The notes under the pieces: generated by a model | Seen by the model: only the letters and a program-made list of their open reading frames with translations | Database searches by the model: none | What the model was told of the DNA's origin: nothing | From: Octopus bimaculoides | Lineage: Eukaryota | Reading direction: 5' to 3' | Length of the DNA: 64,000 nt | Assembly (NCBI RefSeq): GCF_001194135.2 | Contig: NC_068996.1 | Location: 49,826,309-49,890,308, forward strand | Shown here: in pieces, positions 1 through 64,000 of the stretch | Layout of the letters: each line of letters starts with the position of its first letter | Position numbering within the stretch: position 1 is the first letter of the stretch | Made by a program: the position numbers and the translations under genes

Positions 1-959
1 TATTTTCAAAATAGTTTTTAAAAAAAGTGATTTACCAGTTTGAACAATTGTTTTCAATGCTGAATGTGCTAACTTTAACCATCCAACTGTAAAAGAGGAA
101 CAGGTTTTGTTTGGTCAGACAAATTGAATCAAAATGATTTTAAGAACCCTCAGAGATACAACATAATGACAACAGATAAATTAGAACTTGCAGTTCTAAT
201 CTTAGCCTTGGTCATAAAAAAAAAAACCCTACAAAAAATATATGCAGCAGCAGTAGTACCAGTGTCACTGTTGCCACCACCACCACCACAAACATCATCA
301 TTGTCATCACCACCCTATTTAATGACTTTTCCATCCTGCTATGGTTTGGGCAGTTTGACAGAATCCTGAATGAGAAAAACTGCATCTGAAAACTGCAGTG
401 TGTTCCTATATCTGCTTTGGCAATGATTCTTTAGTCAGATCCCTTCCTAAGAGCAACCATTTTACAGAATGCACTGGGTTTTCTTTCTATTTTTTTTTGT
501 TTTTTGCACCTGTGTGGTTGCCTTGCAACTTTATAGACTAAGAGTGCAAAGGGCTCCTATACCTGGGTGAGAGAGAGGAGAGCGCAATGATTGCAAGCAG
601 AGTGATAAGAAAGATGTAGCAAAGTATGACATGGTGACAGATTTATAGTTGTGAAAGGGCAGTCATGGTGAGTAACAGAGTAGAAACTATTAAAGGAAGA
701 ACAAAAAGGGCAGAGAAAACTGTTATTAATAGAGAATTCACAGCACAACATACTACAAGAAATTTGAAATTATTGTAGCATAGACAGGTTTATAACTTTC
801 AAGTGCATCGCAATACAATGTAGATAAAAATATTTAACACCTGGATAAAATAAATTTCATAACCATATTTTTATCATTTTATGATTTAAGACAATTCAAA
901 CAATATCAAAATAGGTTAGAAATGGCCCTTAAAACTTTGTCATAGTGAATTGTTTCCTC

Positions 960-1263
960 ATTGCCTCCGCCACGCTGGATGGATTCGGATGAAACTTTCA
1001 GGGATGTTTTGGCCTCATGACTGGCATGAACTGATTAGATTTTGGGCTCGATCCAGTACCAGACAAGGATTCCAGATCATTTTTCCATTTTTTAAAACTT
1101 AATTTTTAGAGTGGTCGGGTTCATTTTTAGTATTCTCGTTTGTGAGAGCAGTTGAGTTTATTTCAGATATTCTCATTTAAAAAATCATCTCTGGCTAATC
1201 ATTGAGAGGACGTTGGTGTTGCATTGGCGGAGGTTTGTTACTCACTGAGTGAGTGCTCTTGTT
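960..1263 (+). mobile_element. Non-autonomous Helentron-like (HINE-type) element, copy 1
   Basis: Sub-terminal inverted repeats cctccgcca (964-972) / tggcggagg (1225-1233), 3' hairpin actcac-tga-gtgagt (1240-1254); second copy at 52572-52880. Classification is from recalled structure only. Confidence 0.55.
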
Positions 1264-2259
1264 CTATACTGTTTCCTGTCTCCTCTCTTTTCCATAATCT
1301 TACAGAACACTTTCACTGGAAACTTCACATTATACCCTCATATCATTGGATCACCCATAAACTGGAAGTCCATTTTTTCTCTTTTCTTACCTTTCCTACC
1401 CAATTAATGACTAAGAAAATTGAAGACTGGTTCTTATAACTTTTAGCAAATGTGGACCAAATTAAATCCAGTGTAGTATAAGTACTTGATTGAATCTAGA
1501 AGAATAAAGGACAAAAACCAATACTGTCTTTAAAAAAATCCAAATATTAATCACATTGATGTAACCATAAGCTTCAAACAGTAATTCATACCTCACCCTC
1601 CCCACAATGTGGATAAGGTGTAATTAATAGAAGCACACTCAAGACAGTAATTCAAACTTTGGGATCATGGTTTTGCAGGTATTAATCAGTGATATTTCAA
1701 ACAGACAACTTGTTCCTCGTTTTTTTTTTTGATTTATGTAAAACTGCCTTCTTTTATAATTAAGCTGTTCTTTCACATTATCTATATTATAGTAAGTTAG
1801 GCTATGAGACTGTAAATGTGCTTCAGTAGAAGCATCAACTGGTGCACAGCCTATCAGCCAGAGACAACTGTGAGTACAACTATAATCATAAGATATTTTG
1901 CGGACATAAATAGATAATCTAATTGTTACCTTATCAACACCTGAGTAGAGGTAATAAGGTTCAATCTAATCAATAAGAAAATAATAATAGAAGAATTTAT
2001 GTTACTATTCCCAATGTAAGGATGCTTTGTGGTCAAAGAAAATCATCAACATCAAGGAAGGATCAAGTTCTGACCCCTACACTGCATTCTTGATCTCATT
2101 ATCAATAAACTATCCTATCTTTCACTTAAAAGTATTGATTTTTTGCGTGGGTTTGATATCGTCAAGCAAACTATTGTACATGCAGAAAAATCTAACATGT
2201 TCTCCAATATATTTAGACTAACCCTATCAATAAATATGTTCTGATTTCTACTTTCTCTA

Positions 2260-2350
2260 TCATTCACTTGGAAGTTGGTAATTTTCTTTGATAAGAAAGG
2301 CATGTACTATATTGGACAGGTGTTTATGAGTAAATAATGATAGCTTTCTC
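2260..2350 (-). CDS. KIBRA: Candidate terminal KIBRA exon: (R)RKLSLFTHKHLSNIVHAFLIKENYQLPSE*
   Basis: NAGNAG acceptor (cag tag), phase fits, KLSLFT resembles KMAFFT; but no C-terminal PDZ motif, so tentative. Confidence 0.5.
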
Positions 2351-2669
2351 CTACTGATTTGGAAGATATTTGAAATTTTGTCAGATTAAAATTAAAAATT
2401 ACTGGTCTTATTTGTGTACAAATAGGGAAGTAAACAAAAATGGAAGGGGATCCTTCATAATTTAATTAATAATGAGATGATAATAACTGAGGAAAAAAAT
2501 ACAATTGTTAAATACAGAATATATAGAAATTAAAAAGAGATATATGAGAATAATTTTATAATGAATATAGCTAAAACAGCACAGTCCATAGATTCTATCT
2601 AAACAAATTATATAACAAAAAAGGTATAAAAACAATTTGAGACAATAAGAAAAGGGAGGTTTTACTCAC

Positions 2670-2791
2670 CTGAAAGCATTCGGGAAATAATTCTTTTGAA
2701 TCTTTTCAACATCTCTAGTAACTTTTTTCATAATTTGTTCAGCACGTTTATTTTGCTTTGAGTTGTCGGGATCATTTTCACTTTTGTGAGC
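2670..2791 (-). CDS. KIBRA: KIBRA penultimate exon (122 nt): AHKSENDPDNSKQNKRAEQIMKKVTRDVEKIQKNYFPNAF(R)
   Basis: Acceptor ttggttgtag, donor gtgagt; phase 0 to 2; resembles DKMMRAAAKDVHRLR...SFR. Confidence 0.85.
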
Positions 2792-4689
2792 CTACAACCA
2801 AATTAAAATGGTTATCAGTTTAAGTAAAATAATTTAACAAACTAATAAGCAACTGAAGACAAGCAATTTCTAAATATTTTCTATAATAATGATTATGAAA
2901 TATAATTTTTGTACTTAAAACAATGATTATATATATAAAAAAAAATCATAACAAAAAATCAGTATAAGTTTCCCCTATTTATTTGATGGCATTTGAATTA
3001 AGTTTGATTATTTAATAATATAATATTTTAGACAGGATAATATGAAATTGTATTTTAAAAAATATATACTAAAAAAAAAGTAGGGGTGGCGGTGGCATGT
3101 AAAAATGTCTTTTATAAATAAATTCTTGGATAAAAATCCAACTGAAAGAGAGACTAAATTAGTCTACTCATAACTATTTAATTTTCTACACACAAAGTTA
3201 CAACTCAATTCTTTTGTCAGTTATCTTAAGGTCTTAAAAGTTTAGGAAGCAACATAGCTTACTATTTATAATGTCAGCAACATTTATCTGAAGAACATAA
3301 CGACTGGAAAATCAAACATGAAAAAAATTAATAACTTCATAGATCTTTGCTTTACATTAGATATTGAGGGATGTTTAGTTTAATTTGAAATGTCTGAAAC
3401 ACGTTCTCAAGCTAAAAACAATGCAACTAAGAGAAACAAGAGAGAGATATAAAAGTTAATAAAAGGTTCTAGTTTAGTAAACTAAACCATGCATCAAAAT
3501 ATTGGAAAAATAATAAGAAAACTTTATGAAAATTATTTTTAATCTTCTTTTTTTTCTCAGGCAATGCAAAATAACGAAGGTCAAATGTAGAAGAGATTTC
3601 AAATGAAGCGTGCAAACAAGATTTTGTAGAATGTTTGAAAATTAAATGTTTTTTTCTCAAGTATTATATTGATAAAAATTCAAAATTGTTGACATCTTTG
3701 AAAAAATTAAAAGGGGTTTCTCAGAAACTATATCCAATATATAACAGTTTCATTTATTTATCTGCTTTTAAATGAAAAAGAATTACAAATAAATATATGC
3801 ATTTTAAAACATATATAAATGAACAAATGAAATTTGTATCTGGCTAACAGTTAAACATGACAATATCCTTAAACAAATACAGCAAACCAGAATAAATCTA
3901 AAAATGACTCAAACATTTAAAAAAATCTTTTTAAAAAAAATTTTTTTTTTTAAACCAGAAACTTAAAACACTAATTCAGAAATCAAATTCAACTTTAGAA
4001 ATCAAAATTCCATGTGAATAAATCAAGCATGGACCTAATATTATGTTGAAAATATAACATGAATGAATTTTTAAATCATGCAAAAGAAACTAGCCTTGGA
4101 AAATACTATCCATGCAAGGGTATTAAGAAAAACAAACAAGTTCTTACAGACTTTCCACTCGAAACTATACTCTGAAATGAAAAGGTAAGCTATAAGGCTA
4201 ACTACTAAAGTTTATGACAAATTATTTAGAAATTATATTAATTGCATCACCGTTGTATAATGTAGGTCATTTAAAATACACATACATACTGGTATATTTA
4301 CTTCTTTTATTATTTGGTGGTGGTATAATTATCATTATATACGACATATGTAGATGCAGGTATGATCATGTGGTTTAAGAAGTTCGCTCTGGAATCATGT
4401 GGTTTTTATGGTTCATTCTCAATTTGTTGTGACTATCAGTTGATGTCTTCTAAGATAGCTGCAGCTTGACCTCTGCTGTGTGAGTGAAATTTGGTAGACA
4501 GAAACTGGAAAAAGCTGGTCATAAATTGACCCCAGTATTTTTGTCTCAACAAGTTTGGTCTGATCCAAGCAAGTATGGAAAAGTGAATGTTATGATGATG
4601 ATGATGATGATGACGTACTATTATACAGTACATAAAACAAAATTAAATATATCATCATATGATAGTCAACAGGACTATCATAATGTCTG

Positions 4690-5065
4690 TTTTAAGTTTA
4701 ATTTCAACATATGGTCTTATAAAAATCCTTTGTCAAATGTAACAAAGAAATATATATATATTATATATATTTATATATACACACACTAAAGATATACTCA
4801 CAGAGTGCATGTTTAATGCCATAACCAAAAACACAATTATTAAAACTAAATGAAATATTTAGTTTTAGTTAAAAAATATTAATTTATGGCTTTCAACTAA
4901 CAGGAAGAACAGAATAAAATACAGAAGGCAGACTCAGTAGTATTTGAATTATGTCCCTTTACAGGCTGAAGTTTAAAACTGCCTTTCAAATGGTCGACAT
5001 GAATCTATTTTAATTTAATTTTAATGTAAGGACCACTAAAATCCTTTGTCAAATGTAACAAAGAA

Positions 5066-5102
<37 letters not shown>

Positions 5103-5150
5103 TACACTAAAGATATACACAGACTTCATGTCTAATGCCATAACCAAAAC
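4690..5150. repeat. Local direct duplication (4690-4830 and 5008-5150)
   Basis: aaaatcctttgtcaaatgtaacaaagaaa(ta)n...ctaaagatata...atgccataaccaaaa in both. Confidence 0.85.
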
Positions 5151-6100
5151 CTCAAGTATGAAAACAATTTTTTATGTGTATGTGTGTGTGTGGGGGGTTA
5201 TAAAATAAAGCATCAGTCGAGTATTAGGATTCATTTAAGCAATTATACTCCTCAATCAAGATATGTGACCATGTACCTAAGCTTGGAATTACTATTATTT
5301 TTTTAATTTAGGGGACAACCAAATTTTGCAGACAGAATATTTTACATAGAAACAAAAAGCAAGTGAATCTAGAAGGTCTATATAAATAGTTCATACCATC
5401 ATAGCTACATGTGTCAGAAGGTTTCACAAGCATGCAAGTAGCAAACCTAAAATAGGCAAACTTATTACAAATCTGTCTTAATCAGCCATGTATCTTACGT
5501 CTTTCAAATGGAATGGAATCACTACTCCACAAATAGGGATTTACTATAGATTCCACTATTTCCATTCTATGCCAAAGTGAAATCGTGCAAAATCATTCTC
5601 TGCAAGACCCTTTTTTAAAAAAATATTTTTATAAAATGTAATCAACAGTTTTTACATTTTCCAGCAATACTAAAAGCAACTTGATTTTTCATGTCCTTCA
5701 TTCCTAATTTTAACATTACAAATGTTCAGAAGTTAGCTCAATATATATATATATATATGTTGTCAGTTACTTCTAAAGTTACTGACATTCATTCAAAATG
5801 CAAAATAAATGCTGTAGCTTCAAAGAAAATTTCAAACAGTAAAAGATAGCATCTGTTATAGAACTCATTTAGTTATTATGTCTGATTGTAATGAATCATC
5901 TCAACTTCACACTCAGTCTTGGTGGTAGACACCAGAGTAAATTTTTTCCTCCTTCCATTCAATTTTCCCATTTCAAAAGCTAATGCTTTAATGCTTCTTT
6001 CATCACAACAAAACAGATACAACTGAGTCGACAATTGTTCCTTCTTTCTTGTAAACAGATATCATTGTCAGATTAAAACTGGCAAAAATTTCACCCTCTA

Positions 6101-6313
6101 AATTCTTCTCTACTCTAGGCACAAGGCCCGAAATTTTGGTGGAGGGAGCCAGTCAATTAGACAGACCCCAGTATGCAACTGGTACTCAATTTATCAACCC
6201 TGAAAGGATGAAAGGCAAAGTTGACCTCAGTGGAATTTGAACTCAGGACGTAAAGACAGATGAAATACCGCTAAGCATTTTGCCCAGCGTGCTAATGTTT
6301 CTGCCAGCTCACT
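6101..6313 (-). mobile_element. SINE-A (tRNA-headed; central GGTCGACTTTGCCTTTCATCCTTTCGGGGTCGATAAA segment resembling a MetaSINE-type domain)
   Basis: Box B gagttcaaattcc; same sequence at 9310-9705 (two copies), 12900-13100, 15311-15525, 23085-23240 (all -) and 20994-21139, 50226-50330 (+). Domain name is recollection, not verified. Confidence 0.85.
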
Positions 6314-7626
6314 GTCTTTCACCTTCTAAATTGTTCTCGTCTTCACCTTTTAGTCAACGGAAACATGCATCATCCTACATCTTCATTTACTCTCTTTTAT
6401 TCCAATTTCCTAAATACTTTTAAGCAGATATTAACTGGTGACTGTTTTTATGTTACAATGATTATCCAGGACCAACAAGATTTTCATGGTTAAATTCCTT
6501 TTGTAATAAAACACCACATGTCAAATCAAACTAACTGTTTAGAACTATAAATTAAAACATCTTCCTTTGAAACCATCAATTTCTTTAAGAATCTATAATC
6601 AAACTACTCACATTTGCTAATATATCTACCAAACCATGTATCTACTTTATTTTTCCTTTACTATACACGAAGCTTTAACATACCTACACTACTCCTACTT
6701 GTAGCCTCCTTAACCCTTCAACATTCAGATTATTCTGTAAAATGTAATTCTTATTAAGCCTCAATTTTTTGAATTAATCATGCTTCATCTCATAGCTTTG
6801 AGATTTTGATGATGTGATTTTTTATTTTTAGAATGACATTGTAGGGTAGATGTGAGAGGCCAGAAATGGCTGGTTTGAACACAAAACACGTAGAATATTA
6901 GAGGTGGATATGACCAGTCTAAAAGCTAAAGAATTAAGCTTTACTCTGTCAAATGACATATTATTCTGTCAAATGTAATGCTGTAATGCTTATTTATTCA
7001 CATTGTTTTAAATTAATCATGTTTTATCTCATAGCATTGAGATTGTGATAATGTGGTTGTTTATTTTCAGAATGACATTGTAGGAGTAGTGTGAGAAAGC
7101 AGATCTGGCTGGTTTGAACATTAAACAGGTAGAATATTCGGGCCAAATATAACTAGTTTAAGATCTATAACTAGTTTAAAATCTAAAAGTAAAATTTAAC
7201 AAGAAAGCACAAACATTATATATCCTATTTCTTGTGAAAATTTCCTCAAAGACTTTTTTGTCAATGATGTATCTAAGACTACGACTGCTCAGTTTTTTTG
7301 AGAGTAAAAGCTTAAATCCTTAAAAATCAGAAGCTGATCTCTAAAACTAAACTGATAATAAAACTCTATTCCTCTGGGTTAAACCTCTAGCTTAACAGAA
7401 TCAATAATCAAGTAAAAAAAAAAAGAAAACGTACCATTTTGAACTTTAAAAAATGAACTTACTAAAATATTTTCTTTTCAAACTGGTATAACAAATGCAG
7501 TTAGATATTGTCTAGCATTGTGTAGGCAAACATGTTAAAGCATTGAAGAGAACTAAATATGTCATAAAGCAATATGTCCAGTAGAAAAATTAAGCAACAA
7601 AGAAAATTAAAAAAACAAAAACGTAC

Positions 7627-7700
7627 TAGTTTATCAGCTTCAGATAAAAGCCTTTGGAAATTTTCATCATCTGTAAGCCAACTTGGTAGTTCATTTGCTC
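7627..7700 (-). CDS. KIBRA: KIBRA exon (74 nt): (G)ANELPSWLTDDENFQRLLSEADKL
   Basis: Acceptor aatctttcag, donor gtacgt; phase 1 to 0; resembles GEKELPQWLREDERFRLLL. Confidence 0.93.
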
Positions 7701-9309
7701 CTGAAAGATTAGAAGGAAATTATAATTCAACAAATGTTTGTTATTACAGGAAAACTTTTGGAAGTAATCAGTATGGCTTGAAAATTAAAATAAATTTAAA
7801 TTTAAGAATTATTACAATTTATAGACCTTTGGAAATATTTAAGAATAAATTTGGAGATCTAACTGAAGAACAAAAGACCTAAACTTGCCCTTCTTACTAA
7901 TATGGAATAAATAGGCAAATGCAAGAGTTTATCAACAGATGTCCCAATGAGGAGACCTGTATGTGATCATTTGATATGCTATGAATAGTAACCAAATCTT
8001 GGAAAATCACACTCTAATGCCTTAAAAAAAAAAAAAAAAAGAACATACTTGAATTATGTAATCCCAGATACACTAAGATGAAATAAAAATGGATGGTTGA
8101 AGCTGCAACATCTTTGATGATAGGTTTACTTGATCAGGGAAGAACTGAGTTTTAACAACTAATGTCAACCTACTTGAGATTGGTAAAAGTACATTTGTCA
8201 CTCACAAGTGAGTATAACTTGGTAGTAGATATCATGCTTGTGCCAATTGTTTCAAGTGCTTTTGCACTACCCTCCCACCCTTGACTTAACAGAACATCCA
8301 AGGTGTGTGACAGCTTGAAGGAGAGAGAGGGAGCTGGTACTCATTTACAGTTGAGCAGATAGGGAACAACAGGAAATGAAGTGCCTTGTTGAAGAACACA
8401 ATGTATCTACCAAACCAGTCCATAATTCAGGCCTACAACAGCCGAATCACTAAGTTATGTGTTTGAGACCATCACCAAATATTTCATACAAAATGTTTTA
8501 AAGTGTTCATATTTAAATCAATAACCTTCATCATAATTTCATGTAAGAAACTTTTTATTATATTGTGTTCCAAAACACCACCTTGATAATGATTGTTACA
8601 CAGGATCATCATCACCTTCATCAATTTAACATCCACTTTTACATGTTTCAACCAGAGTTCAGTGAAACAAACTTTATACAACTGGATGCCCTTGCTGTCA
8701 CCAACCCTTACTGGTTTCCAAGCAAGGTGATATTTTCCTATGGTCAGACATGTTTTCACAGAACATTGGCAATGAATGACAACCATTTACAACAATCAGA
8801 CAGTTTCAACACACACAGTTTCTGTCTACTATTTACCAAATCCATTCAAAGCAATTTTGAAATTAACTGTTTTCAAAATTAATTGAAATGCCCAGCATAA
8901 AAGCAGACAGAATGCTTCATTGTTTTTGCTGTGACTCTCTGCACTTTGAACTAAAATTTTGCCTGAGTCAACTTTGCTTTTTGGGGGTTGGGTGAAAAAA
9001 AAAATCCCAGGCAGTGGACTGGGGAAAATTGTAAGAACAGCAGACAAGATGTCTTACAGTGTTTGTTGCAGCTTTTTGTATTCAGAGTTCAAATCCTGCC
9101 ATGGTTCAATCACTTGGGTGACAGATTTATGTCTCTTGCTTGCTTTAACACTACCACCTAGCCCCTTGAATGCCTTTACAGGAGTCTTAAGCTGTTATAA
9201 GCATTTGGGCCAGGTCTCTAGCTTGAGGATACCTTCCTCCCTCCCACCCACCAATGCACCCAATTAGGAGCCTTGAAAAGAGTCACGGGTAGTGCATTTG
9301 TCTGATTAT

Positions 9310-9705
9310 TGGTTTCAAATTTTTGCACAAGGTGATCATTTTGGAGGAGTGGGTAATTACATTTCATTGACCCCAGTGCCTAACTGGTATCTATTTTATC
9401 AACCCCAAAAGGATGAAAGGGAATGTTGACCTCAGAAACATTTGAAATTGGAATGTAAAGACAGATAAAATGCTACTAATAGATAATATATCCTTTCTAA
9501 TATAGGCACAAAGCCTGAAATTTTGCAGGAGGGGACTAGTCAATTACATCAACCCCTGTGTATAACTGGTACTTATTTCATCAACCCTGAAAGGGTAAAA
9601 AGCAAAATCAACCTCAGTGGAATCTGAACTCAGAATGTAAAGATAGACAAAATGCCACAAAGAATTTTGCCCAGTGTGCTAATGAATCTGTCAACTTGCT
9701 GCCTT
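9310..9705 (-). mobile_element. SINE-A head-to-tail pair
   Basis: Two consecutive copies joined at ...tactaatagataatatatcctttct... Confidence 0.8.
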
Positions 9706-9982
9706 GAAACTATGTACATTATTAAACAGGGTAACAAAAGGGGTTAACAGTTACTGTTTTTGTAGTATTTTCAGTTCCACCCATTCTGTTCAGATATCTA
9801 TCGGTATTAACATACAAACAACAATGTGTACCCTAAATATGCAGTTTTCTAATTTTGAATTCATTCCTTGTCAGTATGTAACACATAAACAGTAATCTAT
9901 ATTCATAATGCACTTCTGTTCTGAAACCATTCCTATTTTGGAATAAAATTGATTGAGACTTATTTTTTATAAAGACACATAC

Positions 9983-10145
9983 CTCTTGCTTTTGCTTCTT
10001 CCATCCCTTTTTTGAGTTCTTTTAATCTGTAAACATCATCTCTTAAATGATTAAGACGTCTTTGGGAGGCTTGAAGATCCAGCTCCAAGTCAACAGACGT
10101 GCGTATTGGCATTTTTCGAAGAGATGAACCAGCTGCACCGGGCAG
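9983..10145 (-). CDS. KIBRA: KIBRA exon (163 nt): LPGAAGSSLRKMPIRTSVDLELDLQASQRRLNHLRDDVYRLKELKKGMEEAKAR(G)
   Basis: Acceptor tttttttag, donor gtatgt; phase 0 to 1; RTSxDLELDLQA. Confidence 0.96.
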
Positions 10146-10397
10146 CTAAAAAAAAAGAGATAAAGAAAAAAAATGAATGTATCAGCAGTAAAAAAGCAGG
10201 TTTTTTAAAATTAAAACTGCAAAGTTTATAGAGAAATAATGTCTAAAGCCCAAACGTTTCTCCTATGATTGAGGGAGAACAGAAGAAAGAGTAGGAGATG
10301 ATGCTATGCTGAGGAATGAAGGAATGGTAAGAGGGAAGATGGAGGAGTATGGCAGGGGACAACAGGGAAGAGGGAAAAATGAAAAATGTTATTTATA

Positions 10398-10616
10398 CGA
10401 GAAGATGCTGAAAATTTTTTGGCTTTAAGGGCATTGTGAGAGGCCTGGTTGGAGGCCCAACCTTCTGAGTTCTTTTACAGGGCTTAGAAAAACTGAAGGA
10501 CTGCTACAAATAAGTGTATGAATCTGAGAGGGGAATATGTTGAATAAAGTCATAATTAACTGATCCTCCTCTATTTGCTTTTGCCCAAAGCCAGGAAATG
10601 TTCAGCATCCCCCTTG
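10398..10616 (+). mobile_element. Mariner-type MITE
   Basis: TA flanks; TIR cgag..tgctgaaaa...tggcttt / aaagccagga...ttcagca; internal LQGLEKLKD...RGEYVE* resembles the mariner transposase C-terminus. Confidence 0.75.
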
Positions 10617-10711
10617 TACTTAGAGAAAAATACAAGCATTTTACAAAACAATAATAATAAAAAAAAAATAAGTGCCAAAGCTAGTTATGAAGAACAAGAA
10701 AATATACTTAC

Positions 10712-10807
10712 CCTTTTCCACCTTAAACTTTGCCGCACTGTAGAGTTTCTTTGGAATGGCCCACGTTTATATAGAGGCATAGAGCTGTCACTATCACTGC
10801 GGTTTAA
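10712..10807 (-). CDS. KIBRA: KIBRA exon (96 nt): LNRSDSDSSMPLYKRGPFQRNSTVRQSLRWKR, aPKC-binding segment
   Basis: Acceptor ctatctacag, donor gtaagt; phase 0 to 0; near-identical to WWC LNRSDSDSS...PFxRNS. Confidence 0.96.
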
Positions 10808-10942
10808 CTGTAGATAGAAAAAGTTTTCATTAAGATATAATTTGACTATCTTTGTTCTTATCATTAGAGTTGATCTGCATATACCACCTTTGTTCATTGT
10901 ATGTATTACACTCATATAATCATAACTATTTATAATTGCTGT

Positions 10943-11316
10943 ACAGGAGAGGCTGTGTGGTAAGTAGCTTGCTTACCAACCACATGGTTCCGGGTTCATT
11001 CTCACTGCGTGGCACCTTAGGCAAGTGTCTTCTACCATAGCCTCGGGCCGACCAAAGCCTTGTGAGTGGATTTGGTAGATGGAAACTGAAAGAAGCCCGT
11101 CGTGTATAAATGGATATATATGTATGTGTGTTTGTCCCCCCAACATCGCTTGACAACTGATGGTGTGTTTACGTCCCCGTAACTTAGCGGTTTGGCAAAA
11201 GGACTGATAGAATAAGTACTAGGCTTACAAAGAGTAAGTCCTGGGGTCGATTTGCTCGACTAAAGGCGGTGCTCCAGCATGGCCGCAGTCAAATGACTGA
11301 AACAAGTAAAGAGTAA
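10943..11316 (+). mobile_element. SINE-C full-length (tRNA head, CORE-like ccttgggcaagt segment, internal TA/TG microsatellite, tail ggtgctccagcatggccgcagtcaaatgactgaaac)
   Basis: Box A ggctgtgtggtaag, box B ggttcattc; many related copies in window. Confidence 0.88.
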
Positions 11317-12104
11317 GAAGATTTGTACTCCACAGCAGAAGTGTTAAGGCCACTCCACTCAGGTGAAGAGGATTGGCGTGAAAGAGTCCTGCGCCAGTAC
11401 CACATAAAGCACTCATGCGGTGCCATGTAAAAGCATCCAGCACACACTGTAAAGTGGTTGGTGTTAGGAAGGGCATCCGGCCATAGAAACCATACCAAAT
11501 CAGACAGGAGCCTATTGCAGCTCTCCAGCTTGCCAACCCTGGTCAGACTGTCCAACCCATGCCAGCATAGACAATGGATGTTAAACAATGATGACAATGA
11601 TGATGATGAATTCTTTACCAGTATAATTACAATTTTTATTTTAATCATATAATATACTTCTATAACTAATAGATGACAAATGTGCTGCTAACATTGCATT
11701 AAAAAAAATCATGATTTTAGTATCAGATTTTGGGATAACACAGAAATCTTTATTGCTGTGTAATGTAATGATTTGCAAAATTTACTCCAACTAAATTTCA
11801 CTTTTTGTCTTCATTCAACCCTTCACTGTACTATTAAAACATTTTTTTTTTGTTTGCTTGTTGCAGTGAGAAAGGAAAAATATTATCCAAAGCTCTGTTT
11901 TAGGTCATCTTCGGCTGGGAGAGGAATAATTATGAGAGGCCAATGCAATTAGGACTAAGTTTGAATATGTTAAAAGTCAGAGGACAAGGAATGAATATAA
12001 GAAAGAAAGAGCACCAGAGGAATAATGTTTTGAGAAAGTGCTAAAGTAAGGATCTCAGGATCTAAATGCAGAAAGAGATAAAACCAAACGGAATGGTGTT
12101 TGGA

Positions 12105-12478
12105 TTCTTTTATTCTTTTACTCATTTCAGTCATTTGACTGTGGCCATGCTGCAGCACTGCCTTAAGGGATTTTAGCTGAACAAATTGATCCCAGGACTT
12201 ATTCTTTGTAAGCCTAGTAGTTATTCTATTGGTCTCTTTTGTTGAATTGCTACGTTATGGGGATGTAAAAACACACTCACATAAATATATATACAAAACA
12301 CACACACATATATATATATATGTATATATGACAGGCTTCTTTCAGTTTCTGTCTACCAAATCCACTCACACGGTTGGTCAGCCTGAGGCTATAGTAGAAA
12401 ACATTTGCTCAAGGTGCCATGCAGTGGGACTGAACCCAGAACCATGTGGTTAGGAAGCAAGTTTCTTACTACATAGCT
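12105..12478 (-). mobile_element. SINE-C copy
   Basis: Reverse complement of 10943-11316. Confidence 0.85.
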
Positions 12479-13296
12479 AAAAGTGAGACAGCCAATAGCC
12501 TAGAAAATAGTAATTTTAGTGGTCTCATTATTTAAACATCTATTTCTCTTGGTATTATTGATCCTCAGAATCACAAATGATGAAAATGGGGAGCTGTTTA
12601 CAAAGGGAAAGTTGAATAACTTTTATATATTTCAGACACAGAGGCCAATCATGAGAAGTGAATGAACCTTTAACTTCTGGTGATGGTTGTTTATGAAGGT
12701 TACTCAACTTTCCGTTTCCACATTGTCAGAATCTTCTCTTCTTTGTTGTTTGTTATTTTACTTCTGTATCACATTGCTCAAGCAAACTACAACATTCTTC
12801 CAATATTCAAAATTTCTTCCTATTATTATAAAGATACACCTGTGAATGTTTTATGAGTACAAAAATAACAAAAACCTTAATTCTGAAGCCTTTAATTATA
12901 AGTTTCAAATTCTGGCACAAGGCCAGCAATTTAAGGTAGACATGACAAGTAGATTGTATTGATCCAAGGTTCAACTGGTACTTATATCAACCATGAAAGG
13001 ATGAAAGGCAAAGTTGACCTCAGTGGAATTTGAACATAGTATGTAATTACAGTTGAAACGCCTCTAGGCATTTTGCCTGGCATGCTAACAATTCTTCCTT
13101 GAACCCTTTAATTACTAACATAAAATTAAAAGTTATCACTAACTGAAAAAAAGAATGACTTTTACAAAGCACTGTAGAATCGACAAAGTTTTCTTAGAAT
13201 TTGATATATCTGTATTAAGTTCCAAGATACACATGCATTTGAAAACCACGAGTAAAGTGATTAGTGTTACATAAAGGAACAGAAAATGTAACTTAC

Positions 13297-13506
13297 TTTA
13301 CAAACATATGCACTGCCCTGTCTGTCTGCTGGTGAAAATGTCTGAGAACGTCTTATTGTACTCTTTCGAACAGTTTCTGTGGGACGTTTCTTTGCTTTGT
13401 ACACAAAATCACCATCTGTGTTTGTTCCCTTTTCACAAGTTTTGATTTCATCACCAGTATCAACCGATTCGTAGTTATCCAACGACGTCCAGCCTATAGA
13501 TGGATC
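13297..13506 (-). CDS. KIBRA: KIBRA exon (210 nt): DPSIGWTSLDNYESVDTGDEIKTCEKGTNTDGDFVYKAKKRPTETVRKSTIRRSQTFSPADRQGSAYVCK
   Basis: Acceptor ...cccacaaaag, donor gtaagt; phase 0 to 0; KxTNT and STIxRSxTFSP...YVC motifs. Confidence 0.93.
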
Positions 13507-13665
13507 CTTTTGTGGGAATAAATTTATAAAGATTTTTAAAATATCACATGTAAAATATAAAAAAAACAGAAAAAACAGTAATTGTAATAAATTAACCTTA
13601 CAGATAAAATAATTACATTTAGCATTAAGTAGTGTTAATAAAGTCTTTTGTCTCAAGCACTTTAA

Positions 13666-13885
13666 CCCTTTAGTGTTTAAACCGGCCATATCTGGCCCAG
13701 ATATTCTACATGTTTTATATTCAAACTGGTGATATCTAGCTTCTCACACCTAACCTACATTGACATTCTAAAAATAAACAATCACATCATTGAAACCTCA
13801 AAGCTATAGGATAATGCATGATTAATTCAAAACAATTTGAGTGAAAAAGTATTACATTTAACAGAGCAATCTGAACACTAAAGGG
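13666..13885. mobile_element. piggyBac-like MITE with TTAA TSD
   Basis: ttaa|ccctttagtgtt...aacactaaaggg|ttaa (12-bp perfect TIR); relatives at 6710-6940, 6950-7170, 14030-14190, 21410-21470, 34308-34473, 45860-46030. Confidence 0.85.
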
Positions 13886-14499
13886 TTAAATAATAAGGCT
13901 GTAATAATACCAATTATAGAAAGCTACAATTAGGAAAAGAGCTAATATGTGAAACCAACTGTTGCAACTATCAACTTCCATGTTTATCCCAAAGCATTTT
14001 ATAATCTTTTATACATGCCTTACACTTTATCATTTAAACTGGCCATATCCAGCCTCTCACGTCTACTTACAGTGTCATTCTAAAATTAAATGACCACTTC
14101 ATTGAAATTAATGCATGATTAATCGAAAACAATGGGATCGAATATGCATTGCATTTGACAGAGTAATCAGAATGCTAAGAGATTAAACGAGGCACAAAAT
14201 GTAAAAGTGCTCGACAACTGCAACATATCCACACATCTCACTCTAATAATGTGTTCATTTATTCGTTTAATGTTTGTTTTTCCATGCTAGCATGGGTTGG
14301 ATGAGAAGTTATTTGAAGTTGGATTTTATGTTTTTCCTGGTACCGACCCCAACCTGTTTTTTCAGTGGTACAAAGAGACCAATCATAATGTCAACAAGGA
14401 ATGTAAACATCAACATTTCACTCAACCAGTGATAAGTTATACAATGTCAACATTCATATACATCTGCACACACCTCTCTCTCTCTTTTGGAGAGAGGCA

Positions 14500-14672
14500 C
14501 AAGCACATATACATACACGGCAGTAACTTCCGCCTACCAAATTCAATCACAAAGCTTCGGTCGGTCCGGGGCTATAGCAGAAGACACTTGCCCAAGGTGC
14601 CACACGGTGGGACTGAACCCAAAACCATGTAGCTGGGAAGCAAGCTTCCTAACCACACAGCCATGCCTGTGC
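14500..14672 (-). mobile_element. SINE-C 5' half
   Basis: ctatagcagaagacacttgcccaaggtgccacacggtgggactgaaccc; similar partial copies at 22010-22170, 23700-23845, 35030-35180, 36685-36845, 45565-45790, 53000-53120. Confidence 0.8.
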
Positions 14673-15310
14673 CTACACATATGCGTATATATCTCTTGTC
14701 ATTTTAGCATAATTTATCCATGACTGCATAGAGAAAACAGAATTTATTGCAGCAGATTTTCTACAACTGGATGCTCTTCCTGTCACCAACTTTCACTCAA
14801 GGTTATATTTACTCATGGCTTGGAATATTTTGTGGAAGATTGGAAACAAACAACACTACTTGTATGATGATGATGATGATAATGAGGATGCTCATTTACA
14901 ATTATCACATGATGTCTAGGTAAGAATTCACACTAACACACTCAAGCATACAATATATATACACAGTGTGCTTCTTTCAGTTTCCATCAGCCAGGGCTGT
15001 AATAGAAAATCATCATCATCATCGTTTAACGTCCGCTTTCCATGCTAGCATGGGTTGGACGATTTGACTGAGGACTGGCAAGCCAGATGGCTACATCAGG
15101 CGCCAATCTGATCTTGCAGAGTTTCTACACCTGGATGCCCTTCCTAGTGGGTGCTTTTACGTGCCACCTGCACGAGGGCCAGTCACATGGTAATGGCAAC
15201 GGTCTCAATGATAATAATAATAATAATATAATTAAACCTTGGGAGAGGTATTATGCCGGTAATAAACACACGCACTGGTTCAGTCCTTTATTAATTTATA
15301 AATAATAATA

Positions 15311-15525
15311 ATCCTTTCTACTAAAGGCATAAGGCCTGAGATTTCAGATGAGAGGATTAGTCGATTACATTGACCCCAGTGCTCAACTGGTAGTTATTTT
15401 ATTGACCTTGTAAGGATGAAAGACAAAGTTGGTTCCAGCGGAATTTGAACTCAGAATGTAAAGGTGGACAAAATACCACTATGTATTTTGCTCGATGTGC
15501 TAATGATTCTGCCACCTCACTACCT
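15311..15525 (-). mobile_element. SINE-A copy flanked on both sides by (TAA)n
   Basis: aataataataat-cctttctac...cacctcactacc-ttaataataataataa. Confidence 0.85.
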
Positions 15526-15547
15526 TAATAATAATAATAATATTAAC

Positions 15548-15645
15548 CTGTTCTTTAGTTGAATCCACAAGATCAACTGAATCTGTGTCTTTATCATCTT
15601 CCTCTTCATGAACATCATCTTCATGACTGTGCATTGCTTCTGGGC
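15548..15645 (-). CDS. KIBRA: KIBRA exon (98 nt): acidic region (G)PEAMHSHEDDVHEEEDDKDTDSVDLVDSTKEQ
   Basis: Acceptor ttttttaag, donor gttaat; phase 1 to 0; corresponds to the Glu-rich stretch of WWC1. Confidence 0.85.
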
Positions 15646-16164
15646 CTTAAAAAAATTAAAAAATAAGATTCAAATCTTGATTCTAATTCAAGAATTGGGG
15701 AATTGGTTAACAAAAAAAGAAAGAAAAAAAGAAAATGCAACTGGACACCAAAATTATTTGTTGTTATTTTATAAATAAGACACAACTAAGACTTGGTTTA
15801 AATTTTGAACCAAATTACTTTTGGGAAAAAACATACCAGGTTCTGTGACACATTTATAGTTCCATCAAAGTAGCACAATGATTTGTTCAAAACATGCACT
15901 TTTAGAGAACACAGATTACTCTCACCCCTTCCAACTACCTCAGCTGATAGATCTTGAAAATTATTTGATGAACTCACTGCTATTGGTGTCATGTAAAAAG
16001 GACCCTGTACACTCTGTGACATGGCTGGCATTAGGAAGGGCATCCAACCATAGAAACCATGCCAAAGCAGACAATAGTGTTTGGCACAGTCTTCTAGTTT
16101 GCCAGCTCCTGTCAAACTGTCCAACACATGACAACATGGAAAATGGATGCTAAATGATGATGAT

Positions 16165-16475
16165 CATCATCATCGTCGTCGTTGTTTAACGTCTGCTTTC
16201 CATGCTGGCATGGGTTGGACGATTTGACTGGGGACTGGTGAAACCAGATGGCTACACCAGGCTCCAATCTGATTTGGCATAGTTTCCACAGCTGGATGCC
16301 CTTCCTAACGCCAACCACTCCGAGAGTGTAGTGGGTGCTTTTACAGGCCACCGGCACGAAGGCCACGCTTGAAATGGTGTATTTTACGCGCCACCTGCAC
16401 AGGAACCAGTCCAGCGACACTGGCACCGAACTCGCTCGATTGTCTCTTCACGTGCCAGGAAGGCAACGTTGGTAA
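16165..16475 (-). mobile_element. RTE 3'-UTR fragment (family B)
   Basis: Begins (cat)n-gtttaacgtc...; other - copies at 15008-15210, 17935-18165, 18555-18770, 36312-36640, 36880-37100, 40485-40700, 42255-42470, 47500-47700, 50338-50600, 54845-55080, 61630-61850, 62191-62520. Confidence 0.88.
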
Positions 16476-17233
16476 TGTTGATGATGATGATTTAATTCAG
16501 ATCAAACATGTTGCATTGGAGTTTAATAGCATAGAAGCTATATGACACACGTGAAAATGCCCATCCTTACAGATGCCTTTTTCAAAAGATGTAAACCAAT
16601 ATGACATTATAAGAGAAGCAATTGCCATAGTAACTCCAATAATTAAATATGGTTTTTGACAGCATGCATGCATGTGTGATTGGATAAAGAAACTGTTGCT
16701 GGTTAACCCCAGGTCAGGCCTAATCAAGCAAGTCTTTGATCAAAGGCATTCCAGCCATGCACATCCCATCCATCTCTTGGCTATTGTATATCTAAGATTA
16801 TATTATCTGCAGTGTCTTTCCCATTTCCAGACAGTATAGTGTAGTTCAAGTATATTTAATTGCCATTTTTAGCAGACCGACAACCACATAGTAACCTAAT
16901 AGTAATCAATAGTAAATGACAACTAATGTGAATAAAGAAAAAATGAAAATGACCTGTAATTTATTTTAAAAATTACCATCCTACATCAAGGATGAGAATT
17001 CTGTTTTTTACCATATTTCTGTTGAAATACACAACCTTTGTTTCAATAAATTTAGAAAATAATGAAGAATTTAGTAAAATAACTATTGTTGATGCTTAGG
17101 ACATAAACTAACACAAAGTTTTGATGGTAAACGGTTTTAAATTAGATCATTTTGAAACAGGAAGTTTATAACATAGACCTTGGGTTATTCCCAGGTAGAA
17201 AGGTATTAATGCTAATATGTAAAAGACATTTAC

Positions 17234-17319
17234 CTTGGTTACGTGTAAGAGTGGAGGTTTGAGATGAGATAATTGTTGATTCATCACTACTTTCTTCTTT
17301 TCCAAATGTAACAACATTT
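17234..17319 (-). CDS. KIBRA: KIBRA exon (86 nt): NVVTFGKEESSDESTIISSQTSTLTRNQ(G)
   Basis: Acceptor T-rich ...atacctag, donor gtaaat; phase 2 to 1; KEESSDEST motif that I recall from invertebrate Kibra. Confidence 0.9.
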
Positions 17320-17729
17320 CTAGGTATTAAAAAAAAAAAAAAAAACAGCATTAAACTTCAAAATGTATAATTTAAAATTTTGAATTTCTTTTGAAGGAAA
17401 ATTGATCTGAAACCAGCATTGTTATATTTGGTAAGAGTCATAATTAAAAAAAAGCTTATAAACATACCCACCAGTGAAATATAGACAAACAACAACCGAT
17501 GTGTGTGTTTAAAGAATTTATAAATTATGACTTGCCAAATATACAATAGCAATATGATTTTCAATATAATTTAGATAAAGCCTTTTTTTTTTGTTTGGGG
17601 GAACATTGTTCTTGACCAGAGGGCATGCGAATATTTTCTGTAAATAAGTAAATTGGGCAAAAAAGAAATTTTGAAAATATGGAATAAAGCATCTGCTACT
17701 TTAAATCAATGTGAAAAAGTGTTACTCAC

Positions 17730-17839
17730 TTGCCCTCTTTGGTATTTTCAGAGACAGAATGCTCATCACAGGGAAAGTTTTTCCTCATGTCAGATGAAAG
17801 CTGTACGGACATTCGTCCTATTCTGTCTTTTACGGCATT
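17730..17839 (-). CDS. KIBRA: KIBRA exon (110 nt): NAVKDRIGRMSVQLSSDMRKNFPCDEHSVSENTKEG(K)
   Basis: Acceptor ccgtttag, donor gtgagt; phase 0 to 2, exactly bridges the flanking exons; sequence poorly conserved. Confidence 0.78.
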
Positions 17840-19229
17840 CTAAACGGATATAAATGATGCCAGTTTATTTTATGAATACAAATTTTAAAAAGTATCTTAT
17901 GTGTGTATGTATAAATAAATACACACATATATATATCATCATTGGTTAACGTCCGTTTTCCATGCTGGCATGGGTTGGACGATTTGACTGAGGACTGGTG
18001 AACCAGATGGCTACACCAGGCTCCAATCTGGTCAGGCAGAGTTTCTACAGCTGGTTGCCCTTCCTAACGCCAACCACTCTGAGAGTGTAGTGGGTGCTTT
18101 TTATGTACCACCGGCACAGGAGCCAGTAAGGCAGGCCTGGCAACGACCACATTCGGATGGTGCTTTATGTCTATATATTCATTTGCATGAACACACACAC
18201 ACACACAAGCAGGTATATCTGTGTGTGAAGATGTATGGTGTAATGGTTTCAGTATTGAACCCAGAGACATTAGGTTGATAGTTAAGTTTTTGAAACAATG
18301 TGTCATGTCCTACAACAACACTTTACTTGCCATTGCTTGAATCCACTCAACTGAAAATGAGTACCAGAAATAGCTGGGCTATGAATAAAGATTAATCCCA
18401 CAACAGACTGATGTCCCATTCAACAGCTTTTCTTGTACTCACAACTGATTAAAAGCCACAAAAACTGGGATAAGCCTTGTCCTAAAAAGCCTTCAGGTTC
18501 AAGATAGACTAACTTTCTTTTTGTTTTTTGATTATCTGTATTTATATATCCACTGTTATCATCATCAGCATTTAATATCCACTTTCCTTGCTGGCATGCG
18601 TTGGGCAGTTTGACAGGATCTAGTAAGGCCAGGAACCACACTAGGCTCCATTATGATTTGGCATGTTTTCTACAGCTTCCTGACACCAAGTGTTTTACAG
18701 AGTATACTGGGTGTTCTGTTTTTATGTGATACCAGCATCAGTGCTTTGCTTTATATGTGGCACCAGCGCTTGTGTTACTAAATGTGAGTATATTATATAT
18801 AAATGTATATTCATAGTGATGTGATTACATATTGTCATCACGACATATCACTGTCATCATGCTGACATGGGTTGAAGAGATTGCCACAATCCAAGTCATC
18901 TATCATTGAGAGCTACAGCCCCTAAAAACTAAGTGGCCATACGTATCATTTGACTTGGTTTCTACAGCTGGATGCCCTTCCAAACAACAACCATTTTATA
19001 GAATATATTGGGTGCATTTTCTTGTGGCATCAACACTAGAGAGGTTGAACAGTCCTCGGCAAGACAAGAATAGAGAGACATTATGGACCTACACTATATC
19101 TGCTCACTTAGTCAATCACTTCATAGTTTGTGCAGTAAGGTGTATGTCAATATGAATACACATATATACCCATGTATCTGTGCATGTGTGTGAATTTATG
19201 TGGTCTGCTAATGTACATAAACAGATGAA

Positions 19230-19460
19230 GGCAGCGAGCTGGCAGAAACGTTAGCATGTCAGCCGAAATGCTTAGCGGTATTTCGTCTGCCGTTATGTTC
19301 TGAGTTCAAATTCCGCCAAGGTCGACTTTGCCTTTCATCCTTTCGGGGTCGATAAATTAAGTACCAGTTACGCACTGGGGTCGATGTAATCGACTTAATC
19401 CCTTTGTCTGTCCTTGTTTGTCCTCCCTATGTTTAGCCCTCTGTGGGCAATAAAGAAATA
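19230..19460 (+). mobile_element. SINE-A full-length copy, 7-bp TSD agatgaa
   Basis: agatgaa at 19223-19229 and 19461-19467; tail gggcaataaagaaata. Confidence 0.9.
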
Positions 19461-19652
19461 AGATGAACATATCAAATGTGAGTGTATGTTTCAGAGCATA
19501 TGTATACCTATTTGTGTATGCAAACATTTGTATGTCTGAATACACATACAAGTGTTTGTATTACATACAACAAGAAAAAATTACAAGAGAAGACTGATGC
19601 TAAAAAGCATGAAATAAAAAAACAGAGTTTGTTAGTTTCCAGCTGTACTTAC

Positions 19653-19805
19653 TAGTAAGTGAGTATAATCAATATTTGAAACAGGATCTTTTCGTACAGT
19701 TTGTTTCATATTATCGGATTGCATGAATTTGAAGCTTAGAACATTATACCAACGTACACATACTTCCTGATAATTGAAGTCAGCAAGACTAATGTGAGCA
19801 CATCC
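19653..19805 (-). CDS. KIBRA: KIBRA exon (153 nt): GCAHISLADFNYQEVCVRWYNVLSFKFMQSDNMKQTVRKDPVSNIDYTHLL, end of C2 domain
   Basis: Acceptor ttatttcag, donor gtaagt; phase 0 to 0; GxAxISLA...RWYNxLS. Confidence 0.94.
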
Positions 19806-20399
19806 CTGAAATAACAAGTCAAATTAAAGAAAATTATTGTTTGTATAATTACATATCTCATGACAGTTCAACAACAAGTGTTCTGCAGAACTACACACTT
19901 CATTGCATCTTAGAATTATGTGGCTGAGTATTCCACAGACATGTGAACCCTTAATGTAAATCATCAAGCAGAACAAGTGCAACAAGACTAACACTTCAAA
20001 TTACAAGTACAGTCTTTCTAAGGCACATCGACACAGCTTGTGCCTACCCAATTTTATTCATCAAGCTTGTGTTAATGCAAGGCTACTGTGGAAAACATTA
20101 TAATATGATAGGAGAGAAACTCCAAACAGTAGGGTTGAATCCAAGACCTTAGTGAACTTATTAACCATCAAGGCCATGCTCGCACCAGTCTAAGGAAACT
20201 GACCACAGAAAACTGGCTTGTGACTGAAGTGAAATTATAAGCAAAGATATTGCAGCAAGGATAGTGCAGGCAATTAATATCTGTGAAGAAATTTAGTGTA
20301 TACATAGGTGACATCACAAGACATCATTGGTTCATCTCTGCTCATAGCCCTTGAGATAATAAAACAAAAGGGATTTTATAGTATGGTATAGAGGTATTT

Positions 20400-20900
20400 A
20401 AATGTGGAAATGCAGTCTGTATACTCCAAAGAATACAAACTAATATCATGAAAATATTATTCAACCATATTGTTCCTGGTCTACTCCTAGGTTTGGTTGG
20501 CTCAGCTTGAAGAATCTGTCTTGTGACTCTTTCCTATGACATCTCAATGTGGAGAAAGAGGAGCAGTTTGATCTGGATAGACTCACTGACCTCTGAGTTA
20601 CAAACTGTTGAGTTGTTCATAAGGACATGCCAAGTGGACAGAAAACCAGACCAACAGCTGAGAGATCAGCAGTTTAAATAGTTGAAACTGCGTAAGGGAC
20701 AAAATATTTAGCTCCCTCAAGACCCAGTCCCACCTAGCTATAAATAGGTACCACATAGAAAGGAACAACTTATCACTGTAACTAGTGGCAGCATAGTAAC
20801 ATTGAATAGGGTCTCCTTAACTTGCATTGCTGAGCTCAAATAGATGAATTGAAGATTAAGTGTATATGGATAAAACAGGAGCTGAATACAATTTGTCTCC
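20400..20900 (-). mobile_element. Degenerate RTE-like LINE C-terminal remnant
   Basis: ERVTRQILQAEPTKPRSRPGTIWLNNI resembles RTE ExxxRQxLxAxPxGxRxRGRPxxxW. Confidence 0.5.
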
Positions 20901-21149
20901 TCTTTGTCCTTCAGTCAATAAGACTAATCAGACATCAGATGGATGTTTCTCAACATGAGAAGTTAAGTAATCATATCAATGGAGCATGAACAGCCAAGGT
21001 CAACTTTGCCTTTCATCCTTTTGGGGTCGATTAAATAAGTATCAGTTATGCACTGGGGTCGATGTAATCAACTTAGTTCCTTTATATGTCTTTGTTTGTC
21101 CCCTCTATGTTTAGCCCGCTGTGGGCAATAAAGAAATAAATATACTTAC

Positions 21150-21333
21150 CAAACATTCTAGTTCTTTACCATCGGGAATGCTCCAAACATTAACCTGTAA
21201 CGTTTGAGCATGTAGTAAATTTTTAGGAATGGCAACTTTGAAACTTTCGGCAAATTTTGGATTTTTCATATCTGCTGAAGGTTTTGTTTCCCAACACACT
21301 GGCATAAATGGTAGTAGAGCAATTTTGATACCT
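21150..21333 (-). CDS. KIBRA: KIBRA exon (184 nt): GIKIALLPFMPVCWETKPSADMKNPKFAESFKVAIPKNLLHAQTLQVNVWSIPDGKELECL, C2 domain
   Basis: Acceptor ccattgcag, donor gtaagt; phase 2 to 0; overlaps supplied ORF 21111-21305. Confidence 0.93.
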
Positions 21334-21600
21334 CTGCAATGGTATAAACAAGAAAATACTTTATGAAAGAAATAAGGACTAGAACATGATGGAAAACATG
21401 AGGTAATGCATGATTAATTCAAAACAATGTGAATAAATAAGTATTAGATTTGATAGGATAATCTGAACGCTAATGGAATGGATTAACATCATTATAGCAA
21501 GTATACAATAAATTGAAAGCATTTAATATTCTATATTTTTTAAACACCTAAGTATTAAAAGTAAAAAAAATGAAACAAGAAAAGATTTGGTCAGACATAC

Positions 21601-21687
21601 ATTTTCGTTTTCTCTGGAAGTGGAAGTGCTCCCAAATTCCGAGCCTGATCAACTTCTACATGGAGATTTCCATCAAACGTATCGTAT
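21601..21687 (-). CDS. KIBRA: KIBRA exon (87 nt): YDTFDGNLHVEVDQARNLGALPLPEKTK(I), C2 domain
   Basis: Acceptor ctatctctag, donor gtatgt; phase 2 to 2; C2 strand motif xARNL. Confidence 0.92.
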
Positions 21688-22184
21688 CTAGAGATAGAAG
21701 AGAAGTACATTTATACACATGATTATCAATTTTTAAATATGTTTACATCAAGTTATCTAAATGGTATAATCATCACCATAAGCATTTTAATGTTCACTTT
21801 TGAATGCTAGCCTGGGTCAGACAGAATTTAGTGAGGCAGATTTTCTATGTCCTGATGTCCTTCCTGTTGCCAATCCTCACCGTTTCCAAGTAAGATATTT
21901 CCCCAAGGCCAGAGAGGTTTTCCACAAACAACTGGAAATGAACATCATTGATAATATGATGATGCTCAATTACAACCATCACTTGATGACAAGTGTGTGC
22001 ACACACAATGGTCTTCTTTCAGTTTTCATTTACAAAATCCACTCACAAGGCTTTGGTCGGTCCATAGTTACATTAGAAGACACCAGCTCAGAGTGCCATG
22101 TAGTGGGACTGAACCTGAAACCCTGTGGCTGGGAAGCAAGTTTCTTACCACACAGCCATGCCTGCACCTATGTTTATCAGCTCA

Positions 22185-22510
22185 AAGAGCGTGGCCGTTG
22201 CCAGTACCGCCTGACTGGCTCCTGTAGGATTTTCGAGCGAGATCGTTGCCAGTGCCCCTGGACTGGCTTGTGTGGGTGGCACATAAAAGACACCATTTCG
22301 AGCGTGGCCGTTTTCGTGCGGGTGACACGTAAAAGCACCCACTACACTCTCTGAGTGGTTGGCGTTAGGAAGGGCATCCAGCTGTAGAAACTCTGCCAAA
22401 TCAGACTGGAGCCTGGTGTTGCCATCCGGTTTCACCAGTCCTCAGTCAAATCGTCCAACCCATGCTAGCATGGAAAGCGGACGTTAAACGATGATGATGA
22501 TGATGATGAA
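22185..22510 (+). mobile_element. RTE 3'-UTR fragment (family B), young copy
   Basis: Near-identical to 37871-38207; other + copies at 11340-11615, 15975-16164, 57160-57250, 57360-57530. Confidence 0.88.
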
Positions 22511-23290
22511 AGAAAGATGAAGACAATTAGACTAATAAATAATACAACATGACTGGTTTTTTATCTTGTACAAACAATAGAGACAAATAACATTAACAAC
22601 AGCTTCAATTTTGAATATTATTTCTAAATCTGGAACTACTGTAGCCAAGGCAACTGAAGAGAGACAAGAAATTCATTCATTGGCTCTATGAGAGAACCAC
22701 CATGGCCAAAACAAACGCTGATTTGATGCTGACTTATTTGACACCATCTCTTTTTATGTTGCTCTCATTCTCTCTCTCTCTCTCTCTGTTTATGTGTGTG
22801 AGGCTGTTTCCCTTTATGTGTCTGAAGAGAGGGAAAAGTGTTTATGTTAATCATGTCTTATATAACAAAAAATTAGTAAATAAAGTGTAATGCCTGTCTC
22901 ACTATCTGTATGCGTATATTTCTGAGTGAGTGTGTTTGCCCTCAGTGACAGGAAAAAACCGTTGCCAAAACAGGTTGAACATCCAGTCAGCCATACCAAA
23001 TCATAAGTGTCCAATCTTCTTGTCCTGAACTAAAACTATGCTAGTCTATAAACTAAACATAAATAAAAAGTTATATAATATTGGTTTCAAACTTTGGCAC
23101 AAAGCCAATAATTTCTAGGAAGAGAATAAGTTGACCCTAGTGCTCAACTGGTACTTATTTTATCCAGAAGAAATGCCAGAAGAAATGCCAGAAGAAGCAT
23201 TTTGTCCAGAATGGTAATAATCCTGCCAGCTTTGCTGCCTCAAAGTTATAAAATTGGTTAAAAGAAAAAAGAAAGAGAAGCATAACTTAC

Positions 23291-23350
23291 TTAAGAGTAA
23301 TTTGAATTTGTGCACTTTCCATTTGTAGAACCTCATCTAGGTAGCCAGTT
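23291..23350 (-). CDS. KIBRA: KIBRA exon (60 nt): TGYLDEVLQMESAQIQITL(K), start of C2 domain
   Basis: Acceptor tatttacag, donor gtaagt; phase 2 to 2; AQIQITLK resembles TRIQIALK. Confidence 0.9.
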
Positions 23351-24739
23351 CTGTAAATAAATAAACAAATAGATTTTTAAAAATCCACACTTCTTCAGAA
23401 ATCAATGCTAGCCACTGCATCACTACCATCCTCCTCCTTTTCCTCATCATCATTTGATATTCACTTTTCCCATGCTTGCATGGATTGGATGGAATTTGCT
23501 GAAGCAGATTTCTTCTAGCCTTCCTGTCACCAATCATTGTTTTCAAGCAAAGTAATATTTTCTGATGACCTGACATGGAAAACTGGAAGTGAATAACATT
23601 GATTGCTTGTATGATGGTGAAGCTCATTTGTAACCATCACAGGATGTGTAGACAAGGTCATATATACAGACACACACACACACACAAACAGACTTCCACA
23701 CAATATCTGTCTACCAAATGCACTTACAAGGCTTTGGTTGGGTCAAGGGTATAGAAGAAAACACTTATGAAAGATATCATACATTGGGACTGAACCCAAG
23801 ACCACATAGTTGTAAAGCAAGCTTCTTAAGCACACAGCTATGCCTGTACCAGTATAATCTTATAATTTCATCAATATAAGCATAGGGTATGACTGTGCTT
23901 ATAAAGATTGCTTCATAATCACACAGTCTTAAGTTCAATCCCACAGCAAGATATCTTGGGCAAGTGTTTTTTTCTTCTTTTTTTTACTCTAGTCTCATTT
24001 TAACTAATACTTAGTGACTGGAAAAAGAAACTGCAAGGAAGCTTGTTGTGTGCAAGTGCTTGTTGTGTGCACGCATATGAACGCCAATTCTACATAACGT
24101 CATTAGTACAATCTGAGTGAAAAGCAGTGACAATTGTTTACATTTTCCACTGAACTAATGTTACATAGTTCGGCAGATGTGTGTAAGAACCAGCGGAATA
24201 AAAGAGAAAAAAAAAACCTTACTTAAAAAGCATGTAAGGGTTGGTGAAGAGCCACAGAAAATCTACCTCAATAAGTTTTGTCTAACTCATTAGCAGCAGG
24301 GAAAAGCAGACATAAAACCAATGATGACGACGACAATGATAAACGACAATACATCAGGCTTTCTGATAAATGCCTTTTGTAACCTTGCATTTATCTTTTT
24401 GCTATCATTCTTCTGTTGAAATACATTGCCTTTGTTTCAATTACTTTTGAAGATAATGAAGAATTTAGTGAAATAACTTTTGTCATTATTAAATTGGTGT
24501 TTTGGAACATAAATTCACATGGAATTTCGATGGAAGATTTTAATTTAAATCACTTTAAAACAGGAAATCTTATTACCATAGAACCAGAAATGGTGTTAGA
24601 CAGGTTAATATCAAAAGGATTTAAAACAGTTTCATCGTTTACTCTTTTACTTGTTACAGTGGCCATGCTGGAGCACTGCCTTGTTGGGCATGAAGCACGA
24701 AGAGACTACACTGAAATACACATCTGTTGTCTTAATTTC

Positions 24740-25190
24740 CCATTCCATTTAGTATTCTTTGTACTAAAATTGCACAACCAATCTCTGAAGATCTAAATTC
24801 ACTGCTCAAGTTCCATCTGCAATCATACAGCATCAGAAACCTAAAATATGAATCATACAAGTCATTCCTCTGGAACAATAATATTGTTTTGCCATTAGAA
24901 AAGGGGCATTCAAAATGAGATAAGAATGGAGCAGAGTGAGTGGCATGATGGCAGAGTTCTGAATGCACAAGTTCCATTGAGTCAGACATGGAACAAGGTT
25001 CAGACACCAGGTAGAGCCATGCAGTTGCCATGTGGTATTTGAAGGATTGGAGAAGGTCACTTGGAAGGCCTCCATGATGATGGGAAGACAATTAAGTCAA
25101 GCAATTTGGGTCAAGATGGAAAAGAATGGTGCAATCAAGACAGAATTGGAAGCGCATTGTAACCAGTGGTGTATAACAGCATTTGTTGGT
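24740..25190 (+). mobile_element. Highly degenerate RTE-like remnant
   Basis: Traces of a GHVxRMEDxR-type segment with frameshifts. Confidence 0.35.
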
Positions 25191-25214
25191 CTGGTTGATA
25201 TATATATAATATGT

Positions 25215-25642
25215 ACTCTTTTACTTGTTTCAGTCATTTGACTGTGGCCATGCTGGAGCACCGCCTTTAGTCGAGTAAATTGACCCCAGGACTTATTCTT
25301 TGGAAGCCTAGTACTTATTCTATCGGTCTCTTTTGCCGAACCACTAAGTTACGGGGATGTAAACACACCAGCATCAGTTGTCAAGCGATGTTGGGGGGGG
25401 ACAAACACAGACACACAAACACATACACANNNNNNNNNNTATATATACATATATATATATATATATATAAATATATATATACGACGGGCTTCTTTCAGTT
25501 TCCGTCTACCAAATCCACTCACAAGGCTTTGGTTGGCCCGAGGCTATAGTAGAAAACACTTTCCCAAAGTGCCACACAGTAGGACTGAACCCAGAACCAT
25601 GTGGTTGGTAAGCAAGCTACTTACCACACAGCCACTCCTGCG
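25215..25642 (-). mobile_element. SINE-C full-length copy with 10-N gap in the internal microsatellite
   Basis: Reverse complement of 10943-11316; a similar copy at 27304-27530 abuts the large gap. Confidence 0.88.
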
Positions 25643-26329
25643 CCTATATTTTTTTTTCTTTATTTTGCATTTTGTGGACAATAGCATCAAAGGTCACATG
25701 TTTCCAATAAGCCAATCAGTGATCAAAAGTATTCATGACAGCAAGAGCATCAAAAGAGTGTCTGTGCAACTCAAGTAGAACAAATACTGTTTCACTCTTA
25801 TAGGACATACATTAAATGTTCGTAACTGCAAGTTACACAGTTCACTTTCCGACTACCATGTTGTACCATTCTGCTGCGTGTAGCAGTAATGGCCCTTTTA
25901 TGGCTGCCAGTTCGTTCATCCCATTACACCATCATCACTCTCACTCTCTCTCTCTTTCTTCTCCTCATCACACCTGACAGGGGTTGCCATGTATCTCCTC
26001 TACAACAGCTTCTGTCCCTTTAAACATACTCTAACTTTTTGTCACCTGGCACAACATCCATTCCCTCAGTTGAGGGGTCATGCCTTGCAAGTTACTTGGT
26101 GAACACACTGCTCCTGGAGCCAAGTGGTTGGTGTTAGGAAGGACATCCTGCTGTAGAAATCATGCCTAAAGAGACACAGTCTTCTCACTTGGCAGCTCCT
26201 GTCAAACTGTTTGATTTGTGCCAGCATGGAAAATGGTTGTTAAATAATGATGCTTATCATGATAATAATAGTAAGTTTTCTAATCAATATTTACACCTGT
26301 AAGGCAGGCTAATAGACGCAATTCTATCT

Positions 26330-26583
26330 AATTCCATGGGATTGCACCTAGAAAGTTCCTCTCCAAGGCATAAGTCCAGACGAGGTTACCCCTCTCTATG
26401 GATGTTATCCAAGGGAAAAGTAAAAGCTGACATCACAACTCATTTCTACAGCTGAGTGAACTGGAGAAAAGTGAAATAAAGTGTCTTGCTCAAGAACACA
26501 ACACACAACTCAATCTGGGAATCGAAGTCACTACCTCATGATTGTGAGCCCCTACATTCTAACTACTGAGCCACAAAATCATG
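26330..26583 (-). mobile_element. SINE-D (tRNA head + ccttgagcaagacactttatttcac...ccagttcactcagctg core)
   Basis: Same core at 8330-8460, 32880-33170, 44150-44418, 46480-46787, 58290-58470 (-) and 54120-54220 (+). Confidence 0.75.
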
Positions 26584-26595
26584 TGTATAACATAC

Positions 26596-26628
<33 letters not shown>

Positions 26629-27303
26629 NNNNNNNNNNNNNNNNNNNNNNNNNNNNNNNNNNNNNNNNNNNNNNNNNNNNNNNNNNNNNNNNNNNNNNNN
26701 NNNNNNNNNNNNNNNNNNNNNNNNNNNNNNNNNNNNNNNNNNNNNNNNNNNNNNNNNNNNNNNNNNNNNNNNNNNNNNNNNNNNNNNNNNNNNNNNNNNN
26801 NNNNNNNNNNNNNNNNNNNNNNNNNNNNNNNNNNNNNNNNNNNNNNNNNNNNNNNNNNNNNNNNNNNNNNNNNNNNNNNNNNNNNNNNNNNNNNNNNNNN
26901 NNNNNNNNNNNNNNNNNNNNNNNNNNNNNNNNNNNNNNNNNNNNNNNNNNNNNNNNNNNNNNNNNNNNNNNNNNNNNNNNNNNNNNNNNNNNNNNNNNNN
27001 NNNNNNNNNNNNNNNNNNNNNNNNNNNNNNNNNNNNNNNNNNNNNNNNNNNNNNNNNNNNNNNNNNNNNNNNNNNNNNNNNNNNNNNNNNNNNNNNNNNN
27101 NNNNNNNNNNNNNNNNNNNNNNNNNNNNNNNNNNNNNNNNNNNNNNNNNNNNNNNNNNNNNNNNNNNNNNNNNNNNNNNNNNNNNNNNNNNNNNNNNNNN
27201 NNNNNNNNNNNNNNNNNNNNNNNNNNNNNNNNNNNNNNNNNNNNNNNNNNNNNNNNNNNNNNNNNNNNNNNNNNNNNNNNNNNNNNNNNNNNNNNNNNNN
27301 NNN
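26629..27303. other. Assembly gap (N)
   Basis: N run; flanked by (TA)n and SINE-C. Confidence 1.
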
Positions 27304-27526
27304 ATCGGTTGTCAAGCGATGTTGGAGGGACAAACAGACACACAAACATATACACACACATACATATATACGACGGGCTTCTTTCAGTTTCCATCTACCA
27401 AATCCACTCACAAGGCTTTGGTCGGCCCAAGGCTATAGTAGAAGACACTTGCCCAAGGCGCCACACAGTGGGACTGAACCCGGAACCATGTGGTTGGTAA
27501 GCAAGCTACTTACCACATAGCCACTC

Positions 27527-27568
<42 letters not shown>

Positions 27569-28288
27569 TAGAACTTTAAACATAGTCCCTCAGCTTTTTA
27601 CTTACCATATCTATCATCATCATCTATATTTGTGTATAATATGCATTCATGAATAAAGTGCACCCCCCACCCCAATCATGAACAATGAAATGTTTTGGGG
27701 GAAAAGTCTCTTGTGAATATATACTGATTTTAGCATTACAATGTATGGAATAAATTCTGTTATGAAATAAATTGTATAATTTGTAATAATTTGTTATGAA
27801 ATAAATTGTAAACACTCAAACAAACTAAACTAAACAAAAAGCAATTTAGAAAATGACTACTGGACTTATGCTGGTACAGGCCATAAAAACATACCCGCTA
27901 TAAAGTCAATATTGTGGAAATCACATAATTATGATGGGTTTTTTGGTTTGTCTTTTTTTTTTCAACTAGAAAATGAATTTCATTTTGTTACAACAAAGAG
28001 TACAGTTTAAGCAAGTGGTTTTTGTCTAGAGTCCACAGAAGATTTTGTTGTTAAAATTTATGTGCATTGAATTCCTTATACTGCTACGACACACAAAATA
28101 TTTTAATCTTTCATACAATTTCTAATAATATTTAATTATGAAAATACAGTAGGTTTTTTTTTTTATATACATCAAATGGATATGAGGGTCTAGTAGAGTA
28201 AAATAGGAATAAAAGGGCATCCATAGGCAAAAAATGGTTGCGAATCACTGGCTTAAACAGAATTTCTAAAACACTTAACTTTTTTCCT

Positions 28289-28897
28289 NNNNNNNNNNNN
28301 NNNNNNNNNNNNNNNNNNNNNNNNNNNNNNNNNNNNNNNNNNNNNNNNNNNNNNNNNNNNNNNNNNNNNNNNNNNNNNNNNNNNNNNNNNNNNNNNNNNN
28401 NNNNNNNNNNNNNNNNNNNNNNNNNNNNNNNNNNNNNNNNNNNNNNNNNNNNNNNNNNNNNNNNNNNNNNNNNNNNNNNNNNNNNNNNNNNNNNNNNNNN
28501 NNNNNNNNNNNNNNNNNNNNNNNNNNNNNNNNNNNNNNNNNNNNNNNNNNNNNNNNNNNNNNNNNNNNNNNNNNNNNNNNNNNNNNNNNNNNNNNNNNNN
28601 NNNNNNNNNNNNNNNNNNNNNNNNNNNNNNNNNNNNNNNNNNNNNNNNNNNNNNNNNNNNNNNNNNNNNNNNNNNNNNNNNNNNNNNNNNNNNNNNNNNN
28701 NNNNNNNNNNNNNNNNNNNNNNNNNNNNNNNNNNNNNNNNNNNNNNNNNNNNNNNNNNNNNNNNNNNNNNNNNNNNNNNNNNNNNNNNNNNNNNNNNNNN
28801 NNNNNNNNNNNNNNNNNNNNNNNNNNNNNNNNNNNNNNNNNNNNNNNNNNNNNNNNNNNNNNNNNNNNNNNNNNNNNNNNNNNNNNNNNNNNNNNNN
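28289..28897. other. Assembly gap (N)
   Basis: N run. Confidence 1.
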
Positions 28898-29359
28898 TAG
28901 GTGCAGGCATGGTTGTGTGGCAAGAAGCCTGCCTGTCAACCATATGATTCTGGGTTCAGTCCCATTTGCCACACAATAGAAATGAACCCAGAACCATATG
29001 GTTGGGAAGCAAACTTCTTACCACACAACCATGTCTGCACCTATGATATATCATATCTGCTCCTTAATGTATTACTGCCATCATGGGAAAGAGCAACATT
29101 TTTATAGTATTTCAACTTTCTTTGTTACTCATTAGTCAGTTTGAACAATAAATATGCAGTATTAACAAAATATCCTTCACTGTTTTTAAAATAGTAAAAA
29201 CTTGGAAAAATATGCTTGCAAATATGTCACCAAAAGTTAACAACTTTCACTAAAAATATTAGTAAAGCTGTGAGTAAATTAATAAAATCTATTAAAAATT
29301 ACTTGTTCATTCAAACAATAAAATGTTGGTAAAGAAAGTAAGAACAAAAAGCAAATTAC

Positions 29360-30313
29360 CGTTTTACTGAAGCTTCAAAGACACCACTATCTCCGGTAAC
29401 AGACTCATCACTGACTGCTGCAGAAACACTGCTTGTATTTACACCAGAAAGATTGTTACAGACACCCGAGCTGGTTTCACTAATAGGGCTTAAAGGTGGG
29501 TTAGATGCAATGTCTGTATTATCTACATATGCGGATTGTGTGGTTCCTGCCATTACAACAGAAGGGTGCGTAGCTACTTGTTTGCAGATGGCACTTCCTT
29601 GTAATGTGTTGGTTACACAATCTGAGTCCACAGAATGTAGCATGTGTGGAGGGAGTTGATAAGGTGATGCAGTTTGGGTTGTGACGCTTGTGTTATTCAC
29701 CAGCAGCGGTAAAAAGTTAGCACTTTCAGTTAGTTGAACAGTCTTTGTTACTGGGTCAGCTGCTCCTCCCATGGCAAGGGACGAAGTAGCACCGGCCACA
29801 CGTTTCTGGCGTTCCACAGCATTCATGTGCTCTTCGTAAGAAGGTGGTGGACCAATATCGTAGGGTGAAGTTGGTGGAGATAATGAAGAATATGATGAAT
29901 GTGGTGACAAAGATGAAGGTTCACTCCCAACAACGGCAGTCTGATTTCCACCGGTTCCAACTTTCCGTGATGGGAATGGATGAGAAGAAGAAGAGCATGC
30001 CCCATAGTTAACCCCACTTGCAACTGGTTGGGAGGATAAGGTTGTGTCAGAGTTGGAAGCCCCTCCAATAGCTGCAGTAGCTATATTTAGATCTTTATCT
30101 AGAAGACCAGGTGAAATACTGTGACCTCTCAATCTTTGACCAACACAGCGATGAAGATCCTGCAAACTTTCATTGCTCAGTTGAGGTTGAATATAAATGT
30201 CTGTCATACTGGTTGATGCTAAAGATCCATGACTACTGGCAGATAGAGACCCTAAGGAACCAAGTGAACCCAAACTTGAGCCAGATGAGATTGACAGCTG
30301 ACTTGTTGAAGTG
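29360..30313 (-). CDS. KIBRA: KIBRA large exon (954 nt): Ser-rich region TSTSQLSISSGSSLGSLGS...SAAVSDESVTGDSGVFEASVK(R)
   Basis: Matches supplied ORF 29356-30273; acceptor cttttacag, donor gtaatt; phase 2 to 2; SAAVSDESVxGDSGVxEAS is diagnostic for the WWC family. Confidence 0.96.
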
Positions 30314-30789
30314 CTGTAAAAGACAAAAAAGAAAGAAAGTTTTCTTTAATGAAAATTCTTCATGAATGCTTGGAAACAAATGAATTCTACAATTCTATAA
30401 TTATATATTTCTAAATCGAAATATTGACTACTTACATAAACGCAGAGTCACTCTGGTTAAAATATTTAACTGAAGACATAATATTATAACTATAAAATTA
30501 TTTCTAAAGCTATGGAATTACTTTCAAATTAAAAACCTTAAAGTTATTTTACAAATGATTTATTTTCAGCCATCCTTTAGCAAAGAAAGATTTTAATAAA
30601 GTATCATCTAACTTGTAAGTTCCATACATTGAGGGAACCCTCCATTTCATAAAATGGACAAAACAATTCTATTTTACTAAAGACAAAATTTGTTTAAAAA
30701 ACCAAAACCAAATCTAAAGAATAATCAGGTAAAATCCAAAATCTAAAGCTTTGACAATTCAACACAATTCCTTGAAAAAAGAATTAGCA

Positions 30790-31215
30790 ACTCTTTAGCA
30801 ATATTCTGAGCTTGTCTTATGTAAGATTGATTTCTCTCAGTTCATCTTCAGCTTTTCTACACTTGGTATGCTTCAGCCATCCAAATTTTTATTTTCTAGA
30901 TGATGTCCATCTTGATGCACTTTTTGGTATCCTGTTCTTGTCAGATGATTCAGCTGCCATCCCATCCTCACAGATGGTAGCTGAACCATCTGAGCTATCA
31001 ATGCTTTATTCAAAAGGCCACACTATTGCAACCAATTTTGCAATACAATTCATTATACTTGTTTGGGCCAGAAGGTGCAGCAGATTTTCCTCAGACAACC
31101 ATTGTAGAAAGCATTGATCATACTTTTGTCTTCTTTTATCACACATCACTGTTCTGAGCCATACATTAGAACAGATTTGACGTTGGTGTTATAAAAGTTC
31201 ATAAGACTATATTAC
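30790..31215 (-). mobile_element. Degenerate RTE LINE ORF2 C-terminal remnant
   Basis: FYNTNVKSVLMYGSE...AFYNGCLRKICCTFWP matches the RTE motif NxNVKSVLLYGxE...FxNxCLRxIxxIxWP. Confidence 0.75.
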
Positions 31216-31246
31216 CTAAACTTCTAGGTCAACAGAAATCTTGCAA

Positions 31247-31477
31247 GGCGGCGAGCTGGCAGAAACGTTAGCACACCGGGAGAAATGCTTAGCAATATTT
31301 CGTCTGTCTTTACGTTCTGAGTTCAAATTCCGCCGAGGTCAACTTTGCCTTTCATCCTTTCGGGCTCGATAAATTAAGTACCAGTTATACACTGGGATCG
31401 ATATAATTGACTTAATCTGTTTGGCTGTCCTTGTTTGTCCCCTCTGTGTGTAGCCCCTTGTGAGCAGTAAAGAAAGA
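31247..31477 (+). mobile_element. SINE-A full-length copy, 13-bp TSD
   Basis: agaaatcttgcaa (31234-31246) / agaattcttgcaa (31478-31490). Confidence 0.9.
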
Positions 31478-31896
31478 AGAATTCTTGCAAAACTCCACGA
31501 GCTTTAGTTGAGCCTTGCTCAGATATCCTCTTTTTCTCCACTGACTCTGCTGCTAAGGTTTCTTAGATATGTAAAGTCCTCTATATAGTCCAGTGGATAA
31601 CTGTTAGCAAGTAAATGATAGAAGAAATGAAGAAGAGAAGTGATGTGAGGAACAAAGGAGTTCAAGAGATAGTGTGAGAGAACCAGATGCAAATGGAGAG
31701 AAAGCTAAAAGTGCAGAAAGGTTAGATCATTTCAATCCTCATAGCATTTGAACTTATTGAACTCTCACGAAGATGATACAAATACCATGTAAATTTTTTT
31801 TTAATAAAATGCACACATATGAAAACTGATGAATACAAACTAATCTATGCTACACTTATAAAAGATAAATCAAGACTGTAGGAATGTTTAACTAAC

Positions 31897-31986
31897 CTTT
31901 TCAGTTGTGACTCTAAAACAGTCATAAATTTTGAGGTATTCCGCAACTGTTGGATAATCTTTGCTTTCTGATCTTCAAGCTTCAAT
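31897..31986 (-). CDS. KIBRA: KIBRA exon (90 nt): LKLEDQKAKIIQQLRNTSKFMTVLESQLK(S)
   Basis: Acceptor acttttag, donor gttagt; phase 2 to 2; aligns to LKLNSKRNQLVRELEEATRQVATLHSQLK. Confidence 0.9.
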
Positions 31987-32643
31987 CTAAAAGTTATTTA
32001 ATTAAACACATTGATTAAAACAAAACAAAACTGATTGGAAAATTTTCAAGTTGTTTTAACTGTAGCTTTAAAGTAGCTGTTAAAATTGCAAGTTGTTCTA
32101 GTTGCAGTACTGATTTTAAAAACCAAAAAAAAAAAAAAAATGTAAATATTTCTATCGGATCAATCTTAAATTTGCTATGATGTAAGAAAAGTTTATCCAA
32201 GACATCTGCAATTTGTTCAAACAACCAAACTGAGAAAAGCAATTCTATTTTAAAGTATTTGCATATATATTTTGTGCTTAAGTTTTAGCCTTCTTGTTGC
32301 ATGAGGGAGGTTGGGTGTGTCTGTATCAGAGTGTCATTTATTGATTCATTTTAAGTTGGTTTCTCCATGCTAGCATGGATTGAATGAATGGCAGGTGCCC
32401 TTACCTGCTTTTTCAAGTAAGGGAACTTTTATTGCATTTGTCTTTGAAAGCAGTGAGCAAACAGACAATTAGTTGACACATAATCAACTGACAATACGAC
32501 ATAATCACCTAACAACACAACAATCACTTGACAAACCAATAACAGGAAACTCTATGTGGTTGATTGACACACTAGAAATAACAGCCAAATTTTCTTTCTT
32601 TGAACTGTATTTCATAAAAGGGAAGACACACTATATCAGAAGG

Positions 32644-32687
<44 letters not shown>

Positions 32688-32879
32688 GAAAAAGCAAGAC
32701 AACATAGTCATGGCTAGAATTCCTTTAATCACAGGCCTGTCTGGTCAGAGTTGACTGGGGTTAAATAACAACAGTTATTTGACAATCTCCTAATGTATTG
32801 TTGTTTAGATCCTTTATGTGGTCACTTGAATAGGCAGAAATCATTTACTGGTAATCTGTCAATTATGACAATGAGTATA

Positions 32880-33170
32880 TCAGTTGATCTGATCAATAGA
32901 ACAGCCTGCTCATGAAATAAACATCCAGGTGGCTGAGCACTCCACAGACAAGCGTACCTTTAACGTAGTTCTCAGGGAGATTCAGCATGAAGCAGAGTGT
33001 AACAAGACTGGCCCTTTAAAATACAGGTACACCTTATTTTTACCAGCTGAGTGAACTGGATCAATGTGAAATAAAGTGTCTTGCTCAAGTACACAACAAA
33101 CTGCTGGAGATCAAAGTCATGACCTTATGATTGGGAGATGAATACTCTAATCATTATGTCATGTGCCTTC
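32880..33170 (-). mobile_element. SINE-D with alternative 3' body
   Basis: Core as above; 3' body shared with 44150-44418 but not with 26330-26583 or 46480-46787. Confidence 0.7.
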
Positions 33171-33403
33171 ACTTATAGGTAGAAATAACAACCAAATCAC
33201 TATTACATTATACCCGACCCATTTAAAAAAAACAACCCCAAAAAACATAGCCTGAACCTGAGTACAAAACAATGAGACGGTCATGTGTGGAACAATGCCC
33301 TTAACCATGGGCCTGCTTTACTAGAGCTGACCTGGAACTAGTCAACCACAACAACAACAACTTAATCTTCTGTATTGATTAATGATTGACAAAACCCAAT
33401 TAC

Positions 33404-33568
33404 CTGTCGCTGATCGATTTATCAGAACTTCCAACTGCAAGACAAATATCTCTTTCCAATTGTGTAATTCTTGATTTGATTGATGTTAATTCGTGTTCAC
33501 TACGCCCTTTGTCATCTATACTCTTTAACTCTCGAAGTAGTTGCTCTTTTTCTTTTAATAGCAATAAC
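33404..33568 (-). CDS. KIBRA: KIBRA exon (165 nt): LLLLKEKEQLLRELKSIDDKGRSEHELTSIKSRITQLERDICLAVGSSDKSISD(R)
   Basis: Acceptor cacttcag, donor gtaatt; phase 2 to 2; coiled coil LILINEKEELLKE-like. Confidence 0.93.
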
Positions 33569-34307
33569 CTGAAGTGAGAAAAGAATTTATGATCTAAAAT
33601 AAGTGTTTCATGTTATCAAAACTGAATCAAAATTAATTTCAGTTCATTGTGGATAAATGCAGAATCATATCAACAATCGACTTAAATTTATTCTCAACTG
33701 CAAAAGTATTTGAAGCAGGTTGTTTCATGATAGGCTATCAATTAGTAAAGAATTTTACTAATACTGGTAAAATTTCACACCTTGGGTAACAAGATAAAGT
33801 ATTTTGAAAGTGCAGGCACGAAAGTAAATTCTTTGATTTTCTTCAGAATATTTCATGCAATTAATTCAAATGATTAACATTTTCTCACTAACATTTCTCT
33901 TCATATTCTTGCAGAAAAAAATACTGATTAATTTTTACACTTGAACATTTCCTCTAAGCTTCATGGTACATGGCTATGCAGTCGCTATATTGGGGTCAAC
34001 TATTTTAATTTACAAATGTGTGCATGATAAGCTGCATTAGAATTTAAATGTTGCACATCACCTTTGAATTTAAAATGTTCTTGCTCAAAATTTCAAAAAT
34101 TTCATTCAGTGATTTGTAAAAATTGAAGGAAATGTAGATTTAAACTCTAATGATCCTTTTGGAGGCTATAACAGAAGCAAACTGTGGGGTTTCTTCCTCA
34201 TAGTCACTAAATAATTTATTGCAAACAACTTCTAACCTAAAACCTCATGGCCCTATGGTTAGATCAAAACAAACCTATAGTATTGTTATAAAAGGGCCCT
34301 AAGTTAA

Positions 34308-34473
34308 CCCTTTAGCATTTAAACCAGCCTCTCACATACACCTTACAATGTCATTTTAAAAATAAACAATCACATCTTCAAAATCTCAAAGCTATGAGAT
34401 AATGCATGATTGATTCAAAGCAAGGTGAATATATAAGCATTATATTTGACAGAATGATCTGAATGCTAAAGAG
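34308..34473. mobile_element. piggyBac-like MITE, internally deleted
   Basis: ttaa|ccctttagcatt...aatgctaaagag|ttaa. Confidence 0.8.
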
Positions 34474-35328
34474 TTAAACATATTTATCTATTTCATCATA
34501 TTTTTCCTTTTTATGATTTTTATCTGCATATTTAAAGGAACAATATATATAACCTAGCATAGGGTAGGGTGGACATAGTCAAAATTAATACAAGGGTCCT
34601 ATTATTTATTACTTTATCTAAAACTTTGATATTTATTTGTCACTCAACTTTAGGGGACAAGTTAACCCACAAAGATGACAGCTTAGACACGATAAATTAA
34701 TGATAAATTTCCTTCACAGATCTAGATTTCATTTCAAACCAAATATAAAGCTTAAATTCTTAACATTATATGAATTCACTGATACAGTGTTACCCAAGAT
34801 GGACAAGTTAAAAATTCTGTCCTGACACATAACTTTAACCTTTTTCCAACCAGCCACTAACTCCCTCTCATCATTGTTTTAAGGTCCACTTTCCTATGCT
34901 TGCATGGGTTGGGTGGAATTTGTTAAAGTGGATTTTTCTTTTTTTCATTTGCATGATGGTGAAATTTGTTTACAACTATCACTTGAAGTCAAGACAAGGA
35001 GGGGAGAGTAACACACACACACAATGTGTTTCTTTCAGTTTTTATCTCCCAAATCCACTTACAAGGCTTTGGGCACACTGGGGCCTTAGTAGAAGGCACT
35101 TGCCCAAGGTGCCATGCAGTAGGACTGAACCTGGAACCATGTGGTTGGAAAGCAAAGTTCCTAACCACACAGCCATGCCTACATCTATAACAAACAACAT
35201 ACAAAAAAAGAAAAACCAAATCAAACAAAATTATTTTAATGTTTGAAATGCATATTCCATAAATAAAACAAATAGCAGATAATAAGGAATTAGTAAGATT
35301 TACATGAAAATTATTGTAAATGTATTAC

Positions 35329-35480
35329 CTATCTTTATCAGATTCCTTTTGTCCAGGCACCAGCTGAGACTGAGCTTTTACTAATTGCATCTTTAAATTG
35401 GAAAAATTCTTCTTTAATTCGTCAAACTGAAGTTGTATCTGAGTTTGCTCTGCAAGTTTGTTGTCAGTTGACAAACCGAG
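35329..35480 (-). CDS. KIBRA: KIBRA exon (152 nt): LGLSTDNKLAEQTQIQLQFDELKKNFSNLKMQLVKAQSQLVPGQKESDKD(R)
   Basis: Acceptor caacag, donor gtaata; phase 0 to 2; aligns to WWC1 [28 protein letters not shown]. Confidence 0.9.
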
Positions 35481-35670
35481 CTGTTGTTGTTTTTTTTTCC
35501 ACAGAAGAAGAAGATAAAAAGAAAAGAAATTTGTGAAAGAATAAATCTTTGCAAAGAGAAAGAAAGTCTGTATGCATGAGTTTGTTTGAAGGGAGAAAGA
35601 GCGAGAGAGGAGAAACAGAGTAAAAAGGGAAATATAGATAGGAGGGAGAAAGACAAAGAAAAATAGTAAG

Positions 35671-35709
<39 letters not shown>

Positions 35710-35973
35710 GAAAAAGAGAGAGAGAGTTAGGTATATTAATGAAATGGTTATAACTGTAAAGCACCTAACTTACAATTTTAACAGATGTGTAAGTTTTAAA
35801 TGAGCTTTTATTCCTGCAAAACAATCGGTTATAAAAAGTCATAGCTTTGTGGCAAGTAGCAAAAAAAAAAAAATGTTACCTCAATCAAACTTTCTAGAAT
35901 TGAAAATGTTTTCCATAGAATTTTGACAAAATAAAAAGCAAAGCAACAAAAGCGAATTAATCAAAATACGTAC

Positions 35974-36099
35974 TTCCCAACTTATGTCTGTCTGAGATGC
36001 AGTACTGGCTTTCTCTTGAGGTATAGAAAGTGTTGATAAATCTGGAGAAGACCCATTATTCCGACTGAGTGTTAAATCATCTTTCAACCTGGCAAGTGA
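35974..36099 (-). CDS. KIBRA: KIBRA exon (126 nt): SLARLKDDLTLSRNNGSSPDLSTLSIPQEKASTASQTDISWE
   Basis: Acceptor ttttttag, donor gtacgt; phase 0 to 0; SLAxLKD and SQTDIS motifs. Confidence 0.92.
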
Positions 36100-37395
36100 C
36101 TAAAAAACAGAAAATAAAAAATAAATAAATATATACATTCTTTTACTTGTTTAAGCCATTTGACTGCGGCCATGCTGGAGCACCACCTTCAATCAAACAA
36201 ATCGACCCCAGTTCTAATTTTTTGTAAGCTTAGGACTTATTTTATCAGTCGCTGAAATGTTAAGTTACGGGGATGTAAATGCACTAACATATATATATAT
36301 GTATATATATATATCATCATCATCATCATCGTTTAACGTCCATTTTCCATGCTGGCGTGGGTTGGACAGTTCAACTGGAGTCTGGGAAGCCAGGAGGCTG
36401 CACCAGGCCCCAATCTGATCTGACAGTGTTTCTACAGCTGGATGCCCTTCCTAATGCCAACCACTCTAAGAGTGNNNNNNNNNNATCTGATCTGACAGTG
36501 TTTCTACAGCTGGATGCCCTTCCTAATGCCAACCACTCTAAGAGTGTAGTGGGTGCTTTTTATGTGCCACCAGCACAGGGTCCAGAGGAGCTGACATCGA
36601 CTATGATTGGATGGTGCTTTTTATGTGCTACCAGCATGGGGCTCACAACTACAATTTCCATTTGATTTGATTTTGATGTTGATACACATACAATAGTTTT
36701 CTTTCAGTTTCCGTGTAACAAATCCACTCACAAGTCTTTGGTGGGCCTGAGGCTATAGTAGAAGACACTTAAATGCCATGCAGTGGGACTGAATCTGGAC
36801 CCATGTGGTTGGGAAGCAAGCTTCTTACCACACAGCTACTCCTATCATTATATATTATAATTATTATATTTATCATTATCATTAACATCATCATTTAATG
36901 TCCATTTCTAATGTTGGCATAGTTTGGAGAGTTTGGCAGGAGCTGGCAAGCCAGAGAACTACACCAAGCTTTATGGTCTGTTTTGGAAGGATTTCTACAA
37001 CTGGATGCTCTTCCGAACACCAGCTACATCACAGAATGTACCAGGTGCTTTTTACATGGTACCATCATCAGTGGGGGTCACTCAGTGCCTAGCAAGACAA
37101 AGACCCCTTGACTAGGATGAGAAGTAATATTGAGAGAGGTAGCTCTGTACCAGTTGAGAAGTTAAAGGATAACAGAAGGAAGCATATATTTCTTCCTATA
37201 GAAGAGAAAGGGTCATTCTATAACTATTATATCAGTTATATTTTTTTTATATTATCATCACATTATGAAAACTATATGTAAATATTACTAAATGATGATC
37301 ATGATGAATAGAATACTTTCCTAATAACATATTCTTGTAAATAGGCATAAAGTCACAGACCATGTAATTTTATTGGCTGTGGAGAAAATGATTCC

Positions 37396-38175
37396 AGTTG
37401 TGGTGTGCAAGAGAGACGATTGCGTTAGTATGGTCATGTGGCGAGAATGGACGAGGATAGCTGTGTGAAAAAGTGCCACACCCTAGCGGTGGTGGGAACC
37501 TGTGGAAGAGGTAGGCCCAGGAAGACCTGGGATGAGGTGGTGAGGCAAGACCTTCGAACATTGGGCCTCACTGAGGCGATGACTTTTGACCAAGACCTTT
37601 GGAAATATGCTGTGCGTGAGAAGACCTGGCAAGCCAAGTGAGACCTAAATCCAAGGCCTCTGCCAGGGGTGTAGCCAGCCCACTTATGCGTACNNNNNNN
37701 NNNNNNNNNNNNNNNNNNNNNNNNNNNNNNNNNNNNNNNNNNNNNNNNNNNNNNNNNNNNNNNNNNNNNNNNNNNNNNNNNNNNNNNNNNNNNNNNNNNN
37801 NNNNNNNNNNNNNNNNNNNNNNNNNNNNNNNNNNNNNNNNNNNNNNNNNNNNNNNNNNNNNNNNNNNNNNGTGCCCGCAGCATGTGTAATGACTTTCGAG
37901 TGAGATCGTTGCCAGTGCCCCTGGACTGGCTCTTGTGCGGGTGACACATAAAATACACCATTTTGAACGTGGCCGTTGCCAGTACCGCCTGACTGGCCTT
38001 CGTGCGGGTGACACGTAAAAGCACCCACTACACTCTCTGAGTGGTTGGCGTTAGGAAGGGCATCCAGCTGTAGAAACTCTGCCAAATCAGATTGGAGCTT
38101 GGTGTAGCCATCTGGTTTCACCAGTCCTCAGTCAAATCATCCAACCCATGCTAGCTTGGAAAGCGGACGTTAAAC

Positions 38176-38207
<32 letters not shown>
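37396..38207 (+). mobile_element. 5'-truncated RTE-clade LINE: ORF2 C-terminus + 3' UTR + (GAT)n tail
   Basis: CGVQERRLR*YGHVARMDEDSCVKKCHTLAVVGTCGRGRPRKTWDEVVRQDL... (RWxGHVxRM and GRGRPxKTW are RTE C-terminal motifs); after the N-gap, a UTR ending cgttaaac(gat)n. Confidence 0.88.
37694..37870. other. Assembly gap (N) inside the RTE 3' UTR
   Basis: N run. Confidence 1.
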
Positions 38208-38208
<1 letters not shown>

Positions 38209-39899
38209 ATGGCTTTCAGAATCAGAAGTAGGGCATGGGTCAAAATACTTTGGTGTCTGGTTAAATCTCTTTACATTCTAAGTTAAAATCCCATTCAGAT
38301 CCTTTTAATTCTTTCATTTTAGTGAAATTGATAAAATAACAACTTGAGGCTTGATGCAATCAACTATTCCCTAGCATGTGGTGCTCCAGCATGGCCACAG
38401 TCCAATGACAAAGTAGTAAAGGAAGAATCACTGCAAGGAATTTTGTTTGATGCTCCACTAGTTTTACCAACTTAGAGTAGAAAGGCCACATATTTGTGTG
38501 TGATTACTCTAATCACACACAAATTTGTGGCCTCATTGAAATCGACCCTGCTGCCATTACAAAAGTTTCATTGAGTTGGAAAGAATGAAAGGGAAGTTGG
38601 TCAGTGGCAAGACCACTGGAACTAAGTTCAGAGATGGTTACTGATAAAGTTTATTACCAAATATCTTTAATATAACATTTAATAAAATTCAAAGAATTAG
38701 ACAAATTCAAAAGCTATGAAGAAAACAAAAATTTGTTGTTTTGTACAGGGAAGGGATCATGCTTCAGAACTCACTTCCCTCAAAACATCCATATATATAT
38801 CTTGCTTCACAGAATTTTTTTAACTGTTTTGTTAAAAAAAAAAAAATTTTTTTATTACACTTCTACTGATGAAGACAACCACTAGGTTACTTATTTTAAC
38901 AGAGATATGTTTTTCTTTCATATTAAGTAATAGGCCACTCTGACCCACTTTAGAATTTAGTACTAATTTTGAAAAAATTGAATTATTATTTCTTTAAAAT
39001 ATTTCTTTTTAACAATAAAGAGAGAGAAAAAATTCCCCCAAATTAATCATCAGGTGAAAATCAGATTTAAAAGATACATTTTTGATGCTTAAATTATTGA
39101 GTTGTAGGTGAGAAAAAATTTTTTTATTGTGAATAGGAGTTTTATTTTTAAATAAAAACGATTTTTCTTCTAGATCAATGACTGAGTACTTGATTCTTAG
39201 GAATTTCCAAGAGGGAAAAGCCAGTTTGATATAGTAAAAGTAGAAAATAGTAGGGTTGATAAGTTGATGAGATTAACATCAATAAGACAAAAAATGGTGT
39301 TTTATAAACAAAACCCCTAAAGATATTTAGTTCTGCACTGAATTACATACACTCACTCGCTACATTCACTGTTATAAATATGCAATGAACGGTATATTGA
39401 ATATTGCTGTCATCTTTGGCTGGTACCTCCTGAGAGTCTTAACTTCCTTCATTGAATTCAGAATCAAGTTGTTAATATGGTGGGTCCTCTTCTTTCTATA
39501 AGTATTTCCATGGTCATGGTGGATTTTCTGGTCTAGTACCCATTATCAAAACCTTTAAATATGTCGCCTACTTCTCTTTCCAGGTGCATTGTTTCTCTGT
39601 TGAGCATCTTGTTAGTCATAAGCCCTTTTATCCTATCAGCCTCTTTCCTTGAATTGCTGCTTCTTCAAACTAAACTACCATTGTCTTGTTTTCCTCAGTT
39701 CTACGATATTCAATTCTCTAACTTTTCAGATAACATCTTTTGAATCTCTAGGCCCATCTTTTCTTTACAGAAACCTGAAGCCTTGTTTGGGACAAAATTG
39801 TACAAAAAAAAAAAAAAAGGGATCCAGAATGATATGGTTTTTAAAGTTCCTGCATACTGTATAATATACTTCAACTACTTTCTTTCACTGATTTATTAG

Positions 39900-40420
39900 A
39901 AGTAAACTCTTTACATTTCTTGCAGTGAGGCCAGCTTCTTTCGGCTCTGCATACAAACCCCAGTCTTTCATCAATTCTTGAGATGTATAAAAATCATGAA
40001 GTTTCCTTTGAATAACAGATTCCTGATGTGTTGGTTTCACAGTGCCAATTCTTTCCAGAATGAAATTGTTAGCTCTCTTTTCAATGAATGCTACTTTGAG
40101 AATGTGTATTTGTGCACATCTAAAATGCTATCAACTTATTTTCTTGTCATCTTTTTTAAGATTTATGTTTCACCGCCACATAAGGTTAGTAGCCAGATGA
40201 GTCTCTTGAGAAGGTGTATCTTGGTGTTAGTACACATAGATCTATCTTTGCAGATGTTCCAGAGGTTGGTAGCACCTATGTGTGCCAATCAGTTCAAAGA
40301 CAGTTTTTAATCTTGACATTTCCGATGTTAATATCCGCTTGGATTGCAGTTTTTCTTTATGTAAATAATTTTACACCTGCTTCATAAGCACATCCATAAT
40401 GTAGGCTGTAAACATTGCAT
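39900..40420 (-). mobile_element. Degenerate RTE (BovB-like) remnant
   Basis: WNICKDRSMCTNTKIHLLKRLIW...CGGET...ILKVAFIEKRANNFILERIG. Confidence 0.6.
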
Positions 40421-40799
40421 TTCAAAAACTTCTAACCTGTGTGTATTGTTAAATTTTAGGGTATATGTTCCCAAAGCATGCAATCATCATCATCATCATC
40501 AATGTCCATGCTCCTTGCTTGCATGGATTAGACGGTTTGATAAGGATCCAATGAGTCAAGGACTGCAATATACTCCAGTGTTCATTTTGGCATGGTTTCT
40601 ATGGCAGGATGCCTTTCCTAAGGTTAACCACGATACAGTGAGTACTGGGTGCTTTTTTTTCATACCACCAGCACAATTGAGGTCACCATGTAACTCACAA
40701 GCCCACATATACAGGGAGAGAGAGGATGTTGTGCCCTTATGTTAGATGCAGGTTAAAGTAAAAGGGAAGAGGTTGGAGTAGAGCAGGTTCTTGTAGAGG

Positions 40800-41005
40800 A
40801 GCTGCAAGACTGCTCAGATTTAAGAGAGAAAGAGTGAGAATGAATCAGAGGCATCACCAAGGAGATAGGCAGTAGTGATGAAGTGTCCAGGTGGCACCTC
40901 AGGTAGCAGGAACAGTAGTGAGTAGGGGGAATGGGGGTTTGTGTGGGTGAAGGAAGGAAGATATAGGAGAAGTGAGAGCAAGATGTAGCTCAGATTTGTA
41001 AGGAT

Positions 41006-41040
<35 letters not shown>

Positions 41041-41290
41041 AACTTGTTTGAGTAGGCTGCAGGAGCAGTGTAGAGAAATAAAATGAGTGTAATGCATGAG
41101 AAAATACAATTCGTTGGTCCAGGGAGGAGAACGCTGCAGTAACGTGGATGTGGAGAATAATAAGAATGACTAACAAATGAGATAGTTCTAGGTAGCAAGA
41201 GATAAAAGTGGTATCAGGGATGATGGTGGTGGTGGTGGTCATGAGGAGCTGCAGTGGATGATAAGCCATGGGGGAATTGGTTGCAATTGG
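40800..41290 (-). mobile_element. Possible Penelope-like remnant (RT-endonuclease linker)
   Basis: DQRIVFSHALH...LKILTNLSY...PPFP resembles the PLE linker also seen at 63480-63700. Confidence 0.4.
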
Positions 41291-41299
41291 GAATAAAAT

Positions 41300-41600
41300 A
41301 AAGGTATTATACAGTCTAACTTTGAATCCTGCATTAATCCAGCTCATGTTTCTTTGTCTTTCAAATGCTATGTTTTTGAGACTTGCCTTTTTTTACATAT
41401 TATGATCCATTTTGGTATTATACTACCAAGAAACACAAACTCTGTGACAGGTTCTACATCGGTACAATCCAGTTTGATAATTTCCCTGGTCTTACACTTC
41501 ATGTCGTTTATTTTCACATGCTTCATGTAACTATTTAGTGAATATTTTCAACTTGTCAAGTATTGTGATTATTGGATTGTTGCCAGTATGTCTGATATCT
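41300..41600 (-). mobile_element. Degenerate RTE RT-domain remnant
   Basis: KINDMKCKTREIIKLDCTDVEPVTEFVFLGSII...FKVRLYNT. Confidence 0.6.
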
Positions 41601-42550
41601 TATAGAAAAGATATCATTGAAGACTACACTTTTATCCAAGTCTTTTAGTTTTTTTACATGAAAAATTCAAGTAAGATATTAAAAAAAGGAGGGGTGGGAT
41701 AGTAGGCAAGCCTGCCTTTAAACCTGTACATACTTCAAATTAATCTGCTAGCTAAACATTCATGACTACAAAACACCTGGTATTGTTGTAAACAGTGCTA
41801 TCAAAAATTGAGGCAGACTATATACAAAGATAGGAAGCTAGGAGAAAAATGATTAAATAACTCAGATACTGTTAAAAGTTAAAATCCTCAGAGCAAAACC
41901 TACAAGACAAAATAGAATTATTTGAAGCTGTCCTCAAGAACAATATTAATCACAATCTCTCTGATTCAGTCCATGAAATGGGAGAGGGGGAAATATATCA
42001 AGTAATCAAAGTTGAAGACAGTAACATACACACACAATTGGGTTAATTCAATGGTGAAGAAGTTATTTCAATTATCTTAACATTAAATTCTCAAACAACC
42101 CAAAAGTATTATTAGAAATCTTGGATGGTTCATTTGTTGCAAATGCTCATGGAGAAATAACAGAAGAACTAGAAGAGGGCAATAAAAAAAAAGAGCTGAC
42201 ATACTAAAAGCAAGAAAAGAGCTTGTTGTCATTATGGTACACATAATTCAATCATCATCATCACTGTCATTTAACATCCATTGTCCAATGCTGACATGGG
42301 TTTGACAGGAGTTGACCAGCTGGGGAGTTATCCAGACTCCAACTGTCTGTTGTGGCTTGGTTTCTATGGCTGGATACTCCTACTAATGCTAACCACTTTA
42401 CAGAGTGTGCTGGGTGCTTTTTACGTGGCACCAGCACTGGCACAAGTGCATTTTATGTGGCACTGGCACCTGTAAAGAACAAGCCTGTATGTATGGATAA
42501 AAGGTAAAACAAAAAAAGACATCCAAAAATAACTGGATCTGTATGCTGTT

Positions 42551-43030
42551 GAATGAATGAATGAATGAATTCCAATATCTTAAATCTGGGTCTGTCTCCA
42601 TTAATGGGGGTGACCGGATCTACCACACTCTTACAGCAACAGCTCTCACACCATCTTGTCCAGTTTTGGGTGTCCTCCCTCCCAAAACCAACCCACCCAA
42701 TCTCTTCCTCCACCTGTCCCCTCCATGTTTTCTTCGGTCAACTTCATTTTTGTGGTTCATTCACTCTCCTCAGAACATGATCCTTATCCCTCCTCAACAC
42801 ATGTCCATACCACTGCACACCATTCACCCTTGCCAGTTGTTCCACCGATTCCTCCAACCCCAGCATCCCCATCAAGTCCTTAGCCCACCTTTTATCTAAT
42901 AATTTCACACCACACATTGCTCTCTCAGTCCTTCTCAAAATTGCCATCTCTCTCTCTCCCTCAGACACCATGTCTCACTCCGATACAGAATTGCAGATCT
43001 CATGCAACTCTGATAAACTCTTCCTTTCAT
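42551..43030 (-). mobile_element. RTE-like LINE 3' end with (TTCA)n tail
   Basis: Supplied ORF 42744-42971: LRRTERAMCGVKLLDK...LGLEESVEQLARVNGVQWYGHVLRR; gaat repeats at 42551-42570. Confidence 0.75.
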
Positions 43031-44449
43031 CTTCAAGGAGAACCTTTTCCCTTTTAATGTCAATATATAAAAAGGGTAATAAGCAAAATTCTGAAAACTA
43101 CAGAAGAGTCTTTCTCTTATGAATACTGGGAATTCTCTTTCACTGAATGAAAGGTGAAATAGATAGCATCAAATATAAAGACTACACACACACAAAGTAT
43201 TGCATGAAGTAGTGTTGAATAAAATATATTTGTGTAAAGTCATTTTTAACATGTTTGAGTGTAATGGGGCATGATAAGAACTTTTAATGCAGGGATAGTT
43301 GCAGGAATAGTCCGAGGAAAAAAAATTCTCCACCTACACTTGTGCAAATACAGTTTTGGACTGTAAACAATGACAGGATCTTTAGATGCATGTTTCTACT
43401 TCGTCAATTACAAAAACAACCAATTCAGTTACACACAGCAATAAAATGAATCAAGGGCATGTAACTCTAATAATTTTCCCTTGAAATTCAAGCTCAGTTG
43501 CATTAACAACGCTTATCAAAAGAGACTGTGAAAAATATGAAACTAATTCAAGTTTTTAGACTCTGCGCTTAGGTACAAATAAAAGGTTCTAATAAAGTGT
43601 TATGGTAGGTAATAGCTTGGACTGTAGTTTCCATATTTTAACAAATTTCCAGTCTCAATTATATAAACATAGATGCAACTAGAAATCTACAATCACCTTG
43701 GACATTTCATCAACAATTTTTGATGATTTGACCATAGCTACAATAGACTTGCCATAATAGTTTTGTTGTTGTTTGCAGTTTTGTTTCTCATTACTCATCT
43801 TTTCAGTTCAAGATTAAGGTTTTATTTACAGATGAAGGTTTCATTAAATATCTAAGATTAAGGATTTATTAAATATTCAATATATCAAACATTGAATAAT
43901 TTCTTGGAAACTTTGCATTCACTTTTGCAAGCAGCTGCTACAATGACAATGCTTCTTGTAAACAAGAAATTGTAGTATACATGATGCCAGTTGGTGTTTT
44001 TAGTGGAGATTACCTGCTTGCAAGTTTTTGAGTCAGGCTCTCATCAAGGGGTTATCACGACCTACCTTATAGTGTACCAATGTCCCCTACACTTTACCTA
44101 GCTGTGCCAAAAACATTAAACCATCTCAACAATTTTCCCTCCTCTACTTTAACAACCACGAACTCCAATGCATCATGGGTAGGCACTCCACAGAAATGTG
44201 TACCCTTACCATAATTCTCAGGGAGATACAGCGTGACACACCGAATGTGACAAGGTTGGCCCTTTAAATTACAAGTACAACTCAATTTTGCCAGCTAAGT
44301 GAACTGGAGCAACATGAAATAAAGAGTCTTGCTCAAGGATACAGCACGCTGTTGGGAACTGAACTCCCAACCTTACGGTCATGAGCCAAATACCATAACC
44401 ACCAAGCCACACACCTTCACAATGTGTCATAGAATCCACCCATAATCTC

Positions 44450-45330
44450 TTATCAATGCACAAACCACATATCTTATTCTCCAAGGCACAAATCTTTCAA
44501 CTCTTACCTTAGTTTATCTCTGCTGTCAATGTTACACTCTCAACTCAAAACTTCACAATGAAAGGTGGTGTCTAACCATATCTAAATTCCATTCTTCACC
44601 TGAATACCAGCAACGAAGATTTCTAGCAACACTACTGTTTCAAAGTTTCCTTCTCTACTCTCCTCTAATCACCAACCACTCTTCAAAGGTATCTCTTCCT
44701 GCATCAGGGTAGATGCAGAACAGATGTCCTTCTACAAGCGGCAAGCTGGCCGAATCATTAGCACACCAGGCGAAATGCTTAGCGGTATTTCATCTGCTGT
44801 TACATTCTGAGTTCAAATTCCGCCGAGGTCGACTTTGCCTTTCATCCTTTCGGGGGCTGATTAAATAAATACCAGTTACACACTGGGTCGATATAATCGA
44901 CTTATTCTGTTTGTCTGTCCTTGTTTGTTCCCTCAGGGTGTAGCCCCTTGTGGGCAGTAAAGAAATAAGAATGTCCTTCTACAATTGAGAAGGACATCTA
45001 CTTTACTTCAGTCCACTCTGAAGTTACTGTACTCAATAATGCAACACCCACAACTCATTTTTGGCTCATACGCTCATCCCATATTGATGCTTCTAGTGCA
45101 AAAACAAACTTTTGCAATCGTCAAATTTCTATATCAGCTAGCTTCATCCTCTACACATATTCCTGACCAATATACAAACACTCCAAACAGCCTTTATCTT
45201 TTTCTTACCTCCAAACCCACCCTCCACCAGACAATCACTGTCTATGTACACACAGGGTCATCCACCATGACTTATTACAACTACTACTACAGAATGCTGC
45301 TTTCACTTCCCAGACTCTAAGGTCCCTTAT
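44450..45330 (+). mobile_element. Possible Penelope-like RT N-terminal remnant, split by SINE-A
   Basis: PQLIFGSYAHPILMLLVQ resembles PTELISSYLDxILxPLVQ; degenerate. Confidence 0.35.
44738..44970 (+). mobile_element. SINE-A full-length copy, perfect 14-bp TSD
   Basis: atgtccttctacaa at 44724-44737 and 44971-44984. Confidence 0.92.
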
Positions 45331-47229
45331 ACCAGCTGACTAAATTCCACCAATTCTAAGCTAACTAACCCTGGCAGCAAATGTGCTTTACCCTCAACTC
45401 ATCAGAAATAGATGGGTGGATAACTAAAGACACCTTCTAAGGCTAGCTCTCCAAATCCTACATACATCCAAACTTCATGGCCCCAAATGATTCACTCACA
45501 CCTACACAGCAGCAGTTTTTGTAAAGAGGAAGAAAAAAAATTCCAAAGTAGCTACAATACTATAGGCACAGGCATGGCTGTGTGGTAAGAAGCTTGCTTC
45601 CAAATTCAGCTCCACTGCATGGCACCTTGAACAAGTGTTTCTATTGTAGCCTTGGGACAATCAAAGCCTTGTGAGTGGATTTGGTAGACAGAAATTGAAA
45701 GAAATCTGTCATATATATAAACACACACACACATATATGCAAGTGTGTGTCTGTCAGAACCAGTGCATTTACATACCTGTAGCTTAATGGTTCAACAAAT
45801 GAGACCAACAGCATAAGTACCAGTACTGGGTTCAATTCACTTGACTAAAAATTCACATTGTTTTGAATTAATCAATCATTATCTTGTAGTTTTGAGATTT
45901 TGATGATATGATTGTATATTTTTAGAATGACATTGTAGGGTAGGTGTGATATGTTGGATCTGGCCAGTTTGAAAATTAAACAGGGAGAATATTTTAGCCA
46001 GATATGGCTGGTTTAAATGTTGAAGAGTTAAACAAGTGATTCTAATTGGGATCCACATGACAATTGGGTAGGGGCCAATATAAGATTTTGTTGTTGAAAT
46101 TTACTGGCAATAAATTGGTTATATTGGAACAATACACAAAATATTTTAATAATTTTTTTCATACAGTTCCTAATGACATTTAATTATAAAAATATAACAG
46201 GATTTTTTAAAAACATGGGATGACTATAAGGGTCCATCTGAGTAAAATCAAAGGGGTCCAGAAGTAAAAAATGGGTGAGAAACATGTGTTAAAAGCTAGG
46301 TCTCACCATAGTCGGGAATCTTACCTGGTGAATGCACATCACCAACACAGCAGTGCTTTAAGCTATGAATCCTACACTAAACATTTCAACCAAAACTTTA
46401 CTTGCTTCCAACCCAATCCCATTAGGTTTTCTCCACTTATAAAGGGTAAAAAGGGTAAGGACCCCCTTCAGTCATGACTGACCATAGGATTGCACCTAGA
46501 GAGTTTCCCTCTGAGGCAGAAGTCCGGGCAAGGTTGTTTATGGAAGACCAGCAGTCGCCCATGCATACCAGCCTCTTTTCTCCATACCACTGATGTTATC
46601 CAATGGAAAAGCAAAGGCCGATACAGCTTGGCACCTGTGACATCTCTCAACGCATTTCTACAGCTGAGTGAACAGGAGCAATGTGAAATACAGTGTCTTG
46701 CTCAAGAATAACACAGCCCAGACTGGGAATCAAACTCACAACCTCATGATTGTGAGTCAATGCTCTAATCACTGAGCCATGTGCCTTAAGTGTAGAAATT
46801 AAAGCTGAACAAATACAGTGATCTCGATCTTCTTGTAATGGCAATGGGTACTACTGCTCCTCATCATTTTATAATGATAAGCATGTCTCTAAATTTTTAA
46901 TTAAAAGGAATGTCACCATCATCATAGTTTAACGTCCTTGTTCCATGCTGATATGGATTGCATGGTTTGACAGGATCTGACAGATCTAAGGACAATATTG
47001 TGTTCCACTGTCTAGTTTGGCATCATTTCTATGCTACTAAAAAACACCCAGTGCATACTGGGTGCTTTTCTTGATGTCACCAGCACTAGCAAGGTCACAA
47101 TGCAGCATGCAAGACTATGAAACCTGAGAGAAGTGGTTTCGTTTGAAGAGAAGAAGGGTTAAAGTATGAGAGGGAGTCAAAGTAGAACAGGTTCCTTAAT
47201 ATAAAGGAGCAACCATGGCTACACACACG

Positions 47230-47490
47230 TTTTAGAGGAGATGGTGTGGGGGTGATTAGGGTAGAGCTAGGAAGAGATAGAAATAGTGTAGATGAGACAT
47301 CAAAGTAGACCCTCAAGGTTTGAGGTCAATAGAAGCAAATGGGGGTAGAAGTGAGTGTGGGTAGGTTGAGGATGGGAGAGTGAAAGATGGAGAATGGATG
47401 AGGAGGTGAATATAATGAATGAAAAACAAATGTTGTGGGAGTGGGGGGGAAGATGTAGTGATCAGTTGATAAGGGATGGGGGAGTCGGAT
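47230..47490 (-). mobile_element. Possible Penelope-like RT remnant
   Basis: Pyrimidine-rich minus strand, TLRVYFDV...PSSTLI; weak. Confidence 0.3.
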
Positions 47491-47783
47491 GATGCATCAT
47501 CATCATCATTTAACATCTGCTTTCCATGCTAGCATGGGTTGGACGATTTGACTGAGGACTGGTGAAACCAGATGGCAACACCAGGCTCCAATCTGATTTG
47601 GCAGAGTTTCTACAGCTGGATGCCCTTCCTAACGCCAACCACTCAGTGAGTGTAGTGGGTGCTTTTACGTGCCACCAGCACGAAGGCCAGTCAGTCGGTA
47701 CATGTAGGTGAAAAGCATCAGAATAGTGACGAAGATACAATGGACAGGGGAAGGATGAGAGAGAGAGAGAGAGAGAGAGAGAG

Positions 47784-48021
47784 NNNNNNNNNNNNNNNNN
47801 NNNNNNNNNNNNNNNNNNNNNNNNNNNNNNNNNNNNNNNNNNNNNNNNNNNNNNNNNNNNNNNNNNNNNNNNNNNNNNNNNNNNNNNNNNNNNNNNNNNN
47901 NNNNNNNNNNNNNNNNNNNNNNNNNNNNNNNNNNNNNNNNNNNNNNNNNNNNNNNNNNNNNNNNNNNNNNNNNNNNNNNNNNNNNNNNNNNNNNNNNNNN
48001 NNNNNNNNNNNNNNNNNNNNN
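47784..48021. other. Assembly gap (N) inside a (GA)n tract
   Basis: N run; 10-N gaps also at 25430, 36475, 48391. Confidence 1.
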
Positions 48022-48065
48022 AGAGAGAGAGAGAGAGGGAGAGATAGAGAGAGAGAGGGAGAGAT

Positions 48066-48114
<49 letters not shown>

Positions 48115-48352
48115 GAGACTGAAATGATGCTATAGTTGAGTAAGTTCAGGTGGGAGGAGAGTGACATTGCTTGGGGAGAGAGGGAAAGGAAGAGAGAGAA
48201 TAGAGAGCGAAGAGATAGAGAGAGAGGGGAGAGAGAGAGAGAGACTGAAATGATGCTATAGTTGAGTAAGTTGAGGTGGGAGGAGAGTGACATTGCTTGG
48301 GGAGAGAGGGAAAGGAAGAGAGAGAATAGAGAGAGAAGAGATAGAGATAGAG

Positions 48353-48390
<38 letters not shown>

Positions 48391-48440
48391 NNNNNNNNNN
48401 GAGAGAGAGAGAGACTGAAATGATGCTATAGTTGAGTAAG
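48022..48440. repeat. (GA)n-embedded minisatellite, about 126-bp unit, 2-3 copies
   Basis: gagactgaaatgatgctatagttgagtaagtt at 48115, 48241, 48411. Confidence 0.8.
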
Positions 48441-48906
48441 TTTGGGGGGGGGGGGCAGCGATATAAATGGATGGTGGTGAAGAAGGAGAGATAATTTGGT
48501 GGCTTGACAGAGAGATCAGTGTAAAATGTGGGAAGAGATGACAGTATAAGGATGAATATCAAATGAGAAAAATTTTTAATATAAAGAGGAAAGCTGCAGT
48601 TAGAGAGATGATGGGTTTTGGGAGTGTCTTCACAACAAAACTAGGTGAAGGGCCCAGTTTTGGATCGGATGGACACACAGTGTTTTAGTACTTTGTTATA
48701 ACATTAACTTTATCACTAAGAGGAATTACCCTTGTATTAGGATTACTATCTAAATTAATCATCTTAAATATGATTCTAAAAATAAATGTAATTTCATTAT
48801 CTTATTAGTTTATATTTCTAAATATTTCAGTTCTATATTTAAGAGATGAGGAATTATGTACGTTATTTACATTTGACAGATATTTGTCCTCATCTTGTTT
48901 GTTGTT

Positions 48907-48952
48907 AACACAATGTTTTGGCTGATATACCCTCCAGCCTTTATCAGGTGTC
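48907..48952 (-). ncRNA. Hammerhead motif, degenerate (CTGATAA; AAAAC)
   Basis: gacac-CTGATAA-a-ggctg...cagcc-AAAAC-att-gtgtt. Confidence 0.6.
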
Positions 48953-49187
48953 TTGGGGAAATTTCAAACCTGGGTTCGCATTCCTAAGGTATTTTTCAAT
49001 GTTATTATTATTATTCAGGTCACTGCCTGGAATCAAACTCGGAATCTTAGGGTTAAGAGCGCGGGCTACTAACTCCAAGATTCCGAGTTCGATTCCAGGC
49101 AGTGACCTAAATAATAATAACAATAATAATAATAATAACATCGAAAAATAACATAGGAATGAGAACCCAGGTTTGAAATTTCCCCAA

Positions 49188-49233
49188 GACACCTGATGAA
49201 GGCTGGAGGGTATATCAGCCGAAACATTGTGTT
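49188..49233 (+). ncRNA. Minimal type-I hammerhead ribozyme motif (Penelope-type), core intact
   Basis: gacac-CTGATGA-a-ggctg[gagggtatat]cagcc-GAAAC-att-gtgtt; helix I gacac/gtgtt, helix II 5 bp; helix III palindrome altered (acgt to acat). Confidence 0.75.
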
Positions 49234-49340
49234 AACAACAAACAAGATGAGGACAAATATCCGTCAAATGTAAATAATATACATTTCTAAATATATTTAT
49301 AAAATCTTTTTATATATTTAAAACAAAGGAGGAAGCCTGT

Positions 49341-49380
<40 letters not shown>

Positions 49381-50182
49381 CGATTCATTTTTAAGTCTAT
49401 TTTTCCATGTTTATGAGATAGTCAAATACTTTATAGTGGCATGGTTTTGCAGCTGGATGATCTTCCTGTTGCTAACCCTTGCCAGTTTTTAAGTAAATAT
49501 ATATGTATGCATACATAAGTATATGAGACTGTGTGTATGTTTAAATTTTGGGTTCACTGGAGTGGTATTACTTTTCTCACTTCCATCAATAAACTGCCCA
49601 GTCTCTTCATGCCTTTGAAGATGTTTGAAATGAGGGATCCCTTACTTGGATAACAGGCAAGGGATAGCAAAAGAAAGGGCATTCAGGCTGTAAAACAATG
49701 CCTAAATAATGTTTGTCTAACCAATGCTGGCAAAAATGGACATAAAAATAAATGGTGCATGTGTATCATCATTGTCATCCAACATCTCCTTTTCCGATAC
49801 TTGTATTGGTCAAACGGAATTAGATGAGACAGTTTTTTTTTATTGCTGGATGTCCTTCCTGTTGCCAATCTTCACCTGTTTCCAAGCAAGGTAAGATTAC
49901 CCCATGACCAGATGTGTTTTTTTTTAAGGAAGACTGAAAACGAAAAATATTGCTTGCATGACAGGTGATACTCATTTTCAGCCCTTATTAAGGTTATCAC
50001 TACAGCTATTCTATGGAGATAACCTCAACATGTGATGTAAAGCACACTGCTAGCACAGTAAAACATGGCGTTGACTTATAAAAACGTTTAATATGCATTA
50101 TAGTATGTTATGGTTGCATAATGAAATACCGTGTGCCTACAAGTTATCATTTACAACCATCATATAATGTCAGGACAAGGGT

Positions 50183-50222
<40 letters not shown>

Positions 50223-51129
50223 TCCTTAAGGTCAACTTTGCCTTTCACTCTTCTGGCATTGAATAAAGTTTCTGCCAAGTACTGGAGTTGATTTGATCAA
50301 CTATTCCATCCCCACAAAATTTCTTCCTGGCCTTCATCATCATCATCACCAGCAGGATTTAACATTTGTTTTACATGCTGGCATGGGTTGGACAGTTTGA
50401 CAGGAGCTGGTAAACCAGAGAACTGTGCCAGGCTCCAGTTGTCCATTTTGGTATGGTTTCTATGGTTGGATACCCTTCCTAATGCCAACCACTTTACAGA
50501 GTGTACAGGGTGCTTCTTATGTGGTGCCAACACAGGTGTTTTTTGTTTTTTATGTGCCACCAGCACAAGTGCACTTTATGTGGCGCTGGCATGAGTGCCG
50601 TTTATGTTGCATGTTGCCGATTATATATGAAATAGTTAGACTTTTTTCTACAGCTATTTAAAACTTAATCTTAATGATATTTCAAATAGCTTTCAGGCAT
50701 AGCTATGTGGTGACAAAGTTCAATTTGGAACTAAGTGATTCGGGATTCAATCTCAGTGCATGACACCATGGCAAGTCTATTTTACTGTAGCATCAGATTA
50801 ACCAATATCTTTTGCATTAATTTTGATAACTGGAAACTGTGCTTTGTTTTATGTCTGTCTGTGCGTATGTGTATGTATGAAAACACATGCTTGTGTATAC
50901 AGTTACGTCCCTTTACACAAAAACGTAAAAAGTAGACAGCCAATAAACAGAGATTCATATTACATTGAATAAAGTAAATGGATGGTTAACTAAAATATGG
51001 CTGACTAAAACCCCCTGAAACTGCGCCCCAGGAGGGCCACAGAATCCAGTGACTGTGGCCAGTAAAAGAAAACGATATAATAAGAAAAACAAAATCATAC
51101 TTGAGTAATAGTAATGATTGCTTTATGGA

Positions 51130-52260
51130 GACAAAGGAGTTAAGTCCATTAAATTAACCCCAGTACTTGATTAGTATTTTATTTTATTGACACCCCCCTT
51201 ACCCCCAACTGGAAGGATGACAGGCAAAAATTGACCATAGAGGGATTTGAACTCAGAGAGCAAAAAGCAATTTTGAAAGGAGGGGTTAGTCAGTTACATC
51301 AACCATAGTACTAGAGCGGTAGTTTATTTTATCAACCTCGGAGACATAAAAGGTAAAATTGATCCCACAAGGGCAGCCATTTTGGGGTAGGGGATGAATC
51401 AATTACATTGACTCCAGTATTTCACTAGTACTTAATTTATCGACCACGAAAGGATGAAAGGTAAAGTAGACCTTGGTGGAATTTGAACTCAGAACATAGC
51501 AATGGGTGAAATACTGCTAAGCATTTTGACTGGTGTGCTAACGTTTCTGCCAGCTCGCCACTTTAATAATAATTCTTTTCTACTCTAGGCACAAGGTCCA
51601 AAATTTTTGGGGAGGGGGCCAGTCAATTAGATCAACCCCAGTACGCAACTGGCACTTAATTTATCGACCCCAAAAGGATGAAAGGCAAAGTCGACCTCGG
51701 AGGAATTTGAACTCAGAACATAAAGACAGGCGAAATACCACTTAGCATTTCGCCTGGCGTGCTAACAATGATAATAAATCCTTTCTACCATAGGCACAAG
51801 GCCTGTAATTTGGGAGAGGGGAAGCCAGTTGATTAAATTGACCCCAGTACGCAACTGGTACTTAATTTATCAACCCCAAAAGGATGAAAGGCAAAGTCGA
51901 CCTCAGTGGAATTTGAACTCAAAACGTGAAGATGGACGAAATGCTAAACATTTTGCCTGGCCTGCTAATGATTCTGCCAGCTCACCACCTTAATAATAAC
52001 AATAATAATAATAACAATAATAATAATAATAATAACAATAACAATCCTTTCTACTAAAGGCACAAGGCCTGAAATTTGTGGGGAGGGGACTAGTCGATTA
52101 CAATGATCCCAAATGTTTCAGTGGTACTTAATTTATCGACCCTGAAAGGATGAAAAGCAAAGTCAACCTCAGCGGAATTTGAACTCAGAATGTAGCAATG
52201 GACGAAATGCCGCTAAGCAGTTTGTCCGGAGAAGCTAGCAATTCTGCCAGCTGGCTGCCT
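51130..52260 (-). mobile_element. Head-to-tail array of about 6 SINE-A copies (4 near-complete, 2 partial) separated by (TAA)n
   Basis: Units approx. 52045-52260, 51777-51990, 51572-51766, 51365-51562, 51270-51365, 51130-51258. Confidence 0.88.
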
Positions 52261-52310
52261 TAATAATAACAACAACAACACCAACAGTAACAATAACTTG
52301 TAAAACATAC

Positions 52311-52440
52311 CCTCATAAGTTCTTGTTTCTGTTTTTCTTCTGTATTCAAGCATTTTTTCGTCTGTTTTATTTCATTCATTATAGCTTGAGCTTCATCTAT
52401 TGTAAAGCCACCATCCATTCGCGATAATTTCTGATCAACA
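52311..52440 (-). CDS. KIBRA: KIBRA exon (130 nt): VDQKLSRMDGGFTIDEAQAIMNEIKQTKKCLNTEEKQKQELMR
   Basis: Acceptor ttttgtag, donor gtatgt; phase 2 to 0; aligns to WWC1 IDKKMSDAQGSYKLDEAQAVLRE. Confidence 0.92.
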
Positions 52441-52571
52441 CTACAAAAGTAGAAGTCATTACATCAATTTGGTTTGTTTGTCTTCAATAGTAAATGAAAT
52501 GATTATAACTCTCTTAAATTATATATATTACAAAACATTTCAACTACAAATGCTTATCATGCTACTAATAG

Positions 52572-52880
52572 TTTCAACGATTAGCTGGAGATGATTTTTA
52601 AAATGAGAATATCTGAAATAAATTCGACTGCTCTCAAATGAGAATACTAAAAATGAACCCAACCACTCTCAAAAATTAAGTAAAAATACAGGAAAAATAA
52701 TCCAGAATCCTTGTCCAGTACCAGATCAATCCCAAAGTCTAATCAGTTCATGCCAATCATGAGGCCAAACATCTCTGGATGTTGCATCCGAATCCATCCA
52801 GCGGTTCTTGAGATATCTTATCCACGGACAAACAAACACGATTGAAAACAATACCTCCGCCTTCGCTAAGGTGGTAATAA
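52572..52880 (-). mobile_element. Non-autonomous Helentron-like (HINE-type) element, copy 2
   Basis: Reverse complement of the body of 960-1263; retains a 5' hairpin around cctccgcc that copy 1 has lost. Confidence 0.55.
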
Positions 52881-53345
52881 CAGAAATATTGTTGTCCAGG
52901 GAGAGTCATAAGTAAAATAAAAGAGAATATTTTAAAAAAAAGTTACTATAAATTTCACAATTTATTCAAAAAATTGGAAAGTATTTAGATTTTATTTTAC
53001 CAAATTCACTCACAAAGCTTTGGTCAGCCTGTGGCTATAGTAGAAGACACTTGCCCAAGGTGCCATGCAGTGGGACTGAACCCAGAACCATGTGGTTGGG
53101 AAGCAAGCTTCTTACCACACAAGATCTGTGTAATTAATTATTCTTTAACTGGCTTTAGCCAGTGGACAGTGGTCATGACAAGGCACTGCTTTCGGTGGTT
53201 TATTTGATAAAATCAATTCTTGTACATTTTTTCTCTTTAAAGTTTAGTAGTTCTTATATCAGGCACGTTTTGCTGAATTGCTAAGTCATACGGATATAAA
53301 CAACACAGGTTGTCAGATGTTGGAGAACCCAAAGACATACACATA

Positions 53346-53754
53346 TGAGGGAGTGCTGAAAAGCTGCTGGCTTTAAGGGTATTGTGAAAGACCTGGTTGG
53401 AGACCCAACCTTCTGAATTTCTTTACAGCGCTTCGAAAAACTGAAGGACCTGAGAAAGGAATATGTTGAATAAAATCACAACTGATCCTCCTGTATTTTA
53501 TTTTACTCAAAGCCAGGAACTTTCAGCACCCCTTGTGTATGTGTGTATGTGTGTGTGTGTTTTTATATGAGGGGATACTGAAAAGTTCCTGGATTTAAGG
53601 GTATCATGAAAGGCCTGGCTGAGGCCCAACCTTCTGAGTTCTTTTACAGGGCTTAAAACTGAAGGACTACAGCAATAAGTATGTGAATGAAATCATGACT
53701 GATCCTTCTGTATTTTCTTTTACCCAAAGCCAGGAGCTTTTCAGCACACCCTCG
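53346..53754 (+). mobile_element. Two tandem mariner-type MITE copies (53346-53537, 53568-53754)
   Basis: Same element as 10398-10616, separated by a (TG)n tract. Confidence 0.78.
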
Positions 53755-54222
53755 TACATACACACACACACACATATATATATAAATAAATATACACATA
53801 TACATAAATACATACAAAGACAGCTGAAGGAGGGATGCATATATTTGAAGTTCTTGTCCACTTTGAACCTTTTTTTATCTTTTGTTCTTGTTCAAAGCTA
53901 CCCTTCATTGAAATTCCAGTTCTTACTGGGTTGAACTTGTTTAGGGAATTCCTTAGTTTCTTGGTTTATGGCGGTTTCAATGTATATATTACATCATACA
54001 TTGATACAGCATGATTATCCTTCATTGGGACTCTAATGTTAAACAAGGGTACTACACTCGTTTAGGAATTTCTTGAGGTTTTATTGAATATACATACATA
54101 CATACGCACTCCAACACACACATGGCTTAGTGGTCACAACTGTGAGATCATGGTTTCAATTCCCTGACTGGGCAGTACACAGCAATCTTAAGCAAAACAC
54201 TTCCTTTCATACTGCTCTAGTG

Positions 54223-54449
54223 CAGTGGTTCCTAAACATTTTCAGGCTGCTGTCCCCTTGGTTCTAAGGCTTCATTCCTAGTACCCCACCCCACCCCACA
54301 CACTCACCATCACTGACATAGACCATTTTTTGTAAACATCCATTGTGTTGTTTTGGTCACCCCATCTTTTTTCGATGCTCCCCCCCACTGGATCTTTCCA
54401 TTGCCCTCCACCAGGGGGTGGGCAGTGCCACCCACTTTGGGAACTAATG
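54223..54449. mobile_element. hAT (Charlie-like) MITE with 8-bp TSD, nested in SINE-D
   Basis: TSD ctctagtg at 54215-54222 and 54450-54457; TIR cagtggttcctaaa / tttgggaactaatg. Confidence 0.85.
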
Positions 54450-55811
54450 CTCTAGTGCACTTACCTGTAAATAAGTAACTCTATGATAGACTGATGCTCT
54501 GAACAAGAGGAATGCTAGCCTGCCTGCCTAAACAGTAAGGTGGCATCATTCAGAAGGTACAACAATGCAAGGAAGTACATTGTGACTAGACACCTGACAG
54601 CCTGGGTGATACAGTTGTGTGTGTATGTGTGTACACATGCATACACACACACACACACACACACACAGAGCTAGTTTGCATAGTTTCTGTTCATCAAATG
54701 CACTCATAAGGCATTTGTCAATCCAGAGCCACTGTGTAAGGCACTTACCCAAGGCTCAAGCAGTGCAACAGAACTCAGGGCCACAAGGTAACAAAGCAAA
54801 TTTTATATAATAATTATTTTATGGTTATTATATATAATAATTCTATCATCATCATCATCATTGTTTAACATCTGCTTTCCATGCTAGCATGTGTTGGACG
54901 ATTTGATTGAGGACTGGCAAGCCAGAAGGCTGCACTAGGCTCCAATCTGATTTGACAGAGTTTCTACATCTGGATGCCCTTCCTAACGCCAACCACTCCG
55001 AGAGTGTAGTGGGTGCTTTTACATGCCACCGGCACGAGAGTCAGTCACGCGGTACTGGCAACGGCCACGTTCAAAAAGGTAAGATTTATATAAGCAACTC
55101 TAAAACCTGTTTATTACATGTTTGATTGTAAGTTTCCATCTGTTTCAGTTAATTGTACAATGAAGGAATATTTCTCCTCTGTAAATCTTAAGAAACATTA
55201 GTGTCAACTTCAGTGTAGAAGAAGATTTTATCACACTAATACTTTAGGTCAGTGTTCTTACATTATGATACTATATACTGTCTGAATTGCAACATGGAAG
55301 AAAAACAATGTATGGAAAAAAAATAAAGGGTTATGGTGAGCATAATCTGTAGGATATGCAATATTAAACTGTGCAGAAAAGCAAGTGGGTATTAAAACAG
55401 AGCAGCTAAACAGTGTTAGAGCACCAACTGCAGTGTTTATATAGTAATCATCATCCTCGTTTAATGTCGGTCTTCCATGCATGCATGGGTAGGACAGTTG
55501 ACAGGAGCCAACCAGGTAGAAAAACTGACCTATGCTACTCTGTTTTGGCAAGGATTTTATGGCTGTATGCCCTTCCTAACCCTAACCACTCTGTAGAGTG
55601 GATTCAGTACTTTTTACATGGCTCTTGCACAGGCAAGGTTAGTTTTGGCAAGATTTTTACAGCTGGATGCCTTTTCAAATACCAACCATTTTACAGAGTG
55701 GACCAGACGCTTTTTACGTGGCACAAGCACTGGCAGGGTCACCAAATAACTCACAAGACAAGGAATTATGAGAGGGGGAAGGGGGCATTTGAGGAGGGGG
55801 ACTTGTGTCAA

Positions 55812-56060
55812 AGGATGAAAGGTTAGAGTGTGATAAAGAGACAGAGAGAGGCAGCAGAAGCAAGTGTCTTGCCACAACAGAGGGGACATTAGAGGAGATG
55901 ATCCGGTATCAGAGGATGAAAGGTTAGAGTGTGACAAAGAGACAGAGAGAGGCAGAAGCAGGTGTCTTTCCACAACAGAGGAGACATTAGAGAAGATGAT
56001 CTGGTATCAGAGGATGAAAGGTTAGAGTGTGACAAAGAGACAGAAGCAGGTGTCTTGCTA
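55812..56060. repeat. Tandem repeat, about 100-bp unit, 2.5 copies
   Basis: aggatgaaaggttagagtgtga at 55812, 55913, 56011. Confidence 0.85.
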
Positions 56061-56694
56061 TAATGGAGGGAGCATTGGAGGAGGTGATCCGATATCAGAC
56101 ATGTGATGCAAGTTGATGAGAGGTACAAGGTGTAAAACTGTGAAGTGTTTTTGAAGATCAAGACAGTGGCAAAGAGGGAAGAAGTGGTGAATGCAGATAT
56201 CAGGATGTTTGTACCTCATAAGATGAAAACTGAGATGTGTGGTGATGAGTTGCAGGAAACAACAAAACCTATGCAGAATGGAAGGAGAGGAACATTGAAT
56301 ATACTGTTATTTCTCTCTCTATAACTACCTTCACTATCCATCATGCATATGTTCCCTATCCATCCTTCAATACTATACCCTACTCAATTCAGGGGTCTAG
56401 TGCTGATGTCATGAAAAAAAAAAGCACTCAGCACACTCTCATACCCACACAATCATTAGCATTGTTTTAATGAACACTTTTCCATGTTGGATTTACTTAG
56501 ACAGAATTCATGGAGGCAGATTTTCTTGAGGCAAATGCCCTTCCTAATATCAATTTTCACTTGCCTCCAAGCAAGGCAATATTTCCCCAGGGCTGGACAT
56601 ATTTCTATGAAAGGCAACACTTGCATGACGGTGACACTTGTTTACAATTCTCATACAACATCAAGACAAGGAGACGCACACACACACACACATA

Positions 56695-57157
56695 CCGGGT
56701 TTCAAATTATTAATGATGTAACACTTGTAAGTCCTTGGTTCTTTACAACTTCACGCTTAATTCATGACAGAGTATATTGAGAAACAGCCCTCAACTGACA
56801 TCTGTTGGCTCTCTTACATATCTTTGTAGAAGATGTAACAAATTTTTTCACAGATTGGTAATATCTTCCAATTATTTTAGAAAGTTCTAATGTTGATTTA
56901 CCTTTTGCAAGTTCAGAAATAACAATATTTCTCTGAAACAGTTAAATCACATTTACGACCCATAATTACACTCGTTAATAATCCGGAACACCAAAAGTTT
57001 ATGGAAATCATGCAAATGGTCGCAGTTTGTTTATTCTTGTGCAAAACCTAATGTTTTTTTTTACATACCATGCACATATAGCTGTTGCCATCATTCTGTG
57101 GAAATTTCATTGAATTCCAACAAAATTTTAAAATGTTACATCGTTAATAATTTGAAA
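56695..57157 (-). mobile_element. Tc1-like deletion derivative retaining TIRs and transposase N-terminus
   Basis: 24-bp TIR tttcaaattattaa(t/c)gatgtaaca at 56700-56723 and 57134-57157; ATG at 56963: MGRKCDLTVSEK..IVISELAKGKSTLELSKIIGRYYQSVKKFV (frameshift near codon 12). Confidence 0.8.
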
Positions 57158-57247
57158 TGCAGGTCTGGTGCTGCCTTCCAATTTGCCAGCCCTGGTCAAA
57201 CCATCCAACCCAAGCTAGTATGGACAACAGACATTAAATGATGATGA

Positions 57248-57250
<3 letters not shown>

Positions 57251-57335
<85 letters not shown>
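57251..57335. repeat. (TA)n-(CA)n microsatellite
   Basis: Direct reading; other long tracts: (TG)n 49344-49378, (CA)n 50185-50221, (GA)n 59137-59204, (TA)n 27529-27561 and 35675-35703. Confidence 0.95.
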
Positions 57336-57501
57336 TAAAATAAGTATATAAATATATATACAGTGGCTGAGTGGTTGGTGTTAGGAAGGGCATCCAGCTG
57401 TAAAAATCCTGCCATAAGTCACAAAAGTGTGGGGTAGGCTTCGGCCTGGCTGGTTCTTGTGGTACCGTCCCACCCATGCCAGCATGGAACATGGACGTTA
57501 A

Positions 57502-57533
<32 letters not shown>

Positions 57534-59133
57534 ACTCATTCATATGCATATATGCAAATACATACATTAATGCATATGTATATAGACACTCACATACACA
57601 CACAAGTAATAGTTTACTTCCTAGATTCCATCTTATAACACTTCTGAATTTACATTATTCCAATCCTCATTAGATTAATTAACATCACAGCTATAGATAA
57701 AACACTCAAGCATATAACAACATACCCACTTACCTATATTGCAACCAATCATGCTCCCAATAGCTGTGATGGATGTCAATAGATTGCTTTAGCTCTCACA
57801 CCGAAAAGGCCCAATCAAAAACATTCTAAAAGCCTCACTTATGGGAGGTCTACAGTTTATTTTCTCACTAACTTCTGAGCATGCCTTACAGTAAACTGAC
57901 AGGCCATTCCCTCCACCCTCTTTCCTCCTACATTAATCAATCTTAGAACACACAGACACATTTACTTAAAAAACATTCCACTTAGAGTTTAGTCATTCAC
58001 AGCCTTGTCACAATATTTGTAGAACATCTGTAATGTTTACAGAGGATGTGGAAATGAGATTGACAGGCAGCAGCCCAGCACTTTCAATCCAAGGGTTTTT
58101 TTTTTTTTAACCTAACAGTTACACAGTTATTTATAGCTCTATCCACTTCGAGTTAAACTGTTAAAAACGATTTTTTTCACGTTTCCATGTTTCTAAAGGC
58201 TTATGACAAACGATATATCATGTGATCAATTTGACCACTGGAAGTTGTTATACATCGCTGATCACAATGCACTTCATGTCATTTTGGCTTTTGAATGATG
58301 CCACCCTGCTGGGTAGGCAAACGGTGCAACACACTCCTTGATCGGAGAGCTACTCTGTCACAAGGTTATTCATTCACAGCTGAGTGGACTGGAGCGACAT
58401 GAAATGAAGTGCTTCAATTAAGAACACAATGTGCCACTCAGTCCAGGAACTAAACTCACAATCGCAATATGATCGTAATATCATTACAAATGATATATGA
58501 GCATATGCATGTATACGTACAGGTATGTGCATACCTACATCTACCTGTACATATAGATGCATATCTGGGTACAGGATGTCAAAAAACGTGGACAAAAAAG
58601 GAACAAGAACATAAACAAAGCACAAAAAACGGACTTTTTTTATGGACAACAGAATGAACACATAGGTCATCATCATCATCATTTTAACATTCTACTTTGC
58701 CATGCTTGCATAGGTCAGACGAAGATGCTGGCCAGACACTCTTCCAGTTCATCAAGCAACAACCAACCTGGATATGATTTACGAGATGAACTGGAAACAA
58801 ATGACACTGTTAGTAAAGCTATTGTTTACAAACCTATGTGTAGACTTGAGAAATACAAACTCACTCTCCCAAACACACATCACCATCATTATTATCATCG
58901 TCATTGTTGTTTTAGCATCCATTGTTCCATGCTTGCATGGGCCAGATGGAATTAGGTGAGGTAGATTTTTCTAAGGCCAGACATGTTTTCATGGAAGATT
59001 GGAAATGAATGACACTGTTTGTGTGTCAGTGACACTTGTTTACAACTGAGCCTTCTCCTATAGACCTGGACCAACCACAGACTTGTGAGTAGATTTTTGG
59101 TAGGTGCAAACTGAAAGAAACCAATCATGTGTA

Positions 59134-59205
<72 letters not shown>

Positions 59206-59689
59206 CGGGTATTTTCTTTGTGTCCACTGGTTTGTAAAGAACAGCTTTCTGATGATGTTGTTTGCTTGCAGTCCAGCATGAAAACATGTCTGGGTTATTT
59301 GTTGCTTGATAGACTGGGAGATTATTGCATCATTTGGAAACAAGTGGGAGCTGGAGACAGGGAGGGCATCTGGGTAATAAAGACATAACTGTGTCCCAAA
59401 GTATTCTTATCTGACCCATGAAAAAGTAGGCAGTGAAACAATGACAATGATAGATACATATGCATGTGTATGTGTACACACATACAGATAGATAGATCAA
59501 TAGATACATACGAATGTATATATATAGATACCTATGTATATTTATGTTATCTGTGTATATGTATGTATACACATATGTATATGTATGTATACCAGTGGCC
59601 AACTGCATACAATATGTATGTATACATATACATAGACACACAGGACAGTTAAATGCCATTATAAACTGTACAGTGAGGGTCAACTTTAA

Positions 59690-61900
59690 AATATTCCAAC
59701 ACCATCACTAACAAAAATTTACAAAGATTCTTTTCTAAATCATAATGGAAAATTAATAACCCTGAGATATGAAATCAAGGCTCAGAGTGAAAACTCCATT
59801 ATCAAGACAAAAATGTTACAGCAGGCCAGGATAAAATACTGCCATAAAACGGGCCCTTCCTAGGAAGATCTAAAATCATTCTGGTCTAACTAAGATTTGG
59901 AATGAGAGTAAGGATTTTAATTGGAGTGTGACATGGTTTGGTTCAAGAAATTGAGAATACTGTCAGCGTTAATAGTTACACATTCAATCTTAAAATTCAC
60001 CAATCCTGTGGGAAAATTAAATTATGGGAAGATATCAGGAAGAAACCTCATAGGCAGATATTGGTACAAGAAGTTGACTTTTTGTAGAAAGTCACTTATA
60101 CAAATGCTTGAAAAAGATAGACTTACAAACACTGCATTGGCTTAGAACTACAGAGGTTAACATTACATACAAATTGCACATAATCTGTCTGAGCCAATTC
60201 CTCCAAGACCATTGAGAGTTTAATGATAGTCACTGACAAGCTGACAAGTGGAAAGAAAGGAGTGTGGGGATGCATCAAACAAATGTTGGTAAATAAAGCT
60301 GTGCTGTCTGAAGAAAACAAAACCTTGTGACAGTATAGCTTGATTACAGAATGGCATTCAATTCCATTCTCCACTTATGGCAACTGAAGTTACTGCAGCT
60401 GGCAAAAGTACCTGCAACCTCAGTTGCTTCCATCAAAAGACTCACAAAGGCCTAATCCACAATTCTTACACTTGTAACTGAAAGTGGAACAATTGTCTCT
60501 ACAGACTGCTATTTGATATTAATATTGTTCCATTGCTAATGACTAATTTTATATTTGGTCTGGCAGCTATCTGCAATACTAGCGACTGATTAGTCACTGC
60601 TTTACTATATCAGTAGAAGCAAAGTCTGGTTAGCATGTGGTTATATTGGATACCAGTGGCCAATCACAATCGAATTCACAGAAATCACATGATAAAGCAA
60701 TTTCATTGCTGATATAGACATTTTTCATCTACTGCTGAGACTTCTGAGCTCTTTAGCACTATACACCTATATGAGATGATTTATCAAGACAAATATCACA
60801 GTATTACAGTGTTTTTACAAAATACCCATATTAAGTAGGATATAGAGATTGCTAATTGTCCCTGATATCATAAATATTTCCTAAGTAACAGTTAATCTAT
60901 GCTTCTGTTTATTTTGGCTCTAAATCAACAGTCATTTCATCATCATTTAACGTCCGCTCTCCATGCTAGCATGGGTTGGATGATTTGACTGAGGACTGGT
61001 GAACCAGATGGCTACACCAGGCTCCAATCTGATCTGGCAGAGTTTCTACAGCTGGATGCCCTTCCTAACGCCAACCACTCCGAGAGTGTAGTGAGTGCTT
61101 TTACATGCCACCGGCACGAAGGCCAGCCAGACGGTACTGACAACAGCCATGCTCAAAATGGTGTCTTTTACGTGCCACCTGCACAGGAGCCAGTCCAGCG
61201 GCACTGGCAACGACCTTCTTCGAATGTCTTTTCACATGCCACCGGCACAAGTGCCAGGAAGGCGACGTTGGTAACAATCATGCTCAAAGGTGCTATTTAC
61301 GTGCCGCCGGCATGGAAGCCAGACAGCTGGTGCTCTGGCAACGATCACGCTCGGACGGTGCTCTTAGTGCTCCACTGGTACAGGTGCCATCACGATTCTT
61401 CAAGTGTTTCACTACATTCCCTACTCAACAAAACAAGAACTGCTAATACCTGGGTATTGATGAAAATATATTGTACAAAGGTAATGTGAACAAGGACAGA
61501 GTAACCAAAGAATATAATACTAGACTTAAAAAGATATGGCAATTAGAGCTTTCCTAGTACAACAAAACACTATCCCACAATGCATTTGCAATACCCATAT
61601 TGATACCAACATTTGGGATTATAGACTGATCATCATTGGCGTCATTGTTTAACATCCACTTTCCATGCTGGCATGGGTTGGATGGTTTGACTGAGAACTG
61701 GTAAATCGGGAGGCCGTGCCAGGCACCAATCTGATTTGGCATGGTTTCTACAGCTGGATGTTCTTGCTAATGCCAACCACTCCAAGAGTGTAATTGGTGC
61801 TTTTTACATGCCACTGGCACAGGTGCCAGGCAAGCAGCACAGGCATTTATAGAAGAAATCTGTTCTGTAGATACAAGATCCTGGTATCGACTGCAAATTT
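59690..61900 (+). mobile_element. R4/Dong-like (RLE-type) non-LTR retrotransposon RT remnant, interrupted by family-B insertions
   Basis: KISGRNLIGRYWYKKLT; GCIKQMLVNKAV...LDYRMAFNSILHLW; FIADIDIF; 61447-61626 YLGIDENILYKGNVNKDRVTKEYNTRLKKIWQLELS*YNKTLSHNAFAIPILIPTFGIID. Confidence 0.8.
60935..61400 (-). mobile_element. RTE 3'-UTR fragment (family B), longest UTR copy, inserted in the R4-like remnant
   Basis: Same sequence as 16165-16475 but extends further 5'. Confidence 0.88.
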
Positions 61901-61954
61901 CCAGAGAAGCAGTGATATTGACAGATTTCATTTCAGAACATAAGAGAGATGTAA

Positions 61955-62650
61955 AAGTTCCTTCCTAGAAAGAGCTAAAATCATTCTGGTATAAGACCTG
62001 GAATGAGAGTAAGGATTTTAACTGGAGTGTGACATGGCTTGCACAATAAATTGCGAATACTGTCAGCATTAATAATTATACATTCAATCTTAAAATTCAC
62101 TTAATCTTGTGGGAAAGCTAAATTATGAGAAGATACCAGGAGGAAACCTCATAGGCAGATATCAGTACAAGCTGACTTTTAGTAGAAAGTTGTCATTGTT
62201 ATCATCATAATCATCGCTTAATGTCCACCTTCCATGCTGGCATGGGTGGGATGATTTGACAAGAGCTGGCCAAGCAGAAGCCTGCACCAGAATTCTGTGA
62301 CTATTTTGGCAGGATTTTTACAGCTGGATGTCCTTCCTAACACCAACCACTCAGCAGAGTGGACTTAGTGCTTTTTATGTGGTACCAGCACAGGCGAGGT
62401 CAGTTTTGACAAGGTTTTTGCAACTCGATGCCCTTCCAAATGCTAACCACTTGGTGCTTTTTCTGTGGCACCTGCACTGGCAGGGTCACCAAGTAACTTG
62501 CAAGACAAAAATCTTTTGATACTTATACAAATGCTTAAAAAAACTATGGAAGGCCATAAGAGAGATGTATGAGAAGAAGCTTAAGATTAGTAGACAGCCT
62601 TTGAATGCTGTATGACATTGCTCAGGCAACACTTGTTAGACAAAGGCACT
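61955..62650 (+). mobile_element. Second R4/Dong-like fragment (duplicate of 59855-60120), split by a 330-bp insertion
   Basis: Direct similarity to 59855-60120; resumes at acttatacaaatgc (62521). Confidence 0.75.
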
Positions 62651-62665
62651 ATACCATATGCCCGT

Positions 62666-62736
62666 GGGCATATGGCGTAGTGGTTAAGAACGTGGGCTAC
62701 TAACCCCAAGATTCCGAGTTCGATTCCAGGCAGTGA

Positions 62737-62772
<36 letters not shown>

Positions 62773-62921
62773 CATTGAAAAATACCTTAGGAATGAGAAC
62801 CCAGGTTTGAAATTTCCCCAAGACACCTGAAGAAGGCTGGAGGGTATATCAGCCAAAACGTTGTGTTAACAACAAACAAGATGAGGACAAATATCCGTCA
62901 AATGTAAATAATGTAAATAAT
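62666..62921 (+). mobile_element. HH-SINE single copy: tRNA head + (TAA)n + body + hammerhead + (ATGTAAATA)2
   Basis: Box A TGGCGTAGTGG 62673-62683, box B GTTCGATTC 62718-62726; preceded by inverted ccatatgccc (62654-62663). Confidence 0.88.
62822..62867 (+). ncRNA. Hammerhead motif with G12A change, palindromic helix III intact
   Basis: gacac-CTGAAGA-a-ggctg[gagggtatat]cagcc-AAAAC-gtt-gtgtt. Confidence 0.65.
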
Positions 62922-63129
62922 AAAACAAGTTCTCAAAATGAAGTAAATAACATTCTATGAATTGGTAAAATTCTTGAGAACTCTTTATGAAACACTCACT
63001 TCCTGATAATTTTACCCCATACAGACCTAGAACTGCAGGGTTGGGTATCTCAGCAAAGACCTAGAAGAGGAGTTTAATACTGGCTGTCTATGGGAACTCC
63101 CTATATATTGATAGTTTGGCTTTTAAAAT

Positions 63130-64000
63130 TGAATCTATAGGAGAATTAGAAAAGAAATTCTAGGTTTCACAGCTAAACCTAGAATTGAGAGGTCTTATGG
63201 TAAACAATGTAATGTATGCAAGAGTGGTTAGGTGTGTGTTTGTTAGTGTAAAGTGAAATGATATTGTTTAGACAGATGTCACAAATACGTTTCTCCAATA
63301 TGTAAGTGTCAATAGAAGTGACGTTTAAAAGAGGAAATAAAATTTTTTTAGTGATGGTCAAATGGCCAGTGGCAAGGAAGTGGATCCAAGGTGCATAGAA
63401 GTGTTGTGGATGTAAAGGTTCAGGAGCAAAAGAAAAATCAAGGCTGGATGAAGAGTTACAGATCAGAAGGGTATGCAAAGTAGGGACTTGGTTGAAAGAA
63501 GGGAATGGATATTCATAGAATATGGGAGAGGTGACAGGATCTAAGTGAAGTATCTACTTCACTAGGAAGTGTGCTGGATGGGCTATTGAAAGGATAAGAT
63601 ATTAAGGGTGGAAAGTGAAGGGAAGAGCAGATGGTGGTGGGGTGGAGCAAGATGTGAGCATGGAAATGCAACAAATGTTCCAGGTGTGGAGGCAGGTATT
63701 ATTGACAATAATCTGGGGGTAACAGTGATGCGTTAACTGGAGGGCCGTCAGGTGTGTCTAGATCTTGAAGTAATGATCATGGTTACAGAGACAGCAAATG
63801 CATAGAAACTGTGAACATGGGATGGGGGTGGGAAAAGGTGAAGTCAGTTGACTTATAGGTGTAGAGTAGAGAGGGAGAGATTTGGATAGTTAACAGTGAT
63901 AGTGATGTCGAAGAAATTGAAAGAGGATGGGTTGGTGGTAGAAGCAAAATCAATGATTAACTGAAAGGAATAAATGAAGTTGATGAAGGTGGTGAGTTGA
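63130..64000 (-). mobile_element. Penelope-like element remnant (RT C-terminus to GIY-YIG endonuclease)
   Basis: LTTFINFIYSF...FNFFDITITV...YKSTD; FPFTFHP...LDPVTSPIF; HIGET; HTPNHS, all in PLE order with frameshifts. Confidence 0.75.

What the first reader, a model, noticed from the sequence alone, without database searches (positions are those of the whole stretch)
49188..49233. A tRNA-headed SINE-like element carries a Penelope-type minimal hammerhead ribozyme
Seen: three copies (48907-48952 on -, 49188-49233 and 62822-62867 on +) give the consensus gacac-CUGAUGA-A-ggcug(loop)cagcc-GAAAC-GUU-guguu. This has helix I gacac/guguu, a 5-bp helix II, an extra A after the CUGANGA box and a self-complementary AACGUU helix III. 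It lies about 150 nt downstream of Pol III boxes A and B. Established: minimal type-I hammerheads with a palindromic helix III, thought to act as dimers, mark Penelope-like element terminal repeats; Schistosoma SM-alpha is a tRNA-related repeat with a hammerhead. Inference: a non-autonomous Pol III retroelement that defines its own 3' end or circularises by self-cleavage and borrows a Penelope RT. I know of no description of this in cephalopods, but have not searched.
Basis: partly seen in the sequence, partly recalled or inferred. Interest (0 to 1): 0.9.

Follow-up and report, generated by a model that had tools for sequence, protein, structure and literature searches.

The report
Octopus SINE with Penelope-type hammerhead motif
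A short tRNA-headed mobile element in an octopus genome carries a worn copy of the minimal hammerhead ribozyme typical of Penelope retrotransposons and inserts as Penelope-style head-to-head pairs, which suggests a so far undescribed SINE–Penelope partnership rather than a self-cutting element.

Summary
A minimal-hammerhead descriptor with one core mismatch finds copy 3 and hit only 1 of 400 shuffled windows.

No copy is intact. Copy 2 keeps CUGAUGA and GAAA but has lost the CG palindrome. Copy 3 has G12A. Copy 1 has three hits. Two further copies from Octopus vulgaris and a distant relative show these sites carry the full CpG-decay spectrum, so an intact ancestor is likely. However, 4 of 5 octopus copies have A at G12.

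The motif has the Penelope min-HHR hallmarks: an extra nucleotide after A9, G10.1-C11.1, a 6-bp helix II, a 5-bp helix I and a palindromic 15.2-16.2. The carrier has Pol III boxes A and B, an (AAT)n tract and no internal T4.

Two independent loci, the window and O. vulgaris, are abutting head-to-head pairs. Each is flanked by a 12-14-bp target duplication and has an identical 30-nt tail at one outer end only. This is the published Penelope insertion signature.

All copies run 54-88 nt past the predicted cleavage site. Self-cleavage therefore does not define the ends, and nothing suggests circles. The Penelope partner itself could not be compared. This is a new variant of known kinds.

The parts
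62666..62921 (+). Copy 3: the only full-length monomer of the SINE. It comprises a tRNA-like head, (AAT)n, a body, the hammerhead motif and a 3' tail ending ...GTCAAATGTAAATAATGTAAATAAT.
   Evidence: blastn and alignments. There is no TTTT on the sense strand (read). It is the copy closest to the family centre, with about 1 private change in 186 columns.
62673..62683 (+). Pol III box A, TGGCGTAGTGG. It matches TRGCNNAGTGG exactly.
   Evidence: Pattern scan. This is the only A+B pair in the window.
62716..62727 (+). Pol III box B region, GAGTTCGATTCC. The core GTTCGATTCC matches GTTCGANNCC.
   Evidence: The same box is in copy 2 at 49085-49096.
62741..62767 (+). Internal (AAT)n microsatellite between head and body. 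Its length differs in every copy.
62822..62867 (+). Hammerhead motif of copy 3: GACAC-CUGAAGA-A-GGCUGG(8-nt loop)UCAGCC-AAAA-CG-UU-GUGUU. It has G12A, and the CG palindrome is kept. The predicted cleavage site lies between 62862 and 62863.
62647..62663 (-). A 17-nt inverted copy of the SINE 5' end (CACTATACCATATGCCC). It abuts copy 3 with a 2-nt spacer (GT). No target duplication was found for this locus.
   Evidence: O. vulgaris L013 has the same centre, CCATATGCCC-AT-GGGCATATGG. Origin unexplained.
48814..48825 (.). Left copy of the 12-bp target-site duplication ATTTCTAAATAT that flanks the inverted pair.
   Evidence: 20 of 3000 random flank pairs share a word of 12 nt or more. Positions.
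48828..48857 (-). 30-nt tail extension ATAATTCCTCATCTCTTAAATATAGAACTG, present only at the outer end of the inverted arm.
   Evidence: It is 100% identical to L013 11980-12009(-) in O. vulgaris, in the same position. It was absent from 100 shuffles.
48858..49055 (-). Copy 1: the inverted arm, 5'-truncated in the anticodon-like region.
48907..48952 (-). Hammerhead motif of copy 1, with three lesions: G8A, G12A and G16.2A.
49051..49282 (+). Copy 2: the direct arm, 5'-truncated in the D-arm-like region. It overlaps copy 1 by about 5 nt at a stretch where GGTTAAGAG can pair with CTCTTAACC (microhomology junction).
49188..49233 (+). CUGAUGA and GAAA are intact, but 15.2-16.2 is C/A, so the dimer helix III is broken. 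The predicted cleavage site lies between 49228 and 49229.
49283..49294 (.). Right copy of the target-site duplication ATTTCTAAATAT.

Best explanation
**What it is.** This is a young family of tRNA-derived, Pol III-type SINEs of octopuses, about 256 bp plus an optional 30-nt tail. Its 3' half descends from the terminal region of a Penelope-like element (PLE) and so carries that region's minimal type-I hammerhead.

**How it most likely moves (inferred).**
1. Pol III transcribes the element from boxes A and B. There is no internal T4 terminator.
2. A PLE reverse transcriptase / GIY-YIG endonuclease recognises the PLE-like 3' module.
3. It integrates the RNA by PLE-style target-primed reverse transcription.
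4. cDNA is primed on both sides of a staggered cut about 12-14 bp wide. One cDNA starts at the true RNA 3' end, which carries the 30-nt tail. The other starts about 30 nt further in, at a short microhomology.
5. The two cDNAs are joined head to head through self-complementary stretches of the tRNA-like head.

**What the hammerhead does (inferred).** It is an inherited part of the recognition module. Any cleavage would need two RNAs, with ACGU pairing to ACGU as a shared helix III. It does not set the element's ends, and most sampled copies are catalytically dead.

**Shown versus inferred.** Shown: the motif architecture, the promoter boxes, the pair/tail/duplication anatomy in two species, and copies that extend past the cleavage site. 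Inferred: the PLE partner, Pol III transcription, the two-cDNA mechanism and an intact ancestor.
For: **Motif**
- The reported sequences are confirmed.
- The motif is non-random: 1 of 400 shuffled windows gave a hit.
- It shows all four extra traits listed for PLE min-HHRs in PMC4209133. These are a nucleotide between 9 and 10.1 (5 of 5 copies), G10.1-C11.1, a long helix II with a short helix I, and a palindromic 15.2-16.2.
- Position N7 varies between U and A, as the CUGANGA consensus allows.

**Ancestral state**
- The G12 column reads CG, CA, CA, CA and TA, with TG in the L001 relative.
- The 15.2-16.2 column keeps CG in one copy of each species.
- CpG retention over all sites of these copies is 21 of 46.

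**Head**
- Boxes A and B are present at the right spacing.

**Integration**
- Window pair: 48828-49282, with a 12-bp duplication.
- O. vulgaris pair: L013 11980-12497, with a 14-nt duplication that occurs in 1 of 2000 random pairs.
- The flanks of the two pairs differ, so they are independent events.
- The 30-nt tail is identical in both and sits at one outer end only.
- Arm-to-arm distances fit arms that were identical at insertion.
- PMC8557442 lists the inverted 5'-truncated copy and the one-sided 30-40-bp tail as PLE-specific features not seen in non-LTR TPRT.
- PMC4209133 reports paired min-HHRs 100-700 bp apart on opposite strands.

**Partner availability**
- O. vulgaris has 30 recently active Penelope families (PMC13282606).
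Against: - No PLE sequence from an octopus could be fetched, so the defining test (3' homology to an autonomous PLE) was not done.
- Four of five copies have A at G12, and no copy is intact. Recent master copies may already have been dead.
- Rfam gives no hammerhead or tRNA hit.
- There is no compensatory covariation.
- Copy 3 has no target duplication and only a 17-nt inverted stub, which the two-cDNA model does not predict.
- Another octopus SINE family also shows tandem plus inverted arrangements (L011), so the signature may not be unique to a PLE partner.
- The sample is only three insertion loci plus a fragment.
Confidence: 0.55

Rival explanations
1. This is an ordinary LINE-mobilised tRNA-SINE with a (TGTAAATAA)-like repeated tail. 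The hammerhead-like stretch is a relic or passenger with no link to Penelope. The inverted pairs arise from template switching by a LINE reverse transcriptase.
For: - The 3' end carries short repeat units (GTAAATAAT GTAAATAAT in copy 3, duplicated again in OvL), as in CR1/L2-type SINE tails. That comparison rests on my own knowledge.
- Another octopus SINE family shows inverted and tandem arrangements.
- LINE-like ORF remnants occur in the window, although Pfam did not confirm them.
- Four of five copies have a dead G12A core.
Against: - The motif matches PLE min-HHR traits that were not built into the search.
- Two independent abutting head-to-head pairs with both arms 3'-complete need two templates, unlike twin priming on a single RNA.
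- PMC8557442 describes the one-sided conserved tail as not seen with non-LTR TPRT.
- No LINE 3' end in 206 kb of octopus DNA matches the tail.
Confidence: 0.2
2. The mobile unit is the whole ~500-bp inverted pair. It would be copied from a single hairpin-forming RNA that starts at CAGUUC..., or moved as a foldback/MITE-like DNA transposon. Monomers such as copy 3 would be 5'-truncated products.
For: - The outer end CAGTTC... is precise in both pairs.
- Copy 3's 17-nt stub looks like a 5' truncation just past the centre.
- The stub and OvL share GGTATAGTGG where right arms have GGCGTAGTGG.
- The centre CCATATGCCC-RT-GGGCATATGG is nearly the same in L013 and at copy 3.
Against: - No promoter would drive such an RNA, because the box A/B promoters fire outward from the centre.
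- Arms do not cluster as left versus right across species. Their distances fit arms that were identical at each insertion.
- The window pair has both arms truncated at different points.
- The outer ends are asymmetric and the duplication length is not fixed at a transposase-typical value.
- A 30-nt 3' fragment exists on its own (L009).
Confidence: 0.12
3. This is a retrozyme-like element. Hammerhead cleavage of multimeric transcripts would give unit RNAs that circularise and serve as rolling-circle templates.
For: Metazoan type-I hammerheads are typically in non-LTR retrozymes linked to PLEs (PMC7229834; bioRxiv 10.64898/2026.07.22.740005). Schistosoma Sm-alpha combines a Pol III promoter with a hammerhead (PMC6765202).
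Against: - There are no direct tandem units at any locus.
- No copy is circularly permuted.
- All copies share 3' termini 54-88 nt beyond the cleavage site and are 5'-truncated in the way of linear TPRT products.
- The helix III palindrome is only 4 bp.
- Most cores are mutated.
Confidence: 0.05
4. The resemblance is chance: the hammerhead boxes and helices are accidental features of a SINE body.
For: No copy passes a strict descriptor. Rfam is silent. There is no covariation.
Against: - Only 1 of 400 shuffled windows gives even a one-mismatch hit.
- The lesions are almost all CpG-type.
- The best-conserved stretch in the distant L001 relative is exactly the box/helix II region.
- The extra PLE-specific traits and the PLE-type insertion anatomy coincide.
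Confidence: 0.05

Closest known systems
Minimal type-I hammerheads of Penelope-like element pseudo-LTRs (Cervera & de la Pena 2014, PMC4209133; Lunse et al. 2017, cited but not readable here)
   Same: - Type-I topology.
- No helix III loop.
- Palindromic 15.2-16.2, implying a dimeric helix III.
- An extra nucleotide between A9 and G10.1.
- G10.1-C11.1.
- A long helix II (6 bp) and a short helix I (5 bp).
- Often found as single motifs, or as two motifs 100-700 bp apart on opposite strands.
   Different: Here the motif sits behind a tRNA-like Pol III head in a ~256-bp element with no ORF. Published solitary motifs were interpreted as truncated PLEs. The palindrome is the shortest possible (ACGU).
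Schistosoma Sm-alpha / Sj-alpha SINE-like elements with hammerheads (Ferbeyre 1998 and Laha 2000, as summarised in PMC6765202 and PMC8490949)
   Same: A short non-coding retroelement, apparently transcribed by Pol III, that carries a type-I hammerhead.
   Different: Sm-alpha has a canonical, active hammerhead with a helix III loop and occurs largely in tandem arrays whose multimeric transcripts are cut to units. This element has a minimal motif, dispersed single or head-to-head copies, no tandems, and ends that are not set by cleavage.
Metazoan non-LTR retrozymes (PMC7229834; bioRxiv 10.64898/2026.07.22.740005)
   Same: Non-autonomous, hammerhead-bearing, and proposed to depend on PLE enzymes.
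   Different: Retrozymes are direct tandem repeats expressed as circular RNAs and have no tRNA-derived promoter. Neither tandems nor permuted copies are seen here.
PLE insertion architecture (Craig et al. 2021, PMC8557442)
   Same: An adjacent inverted 5'-truncated copy, a 30-40-bp tail at only one end, frequent 5' truncation and a target duplication.
   Different: The inserted unit is a SINE rather than a PLE. No partial direct tandem (pLTR) is seen, and the targets are AT-rich but not microsatellites.
LINE-SINE tail sharing (my own knowledge: Ohshima/Okada; Kajikawa & Okada 2002) and the octopus tRNA-derived SINEs OR1/OR2/OK (Ohshima & Okada 1994, cited in PMC10886601)
   Same: A composite of a tRNA-derived head plus a 3' module borrowed from the autonomous partner. 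The head resembles a tRNA-Arg-type T-arm region, judged from memory.
   Different: The presumed partner is a PLE, not a LINE. Identity with OR1, OR2 or OK, or with a Repbase/Dfam entry, could not be tested.

Membership tests
Hammerhead ribozyme, minimal type-I (PLE type) | CUGANGA box | tested here: met
   Intact in 4 of 5 octopus copies and in the L001 relative. Copy 1 has G8A.
Hammerhead ribozyme, minimal type-I (PLE type) | GAAA box with G12 | tested here: inconclusive
   G12 is present only in copy 2 and the L001 relative. Four of five octopus copies have A. The column shows the CpG-decay spectrum, so an ancestral G is favoured but not proven.
Hammerhead ribozyme, minimal type-I (PLE type) | Helices I and II in type-I order, with G10.1-C11.1 | tested here: met
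   89% of cells are paired, against 18-49% when partners are slid. Both helices form the MFE fold in all three window copies.
Hammerhead ribozyme, minimal type-I (PLE type) | Extra nucleotide between 9 and 10.1, and a palindromic 15.2-16.2 for a dimeric helix III | tested here: met
   The bulged A is present in 5 of 5 copies. CG is kept in copy 3 and OvL and reads CA in the others, which is CpG decay. Traits are as listed in PMC4209133.
Hammerhead ribozyme, minimal type-I (PLE type) | Helix covariation | tested here: inconclusive
   There are 0 compensatory double changes and 4 one-sided compatible changes. The result is not different from shuffles, and the sequences are too few and too similar.
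Hammerhead ribozyme, minimal type-I (PLE type) | Match to curated Rfam hammerhead models | tested here: not met
   No hit at gathering score or at E<=10. This is expected for motifs without a helix III loop, so it carries little weight.
Hammerhead ribozyme, minimal type-I (PLE type) | Self-cleavage after H17 | not testable with these tools
   Needs in vitro transcription of a monomer and a dimer.
Non-autonomous element mobilised by a Penelope-like element | 3' sequence shared with an autonomous PLE of the same genome | not testable with these tools
   No octopus PLE sequence could be fetched. Contig look-ups and protein searches were exhausted. None is present in the 206 kb held.
Non-autonomous element mobilised by a Penelope-like element | Adjacent inverted copy, a one-sided 30-40-bp tail and a flanking target duplication | tested here: met
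   Seen in two independent loci in two species. Hallmarks are as defined in PMC8557442.
SINE (tRNA-derived, Pol III) | Internal box A and box B at tRNA-like spacing, with no internal terminator | tested here: met
   The sequence was read.
SINE (tRNA-derived, Pol III) | Recognisable tRNA homology | tested here: not met
   ARAGORN and the Rfam tRNA model do not call the head. By eye, only the D-stem and the boxes survive.
SINE (tRNA-derived, Pol III) | Dispersed copies with target duplications and 5' truncation | tested here: met
   Three loci plus a 30-nt tail fragment, in two species. Duplications flank both pairs; none was found for copy 3.
Non-LTR retrozyme | Direct tandem repeats, each carrying a hammerhead | tested here: not met
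   Only inverted pairs and a monomer are seen.
Non-LTR retrozyme | Circular RNA intermediates | not testable with these tools
   Needs RNA data.

The most novel reading that the evidence does not exclude
This would be the first SINE that parasitises a Penelope-like element. Its minimal hammerhead would act not as a processing ribozyme but as an RNA-RNA dimerisation and RT-recognition module. Two SINE RNAs held together by the palindromic helix III would be delivered to one staggered GIY-YIG cut and be copied from both nicks. That would generate the head-to-head pairs, and by extension explain the long-puzzling inverted copies and one-sided tails of PLEs themselves.
Probability: 0.15. Interest if true: 0.85.

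Novelty: new variant of a known kind. Interest (0 to 1): 0.62.

Why it matters
SINEs are known to borrow LINE machinery. A tRNA-headed SINE that borrows Penelope machinery was not found in any paper I could search. Most octopus SINE families remain unclassified: 893 of the 900 recently active families in PMC13282606.

If confirmed, it would do three things:
- It would give a small, abundant and easily marked reporter for the poorly understood PLE integration mechanism (inverted copies, one-sided tail).
- It would allow a natural test of whether PLE hammerheads need to cleave at all, because this family seems to have spread with the motif but perhaps without G12.
- It would help classify a large share of octopus repeats.

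If the partner turns out to be a LINE, this is an ordinary SINE with a curious relic.

Tried and rejected
- **Rfam cmscan.** The whole window at gathering score and both loci at E<=10 gave no hammerhead and no tRNA hit.
- **Exact and degenerate DNA patterns.** Searches of viral, metagenome and GTDB contigs found nothing.
- **Protein trick.** A stop-free frame of the SINE gave no hits.
- **KIBRA-exon homologues as a route to related genomes.** The best was only 59% identical. L001 gave one decayed relative of the body, motif and tail. L003-L006 gave none.
- **Abundant-repeat ORF as a route to octopus DNA.** This worked and yielded seven O. vulgaris loci.
- **Covariance model.** A model built from the six motifs, searched over all 304 kb, found only the training sequences.
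- **ViennaRNA dimer folding.** The MFE dimer is an extended duplex, not the double hammerhead, so it is uninformative.
- **Covariation count.** Inconclusive.
- **A longer, degenerate target duplication instead of a tail at copy 1**. Rejected once the same 30 nt turned up in O. vulgaris.
- **Orthology of the two pairs.** Rejected because the flanks differ.
- **Large ORFs in O. vulgaris loci as possible PLEs.** They are C2H2 zinc-finger genes or have no domain.
- **ORFs upstream of the L009 tail fragment.** No RT was found.
- **Literature.** No paper prints these sequences. The Cervera 2014 supplement is not held. Lunse 2017 and Ferbeyre 1998 are not held.

Full report
**1. Observation**

They lie in three copies of one repeat:
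- Copy 3 is a monomer at 62666-62921(+).
- Copies 1 (48828-49055, -) and 2 (49051-49282, +) form a head-to-head pair.

The copies are 93.5-95.7% identical to one another.

I wrote a descriptor for the minimal hammerhead of Cervera and de la Pena. It requires helix I of at least 4 bp, CUGANGA, an optional bulge, helix II of at least 4 bp, GAAA, a 2-6-nt palindrome, UH, and the 3' strand of helix I. Results:
- Strictly applied, it finds nothing in the window.
- With one core mismatch it finds only copy 3.
- Dinucleotide-preserving shuffles of the window gave 0 of 60 and then 1 of 400 windows with any such hit.

Helices I and II are the predicted minimum-energy fold of all three copies, with modest z-scores of -1.1 to -2.1. 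Rfam finds no hammerhead, and no tRNA, at gathering score or at E<=10. Models that expect a helix III hairpin would not be expected to score a motif that lacks one.

**2. State of the motif**

No genomic copy is intact:
- Copy 2 has CUGAUGA and GAAA, but 15.2-16.2 reads C/A instead of C/G.
- Copy 3 has G12A.
- Copy 1 has G8A, G12A and G16.2A.

Public DNA collections did not contain the element. I reached related genomes indirectly, in two ways.

First, a KIBRA exon in the window (29356-30273, -) led to locus L001, from a more distant species. L001 holds a decayed relative of the body, motif and tail. Its alignment score is 87, against 41.6 +/- 6.2 for shuffles.

Second, an ORF-like stretch of the window's most abundant repeat hit only Octopus vulgaris 'hypothetical proteins'. 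That gave seven O. vulgaris loci totalling 142 kb. These loci share hundreds of repeat matches with the window, so the window is from an octopus. One of them, L013, holds two more copies of the element.

Across the five octopus copies:
- The bulged A is invariant.
- CUGANGA is intact in four copies, with N7 either U or A.
- Helix II is GGCUGG/UCAGCC in four copies.
- The G12 column reads CG, CA, CA, CA and TA, with TG in L001.
- The 15.2-16.2 column keeps CG in one copy of each species.
- Over all CpG-type columns of these copies, retention is 21 of 46.

A site retained in one copy of five is therefore unremarkable, and an intact ancestral core is the likelier reading. By a rough likelihood argument of my own, it is favoured by tens to one. 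Plain majority rule still gives A at G12, and copy 3, which lies closest to the family centre, has A. It therefore remains possible that recent master copies were already catalytically dead.

Pair counting shows 89% of cells paired, against 18-49% when partners are slid. There were no compensatory double changes, so covariation is not demonstrated.

**3. What kind of hammerhead**

The motif shows the traits that PMC4209133 lists as emerging from PLE min-HHRs without having been part of their search:
- a G10.1-C11.1 pair;
- a larger helix II and a shorter helix I;
- a palindromic 15.2-16.2 with no helix III loop.

The same paper reports pairs of such motifs 100-700 bp apart on opposite strands. 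That is the arrangement at 48907-48952(-) and 49188-49233(+).

**4. The carrier**

Copy 3 starts with a degenerate tRNA-like head:
- Box A is TGGCGTAGTGG at 62673-62683.
- Box B is at 62716-62727.
- This is the only such pair in the window.

ARAGORN and the Rfam tRNA model do not call the head. After the head come an (AAT)n tract of variable length, a ~55-nt body, the motif and a ~54-nt tail. The sense strand has no T4 run, so Pol III could read through. This last point is inference.

**5. Insertion anatomy, the main new evidence**

Window pair:
- The arms overlap by about 5 nt at a stretch where the D-arm-like GGTTAAGAG can pair with the anticodon-like CTCTTAACC.
- Both arms run outward to the element's 3' end.
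- The pair is flanked by the 12-nt direct repeat ATTTCTAAATAT (48814-48825 and 49283-49294). Only 20 of 3000 random flank pairs share a word that long.
- The inverted arm alone carries 30 extra nucleotides at its outer end (48828-48857).

O. vulgaris pair (L013):
- Both arms are full length and meet at CCATATGCCC-AT-GGGCATATGG.
- The pair is flanked by the 14-nt repeat CATTACTAGTTTTA, which occurs in 1 of 2000 random pairs.
- The inverted arm carries the same 30 nt, identical at every base.

The flanks of the two pairs are unrelated, so these are independent insertions. The 30 nt are element sequence, not target. Distances between arms (12 and 24 differences in 186 columns) fit arms that were identical at insertion and have aged since. 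Arms do not group as left versus right across species.

PMC8557442 describes three features as characteristic of PLE insertions and not seen with non-LTR TPRT:
- an inverted 5'-truncated copy placed directly next to the element;
- a 30-40-bp tail, often at only one end;
- a target duplication of variable length.

O. vulgaris has 30 recently active Penelope families, and 893 of the 900 recently active SINE families are unclassified (PMC13282606).

**6. What self-cleavage cannot be doing**

The predicted cleavage site (GUU|GUGUU) lies between 62862 and 62863 in copy 3 and between 49228 and 49229 in copy 2. It sits 54-60 nt inside the right-arm-type 3' ends and 88 nt inside the tail end. All copies share these termini and differ only by 5' truncation. 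A fragment made of just the last 30 nt also exists (L009).

No locus shows direct tandems or permuted copies. I read the motif as part of a 3' module inherited from a PLE and used for recognition. Any cleavage would be weak and dimer-dependent, as published for PLE min-HHRs.

**7. Loose ends**

- Copy 3 has no detectable target duplication.
- Just upstream of copy 3 lies a 17-nt inverted copy of its own 5' end (62647-62663).
- That stub and the left arm of L013 share GGTATAGTGG, where right arms have GGCGTAGTGG.

A later deletion of most of a left arm would explain the stub and the missing duplication, but not the shared TA. A model in which the whole pair is the mobile unit would explain all three, but it lacks a promoter and is not backed by the distance matrix.

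Another octopus SINE family shows tandem plus inverted arrangements (L011). How specific the signature is to a PLE partner therefore needs a genome-wide control.

**8. Comparison and novelty**

Known pieces:
- hammerhead-bearing SINE-like elements in Schistosoma (PMC6765202; PMC8490949);
- min-HHRs in PLEs;
- PLE-dependent retrozymes (PMC7229834; 2026 preprint);
- short non-autonomous Penelope derivatives (PMC6685494).

In the held literature I found no tRNA-headed SINE with a PLE-type tail, and no hammerhead reported in a cephalopod SINE. Repbase, Dfam and SINEBase could not be consulted. The family may already be catalogued as an unclassified SINE, or as one of the 1994 octopus SINEs, without the motif having been noticed.

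**Verdict**

This is a new variant of known kinds, with moderate to high interest. That interest depends on the one test I could not run: homology of the tail to an octopus Penelope element.

Noticed in passing
window 29356-30273(-), 33403-33612(-), about 35328-36099(-): Exons of a KIBRA/WWC1 gene on the minus strand. Pfam WWC1 helical hairpin (PF25802) scores E=2.6e-16 at 33403-33612. The large exon's best relatives are only 59% identical. The SINE copies lie upstream of, or in introns of, this gene.
   Followed up: partly
window 17988-18275(+), 22148-22441(-), 36288-36662(+), 54907-55122(+), 60989-61486(+) and others: This is the window's most abundant repeat, another tRNA-derived SINE-like family with a stop-free frame (...LQLDALPNANHSESVVGAF...). 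Its only protein-database relatives are seven 'hypothetical predicted proteins' of Octopus vulgaris. Those are therefore probably repeat-derived gene-model artefacts.
   Followed up: partly
L008 15950-16130(-) (O. vulgaris OX597840.1): A ~170-bp unit embedded in a (TA)n microsatellite carries a second min-HHR-like motif with one core mismatch: CTTT-CTGTAGA-A-GAGC-GTAG-GCTC-GAAA-CG-TA-AAAG. It looks like a 5'-truncated PLE end in the (TA)n target type reported for some PLEs. It is unrelated in sequence to the SINE tail.
   Followed up: partly
L011 4200-4780 and 19100-19470; L009 about 13440-13500 (O. vulgaris): Another SINE family (head ...GGTAGAAAGGTTAGCACATCGGGCGAAATCC...) occurs as a full copy, then a 5'-truncated direct copy, then an inverted partial copy. 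This tandem/inverted arrangement is also reminiscent of PLE-type insertions. It has no hammerhead boxes.
   Followed up: no
L001 about 7484-7658(-) (ENA ERZ21867824 ctg114822l): A decayed relative of the SINE body, motif and tail sits in a more distant species, with no tRNA-like head upstream. The box/helix II region is its best-conserved part (31 nt at 81%). It keeps G12, and 15.2-16.2 reads TG.
   Followed up: partly
window 62647-62682: An imperfect 36-nt palindrome lies at the 5' end of copy 3: a 17-nt inverted stub, GT, then the SINE 5' end. The stub carries TA where the SINE has CG, as does the left arm in L013. Origin unexplained.
   Followed up: partly
window 28898-29043: An inverted pair of two tRNA-like SINE heads of the abundant family (69-nt arms, 8 nt apart) lies directly next to an assembly gap (N run).
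   Followed up: no
window 23775-23858(-): ARAGORN calls a tRNA-Leu(AAG), but the Rfam scan of the whole window found no tRNA at gathering score. It is probably a SINE head or a pseudogene.
   Followed up: no
window 37429-37638(+), 42456-42737(-): Short ORFs contain motifs such as ...GRGRPRKTWDEVV.... From my own knowledge these resemble C-terminal regions of non-LTR retrotransposon ORF2 proteins. Pfam did not confirm them.
   Followed up: partly
window about 49343-49378: A (GT)n microsatellite lies about 50 bp to the right of the inverted SINE pair. The window also has several N gaps (1729 N in all), so the assembly is a draft.
   Followed up: no
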